Shown in pieces: positions 1 through 64,000 of a DNA stretch of 64,000 nucleotides; position 1 is the first letter of the stretch, and each line of letters begins with the position of its first letter. Location of the stretch: positions 50,344,001 through 50,408,000 of the forward strand of contig NC_043013.1 of the NCBI RefSeq assembly GCF_006345805.1, in the 5' to 3' direction. The notes under the pieces are model-generated. The model saw nothing but the letters and a program-made list of their open reading frames with translations. It made no database searches and was not told where the DNA came from. The stretch is from Octopus sinensis (taxonomy: Eukaryota). The translations under genes were made by a program, and so were the position numbers.

Positions 1-27286: not shown

Positions 27287-28149
27287 TATTATATTATTAT
27301 TATTATTTTATTGTTATCATTACTCAAATTCCGACTAGGACGACTTTGCCTTTCATCCCTTCGGGTCGGTAGATTAAATACCAGTTAAACCCTGGGGTCA
27401 ATGCAATCGACTAGTCCCCTCTCATCGATTTTCAGGCCCTGTGCCTTCTTTGGAAAGGATTATTATTATTATTGCTTGTTTTGCAACACCCCATCTCCTC
27501 TCCCGCCACCTCCTCTCCCGCCACCTCCTCTCCCGCCACCGTCAAATGTATTTAGCGAATGAACACCAACAAGTCACCGCGTCCATTATCATTAATGATA
27601 TTGCCTCCATCTTTATCCGTTATTTTCTCATTATTATTTTTTTGTTTTTGTTTTCTCCTTTTGAGAAAAAGAAGATAAATAAACGTGGAACATTATCAGA
27701 GCAGAGTAACAGTTTCAGGAAATTCCAGAACCATCTGCCGTTAACAAAAAACGAAAAGAATTGAAAAACAAACCAAAACAAAGAATCGTCGTCCGTCTCC
27801 CTCTCAAGAAAAAGAGAGAAAAAAACAAAAAACGAAACACCCAGCGACAAATAAGACAAGATAAGAGAAAAATAAATGGAGAAGAGAGAACTGGGAAGGA
27901 ATGACAATAAAAGCGACAGAGCAGTTTGATGTTGGTCTTAAGAATCGGAACATTTAAAGACTCTCAACTGAACGGCGGCTTTGAAAAGGAATACGGAATT
28001 CTGGGAAATGATTGTTGCAATTGAAACGGTTCAGATGTAATCTCCGGGGCTGTTTGGGAAAAAGTAGAAGTGGGAGGAAGAGGCAGATAGTGAAATCACT
28101 ATCTGTTCTCGTATGTATGTATGTATGTGTGTATGTATGTATTTATGTA

Positions 28150-28205
<56 letters not shown>

Positions 28206-28283
28206 GCATGCGTGTGTCTTTATGTATATAAGTATGCACATATGTGTCTGTCTATCAGTCTATCTATCTGTCTATCATTTATC

Positions 28284-28351
<68 letters not shown>

Positions 28352-28576
28352 ATCTATCTATCTATCTATCTGTCTGTCTGTCTGTCTGTCTGTATGTCTG
28401 TCTGTCTCTCTCTCTCTATCTATCTGTCTATCTGTCTGTCTATCTCTCTTTCTATCTATCTATTTGTCTGTCTGTCTGTCTCTCTCTCTCTCTATCTCGC
28501 TCTCTCTCTCTATCTAATTATCTATCTATCTATATGCCTGTCTATCTGTCTGTCTATCTGTCTCTATCTATCTATT

Positions 28577-28631
<55 letters not shown>

Positions 28632-29908
28632 ACATGTATGCATATATGTACATGTATATATGTATATGTGTGTGCGCGCGCTTGTGTGTATGTATATATG
28701 CGTGTATTTGTATGTATGTATGTATGTATGTATGTATGTATGTATGTATGTATGTATGTTTGTATGTATGTATGTATGTATGTATGTATGTATGTATGTA
28801 TGTATGTTTGTATGTATATATATGTATATATATTTATATATATACACATCTGTAAACAGAAATGTTTGTATGTTTTGCTGTCTACTACGCTTCACTCATA
28901 AACATATCTGATATCAATAAAGCGTGTGTAACTCTGTGTGTTAGTGTTGGATGAGATAGAATGAGACGGAGGAGGAGGAGGAGGAAGAGTGTTGAGAGAA
29001 TGGCAGTGTGGGGGAATGAGTGATGTTAATAATGCTGGAGGTGGAGATGGAGGTGGTAGTGTGTGTGTGTGGGGGAGGAGGGGAAGACAGAGCATGAAAT
29101 AAGAGGTAAAGAAAAAAAAACCCCACAAACCTCATTTTCAATGCAGGGTGTAGGCGAACAAATTGTTGCTGATAACTAGTTTGCGATGGTGATGATGATG
29201 ACGATGATGAATGTGATGGTGGTTACCATGACAATGACGACGACAATACTACTATTGCTGCTGCTGCCGATGATGATGATGATGACGACGACGACGACTT
29301 CCACCACCGCAGGTTGTGGTGACGGTAGTGATGTATCAAGATGTCGGATCATCTAAAGGATAAACACGTTCTTCACGGGAGTACATAAACGAATGTATAT
29401 ATTTATACATCAATACACGTGATGTATGTACTGCACATATAAAGCAGCAAATTGGTTGGATCATTTTGAATGTCATACAGAATAACCCGCGAAATTCGTT
29501 CTAGTCCTCTGTGCTTTGAGTTCAAACTCTGCCGAGGTCATCTTTGTTTTTTCTTTCGGAGTTGATACATAAAATGACCAGTCCAGTATTGGACTTGATT
29601 CTTGTCTTTCACTCAACAAGAATTCGTCACTGTTTAGTTCCAAGGAAGGACAGGTCCCGACAGATTTAAAATGCCGAAAACCCGCTCTATGTAGCGACAG
29701 TGCAACCGTGCTTCCGCCAGGAGTTGAGGACCCAAAGAAGTAAGGCAGGAGAATACCCATTTCATGTAGTCATCTGATCAGGTCTGATCCAGCGGCGTTG
29801 GTGTATGTGGGCAATGGATTGAACACTGGAGTTGAACCAGAGATATAGCGTGTCTTTTCCCGCTTCGTTAACCACTACGCTGAGCAACGCCAGGCTTATT
29901 GTCGCTGT

Positions 29909-30518
29909 TTAATCCTTTAGCATTTAAACCGGCCAAATTTGGTCAAAATATTCTACTTGCTTTATGTTGAAACTGGCCAGATCTGGCCTCTCCTACCTTC
30001 CATACAACGTCATTTTAAACATAAACAATAACATCATCAAAATCTCAGTTACATGATACTCTTTTACTCTTTTACTTGTTTCAGTCATGTGACTGCGGCC
30101 ATGCTGGAGCACCGCCTTTAGTCGAGCAAATCGACACCAGGACTTATTCTTTGTAAGCCGAGTACTTATTCTGTCGGTCTCTTTTGCCGAACCGCTAAGT
30201 TACGGAGACGTAAACATACCAGCATCGGTTGTCAAGCGACGTTAGGGGGACAATCACAGACACACAAACATACACACACATACATATATACGACGGGATT
30301 CTTTCAGTTTCCGTCTACCAAATCCACTCACAAGGCTTTGGTCGGACCGAGGCTATAGTAGAAGACACCCAAGGTGCCACACAGTGGGACTGAACCTGGA
30401 ACCATGTGAGTGGTAAGCAAGCTACTTACCACACATCTATTCCTATGCCTATGATGATGCATAATTAATTCAAAATAGCGTTACATTTGACAGAATAATC
30501 TGAACACTAGAGGGTTAA
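29909..30518. mobile_element. TTAA-flanked MITE interrupted by a SINE
   Basis: TTAA|TCCTTTAG...CTAGAGGG|TTAA, with a family-C SINE at 30059-30449(-) flanked by atgat-like duplications. Confidence 0.6.
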
Positions 30519-30929
30519 TCCCTGGTTAATTCTGATTAAGAAGATCCATGATCAAAGCCGTTCCGGTTATGGACATCCTGTCTTTCCTCAAGCATTGTGC
30601 ATCTAAAGCGATATCACCTACTGTGTACCTCCTTATTTCTTTTCTGTTTTTGCAATCGGTAGGGTATGATTTGAGGTTAGAATTAGCTGCTATTTCTAGC
30701 AGCCGGTCCATTGCTTTATCTGGCTAATATTCAGAAAATCCACTGGCGAGGAATTCGTTTACTTATGCTGACCATTATTGTAACGATGCATTCAAAGAGA
30801 AACAGAGAGAAAGGGAAGATAGAATCATGTTAGTGTGTGAATGAGTGAGGTGTAAGAATAAATAGAGGAGAAGGAAAGCTAGACACAAACTACAGGGAAG
30901 GATAACGTAAAGAAGGGGACGTAATTAAT

Positions 30930-31120
30930 TTTTTTCACAACCATCGGAACGCGAAGCGCTCCTCACGAACGCACGTTCGTGAGATGGTTGTGATATATAA
31001 ACAATTTTTAATAGGAACCGGAAAGCGAAGTATGAACACGCAATGCGCATTTGCTCACTGGATTCATAAAACGGAAGACAAGAATAAAAGTGCAATGCGC
31101 ATGTCAAAGTATAACGGAAG
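30930..31120. promoter_or_regulatory. Possible CpG-rich regulatory island (ETS/NRF1-like motifs)
   Basis: The pair caatgcgcat ... aacggaag occurs twice, plus accggaaag and an interrupted palindrome, in otherwise CpG-poor DNA. Confidence 0.3.
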
Positions 31121-31199
31121 AGGGGAATAAAACAAGTTATATGGTAGTTTGCATGCTACGTTTGACACTTATACCACGCAGCTTTGCTGCAATTTTCTT

Positions 31200-31320
31200 G
31201 TTTTCAAATATGGATATGTGATGCGTATGGATTATGACAATTGGGTAAATAATTGCCAGGCAATCCAAGTAGATGGAAATTTCGGAAGAGAAAGAAAAGG
31301 TTGATGAAACTGATCTCCAA
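31200..31320 (+). mobile_element. RTE LINE C-terminal relic
   Basis: YGYVMRMDYDNWVNNCQAIQVDGNFGRERK resembles the RTE tail W.GHV.RM....RGRP. A second RTE tail (RGRPRTRWLDNI) lies at about 63345-63500. Confidence 0.6.
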
Positions 31321-31586
31321 ATTCTCAGTTATAGAGGATATGTGAACTGCCACGGATATGAACTACCGGAAGAAGATAAGAAAAAAAAGGCAAATTCTTA
31401 ATGCAAAATGGAATAAAAGAACGAGAATTAGGGGCATGAAAAGAGAAGCAAGAAAAAAGAATAACTGAATAAAGACAAAATGAAACACAAGAGGTGGATG
31501 GAATATAGCTTGAGGAAGAAAGAATTATTGAAACGCGCCAGGACTAAGTCGTAACATCTTTGACGATACCTCCGCTAGATACACGC

Positions 31587-31640
<54 letters not shown>

Positions 31641-32100
31641 CATAAAGCAAAGCAAGAGTTTGTTTATAGAATATTTATTTATACCAACTTACGCGTTTTC
31701 CATTAACAATAAATAAATATCAGTTATATAAGGAAAACACTTATTTTTATCAAAGTGCATTGTCATTTCTTCAGAAATTTTGCAACATTCATTAGTAACA
31801 ATTCATACTATGTAGACGACAGCATTGTCGTATAAATACTACGACTATATGTATATGTGTGCGTATACATGCATAGTTATAGGCATACAAACACATACAC
31901 ACACACGCACCACACACACACATTTATTTATGTATATATATATATATGTACCGGAGTAAACACATAAATGTGAAACAACGTGGAAAAAAGAGTACTCAAA
32001 TACCAGTGGTAGAGTAATATGCTTTATTCAAAGCAGCAGAAAATTCAACAAAACCTGTTACTCTGAGTTTCCCTTTGCCGTTCATCGGACAGTTTTTTGC

Positions 32101-32161
<61 letters not shown>

Positions 32162-32448
32162 TCTTTTATTCTTTTGTTTCAGTCATTTGACTGCGGCCAT
32201 GCTGGAGCACCGCCTTTAGTCGAACATATCGACCCCAGGACCTTTTGACTTGTAAGCCTAGTACTTGTTCTATCGGTCCATTTTTTTGTTGCCGAACCTT
32301 ATATTATATATATATATTATATATATATATATTATATATATATATATATTATTATATATATATTATATATATAATATATTATATATATAATATTCTATAC
32401 AATATATATATATATAGACATATAATATATATATATAATATATATATA

Positions 32449-32943
<495 letters not shown>

Positions 32944-33087
32944 AATCGCTAGCAAGTCACAAAAGTGACTCAAAGACCGAAAGTTTCGTGCACGGCTCTT
33001 ATCAGACTTATAATAACAATGAATATAAATTCATATATTTTGAGTTCTATCTCTCCCATCTGTCCTACCAAACCTATCCATCCCTCG

Positions 33088-33159
<72 letters not shown>

Positions 33160-33251
33160 GTACATATATATGTATACACATACACACATATATAAACATA
33201 TACATACATACATATATATATATATATGCATACATACCTACCAACATGCAA

Positions 33252-33282
<31 letters not shown>

Positions 33283-33409
33283 CACATACAGACACACACA
33301 CATATATACATGTATATATATATATACACACACACATATCAGTGACTGTTTCTTTGGATGCTTTATATCATTATTATTATTATAATTATTATTATTATTA
33401 TTATTATGA

Positions 33410-33469
<60 letters not shown>

Positions 33470-33539
33470 CTTATTATTATTATCATCATTATTATTATTA
33501 TTATTATTATTATCATTATTATTATTATTATTATTATTA

Positions 33540-33604
<65 letters not shown>

Positions 33605-34019
33605 ATAATTATTGTTATTGTTATTTCGTTCCCCGCTATTATGTTTGTCTTTGTTGTTGTCGAAGTCGAGTTATTGTCTGATGTATTAATTGTTATCTCT
33701 GGTCCGATACCTTCTCTTTCTGTTCAATAAACTAAACTCACTGAATATTGAAAATGGCGTATCAATAGCCAAACTACATATCGACGACAGCTGCTTCACT
33801 GATTCGAATTGTAATTTACTTCCTTCTCTCTTCCTTATTCTCATTCAACTCCTTCGTTTTCGTTTTCCTGGTTTCTTTCATTTAATCTCTTTCACTATCT
33901 CCCCCCTCTCTGTCTGGTATACAGAAAGTTAGGAACGAGATAAGCGGACATGTATGTATATAGGTTTGTATACATACATACATACATACATATATACATA
34001 CATACATACATACATACAG

Positions 34020-34078
<59 letters not shown>

Positions 34079-34225
34079 CACACATGTATATATATATATA
34101 TGAATATATATATGTATATATATATAATATATATACATGTGTATATATATGTATATATACATGCGTATATATATGAATATATATGATATATATATATATA
34201 CATATATATATTCATATATATATAT

Positions 34226-34257
<32 letters not shown>

Positions 34258-34441
34258 GTATATAGATATATATGAATATATATATGTAAATATATATAAC
34301 TATATACACACATGTACACAGACACACATACGCACACAAATATATATATATAAATACATATACATGCATAAATATATACATTCATACATACACGCATACA
34401 TACCTACTTGTATATGTATACATACCTGCATACAAACGTAC

Positions 34442-34513
<72 letters not shown>

Positions 34514-34517
34514 GTCT

Positions 34518-34558
<41 letters not shown>

Positions 34559-34790
34559 CATACATCGAGGTTTGGAAGAGAGTCCCATTGAGACAGACTG
34601 ATGAATGTACAACGATATATATATACATACATATACGCACATACGCACATACACTCACATACATATATATGAATCTGTATATAGATACATACGTATGGTT
34701 TTTGAAAGTATGTATATACATATGTATAGCCACTTACCTATATATACATATCATATGTAAATGTGTATGTATACACATACATATTTATAA

Positions 34791-34865
<75 letters not shown>

Positions 34866-34953
34866 TACATATATTTATATTCATACACACACACGCACAC
34901 TCACACACACTTATATACATGTAAATATACGTATATGTGTGTATAAATATAAG

Positions 34954-34985
<32 letters not shown>

Positions 34986-36173
34986 GCTACATATTCATAT
35001 ATGTGTATGTATAATTACATGTGTGTGTGCATGTGTATACACACACACCCTCTTAGACACATTTCTGTCAACTTCCATAAGCCAGACAATTTATTCGAAT
35101 TTCTGGGAATTGGCGACAAAATCGTTCAACAAAATCTGTTAAAAATATTCGATCATTGGGGAAGTGTGTGGCGTAGTATGGAGTGGTGATGGTGGCGGCG
35201 GTGGTGGTAGTCATAATGGTTGTGTTAATGAGTGGTGCTTCCAGTGGCTGTGCTACCTTCCGTTGTGGTTTTGGTGGTGGTGCTGGTGGTAGCATTTGTG
35301 TCTTTTTTTTGTGGGGGTGGTTTTGTAAACTGTAATGGTGGCGGTGGCGATGTTTTGGTAATGGTGTGTGTAGTTGTGTTAATTGTCTTTTTATATCAGG
35401 AAGAATTGAATGTATCACGTAGTATTTCTCAACCGTAGAGGCGCAATGGCCCAGTGGTTAGAGCAGCTGACTCGCGGTCGTAGGGTCGCAGTTTCGATTC
35501 CCAGACCGGACGTTGAGCGAAAATACCTAAAGCTCCATGAGGCTCAGGCAGGGAGTGGTAGCGAACCCTGCTGTGCTCTTTCACCACAACTTCCTCTCAC
35601 TCTTTCTTCCTGTATCTGTTGTACCTGTATTTCAAAGGGTCAGCCTTGTCACAGTTTGTTCACGCTGAATCTCTCCGAGAACTATGTTAAGGGTACACGT
35701 GTCTGTGGAGTGCTCAGCCACTTGCACGTTAATTTCACGAGCAGGCTGTTCCGTTGATCACATCAACTGGAACCCTTGTCGTCGTCGTAACCGACGGAGT
35801 GATACGATTTCTCAACCTTCATCTTTTCTATTCAACCATATGGAACCTCCATAGCTGTTCGCTATTTTCGAAAAAACCTATTATGTTTTCATAAGGAAAT
35901 AGGAATTGTCTTAAAAATCAGTTCAAATATTTGGCGTATTATTGAAGTGGAACCAATTTAGTATTCTTTTAATTTTTTACTTGTTTAAGTCATTTGACTA
36001 CGGCCATGCTGGAGCAAATCAACCCCAGGGCTTATTCTTTGTAAGCCTTGTACTTATTCTATCGGTCTCTTTGCCGAACTGCTAAGTTACGGCGACGTAA
36101 ACACACCATCAAGTGATGGTTGGGGAGACAATCACAGACACACACACACACACACACACCACACACACACACA

Positions 36174-36221
<48 letters not shown>

Positions 36222-36689
36222 GACGGGCTTCTTTCAGTTTTCGTCTACCAAATCCACTCACAAGGCCTTGGTCAGTACCAGGCTATAGTAGAAGACAGTG
36301 ACCCAAAGTGTCATGTAATGGGACTGTGGTTGGGAAGTAGGCTTCTTGTCACACAGTCACGCCTATAAATAAACAGGCCACTGTTTTCACTTGCGACTAC
36401 GTAATCTAAAATAATTAACGAAAGCATCATACATGCTACCTTGTCCTATTCTCTAACCGGCGGCGGCAGTGGAGATATTAGAACCAGGGTGTAGAGCAGA
36501 AAGTAAAGTTTGGTGACTGAACTAAAGAACTATGGACGTAATTATTTAAATAGTCAATATTTCGGGGGGTTGGGTGGCGTGGCGGTTGCTAAGGCGGCGA
36601 GCTGGCAGAATCATTAGCACGCCGGGCAAAATGCTCTCGCGGTAGTTCGTCCGTCTTTATGTTTTGGGTTCAAATTCCGCCGAGATCGA

Positions 36690-37714
36690 ACAAAACAAAA
36701 AAAAACTGTTTTCAGTCTTCTTTAAGAATGCTAACAAGTACAAAAATGAAGCCATCGTACCTGACAACTATGAAGAAAAAGAAGAAACAACAAAAGCTGT
36801 AAAACATTTGAAATCCAAACTAAAACTGGGACAGCAACGGATCATGATAAAACGAAGACAAGAAATCCCCCTTCATGGCAAATACTGGGCTAAACTAAAC
36901 AGAAAAGAAATGGACAAAGCAAGCTTCCAACAATAGCTGAGAAGCTCAGGACTTAAAGCAGAAACGGAAGGATTTTTAACTGCCGCGCAAGATCAAAGCC
37001 TCCCCACCAGAAATCAACAAAAACACAACATAAGAAATACAAGTAACTGCAAAATATGTGGAGATGGAGAAGAAACAATAAATCATATTGTCTCTGGTTT
37101 CCCAGTCCTGGCTAAGAAGGAATATATTCACAGACACAACAGAGCTGGGACCTATATACATTGGACGTTATGCCAACACTATGGAATATCAGCAGAAAAA
37201 AGATAGTTTAGGCACACGCCAGAAAAGGTCACCGAAAATGAGAAAGGACCCATGCTCTGGGATGTACCAATACACACAGATTGAGAAATTAAGGCCAATA
37301 GGCCGGATATAGTTATCAAAGATCACCAAGAAAAAATTGCTTTCTAATCGATGTATCAATACGAACAGATGACAATGTTTTTCAACAAGAATCGGAGAAA
37401 CTTTCAAAATACAAATATTTGGAAATGGAGGTAACTCAAATGTGGAGCGTAAAACCAGAAACAGTTCCTGTCATAGTAGACGCATTAAATATGATAAAGA
37501 AAAAAAGACATTCAGACAAATACATAACAAAGACACTAGGACTTAAAAGTATATATAACATAACGAAAATAGCACCTCTAGGCACCGTGCACATGCTACG
37601 TAAAACACTTTCAGTACAGTGAAAATAAGAGCATCACAACAAACCACAGCACAAACCCAAGGCACACAGAGCTGCACTCAATAGTGGTGAAAGCACGTGA
37701 TAAGAATAAGACTA

Positions 37715-37720
<6 letters not shown>
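36690..37720 (+). mobile_element. 5'-truncated R4/Dong LINE with 3' UTR and (AAT)n tail
   Basis: LHGKYW..LKAETEGFLTAAQDQSL..CKICGDGEETINHIVSG..RHN..LWDVPIHTD..ANRPDIV..KYKYLEMEVTQMW..IAPLGTVHMLRKTL*, followed by UTR and (aat)n. Confidence 0.92.
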
Positions 37721-37802
<82 letters not shown>

Positions 37803-38056
37803 TATCTGGCTGAAAACAATCCGATTGATGTATATAAAGAAGGAGAATAGCAATGTTTGTCATAAAAAAATCGTGTGTGCATATGTGTATGTATGTATAT
37901 GCATGTATGTATTTATGTTTGTATATAAAGAACTTGTTTATGACAATATTTGTCATAAACAAAGAGACCATCACCGAATGGAAGATTGGAAGAAACGCCT
38001 TCAGATTCCATAATAGTGATGGCAAATAGCAGCTGCCTTCTGGAAACGCAGAGCCA

Positions 38057-38745
<689 letters not shown>

Positions 38746-38781
38746 ATATCTGCAAAACTATTTTCTCTCCACATTTCCCAG

Positions 38782-38814
<33 letters not shown>

Positions 38815-40179
38815 ATGTATATATATATACACACCACACATCTACATATCTATTCATATCACTAACTCCCACCATCCCTTCCCTTTCCTCTTCTACCGCT
38901 CTCCCTCTCTCCGTCCCTCTCCCAACTCCTTTCCAACACACATTCAATAATATGTTTACTCGTTTACTAACAGCACATAAATGTTTTCTCAACATCATAC
39001 TCGCTTTTTCGTAGCGTCCATATTGGTTTAGATGTAACATGTTTCGTATCTTATATCTTTGTTTTATTTTACTGTATACATGTTTGCTTTGCAGCATATA
39101 TTATTCTTTTCTACTCTTGGCTCAAGGCCCAAAAAGTTTTGCAGGGGTGGGACCAGTCGATTAGATCAACCCCAGTATGCAACTGTTACTTAATTTATCG
39201 ACCCCGAAAGAATGAAAGACAAAGTCGACCTCGGCGGAATTTGAACCCAAAACGTAAAGGCAAACGAAATACCGCTAAGCATTTTACCCAGTGTGCTAAC
39301 GTTTCTTATTTCTTTGCTGCCTACAAGGGGCTACACACAGAGGGGACAAACAAGGACAGACAAACAGATTAAGTCGATTATATCGACCCAGTGCGTAACT
39401 CGTACTTAATTTATCGACCCCGAAAGGGTGAAAGGCAAAGTCGACCTCGGTGGAATTTGAACTCAGAACACAAAGACAGATGAAATACTTATTTCTTTAC
39501 TACCCACAAGGGGCTAAACACAGAAGGGACAAACACGGACAGACAAACGGATTAAGTCGATTATATCGACCCCCAGTGCGTAACTGGTACTTATTTAATC
39601 GACCCCGAAAGGATGAAAGGCAAAGTGGACCTCGACGGAATTTGAACTCAGAACGTAACGGCAGACGAAATACGGCTACGCATTTCGCCCGGCTAACGTT
39701 TCTGCCAACTCACCGCCTTGAGATGCATGGAATATTATTGCTTAACAGCATGTATATTTCTTTAATAGAATGGAAGGCTGTTAAGCTGCCTGTCTGTTTG
39801 TTTGGTAGCATATATTATCGCTTTGAAGCAGCATGTGTGTTTATTAGTAGCATGTTAGTTTAAAAGCATGTATGTTTGTATGTAGCATGTAATTTTGTTA
39901 CGCAGCACGTATGTTTGTTTGTCTGGCAGCATGTATGATTGCTTATAAGTAGCAATATGCGTTAGTTTGACACTAGCATATATGTTTTAGCAGCACGAAT
40001 ATTTGTTTAGTAGCGTATACGATTGCTTATATATTGTATATTTGTTTCTTTAACAGTTGCATGTATTTTATAGCTGCATGCACGTTAGTTTAGTAGCATG
40101 CACGATTGCTTAGAAGTAGCGTATATGTTTGTTTAGCAGCATGTATGATTACTAAGTAGCGTGTACACCTGCTTGATAG

Positions 40180-42110
40180 CATGTATATTTGTTTAGTAGG
40201 ATGTATAATTGCTCAGAAGTGCTATGTATGCTTGTTTAGTTTCCTGTGATTGTCTAGCCACATGTACTTTTGATCACAGTATACATGTTTGTTTAGCAGT
40301 ATGTATGATTGCTTAGAAGCAGCATCAACGATTGCTTTGAAGTAGTATATATGTGTGTCATATATATACTACATGTATATTTGTTTAGTAGGATGTATAA
40401 TTGCTCAGAAGTACCATGTATGCTTGTTTAGTTTCCGGTATGATTGTCTAGCCACATGTACTTTTGATCACAGTATACATGTTTGTTTAGCAGTATGTAT
40501 GATTGCTTAGAAGCAGCATCAATGATTGCTTTGAAGTAGTATATATGTGTGTCATATATATACTACATGTATATTTGTTTAGTAGGATGTATAATTGCTC
40601 AGAAGTACCATGTATGCTTGTTTAGTTTCCGGTATGATGTCTAGCCACATGTACTTTTGATCACAGTATACATGTTTGTTTAGCAGTATGTATGATTGCT
40701 TAGAAGCAGCATCAATGATTGCTTTGAAGTAGTTATATGTGTGTCATATAATACTACATGTATATTTGTTTAGTAGGATGTATAATTGCTCAGAAGTACC
40801 ATGTATGCTTGTTTAGTTTCCGGTATGATGTCAGCCACATGTACTTTTGATCACAGTATACTGTTTGTTAGCAGTATGTATGATTGCTTAGAAGCAGCAT
40901 CAATGATTGCTTTGAAGTAGTATATATGTGTGTCAATATATATACTACATGTATATTGCTTAGTAGGATGTATAATTGCTCAGAAGTACCATGTATGCTT
41001 GTTTAGTTTCCTGTGTGATGTCTAGCCACATGTACTTTTGATCACAGTATACATGTTTGTTTAGCAGTATGTATGATTGCTTAGAAGCAGCATCAATGAT
41101 TGCTTTGAAGTAGTATATATGTGTGTCAATATATACTACTGTATATTTGTTAGTAGGATGTATAATTGCTCAGAAGTACCATGTATGCTTGTTTAGTTTC
41201 CGGTATGATTGTCTAGCCACATGTACTTTTGATCACAGTATACATGTTTGTTTAGCAGTATGTATGATTGCTTAGAAGCAGCATCAATGATTGCTTTGAA
41301 GTAGTATATATGTGTGTCATATATATACTACATGTATATTTGTTTAGTAGGATGTATAATTGCTCAGAAGTACCATGTATGCTTGTTTAGTTTCCGGTAT
41401 GATTGTCTAGCCACATGTACTTTTGATCACAGTATACATGTTTGTTTAGCAGTATGTATGATTGCTTAGAAGCAGCATCAATGATTGCTTTGAAGTAGTA
41501 TATATGTGTGTCATATATATACTACATGTATATTTGCTTAGTAGGATGTATAATTGCTCAGAAGTACCATGTATGCTTGTTTAGTTTCCTGTGTGATTGT
41601 CTAGCCACATGTACTTTTGATCACAGTATACATGTTTGTTTAGCAGTATGTATGATTGCTTAGAAGCAGCATCAATGATTGCTTTGAAGTAGTATATATG
41701 TGTGTCATATATATACTACATGTATATTTGTTTAGTAGGATGTATAATTGCTCAGAAGTACCATGTATGCTTGTTTAGTTTCCGGTATGATTGTCTAGCC
41801 ACATGTACTTTTGATCACAGTATACATGTTTGTTTAGCAGTATGTATGATTGCTTAGAAGCAGCATCAATGATTGCTTTGAAGTAGTATATATGTGTGTC
41901 ATATATATACTACATGTATATTTGCTTAGTAGGATGTATAATTGCTCAGAAGTACCATGTATGCTTGTTTAGTTTCCTGTGTGATTGTCTAGCCACATGC
42001 ATTTTTGATCAGCAGTATACATGTTTGCTTAGCAGTATGATTGCTTAGCAGCAGCATCAATGATTGTTTTGAAGTAGCATACATGTGTGTCTTGCTACAT
42101 GTATGTTTTT
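40180..42110. repeat. Satellite array of about 10 x ~194-bp higher-order units, each of ~9 diverged ~21-bp monomers
   Basis: gcagcatcaa recurs every 188-194 bp from about 40320 to 42050. Monomer consensus is roughly catgtatgnttgyttagnag. Unordered monomers flank the array from about 39740 and to about 42180. Confidence 0.95.
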
Positions 42111-42888
42111 GTAGCACGTATAATTACTAATAGGGTGTAAGCGTGTTTTGCAGAATGTACGTTTGTTTAGTACCTTATGTATAACACTGTGTAACACGAT
42201 TTTGGTCCTTGAGTAGCAGCTGTTTTTTCCTATTTGCTTGTTCCGAGAAAGTATGAAAAACGGCTAATATTGCCTTCAAACTTTGCATTTGTTATACTTA
42301 TTCAATCCACCAAAGAATCCCTCTCAACACACGGCTATAAAGCTCCCCCACTATTCCTGCTTATTATCAGAGATGCACGTATTGTCATCCACTAAGGGAC
42401 ACGCTCAAGTGGTTTAAGGTCAAACAACTGACTCGAAAATCTGTTGTATTGAACTGAAAATTTGCTATAACGATATTTCCGCTTCAGCAACTCAGTGACG
42501 AATCTGTTTGAAATGTAATGGAAAACAGATCAGTTTTAAAAAATTGATGTTTAAGTCACAAAAGCAAACTTTGAAGGCAATAGTAGTCACTTCCTCTGAT
42601 TTCCTGATAGAAGCAAATCGGAAATTACATTTACAGACCAAAGACAAATAAATGAAATAACTGTAACACAGTGTAATTGCTTTTATGTTTCATGAATGTT
42701 TGTTAAGTAGCATGTGTGATTGTTTAGCAGCAAGTATGAAATTTCCTGGTTGTGATTCATGTGCCTAGTGTACCCTTTTCAGATGGGTAGTCATGATGGG
42801 TATACTGCGCTTCGTATATTGTACCCCAGTGTCATTCTGATAGCATGCACTGCTCTCTCGATCAATAATGATGATGATGATGATGATG

Positions 42889-42944
<56 letters not shown>

Positions 42945-42958
42945 AATAATAATAATGA

Positions 42959-42996
<38 letters not shown>

Positions 42997-43023
42997 TAAT
43001 AATAATGAGAATAATAATAATGA

Positions 43024-43078
<55 letters not shown>

Positions 43079-43152
43079 AATAATAATAATGAGAATAATA
43101 ATAATGAGAATAATAATAATGAGAATAATAATAATGAGAATAATAATAATGA

Positions 43153-43188
<36 letters not shown>

Positions 43189-44353
43189 TGATGATAATAA
43201 TAATAACAACAACAGATTTGTTGGTTCAATACTTTGTTAGTTTAATTCTTTGTTGGTTTAATATTTCATTCTCTTGTACGTTATTTTAATCGACAGACCC
43301 GAAACGATAGAAGGTAAAGTCGAGATCTCGGCACGATTTGAACTCTTTACGCTCTAAGTTTACATTGCGCTGACGTTAACATTGCCTTTCATTCCTCCAG
43401 GGGCCGATGAAAAAAGTACCAGTCTTGTACTGGGGTCAATGAAATCAAGTAATTCCGCACTCTAAAACTGCTGACCTGGTGTCAAAATTTGTAACCAGTA
43501 TTAGTCATTCATATAGTAACCTGCGTGGCTTAGTGGCTAGTGTGTTCGGCTGACGATCATAAGGTCGTAGTTTCAATACTCGGCGACGCATTGTGTCCTT
43601 GAGTAAAACACTTTATCTCACGTTGCTCCAGCTGGTAAAAATAGGTAGTACCTATATCTCTGTCCGTCCCTCTCCCAACTCATTTCCAACACATATTCAA
43701 TAATATGTTTACTCGTTTACTAACAGCACATAAATTTCCTTCAGAACTACGTTAAGGGCACACGTGTCTGTGGAGTGCTCAGTCACTTGCACGTTAATTT
43801 AACGATCAGGCTGTTCCGTTGATCGGATCAACTGGAACACTCGTCGTCGTAACCGACGGAGTACCTTCTTTTTTCTTTTTTAAGTAACACTTATAAATAA
43901 TTATTTTTACCATAGGCAAAGGGCCTGAAATTTTGAGGAAACAGGTCTAGTCGATTATATCAGTCCAATGTTCAACTGATACTTACTTCATCGACCCCGA
44001 AAGAACGAAAGGCAAAGTCGACCTTGGTAGCATTTGAACTCAGAACGTAAACCCAGGAGAAATGACGTTAAGCATTTTGTCCGGCATGCTAACGATTCTG
44101 CCAGCTCGCCGCCTTACAACCCATATAAATAATAAAAATAAAAAATTAAAAAATTATTATTAAAAAATTGCTTACAAAACCTGAAATTGTTGTGGAGAAA
44201 GGGTTAGATGATATCATAGACCTGAGTACGCGACTGGTACTTCCTTTTATCGGTACCAGAAGAATGACAGATAAACTTGACCTCGGCAGAATTTGAACTC
44301 AGAACGTAGGTATTTTTTTACAGACGCTCAAAAGATTCTGGATGGTAATGATG

Positions 44354-44385
<32 letters not shown>

Positions 44386-44731
44386 GATGATGATGACGAT
44401 GATGAGGACGATAACAATAATTACGATAGTGAGGATGATGATGATGATGGCTAAACTAATGACGATAGCGATCATGATGCTGATGCTGACGTTGATAATG
44501 CCGATGGACGACAACGATGATGATGATGAAGACGACGGTGATGATGAAGAGGATGAGGGAGGATGAACAACGTCGTTTACTATAGCGAAAAAACTCCTTG
44601 TGTTGTTATTAACGGTCAACAGGTCTCGGCACCCTGTAACTCACCTGATTGTGAACACCTCCAATGAACCGCAGAATCTGCTTAATTATTTGAATTTTGA
44701 ATGGAAAAACCCAAAAGGAAACAGCACAAAC

Positions 44732-44847
44732 CTGTTCTGAAGTGAAAAGCACCAATTGTTTCTTTCCGAGTAAGCCTTTCTGTTTGATATCTGGACATGC
44801 GTAATGCCTGGCAGTTAAGACGCCGTAAAGGTTTGATATGGCTCCAC
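44732..44847 (-). CDS. GAD: Glutamate decarboxylase internal exon (116 nt, phase 1-0)
   Basis: Acceptor ccaccag|, donor CAG|gtttgt. Reads (G)GAISNLYGVLTARHYACPDIKQKGLLGKKQLVLFTSEQ. Splices in frame with the preceding exon. Confidence 0.96.
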
Positions 44848-45258
44848 CTGGTGGTGATGGGAAATAAAACAGGGTTTCAGAACAAAGAAATGGTGACTCT
44901 CCCTCTCTCTCTCTCTGACTCCCTCTTTCTTTCTCTCTCACCCTCTCCCTCACACACGCATGCATCATGCATGTATATACACATACAAACACACGCAAGA
45001 AATTCTATGTAATAAGAGAAAAATATTTAAGATTTCCTGTTTTACAATATATATATATATACATACACACATATATATATATACACACACACATACATAT
45101 ATACACATACATATATATACATATATATATACACACACACATACATATACATATATATATACACATATATATATATATATACATATATACATACATTCAT
45201 ATAAATATACTTATATATTTTTCATACACACACACGTAGAGGTATATGTACATATATC

Positions 45259-45329
<71 letters not shown>

Positions 45330-45347
45330 GTATATGTACACGTTCAT

Positions 45348-45389
<42 letters not shown>

Positions 45390-45447
45390 CAACATTATCC
45401 GGCTTCTGACAGGTGACTTTCTAGTCTAAATTTTAAAGGTAACATAC

Positions 45448-45554
45448 CTGGGGAAAATATTCCATCTCCGTCTTTCCAACCCACGATATGCCTCATCCGT
45501 TCCAGTACAACTGCTTCCATCAAGGTGAAAACAGGAGCCACTTCATATGTAAAC
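45448..45554 (-). CDS. GAD: Glutamate decarboxylase internal exon (107 nt, phase 2-1)
   Basis: Acceptor ttattag|, donor G|gtatgt. Reads (M)[35 protein letters not shown](G). Confidence 0.97.
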
Positions 45555-45735
45555 CTAATAATAACAACAACATCAAAAATAATAACTACAGAAATAATAA
45601 GGATTACAACAGTAACTACAAGAATAATCTGAGACACCTACAAAAGTCCAATCTTCTTGACAAAAGACAGACAGTAAAAATGAATTACTACTGATTAGAA
45701 GTGCATGAAAAATATTGATTATTCGGTAATAATTA

Positions 45736-46030
45736 CAAGGTTTTCTCTTCAAATTTGACGTGATCAACTTCAATCTCGTCAACGTGTCTTCATTCTAAAG
45801 CGACGACATTTAATTTGGTGCTGACGAAATCAAGATAAACGGCAACGTACTCGAGACTAGTGATAATGAATTTGAAGCTGACGATGACGAATTTGAGGTT
45901 GACGGTGACGAAATCGAGATAGACGACAACGTAGTCAGGACTAACAATAATGAATTTGAAGCTGACGATGACGTACATGAAGTTGACGGAGTTGAAGTTG
46001 ATAATGATGAATTTTGAGGAGGGAACCCTG
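45736..46030. mobile_element. TA-flanked MITE with ~50-bp imperfect TIRs and internal 21/84-bp repeats
   Basis: TA|CAAGGTTTTCTCTTCAAA...TTTTGAGGAGGGAACCCTG|TA. Confidence 0.6.
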
Positions 46031-46430
46031 TAAGAAAGTCGTAAAATAAAGTAGTGGGTGCCAGTTCGTGTCGGAGTCTGGCTGTTCGAAAGAAATAATG
46101 TTTACCTTTGCGCAAGAGGTATTCACTACACATTGGAAGTACTGGGGTCGATATAATTGACTATTCTCTTCCGGGCGATATTTTTCGAGAGGGTGGGATG
46201 AGAGGATAAAAAGCGAGCCAAAAACCGCTATTTTTGATAAAATACTTTAGATTATCGTGGCAAAGAAAGAAGAATTATACAAAACAGACACATCTCTTTA
46301 AAAAAGAAGCGGAGATCAAGCATTTCATTGATATATTAGGGATGGTGAGGGTAATAGAGTGGGGGACAAAGTGCCACTAAGTAATTAGTTCGGCGTCCTA
46401 ATGTTTCTGCCAATAATAAAAAATTTGATG

Positions 46431-46472
<42 letters not shown>

Positions 46473-46896
46473 TAATAATAATAATAATAAAATAATAATG
46501 GTTTCAAATTTTGCCACAAGGGAATCCATGCTGGGGGTGGGGATGTGTCGATTATATCGACTCCAGTGTTCAACTGTTTTTTGTTTTATTAATCCCGAGA
46601 GGATGAAAGGCAAAGTCGACCTCGGCGGGATTTGAACTCAAAATGTAGCAAGGGTCGAAATATCACTAAGCATTTCGTCCAGTGCGCTCACGATTCTAAT
46701 AATAATAATGTCAGCTGTTTGTATTTCGTTACTTCACTAGTCTATGCATTTATATATACACACATACATATAAGCATACACGAATACACGCATACATAAT
46801 ATACAGGAGTCACTCGACTAAATGCGGTGCTCCAGCATGGCCGAAATCAAATGCCTGAAACAAGTAAAATAATAAAAGAATATATATATATATATT

Positions 46897-46946
<50 letters not shown>

Positions 46947-47134
46947 TAATATAAACAGCAGTTTACAATGTTTCACCAAAAAGGAGAATTATAATTGGCA
47001 TGTGACTAGTGTTACAAAACACCTACATTGCTAGAAATAAGAGCTAAACCGCTCTAATGTTGTAGTTAACGCACCCGAATGAAAACATATATATTAACAG
47101 CGGCCATAATCGTCCTAAAAGTGCCGATCGAGAA

Positions 47135-47187
47135 TTCTTAATACTGACGTTAGTTTCAGCAATTTCCGTTGCCTCATCAGTTAAGAA
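47135..47187 (-). ncRNA. Minimal type-I hammerhead ribozyme motif (Penelope-type)
   Basis: Minus strand: TTCTTAA-CTGATGA-GGCAA(CGGAAA)TTGCT-GAAA-CTAACGTCAG-TA-TTAAGAA. 7-bp helix I, intact CUGAUGA and GAAA boxes, 5-bp helix II (G10.1-U11.1 wobble), near-palindromic helix III ACTAACGTCAGT, GUA cleavage triplet. Confidence 0.82.
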
Positions 47188-48571
47188 ATAATTTTACTCC
47201 TGGTTCATTTGAGTGCTAGACAGGTCCTTGAATCTGTTTTGGAATAAGTTCTTTTGTGGTTCTTTTGTGTCCATTAATAAACATTTTATTCTGTAATGTT
47301 TGCTGCCAAATTACAGGTCTTTTGGTCAAAGGCTCAATTTAAACTATAACTTAATTGGTATCAAATATCTGTTTAATATTCACAATGATCACTTTGAAAG
47401 TTTGATTAGAATAATGCACATCGATAATGGATGCGTGAGTGCTTGTCCGTCGCTTCAGTTCGTTAATTTGTTTCTTGACGTCTTGTGCAGCTACTGTTTT
47501 CACAATCCACCCACTATTTTTTCATCGTGAAACTTTTGAATTGAATTCATTCTCTTTTTACTCTTTTACTCGTTTCAGTCATTTGACTGTGGCCATGCTG
47601 GAGCACCGCCTTTAGTCGAGCAAATCGACCCCGGGACTTATTCTTTGTAAGCCCAGTACTTATTCTATTAGTCTCTTTGGCCGAAACGCTAGGTTACGGG
47701 GACGTAAACACACCGGCATCGCTTGTCAAGCGATGTTGGGGGGGACAAACACAGACACACAAACATATACACACACATACATACATATATATATATATAC
47801 GTCTGGCTTCTTTCAGTTTCCCTCTACCAAATCCACTTACAAGGCTTTGGTCGGCCCGAGGCTATAGTAGAAGACACTTGCCCAAGGTACCACGCAGTGG
47901 GACTGAACCCGGAACCATGTGGTTAGTGGTTAGTAAGCAAGCTACTTACCACACAGCCACTCCTACGCCATTGTAAATTAATTGAAACATCTTCAGGAAA
48001 TATTCTCATAATGGAAGCTCCCCTTTCTTCCTTTACTTTCGCTCTCAAAGGGCTGGACGAAATCTTTGCTTAAATGTTCAAAAAAAGCCATTCAGATTTT
48101 TCCTGTCTCAAGATGCAAATTTCAAAACTATGTAGAAAAGTAGCGAAAAATTTAAATATATCTTACGTCTGCTTTCGAGGAATTTATTAAACAAAGAAAA
48201 ATAAAATTTAAGAAAGCCTTGATGCATTCACAAAGAAAACAAGTATCTCCTTGTGTCAAATACGAACGGGAACGCCGCATCAAGGAATAAACTCACAACA
48301 GGCAACACAGAAACATTTATTTATACAAGCTACAGACATTTGATTGGTTATTATTTATAAATGATTATATTTGATTAAAGCATTCGTTTTTGCCGAAATT
48401 AATCATATTATGGCTCATTTAACACAAAAGAATATTTAAATCAGATCTCATCATTAATGTAGTAGGATAATCAGACGTCAAAATGTTGTTTATGTGTGAA
48501 ATAGACTTACATTTACTCTGTTAAACGATTGCACACTTTCGGGAGAATTTGAAACGTTAAAACGAGGTATA

Positions 48572-48641
<70 letters not shown>

Positions 48642-48800
48642 ATATATTTGTTGAAATAGAAATATGAATTTTCTTGTTACAGATTATTCAAAAGTTTAAC
48701 CGATACCTGGGTAGCAAAAATCACAGCAGAAAATACACGGTTGGAGATAAGACCATTTGGTGTTGCAACCGTGCGTTGGTGCGGATAATTGAAGTTTAAA

Positions 48801-49007
48801 ATTATTATTGAATGGAAGAAATGGAGTTGAACGAAGATTGTACAGAATTCCTTTTATTACATTCTACACATGTTTCAAAGGCCACAATATGGTACCCTTA
48901 TTTAATCAGAATTTGGAAATTTGTGGACTTTGAAACATGTGTAGAATGTAATAAAAGGAATTCTGTACAATCTTCGTTCAACTCCATTTCTTCCATTCAA
49001 TAATAAT
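48801..49007. repeat. 87-bp inverted repeat with a 33-nt spacer
   Basis: Arms 48801-48887 and 48921-49007 have one mismatch (48881/48927). Confidence 0.95.
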
Positions 49008-49254
49008 AATAATAATAATATATATATATATATTTATAATACAAAATAAGAAAATGGAGAAACACACCTTAATCAATAATCAACTACCAGATAATACCCA
49101 ATCACATAATTTATTAAACCACTACACATGCACATTAAGGTCAAACATAATAGTATAGAACAGCATTTATGTATTAACTTTGTTGGGTGCTTTACTGGCA
49201 GTATATTGGATATATGTTATCCCATGGTGGGTTGCACTCACAACCCCTATCTCA

Positions 49255-49311
<57 letters not shown>

Positions 49312-50338
49312 ATATACTGAGCTAAAGGATTATGAAAGCAGAGGATCAGCAGAATCATTTGCTCACCAGGCAAAATGTTTAGTGGTATTTAGTTCGCCAT
49401 TACATCCTAGGTAGAAATTCCATCGAGGTAGACTTTACCTTTCATCCTTTAGGGATCGATAAAATAAGTACTAGCTAATGAAGTACGTTCTAGTTGAGCA
49501 CTTAGCCTCGGCCCAGAACTTGCTGTCTTTGTGCAAAAAATATAAAACTAATATTTATTCCGGTTAAGGGGGTGAGCTGGCAGAACGGCTAACATGCCGG
49601 AAAAATGCTTAGCGGCATTTCGTCCGTCTCTGTTCTGAGTTCAAACGCTGCCGGGCATCAGTGTTACATTTCATCTCTTCGGGTCGATAAAATAAGTACC
49701 ACTTGAGCCCTGGGGTCGATGTTATCGACTAACCCCTCCCCTCAAAGTTGTTGGCCTTTTGTCAAAATTTGAAACCATTTTCGTTGTTGTTATTGTGTCT
49801 GTTATTGTTGTTGTTGTTGCTGTCGTTGTTTTGTTAAAGTTGCTTTGTGGTGAAGGTTTGTCCCAGCAAGGAAATCGACCAAATTTCCTACTTCATTATC
49901 CATCTCAACAGACAACAGATGGCGAGCAGAAAGACATCCTTTGAAAAGAAATGCATTTTCTATAAAACTTTAGAGCGTTTTATGAGAAATCCTCGTTTCT
50001 TTTCATTTAAATTTATTCAACTTGTTTTAATTATTTCTTTGAAATGAAGTGGTTAATAATACTAAAATAAACCATTCTGAATACAATAGGGAAAGAGAGA
50101 GAGAGAGGGGGTGAAGAAGGAGCGAGGGAGTGAAAGGGAGAAGGGGAGGGAATTGTAAAGACTTGTATATATATATATGAATATATATATATATACACAC
50201 ACCACATACGTAAACTTAACACTCATGAACACGCGTACACATACACCCACACAAAGTAATATAAGTCCTACTCTCACAAACATGCACCCCCCCACACACA
50301 CATGCAAATGCAAGCACATGAGCATGGGGGATGCGATG

Positions 50339-51040
50339 GGACGAGTCGATTACATCGACTCCAGTGTTTCATTGGTATTTAATTTACTGACCCCGAAAGG
50401 ATGAAAGACAAAGTCGGCGGAATTTGAACTCAGAACGTAACGGCAGACGAAATACCTATTTTTTTACTACCCACAAGGGGCTAAACAAAGAGAGGACAGA
50501 CAAAGGGATGAAGTCGATTACATCGACGTCATTGCGTAACTGGTACTTATTTAATCGACCCCGAAACGATGAAAGGCAAAGTCGACCTCGGCGGAATTTG
50601 AACTCAGAACGTAGCGATAGACGAAATACCTATTTCTTTACTACTCACAAGGGGCTAAACACAGAGAGGACAAACAAGGACAGACAAACGGATTAAGTCG
50701 ATTACATCGATCCCAGTGCGTAACTGGTACTTATTTAATCGACCCCGAAAGGATGAAAGACAAAGTCGGCGGAATTTGAACTCAGAACCTAACGACGGCG
50801 AAATACCTATTTTTTTTACTACCCACAAGGGGCTAAACACAGAGAGGACAAACAGGGACAGTCACACGGATTAGGTCGATTACATCGACCCCAGTGCGTA
50901 ACTGGTACTTATTTAATCGACTGCGAAAGGATGAAAGGCAAAGTCAGCCTCAGCGGAATTTGAACTCAGAACGTAACGGCAGACGAAATACCGGCTAAGC
51001 ATTTCGCCCGGCGTGCTAACGATTCTGCCAGCTCGCCGCC
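50339..51040 (-). mobile_element. SINE family A, tandem tetramer
   Basis: Head ggcggcgagctggcagaa..gagttcaaattcc (A/B-box-like) present once, body repeated 4 times. Other copies at 1-245, 12365-12570, 15170-15340, 16380-16533, 23925-24140, 39115-39700, 43905-44113, 46495-46700, 49562-49780, 54390-54604 and 62045-62438. Confidence 0.88.
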
Positions 51041-51104
<64 letters not shown>

Positions 51105-51355
51105 TAATAAAATTCGTATTGTTTTAGGCCGTTTTCAGTGAAATTATGAATAAGGAGAAGGATTGACTTATGAAAAGAATGTAGGGATTGGGACATGGTG
51201 GGGTAGTGAGGGGGGAGAATAGGAGAGAAGGGGAAGGAAAGGATGGAGGGGTGATGAGTAGAGTGTTTGGTTGTAGGGGTCGGGTGGGATAGGGAGATGG
51301 GGCTCTTCACTTTCACCGTCTTCCCTAATCTTACTATATCTTCCTTTCTCTCAGC

Positions 51356-51390
<35 letters not shown>

Positions 51391-52099
51391 TACTATACAC
51401 AAACGTACATCATGCATTCACGTAAACTTAACACTCACGAACACGCACACACACACACATATATACACACACACACGCACACTCACACACACTCACACAT
51501 ACACACACACCTAGTCCTTATGGACTTCACACTCCTGAAATACTCTACGCCCATCTTACACTCATAACTCGCGTACGCACGCACATGCACACACACACAC
51601 ACACACACACACAAACCCATATGAACACACACATACACACACAAACGCACACACGCACACATATACGCAAGCAAACACACGCAAGCAGACACACATGCGC
51701 GCAAGCACACACACACATACGCGAATACACACACACAAACACAAACACAGTACTCCCACACTCTCCACATTACACACACCCATACAAGCCTCTGCTTCAC
51801 CCCACCCCATACGCCTCTCATCCATAGCAAATACACACACACACACAGACTCTCTCCCAACACACACACTCTCTCTCCACACACACACACACACACAAAT
51901 ACAAACACATTGTTTTCAATTGAAGTGAAACCTCTCTCCTTGTCGCTCTGTTCGGGCTCTTTCAAATTCAACGACAGAATTCTTTAAAATCGACCATTCT
52001 CTCTTACTTCTTCCATTTCTTTCCTTTCGTTCTTCACTTTCTCTCTTTGTTTCATTCAAAACCTTACCGATTTACGCCATTACCATTATTGCTATTTTA

Positions 52100-52156
<57 letters not shown>

Positions 52157-52464
52157 TGATATGATTTCATTTGTGTCAAGGAATTTCTTTTTTTTTTGCC
52201 CTTTTTTCTTCTTTTTTCTTTTTACTGATTTCCATAATTTTAGTTTTGGAAACTATTTTAGTTTTTAAAAATCTATTTTCGATTTGGATATTTTCATCGA
52301 TGCAAAGAAAGCGACGAGAAGGAACGCAACTAGCTGACTCGAAAGGATTTTGGCTTATCGTATTAAGAACCAACGGTTCCACGGTTCATTTCCCAGTATT
52401 GGCACCAATCAGGGTACCTTATAAATGTTATTTAATACTTAAAGGGAGTCAGTCCCATCTAGAT

Positions 52465-52683
52465 CAGTGGTTTTCAACCAGGGTTCCGCGGAACCTTAGG
52501 GTTCCGCCAGTACAGTCCAGGGGTTCCACAAGAAGTTACAGAACTGCTAAAATCGGCAGTAATTTTTAATTCTCCTGTGCAGATATGTGTGCATAAGACT
52601 ATTAAATTATTGCTCAGGGGTTCCTCGAGCCAGTGGAATGTTTCCTTGGGGTTCTTCTCCAGGAAAAAGTTTGAAAAGCACTG
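52465..52683. mobile_element. Non-autonomous hAT (Charlie-like) element
   Basis: TIRs CAGTGGTTTTCAA / TTGAAAAGCACTG and a perfect 8-bp TSD ATCTAGAT at 52457-52464 and 52684-52691. Confidence 0.92.
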
Positions 52684-54021
52684 ATCTAGATACATGTGAG
52701 GGTCAGTTTCGTTTATTCAGATTTCTGCACTTACGATTTGCCACGCAGTCTTCTCTTTCAAATTTTTCTACGTGCAAAGAAAATTATGAAATTCTAGGGT
52801 TTTCATCATCATCGTAGTCATCATCATCAACAACTACAACAACACCAAAATCGTCATCATGTTCATTTAACTCATGCTGGCATGGGTTGGACGGATTTGC
52901 AAAATCCAGTGAGTCATAGGTCAATGCCAAGCTTCAGCGACAACTTTGGTATGTTTCTTTTTACGACTGGACCCACCCCTTTATGCCAACCATCTTATAA
53001 TGTGTACCGGGTGCTTTTTTGCCGGGTCATCAACACTAGTGAAGTCACCGAGTAAGTTGCAAGACAGAAAATGAATGGGAAAAAGGTAGATTCCCCCATG
53101 ACTAAGGGCGACGGGGGTTATTTGTAAACGGGGTGGGGTGGCTTTATACCAGGTGCTGAGAGGTTAAAGCATGAGGACATGTGTCTCCTCTTGCCATAGA
53201 GGAGACACATGGCCACCCCACATTATGTGAGGACGAGTAGTAGTAGCTGGGAAGAAGGTAAAGATGGTAGGGATAGGTTCTAGAGCAAACTTTTAAGGTA
53301 CAAGAAGGTGAGCATAAGAGAGGATAAGGTCAGTGGATTGGGAGAAGGGTAAAGAGAATGGGTAGATTCACAAGATTGTGAGAAGGGAATAACAGATGAT
53401 TAAAGAAGAGGTTAGAGAAAGATTTCCCCAATGATATTGCAGTCAGGAGTTCTTGTATAGGAGTTCTTGTCATGTAAGTACCATCATTTGAATAAACAAT
53501 TATTTCTACTCTACTTTATGTCATTGAGTACTTTGCCTTAAACTGTGGTTTCCTCGCTTTTTGTTTTTTCAAACGAGTATTTTATAACAGTAACTGTGAT
53601 AGTTGACCAAAATTGAGAGTATGATAGAAGAAGGCTTGCTCTTCCTTCCGTAGAAGATAAAATTCAAATCGGACCATGTTAACACCAAAAATTAGTTACA
53701 TCAAAAAGGTGCTTTTTTTCTATGAAAATCCTTATTTTTTACGATTTTTTGACAGCTGTGTCGCCATTTTTCGGTGTATTTCAACCAGAAAAATGTTCAC
53801 TTAAAGAGATTAACAAGCTACATAATGCAACAATTTTTACTTTTCAAAAATTCCAGTTCTAAAGGGTCAAAACAAACCCGAGCAACGCCGGCGATACTAC
53901 TAGTTTAAAAATGAAAGGAAAGCGGCGATTGCACAGAATGCAATATAGATTGAAAAAATTTCTTATTACATGTTTGTGTTAACTATAACAATACATTTTG
54001 ATAGAAATGCTTCCTACTCAC

Positions 54022-54112
54022 ATGTTGGTATTAACTGTAGCTGTTAGCCATTCGCCAGCAAGCCCAATTATGTCAAGTCCAGACGACAGTTGGTTTAGGA
54101 AACGTGGGTGCC
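54022..54112 (-). CDS. GAD: Glutamate decarboxylase internal exon (91 nt, phase 1-2)
   Basis: Acceptor tttttaaacag|, donor AT|gtgagt. Reads (G)[29 protein letters not shown](M). [17 protein letters not shown] is GAD-type rather than CSAD-type. Confidence 0.97.
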
Positions 54113-54704
54113 CTGTTTAAAAACGGAAGAAATTCAGAAGACAAATATAAGTCACGAACCCTTTCTTATATTTCAGTTTTCCTTGGAAAAAAAACCCCTC
54201 AAGAAACAACAAAAACAAAATAAACACGAAGAGAAATTTATTTTATTTTGTTTTATATTTCGAGCAATGACTGTGGGGATGATGTGACTTGAATGCCTTT
54301 CTCAAAGGTGTTAGAGATATATGTAAAATATAAAATCAACTTTTAAATCAAAGTCCCAGTGGCCAACTCAGAGTTTTTGTAGACAATAATAGTCTTCCTA
54401 ACATAGGCACAAAGCCTGAAATTTGGTGGGAAAGGGGTCCAGGTCGATTATATCGGCACCAGTACTCAACTGCCTCTTATTTTGACCACAAAAGGATGAC
54501 AGGCAAAGTCGACCTCGGCGGAATTTGAAACCAGAACGTAAAGACGGACGAAATGCTGCTAAGCATTTTGCCCGACATGCTAACGGCTCTGCCAGTTCGC
54601 CGCCTTAATAATAATGATTATACTTGTTTCAAATTTTGGTACAAGGCCAGCAAGTTCGGGAGGAAATGGCTAAATCGATTATATCGACCCAAGTCACTTA
54701 TGAA

Positions 54705-55720
54705 ACTCTCATAAGTGCTACTGGTAACATGAAATCCAGTACAACCTGCTGCATGGTCGGGTTGCCGGCGACTAAACTGGCACCCCCACCAGGCTATCCT
54801 GGTGAGGAGGGTTGCTAGAAACCCAGCAGGTTTAAAAACAAGACCTGTTGAAAGGTCGGATGAACCTAGTGCAGGCTCAATGGATATCTAGCAATAGCAC
54901 GGGTACGCAAAAATTCAGGGATGGTGTCCGGCGTGCTGAAAGACCAATGGGAGTAAGGTACCCTTCATCTTCTGTTGAACCACGTCTCTCGGAGAATGTC
55001 ACTTTGGTATAAAACCAGATATGCAGGGAATGGCATTGGACATTTTGGGGATCTTTGGTTTGTGCTAGAAATCACGGCGCTCCCACATCCCTGAGCCTGC
55101 GACTCATATTGGCACCAAACATCTTGCTCCGGCTTGTCTCTGGATAATGTCAATAAAGTGGAGGAGGTCTATGAGGTGTCGTGCAAGCCTTATTGGACCT
55201 AAAATTCTGCACGAGCATTGCTGACCTCTGCTCTATATGTGCTCCCCACAAATATATATTTTATTTTTAGTATATATGTATCTTTATTTTTAGTATATAT
55301 TTATATATTTTTAGTGTATTTTGGATTTTATTTTTTATTCGGAAGTCCTGCGGCGATGGAAGGTGGTAAAGCATGCAGACTTGATGGGTTGGATACAGGA
55401 GAAGTGCTATGAGCACTATATGGATCTTGTCCAGGTATCTATTGATTTAACAAAGGCCTTTTATACTGTGAATAGGGCTTGCTATGGAAAATACTTGGCA
55501 AACTTGGATGTCCAGAACTTAAGCGTGCTGCTCGAAAGCACTGCTGATGTAGTGAATAGAGAAAGCTTGGTCTGCAATGTTTGCAGTCGTGTATACTTAT
55601 CAAGAGCAGGGCTCATTAGTCACCTATGGAACTGCAAATGCAAAATGTAAGTTACTCCTAGAGCGTACAATGTTTCTCAAGGTCAGCAATGGGCTTCCTC
55701 GGTCACGAGTGATCGGCCAT
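54705..55720 (+). mobile_element. Heavily deleted RTE (BovB-like) LINE
   Basis: QEKCYEHYMDLVQVSIDLTKAFYTVNR (RT domain) and CNVCSRVYLSRAGLISHL (C-terminal C2H2), preceded by a 5' UTR-like block. Confidence 0.8.
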
Positions 55721-55976
55721 CATACATATGTATGTATGTATATATATATATATATAATATATATTGAAGTTCAAGGTTATACAAATCAATAAAACAGAAG
55801 ACAGACACAGGTGAGGGAACAACGAACACAGTGCATTAGTTTGACGCTCAGGAAAAATGTAAGAAGTCTTTGACATTTCGAGCCCACGCTCTTTTACACA
55901 AAGGAACGAGGAGGAAAACATGGATAGAGAAAAAATGGGGAAAAAAACCATGACTGGACTAATGGTGAATACATGT

Positions 55977-56028
<52 letters not shown>

Positions 56029-56334
56029 CTGTATGTATGTATGCATGTATGTATGTATGTATGTATGTATGTATGTATGTATGTATGTATGTATGTATGA
56101 TTTTTAGTAATCCAAATAATTTGTAGTATAGAAAAAATAAATGTCGAAAATGCACACAAAATATATGAAGAATGTTTAACATTTAAAGTATATGACTCTA
56201 CACTGAAATGGTTTTAAATATGGCGATTTTTAAAGTGTGTTATGTGGGGTTGTGTCACAAAGTGTATAATTTCTGGCCGTTGTCCAAAATATCGTTTGTC
56301 TTTTTATTTGAGGACAAACACAAACTCAAACACA

Positions 56335-56415
<81 letters not shown>

Positions 56416-56931
56416 AACAAACACACACACATTTTGATTACGGATAATAACGATATGTACGCTAAAAACAACAGGCACTATTCGTGTTTATTAATCGGTA
56501 CACAGGATACCAAGCTCTGTATAGGCATGGGTATGTGGTTAGCAGTTTTATTCCAAACCACATGGTTCCGGGTTCAGTTCCACTGCATGGCACCCTGGGC
56601 AAGTGTCTTCTACTATAGCCTTGGACTGACCAAAGCCTTGTGAGTGGATTTGGCAGACGGAAACTGAAAGAAACCCGTCGTATATATATATATTGAGAGA
56701 CCCCTTTCGGTCATGACTGACCATGGGATTGCACCCAGAAAGCTACCCTCCGCCACTAGTGTTATCCAACTCGGCACCAGTGATGTCACAATCTATTTCT
56801 ACAACTGAGTCAATTGGAACAACATGAAATAAAGTGTCTTGCTCAAGAACACAACGTGCAGCCCGGTCCAGGATTCGAACTCACAACCTCACGATCGCAA
56901 GCTCGACGCTCTAACCACTGAACCATGTGCC

Positions 56932-57039
<108 letters not shown>

Positions 57040-57305
57040 CGTGTTTGTGTTTGTCGCCTGCCGCCGCTTGACAACCGGTGTTGGTGTGTTTACGTCTTCG
57101 TATACTCGGGGTTCCGCAAAAAGTAACCGACGGAATAAGTCGATGAGATAAAGTACCAGTTGTATACTGGTGCCGATGTAATCGATCACTCCACACTCTG
57201 CCTCTCCACCCACAAAAAATACTGGCTCTTTTGCCAAAATTTGAAACTACTACTACTACTACTATTACCACTATCACTATCGCCACCATCACCACTATCA
57301 GTACC

Positions 57306-57344
<39 letters not shown>

Positions 57345-57541
57345 GCTACTACTACTACTACTACTACTACTGTTACTACTACTACTACTGTTACTACTAC
57401 TACTACTACTACTACTGTTACTACTACTACTACTACTACTACTGACACACTACTACTACTACTACTGTTATTACTACTACTACTACTACTACTACTACTG
57501 CTGCTGCTACTACTACTACTGTTACTACTACGTTACTACTA

Positions 57542-57593
<52 letters not shown>

Positions 57594-57963
57594 ATACTAC
57601 TGCTACTACTACTGTTACTACTACTACTACTACTACTACTCACTACTACTACTACTACTACTACAAAAGTACCAGTCATGTGCTGGGGTTTGATGGTATT
57701 GACTAATATAACTGCAGATGCTGCTTCCAAGGCATCCACAATTCCGAGTGTCTGCTGCAGAATGGGTAATTATAAGGTGTCGCCATATTTGGTGAATATT
57801 GTGGTGTACTCGTTCCATGCCTTGCGGCGTATGATTAGAAGCGGTTTCTTCTTTCGTTCTAGGTTCGAATTGAGCTGGGAATCGAATGTGTCTTGTCATC
57901 AAAGACCGGATCGATAATATCATTAAACGCTGTAAAATCTTCGAGTGTGAAGTGCGTGCGTGC

Positions 57964-58022
<59 letters not shown>

Positions 58023-58177
58023 TGTGACTTTCTCCAGAGTTAAGTGGGAGATGTAAGGTAATCAATCATGGTTTTCTAATTAAACTTTGTAGCAGATACA
58101 ATGCATCTTAGCTGACCATCTTCTAGGACGCGCATGCGAACATATATATAAATACATACACCATATACATACCTACA

Positions 58178-58226
<49 letters not shown>

Positions 58227-58284
58227 TTATTTATTCTTAATATAAATATTGTTTAAATATTGATTATTTATTTAAATATTATCA

Positions 58285-58380
58285 TTAACCTGAAGATTGC
58301 CTATAACCATAATTCGAATTATTGAATTTAAATTATTGTTATTTGAATTAGGTTATGGGCATGAAACGATCGTAGTGGTT
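58285..58380 (+). ncRNA. Type-I hammerhead-like motif with a long helix II
   Basis: TTAAC-CTGAAGA-T-TGCCTATAACC...GGTTATGGGCA-T-GAAA-CGATCG-TA-GTGGTT. 11-bp helix II, perfect palindrome ACGATCGT as helix III, GUA triplet. Helix I and the 10.1-11.1 pair are eroded. Confidence 0.6.
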
Positions 58381-58538
58381 TTACTTTTATCTTATATTAA
58401 ACTTTTTTATTTTGTTTTTTTCTGGGAGTCCCTTTTTAAAGTAGAAGAAATAGCTAACGTCTTTTGCTGCTATTTCTAAACTTCGTATGTGATAAAGCAA
58501 ATCTTTGCTGAACCCTAATTATTAAGTATATATATATA

Positions 58539-58622
<84 letters not shown>

Positions 58623-58891
58623 AGGCGCGTGGCTTAGTGGTTAGGGTGTTGGCATCATGATCGTAAGATTATGGTTTCGATTCCTGGACCGGGCGACGCG
58701 TTTGTGTTCTTGAGCAAAACACTTCATTTCACGTTGCTCCAGTCCACTCAGCTGGCAAAATGAAGTGTAACGCTGCGATAGACTGGCGTCCATCCAGCTG
58801 GGAAACACATACGCCATTGAAACCGAGTCCATGAGCCTGGCTAGGCTTTTAGAGGGTGCATTTATGATTTCTTTTCTTATATTATATATAT

Positions 58892-58927
<36 letters not shown>

Positions 58928-59187
58928 GGGAGAGTTTACGAAAGACAAAAGACGAAGACAAGTGGTGTACAAAACAAACAGATGTATTAGTATAACGCTC
59001 AGGAATAGAAAAAGTCTTTTACTTTTGAGCTACGCTCTTCTACAGAAAGGGACACAGAAAAAACAAGGAGAGAAACGAGAGAAAAAAAATTGTGTAGTGG
59101 CTAACGATCTTCTGTACATATATATATATATGTACAGAAGAATAGATAGGTTGATAAATAGATAGATATATAGATATTTGTGTATAT

Positions 59188-59218
<31 letters not shown>

Positions 59219-59219
59219 C

Positions 59220-59262
<43 letters not shown>

Positions 59263-59354
59263 GAGAGAGAGAGAGAGAAGAGAGAGAGGAGAGAGAGAAA
59301 GAACGAGAGAGACAGACAGACAGTGATGTGGTGAAGTAGTAAAATTAAATTTAC

Positions 59355-59594
59355 CTTTTTAAACGCAGTAGACGAGCGTCTCCCTGCAATCTTTGAGAAT
59401 TTGGTCCAAACTGTGAGGTTCGGCATCAACGTATAATCGCGAATTGAAGATTTGCAAGAGTTCGTGGGGCAAATGGAAGTCAAGAATTTTATTGGAACGG
59501 AGGTTTTCCTGAGATATATACTCGAAGAGCATGTGGACAAGCTGGAGAAGGAATCGGTAAGATTTTTCGGCTCCTCCTTCCTTCGGAAATAATT
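59355..59594 (-). CDS. GAD: Glutamate decarboxylase internal exon (240 nt, phase 1-1), with an in-frame TAA near its 3' end as assembled
   Basis: Polypyrimidine acceptor ...ctttccattttatacag| and donor G|gtaaat. Reads (E)LFPKEGGAEKSYRFLLQLVHMLFEYISQENLRSNKILDFHLPHELLQIFNSRLYVDAEPHSLDQILKDCRETLVYCV*K(G). This aligns by eye to GAD67 [53 protein letters not shown]. The frame is not in the ORF track. Confidence 0.92.
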
Positions 59595-62500
59595 CTGTAT
59601 AAAATGGAAAGAAAGAAAGGCAGGAAAAATTAAGATGAATTCATTTATGTTTTAATAACCTTTTGTCTTTTTTACTTGTTTCGGTCATTGAACTACCGCC
59701 TTGCTGGAGCACCGCTTTGAAGAGTTTAGTCCAACAAATTAACAGGAACGCTTATTGTTGGTCTCCTTGCCAAAGCGCTATGTTATGGAGACACAAACAA
59801 ACTAACACCGATATCGAGCAGCGTGTGTGGAGAGACAAACAGCGGCACACATACGCCAAACACACCGCCACCCGACAAATCAGCTGCCCATTCACCCACA
59901 CATAGATAGACAGATAGATAGATACATACGCACATACATACATTGCCTAAATACCAATCTTGAGAAATTAGGCTTCACAAAACCAGAAACGAGAAAGCTG
60001 ATTCAAAGTCTGCAGATTCAATCTATCACTGGAACTGCAAAAATCTTAAAATTTTCCAGAAGTCTATCATTTAAATATATATAATAGGCGCAGGAGTGGC
60101 TGTGTGATAAGTAACATGGTTCCGGGTTCATTCCCACTGCGTGGCACCTTGGGCAAGTGTCTTCTACTATAGCCTCGGGGCGACCAAAGCCTTGTGAGTG
60201 GATTTGGTAGACGGAAACTGAAGGAAGCCCGTAGTATATATGTATATAATATATATGTATGTGTGTGTGTGTGTGTGTGTTTGTGTATCTGTGCTTGTTC
60301 CCCCCAACATCGCTTGACAACCGATGGTGGTGTGTTTACGTCCTCGTCACTTAGCGGTTCGGCAAAAGTGACCGATAGAATAAGTACTAGGCTTACAAAG
60401 AATAATCCCTGGGGTCGATTTGCTCGACTAAAAGGTGGTGCTCCAGCATGGCCACAGTCAAATGACTGAAACAAGTAAAAGACCAAAAGAATAATGAGTA
60501 TGAGAATGTCTAGATATGCAAATATATGCATGAGAATACATACATAATACAAAACACATAAATATGCACATATTCATGCATACATACATGCATGCATACA
60601 TACATACTTACATACACACATACATGCATGCATACACATACATACATACGTACATCCATCCATACATACATACATAAATGTATGCATGTATGCATACACA
60701 TACATACATACATACATACATACATACATACATACATACATACATACTACATACATACATACCCTGTTGATGTTGAAATTCCTATGAAGGAACCTTGGAT
60801 CTAGGTTAGAAACCGGCTTTTCTCTATTGGTAAGATATCTTCAAATAAAACTGAGTAATGACAAACATACATACGTATGTACATACATACATACATGCAT
60901 ACATACATTCATACATACATACATGCATACATACATACATACATACATACATACATACATACATACATACATACATCTGACGGTGTTCTTTCAGTCACAA
61001 GGCATTGGTCGACCTGGAACTGAAGTAGGTGACACGTGCCATATGTGTGTGTGTGGGGGGGGGGTAGGGTTCGATAAAATAAGTACCAGTTGAGCACTGG
61101 GGTCGATGTAATTGCTGGCCTTGTGTCAAAAATTTGGAACCTTTATTTAAATTTTCGAATGCAGCCAGATGGCAGAATTATTAAAGTGTTTGAAAAAAAA
61201 AATGCCTTGTGGTATTTCTTCTGGCTCTTTATATTATGCGAATTCAAATCCCGTCAAGGTCAGTTTTGCTTTCCGTCCATTCATAGTTGATAAAATAAAA
61301 CCGATTCAGTCAAGGACTGGAGGTGATGATATCGACTACTCCCCCCACCTGAAATTTTTGCTTTTGTTCCTAAATTAGAAACCATTATTTATATTTCTAA
61401 TTTAATTCTCTACCGATGAAGACCATAATTACCTTTCTAATTCTAGTAAATATATCCTTATTTTGTGTATCCTTCATAGGAAATTAAGCCGCTGTAACAA
61501 TAAAAGAAGATTTGGTAACAGACTGGATTAGCTGTCATCTGCAAAGTTGTGATGTCATCGTGTCTTGATATTCGATTCGACTTATGAACACCTCTGCAGT
61601 TGCAGTGTCGAAATAAACGTTTGGTGGATTTTTCTGTCACTGACAATAGCGACATAAGACATGCAAGACCAGATGGGCTTTCGATTCGACCCAGATACTG
61701 TTGGTGTTAAATTGTGAGTGAGCCTAATTGGAATAAGCTGCTGGTAAGAAACCAGGATTTATGCCATTCAAGAAAATCTAGCAAATAAAGAACTAAACAG
61801 ATGGCATATTCATTTGTACTTCAGGAATACCCGACGACCGTCTCTCTCTCTGTGTCTTTCTTACCCTTTCTTTCCCGCCTCTCTCTTAACTTATAACACA
61901 TACTAATACACACGTGTACACACAAATACTCGCGATCTTAAACACACACAGAGAATATGTCGGTCACAGACAGAAAAGTATCAGACGTTTTCTTCGGCTG
62001 CCAGATTTATATAACGTCTTGTATAATTTTATAATAATCCTTTCTACTAAAGACACAAGGCCTGAAATTTGTGTGAGAGGGGGGGACTAGTCGTTAACAT
62101 CCCCCCAAGTGCGTAACTGGTACTTAATTTATCGACCCCGAAAGGATGAACGGCAAAGTCGACCTCGGCGGAATTTGAACTCAGAACGTAGAGGCAGATG
62201 AAATACCTATTTCTTTACTACCCACAAGGGGCTAAACACAGAGAGGACAAACAAGGTCAGACAAACGGATTAAGTCGATTACATCGACCCCAGTGCGTAA
62301 CTGGTATTTATTTAATCGACCCCGAAAGGATGAAAAGCAAAGTCGACCTCGGCGGAATTTGAACTCAGAACGTAACGGCAGACGAAATACCGCAAAGCAT
62401 TTCGCCCGGCGTGCTAACGTTTCTGCAAGCTCGTCGCCTTAATAATAAAATCAATCCTTTCTACTCTAGGCACAATGTATAATTTTATAATAATATTCTT

Positions 62501-63918
62501 TGGTTGCCGACTTTTATTCACAGCGGCTTCGCAAAGTACATTTGCACAAATACGTCAATATTTGTGACATTCATGTTCCAAGACAAAGATTACAGAGAAA
62601 CCAATGAGGAAATGCAATTTGGTTTGGAAAGCAATTTTTTATACGTTGAACAATTTAATGTGAATATGTTTTGAGGCCACATTTTACCTCTATATATAGC
62701 AGAACATGCTTGAATCTAAATCCAGCCGTTTCTAAGTATTGCAAATATTTCCAGTATAGATCTTTAGATCATCCACAAAGAAATTATAACTTATATTGGT
62801 GTCGCTTGTTGTAGGCCCTGACATAAGATCAATGGATTTTCGTCAAAGAAACGACCGGACTTAACGCTAAGATAAACGGAAACACAAAGTGCCGCCATCG
62901 GCCTAACAGCCCAAGCTTAATATCAAAATTCTTTATTCGCTGTCGCTTTCTCTTGAAATATTTATATAGTGTATAGTCGGTATATAGACAAACATACACA
63001 TGGAATCACTTGGTCCAGTGGTTACGGTATTCGGCTCACGGTCGTCAGGTCATGAGTTCGAACCTCGCGATGCTTTGTGCCCTTAAGCAAGACTCTTTAT
63101 TTCACGTTGTTCCAATCCACTCAGCCAGCATAAATGAATTGTAACAGTAATTCAGTCTGTGACACGCTGAGACTCCCCGAGATCTACGTTAAGGGTATGC
63201 ATGTCTGTGGAGTACTCAGCCGCTTGCGCGTTAATTTCACGAGCAGGTTACTCCGTTGGTCGGATTAACTGGGACACTCGTCGTCGTAACCGACAGAGTG
63301 CCTGTTTTTACCAAACATACATATATATCCTTGTATGGCGCAGGGAAGAATCGCAAGTCAGATTCTTGAAGCCGAGCCAAGACAGATTCTTGAAGCCAAG
63401 GTCTAGAGGAAGACCAAGGACGAGATGGTTAGATAACATCTATAGTCTCCGCTGGTCATATTTGAGAACCCAGTCGGGAAGTGCGAAGACGGTTGCTTCC
63501 TATAGAACCCTATAGGGAAGGTGCCTGGGAACTCTACTCTCAAGAAATAGCGGGTGGAGAAGAATGATGGATGGATTACTGGGTGGATGGAAGATTGATG
63601 GATGGTTGTCTGTGTGTCTGTGTGTCTGTACACGTAACTATAACTTCTAGAATGTTTTGTATATTTTCTGTGTTCCATTAACGGGTTGTTTCTTAATTTG
63701 GTGTGAAACTACCAGACATCGCCGGAAGTACACAATTCTTGGCCATACTTGGAACAGCACATATGTTGAGGATAGTCTTGCGTTTCTAAACTGCGAGAAA
63801 GAGCTGAGGCATGACATAGATTACCCAAACCAAACATATGATGATGATGTTGAACGAAACACCCATGTTTCCAGAGGTGAATTATTCAAACCCCAAAGAA
63901 TCCCTCTCAACACATGGC

Positions 63919-63956
<38 letters not shown>

Positions 63957-64000
63957 TAATAATAATAATAATAATAATAATAGTAATAATAGTAGTAATA

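What the first reader, a model, noticed from the sequence alone, without database searches (positions are those of the whole stretch)
47135..47187. Near-intact hammerhead in the sense orientation of a GAD intron
Seen: 7-bp helix I, full catalytic core and GUA triplet, with predicted cleavage between 47142 and 47141. It lies in the intron between the exons at 54022 and 45554, on the same strand as GAD. Two defects (G10.1-U11.1 and one A-C mismatch in the 12-nt palindrome ACTGACGTCAGT) look like single mutations from a perfect ancestor. Inference: residual cleavage could cut GAD pre-mRNA, or the defects were selected to silence it.
Basis: partly seen in the sequence, partly recalled or inferred. 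Interest (0 to 1): 0.75.

Follow-up and report, generated by a model that had tools for sequence, protein, structure and literature searches.

The report
Decayed hammerhead ribozyme relic in GAD intron
A 53-base sequence with the full hammerhead self-cleaving-RNA signature does sit, sense-oriented, in an intron of an octopus glutamate decarboxylase gene, but it looks like a worn-out leftover of a mobile-element ribozyme, not a working regulator of the gene.

Summary
On the minus strand, 47187..47135 reads helix I (7 bp), CUGAUGA, helix II (5 bp, G10.1·U11.1), GAAA, a 12-nt near-palindromic helix III and GUA. Cleavage would fall between 47142 and 47141. The motif lies in the 8.47-kb GAD intron 54021..45555, in sense orientation.

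It is not chance. No hit of this quality occurred in 1500 random 64-kb windows or with 600 decoy cores on the real window.

Its build is that of the animal type I hammerheads carried by retrozymes and Penelope-like elements, which cleave as dimers: open helix I and a loop-less palindromic helix III.

Several results argue against function:
- It is a single copy in the window.
- No Rfam hammerhead model detects it.
- The active fold is predicted 7.7 kcal/mol (monomer) and 10.9 kcal/mol (dimer) above a competing hairpin.
- The orthologous Argonauta hians intron has no counterpart.

With C11.1 and G15.4 restored, the double-hammerhead dimer becomes essentially the minimum-energy fold. The "two hits from a perfect ancestor" idea is therefore plausible. 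U11.1 is a CpG-to-TpG change.

Cleavage of GAD pre-mRNA, or selection for silencing, is unsupported. I could not show the mobile-element origin directly, because no octopus genome could be searched.

The parts
47135..47187 (-). Complete type I hammerhead-like motif (53 nt)
   Evidence: It is the only descriptor hit in the window. There were 0 comparable hits in 1500 random windows and 0 with 600 decoy cores.
47181..47187 (-). Helix I, 5' strand UUCUUAA. It pairs with 47135-47141.
   Evidence: 7 bp, 6 of them A-U. There is no further pairing beyond it and no evident loop 1.
47174..47180 (-). Core box C3-A9 (CUGAUGA)
47158..47173 (-). Helix II GGCAA/UUGCU with loop CGGAAA. The innermost pair is G10.1(47173)·U11.1(47158).
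   Evidence: U11.1 is followed by G12, so an ancestral C11.1 would have been in a CpG.
47155..47157 (-). Core G12 A13 A14
47143..47154 (-). Helix III, the 12-nt near-palindrome ACUAACGUCAGU. As a monomer it gives 3 bp plus loop AACGUC. As a dimer it gives a 12-bp duplex with two A·C mismatches (47151 x 47146).
47142..47142 (-). A17. The predicted scissile bond is 3' of it, between 47142 and 47141.
   Evidence: using standard hammerhead numbering
47135..47141 (-). Helix I, 3' strand UUAAGAA
45555..54021 (-). GAD intron (8,467 nt) that holds the motif. The motif lies 6.8 kb from the donor and 1.6 kb from the acceptor.
54022..54116 (-). GAD exon ...[31 protein letters not shown](M). Its 5' limit is taken from the tblastn alignment only.
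45446..45554 (-). GAD exon (M)[36 protein letters not shown]. Its 3' limit is approximate.
46943..47555 (-). Stretch X around the motif. It is single-copy in the window, has no direct repeats and shows no unusual folding.
   Evidence: Folding z = +1.71.
47551..47969 (-). tRNA-derived SINE (B-box-like GGTTCCGGGTTCAGTCC) directly 5' of X on the same strand. At least 5 more copies lie in the window.
46813..46942 (+). 65-nt 3' fragment of the same SINE in the opposite orientation, plus its (TA)n tail (46878-46942). It bounds X on the other side.

Best explanation
The 53-nt motif is a decayed, solitary copy of an animal type I hammerhead ribozyme of the dimer-dependent kind. Non-LTR retrozymes and the terminal repeats of Penelope-like retroelements carry this kind.

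In an active element, the RNA is made as a multimer or from tandem copies. The loop-less palindromic helix III of two neighbouring units pairs to build a double hammerhead, and each unit is cut after GUH.

Here only one unit is left (shown). It has a C-to-U change at 11.1 in a CpG, and a G-to-A change at 15.4 that breaks the palindrome twice in a dimer (inferred ancestral states). It is transcribed passively as part of the GAD pre-mRNA, because it lies in sense orientation in an intron (inferred).

It is predicted to fold into an inactive hairpin in which CUGAUG pairs with CGUCAG (computed). It most likely does nothing to GAD expression (inferred).
For: - Complete core, three helices and a GUA site at the stated coordinates.
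- Far beyond chance.
- Type I topology and a palindromic helix III. These are the published hallmarks of metazoan and PLE hammerheads that work as dimers (PMC4209133; PMC7229834).
- Restoring C11.1 and G15.4 makes the double hammerhead the minimum-energy dimer: -35.9 against an MFE of -36.1. The genomic sequence gives -17.9 against -28.8 as a dimer, and -4.4 against -12.1 as a monomer.
- Single copy, not tandem.
- No counterpart in the orthologous Argonauta hians intron L006:5402-8188.
- A second hammerhead-like motif of the PLE "minimal" type lies at 20042..20007 on the same strand, inside a 3-copy repeat family. This suggests that hammerhead-bearing repeats exist in this genome.
- Single minimal hammerheads showed no detectable cleavage in vitro (PMC4209133).
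- Intronic copies of such elements are commonplace.
Against: - I could not show that stretch X is a repeat. It is single-copy in the window. Its ORFs have no relatives in the protein collection, and two metagenome pattern scans found no related hammerhead.
- No reverse-transcriptase or GIY-YIG remnant was found in the window.
- No tandem arrangement, and X does not fold better than shuffled sequence.
- No Rfam hammerhead model scores it.
- Nearest-neighbour energies ignore tertiary contacts in the core, so "inactive" is a prediction, not a measurement.
- A 12-nt palindromic helix III is longer than the 4-8 nt usually described for this class.
Confidence: 0.62

Rival explanations
1. Relic as above, but the two changes were fixed by selection because an active sense-strand ribozyme would have cut GAD pre-mRNA.
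For: Both changes hit positions that matter for the active fold. G15.4-to-A alone costs about 13 kcal/mol in the dimer. In Xenopus, retrozyme copies are under-represented in introns relative to intergenic DNA.
Against: Two transitions, one of them at a CpG, are what neutral decay gives. The motif depends on a partner copy that is absent, so there was little to silence. Even the repaired monomer is predicted to misfold. No population or comparative data are available.
Confidence: 0.1
2. Chance look-alike in AT-rich intronic DNA, with no hammerhead ancestry.
For: X is single-copy in the window and has no detectable relatives. Rfam models do not score it. Helix I is almost all A-U in a 36% GC region. 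A genome of a few Gb would be expected to hold a few such chance hits, at about 7e-5 per 64 kb (extrapolated).
Against: There were 0 hits in 1500 random windows and 0 with 600 decoy cores. The near-perfect 12-nt palindrome sits exactly where dimer-type hammerheads have one, and my descriptor did not require that feature. The two deviations are transitions from a form whose dimer folds as a double hammerhead.
Confidence: 0.13
3. A working, lineage-specific intronic ribozyme that cleaves GAD pre-mRNA at a low rate and so tunes GAD output. This is the reader's first option, analogous to the conserved intronic hammerheads of amniotes.
For: Sense orientation in an intron of a neuronal gene. All invariant core nucleotides are intact, and G·U still pairs at 10.1-11.1. 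As a monomer, helix III has 3 bp, more than in amphibian motifs.
Against: The active fold is predicted 7.7 kcal/mol above a competing hairpin, alone and within 613 nt of context. No loop 1 is evident for tertiary contacts. The motif is absent from the orthologous Argonauta intron. There is no match to the Rfam HH9/HH10 or type I models.
Confidence: 0.05
4. An intronic C/D-box snoRNA-like element: terminal stem, UGAUGA as C box and CUGA as D box.
For: Weak Rfam hits to snoU83B (14.8 bits, E 0.54) and SNORD65 (12.8 bits) on the same 53 nt, in sense orientation in an intron.
Against: The scores are far below the gathering thresholds of 35 and 41 bits. The only CUGA (47159-47156) lies 14 nt from the 3' stem rather than next to it. 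At 53 nt the element is shorter than eukaryotic C/D snoRNAs. The hits are explained by the UGAUGA shared with the hammerhead core.
Confidence: 0.01

Closest known systems
Type I hammerheads of metazoan non-LTR retrozymes and satellite repeats (newt satellite 2, axolotl, mussel, coral; PMC7229834)
   Same: Open helix I. CUGAUGA...GAAA core. Short helix II with a small loop. A weak, palindromic helix III that needs a second copy to form the active double hammerhead. AT-rich context.
   Different: Those occur in tandem units of about 150-400 nt and in thousands of copies. Here there is one copy, with no tandem unit, a G·U at 10.1-11.1, a longer (12-nt) palindrome and no recognisable loop 1/loop 2 contact motif.
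Minimal hammerheads in the terminal repeats of Penelope-like elements (PMC4209133)
   Same: Dimer logic. Palindromic positions 15.2-16.2. Mostly found as scattered single motifs from truncated elements. Single motifs are inactive in vitro.
   Different: PLE minimal motifs have an extra nucleotide between 9 and 10.1, a long helix II, a 4-5 bp helix I and almost no helix III. The 47-kb motif has none of these. The second motif, at 20042..20007, has the extra nucleotide, the 4-bp helix I and the minimal ACGU helix III, but its helix II is short (4 bp). No PLE ORF remnant lies nearby.
[quoted passage not shown]
   Same: Sense orientation within an intron of a protein-coding gene. Type I-like topology.
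   Different: Those are ultraconserved across species and are matched by dedicated Rfam models. This motif has no Rfam match and is absent from the Argonauta orthologous intron.
Schistosoma Sm-alpha SINE-like hammerhead elements (Ferbeyre et al. 1998, cited in PMC4209133; SINE-like nature from my own knowledge)
   Same: A hammerhead associated with short retroposons. Here a tRNA-derived SINE abuts X on the same strand.
   Different: The other SINE copies in the window end at 47551-47556 and do not include X or the hammerhead. The motif is therefore not part of that SINE.

Membership tests
Hammerhead ribozyme (any type) | Invariant core: C3 U4 G5 A6 N7 G8 A9, G12 A13 A14, A15.1-U16.1, H17 | tested here: met
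   All positions are present, and H17 = A.
Hammerhead ribozyme (any type) | Three helices radiating from the core | tested here: met
   Helix I 7 bp, helix II 5 bp, helix III 3 bp contiguous. In a dimer, 10 of the 12 palindrome positions pair.
Hammerhead ribozyme (any type) | Highly conserved G10.1-C11.1 Watson-Crick pair | tested here: not met
   G10.1(47173)·U11.1(47158) wobble. The pair is listed as a conserved feature in PMC4209133.
Hammerhead ribozyme (any type) | Score at or above the gathering threshold of an Rfam hammerhead model (RF00163, RF00008, RF02275-7) | tested here: not met
   No hammerhead hit at gathering. None at E<=10 on 551 nt or on 81 nt.
Hammerhead ribozyme (any type) | Active fold thermodynamically accessible | tested here: not met
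   Monomer -4.4 against MFE -12.1. Dimer -17.9 against -28.8 kcal/mol. The energy model ignores tertiary contacts in the core.
Hammerhead ribozyme (any type) | Site-specific self-cleavage giving 2',3'-cyclic phosphate and 5'-OH ends | not testable with these tools
   Needs in vitro transcription and end mapping.
Metazoan non-LTR retrozyme / satellite type I hammerhead | Type I topology with a weak, palindromic helix III (dimer-dependent) | tested here: met
   Definition from PMC4209133 and PMC7229834.
Metazoan non-LTR retrozyme / satellite type I hammerhead | Tandem repeat units (about 150-400 nt), each with a hammerhead | tested here: not met
   No second copy of the 53-mer or of X in 64 kb.
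Metazoan non-LTR retrozyme / satellite type I hammerhead | Multi-copy family in the genome | not testable with these tools
   No octopus genome could be searched. The indirect routes failed.
Penelope-like element terminal-repeat hammerhead | Location in a pLTR flanking an RT / GIY-YIG ORF | tested here: not met
   No RT or GIY-YIG domain in the ten longest non-repetitive ORFs I picked from across the window; only two of them (52165-52566, 55315-55647) lie within about 10 kb of the motif. A truncated solo copy would also give this result.
Penelope-like element terminal-repeat hammerhead | Unpaired nucleotide between A9 and G10.1, and a minimal helix III | tested here: not met
   Absent at 47 kb. 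Present in the separate motif at 20042..20007.
Conserved intronic hammerhead (HH9/HH10-like regulator) | Conservation in the orthologous intron of other species | tested here: inconclusive
   Absent from the Argonauta hians orthologous intron L006:5402-8188. The Octopus vulgaris locus could not be fetched because the gene range is 103 kb.
C/D-box snoRNA | C box and D box brought together by a terminal stem; Rfam score above threshold | tested here: not met
   14.8 bits against a threshold of 35. The CUGA lies 14 nt from the 3' stem.

The most novel reading that the evidence does not exclude
The motif is a cephalopod-specific intronic ribozyme that still cleaves a fraction of GAD pre-mRNA, alone or helped by chaperones. 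That would couple transcription or splicing kinetics to GABA-synthesis capacity in octopus neurons. The G·U and A·C positions would be tuned attenuators rather than damage.
Probability: 0.04. Interest if true: 0.7.

Novelty: new member of a known kind. Interest (0 to 1): 0.2.

Why it matters
If the best explanation holds, this is one more fossil of the hammerhead-bearing retroelements that litter animal genomes. It is useful mainly as a marker that such elements were once active in octopods. It also shows that a clean-looking ribozyme motif in a gene need not act on that gene.

The finding would matter only under two conditions: the motif proved conserved among Octopus species, and it cleaved in neural RNA. 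It would then be an invertebrate counterpart of the amniote intronic hammerheads, whose function is still open.

Tried and rejected
1. Rfam at gathering, and at E<=10 on 551 nt and on 81 nt, gave no hammerhead family and only weak snoRNA-like noise.
2. I looked for other copies in the window with blastn (word sizes 9 and 7) and blastn-short. There were none for X or for the 53-mer.
3. There is no sequence similarity between X and the 20-kb hammerhead-like repeat.
4. An exact look-up of 7 ORFs from X and its surroundings found none in the collection. A homology search with the 76-aa ORF of X found no candidate.
5. I searched for orthologous loci through GAD.
   - Fragment-length hits gave only a distant cephalopod (Logan contigs L001-L005), alignable in the exon alone.
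   - The Octopus vulgaris model P0024 matches the exons at 100%, but its gene range is 103 kb and no DNA is served.
   - Argonauta hians L006 was obtained and is negative.
6. Two metagenome pattern scans were run. The first gave 0 hits. The second gave 10 hits that share only core plus helix II and lack matching helices I and III; several look like coding sequence.
7. No reverse-transcriptase or GIY-YIG domain turned up in the larger ORFs.
8. A retrozyme-like, highly paired RNA was ruled out, because X folds no better than shuffles (z = +1.71).
9. My early idea that X ends at its own (TA)n target was dropped. The (TA)n at 46878-46942 is better explained as the tail of the truncated plus-strand SINE fragment 46813-46877.
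10. ARAGORN finds no tRNA in the window.

Full report
**What is there.** The minus strand from 47187 to 47135 reads UUCUUAA-CUGAUGA-GGCAA-CGGAAA-UUGCU-GAA-ACUAACGUCAGU-A-UUAAGAA. In hammerhead numbering, the parts are:
- a 7-bp helix I (47187-47181 with 47141-47135);
- the C3-A9 box (47180-47174);
- a 5-bp helix II closed by CGGAAA, whose innermost pair is G10.1(47173)·U11.1(47158);
- G12-A14 (47157-47155);
- a 12-nt helix III segment (47154-47143);
- A17 (47142).

The scissile bond would lie between 47142 and 47141.

The gene context is correct too. The exon ...[30 protein letters not shown] ends at 54022, in front of a GTGAGT donor. The next exon starts at 45554, after an AG acceptor. The exons carry PF00282 and are 100% identical to glutamate decarboxylase 1-like of Octopus vulgaris. 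Further GAD exons lie on the minus strand at 59604-59353, 44851-44732 and about 15600. The whole window is therefore inside the gene, and the motif is in sense orientation in an 8,467-nt intron.

**More than chance.** A simple descriptor requires the core boxes, U16.1, H17 not G, and three helices. It finds this site as the only hit in the window.
- In 1500 random 64-kb windows built with the window's dinucleotide statistics, no hit reached I>=7, II>=5, III>=3.
- The rate at I>=5, II>=4, III>=2 was 0.0033 per window. With a pairing probability of about 0.385 per extra pair, this extrapolates to roughly 7e-5 per window.
- Running 600 decoy core pairs of the same composition over the real window gave no strict hit.
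- The descriptor did not demand the near-palindrome in helix III, so that feature counts as additional evidence.

A genome of a few Gb would still hold a few chance hits. Chance is therefore unlikely but not excluded.

**What kind of hammerhead.** Helix I is open, so the topology is type I. Helix III has no loop: ACUAACGUCAGU is one G-to-A change away from the perfect palindrome ACUGACGUCAGU.

The published description of animal hammerheads fits this build. They are type I motifs whose helix III is weak and palindromic, so that two copies in a multimeric RNA form one extended helix III and an active double hammerhead. They sit in tandem retrozyme or satellite units, or in the terminal repeats of Penelope-like elements. 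Most genomic copies are scattered single motifs from truncated elements (PMC4209133; PMC7229834). A 2026 preprint argues that animal retrozymes derive from PLE terminal repeats, and reports that 43.9% of Xenopus copies are intronic.

**Predicted folding.**
- As a monomer, the hammerhead fold has -4.4 kcal/mol. The minimum-energy fold has -12.1. It extends helix I by pairing CUGAUG of the core with CGUCAG of helix III. The same hairpin forms when the whole 613-nt surrounding stretch is folded.
- As a dimer, the double hammerhead has -17.9 against a minimum of -28.8.
- With C at 11.1 and G at 15.4, the double hammerhead reaches -35.9 against a minimum of -36.1. G15.4 alone accounts for about 13 kcal/mol of the difference.

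U11.1 precedes G12, so it is the usual CpG-to-TpG decay. The results also predict that the present copy is inactive. The energy model does not include tertiary contacts in the core, so this remains a prediction.

**Surroundings.** The stretch 46943-47555 around the motif is single-copy in the window, has no internal repeats and folds no better than shuffled sequence.
- On the same strand it is preceded by a tRNA-derived SINE (47969-47551), which has at least five more copies in the window.
- It is followed by a (TA)n run (46942-46878) and a 65-nt SINE tail in the opposite orientation (46813-46877). The microsatellite is most simply the tail of that truncated SINE.
- No reverse-transcriptase or GIY-YIG remnant was detected in the larger ORFs of the window.

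The mobile-element origin of this particular copy is therefore inferred from its architecture. It has not been shown.

**Comparative evidence.** No octopus genome could be searched with these tools.
- The GAD locus of Argonauta hians was obtained (L006). Its orthologous intron (5402-8188, 2.8 kb) has no blastn similarity to X and no hammerhead motif, even under relaxed settings.
- This argues against an old, conserved function across octopods. It says nothing about conservation within Octopus.

**A second motif.** At 20042..20007, also on the minus strand and in the 29-kb GAD intron, lies CUUU-CUGAUGA-A-GAGC-GUAG-GCUC-GAAAC-GUA-AAAG. Its features are:
- a 4-bp helix I;
- an extra A between A9 and G10.1;
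- G10.1-C11.1;
- a minimal palindromic ACGU helix III.

These are the features listed for PLE minimal hammerheads, except that helix II is short. Rfam gives a weak type III hit (13.8 bits, E 0.99). The motif sits in a repeat family with three copies in the window (19861-20078, 55722-55931, 58878-59085). All are on the minus strand, and each ends in (TA)n. The other two copies have CUGUAGA and GUGUAAA in place of CUGAUGA, so the ancestral core is uncertain. If real, this motif shows that hammerhead-bearing repeats populated this genome.

**Verdict.** The suggestion that the motif cuts GAD pre-mRNA, or was silenced by selection, has no support, and several results speak against it. Those results are the misfolding, the dimer dependence with only one copy present, the absence from Argonauta, and the frequency of such motifs in introns. 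The most likely description is an inactive relic of a known class of mobile-element ribozyme. Interest is low unless conservation among Octopus species or cleavage in vivo is demonstrated.

Noticed in passing
window 20007-20042 (-); repeat copies at 19861-20078, 55722-55931, 58878-59085: A second hammerhead-like motif of the PLE "minimal" type: an extra A after A9, G10.1-C11.1, an ACGU helix III and a 4-bp helix I. It lies in a 3-copy repeat family, all in sense orientation in GAD introns and each ending in (TA)n. The two other copies have mutated cores, so the ancestral state is uncertain.
   Followed up: partly
window 47551-47969 (-); also 17782-18184, 30062-30449, 60114-60497, 17404-17770, 35967-36326: An abundant ~420-nt tRNA-derived SINE (B-box-like GGTTCCGGGTTCAGTCC). 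Its 3' end is normally followed by a (TA)n microsatellite. Its tRNA-like head also matches about ten sites in the Argonauta hians GAD locus.
   Followed up: partly
window 40245-42085: A tandem satellite with a 194-nt period and about 9-10 units, some 98-100% identical, inside the 29-kb GAD intron. My descriptor found no hammerhead core in it.
   Followed up: no
window 47143-47154: The inferred ancestral palindrome ACTGACGTCAGT contains the full cAMP-response-element octamer TGACGTCA. The present sequence keeps only the CGTCA half-site. This is probably incidental to the helix III palindrome.
   Followed up: no
window 16534-16633: A run of 100 N, an assembly gap, lies within the GAD intron.
   Followed up: no
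window 10616-12281 (+) and 55315-55647 (+): ORF fragments that look like non-LTR retrotransposon reverse-transcriptase and C-terminal regions by eye (for example DLTKAFYTVNR). None has a Pfam hit at E<=0.01.
   Followed up: partly
L009:3841-3866, L010, L011, L013 (metagenome contigs): A small family of metagenome sequences shares GTTTTGACTGATGAGGCAACGTCTTGCTGAAACCGTTCT, which also has G·U at the 10.1-11.1 equivalent. They lack convincing helices I and III and may be coding sequence.
   Followed up: no
window ~15600 (-): The GAD exon here reads SHFSMLRAA, where the O. vulgaris and Argonauta proteins have SHFSILRAA. In addition, the first 41 residues of the O. vulgaris model P0024 match nowhere in the window. 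The window therefore probably comes from a close relative of O. vulgaris rather than from that assembly.
   Followed up: partly
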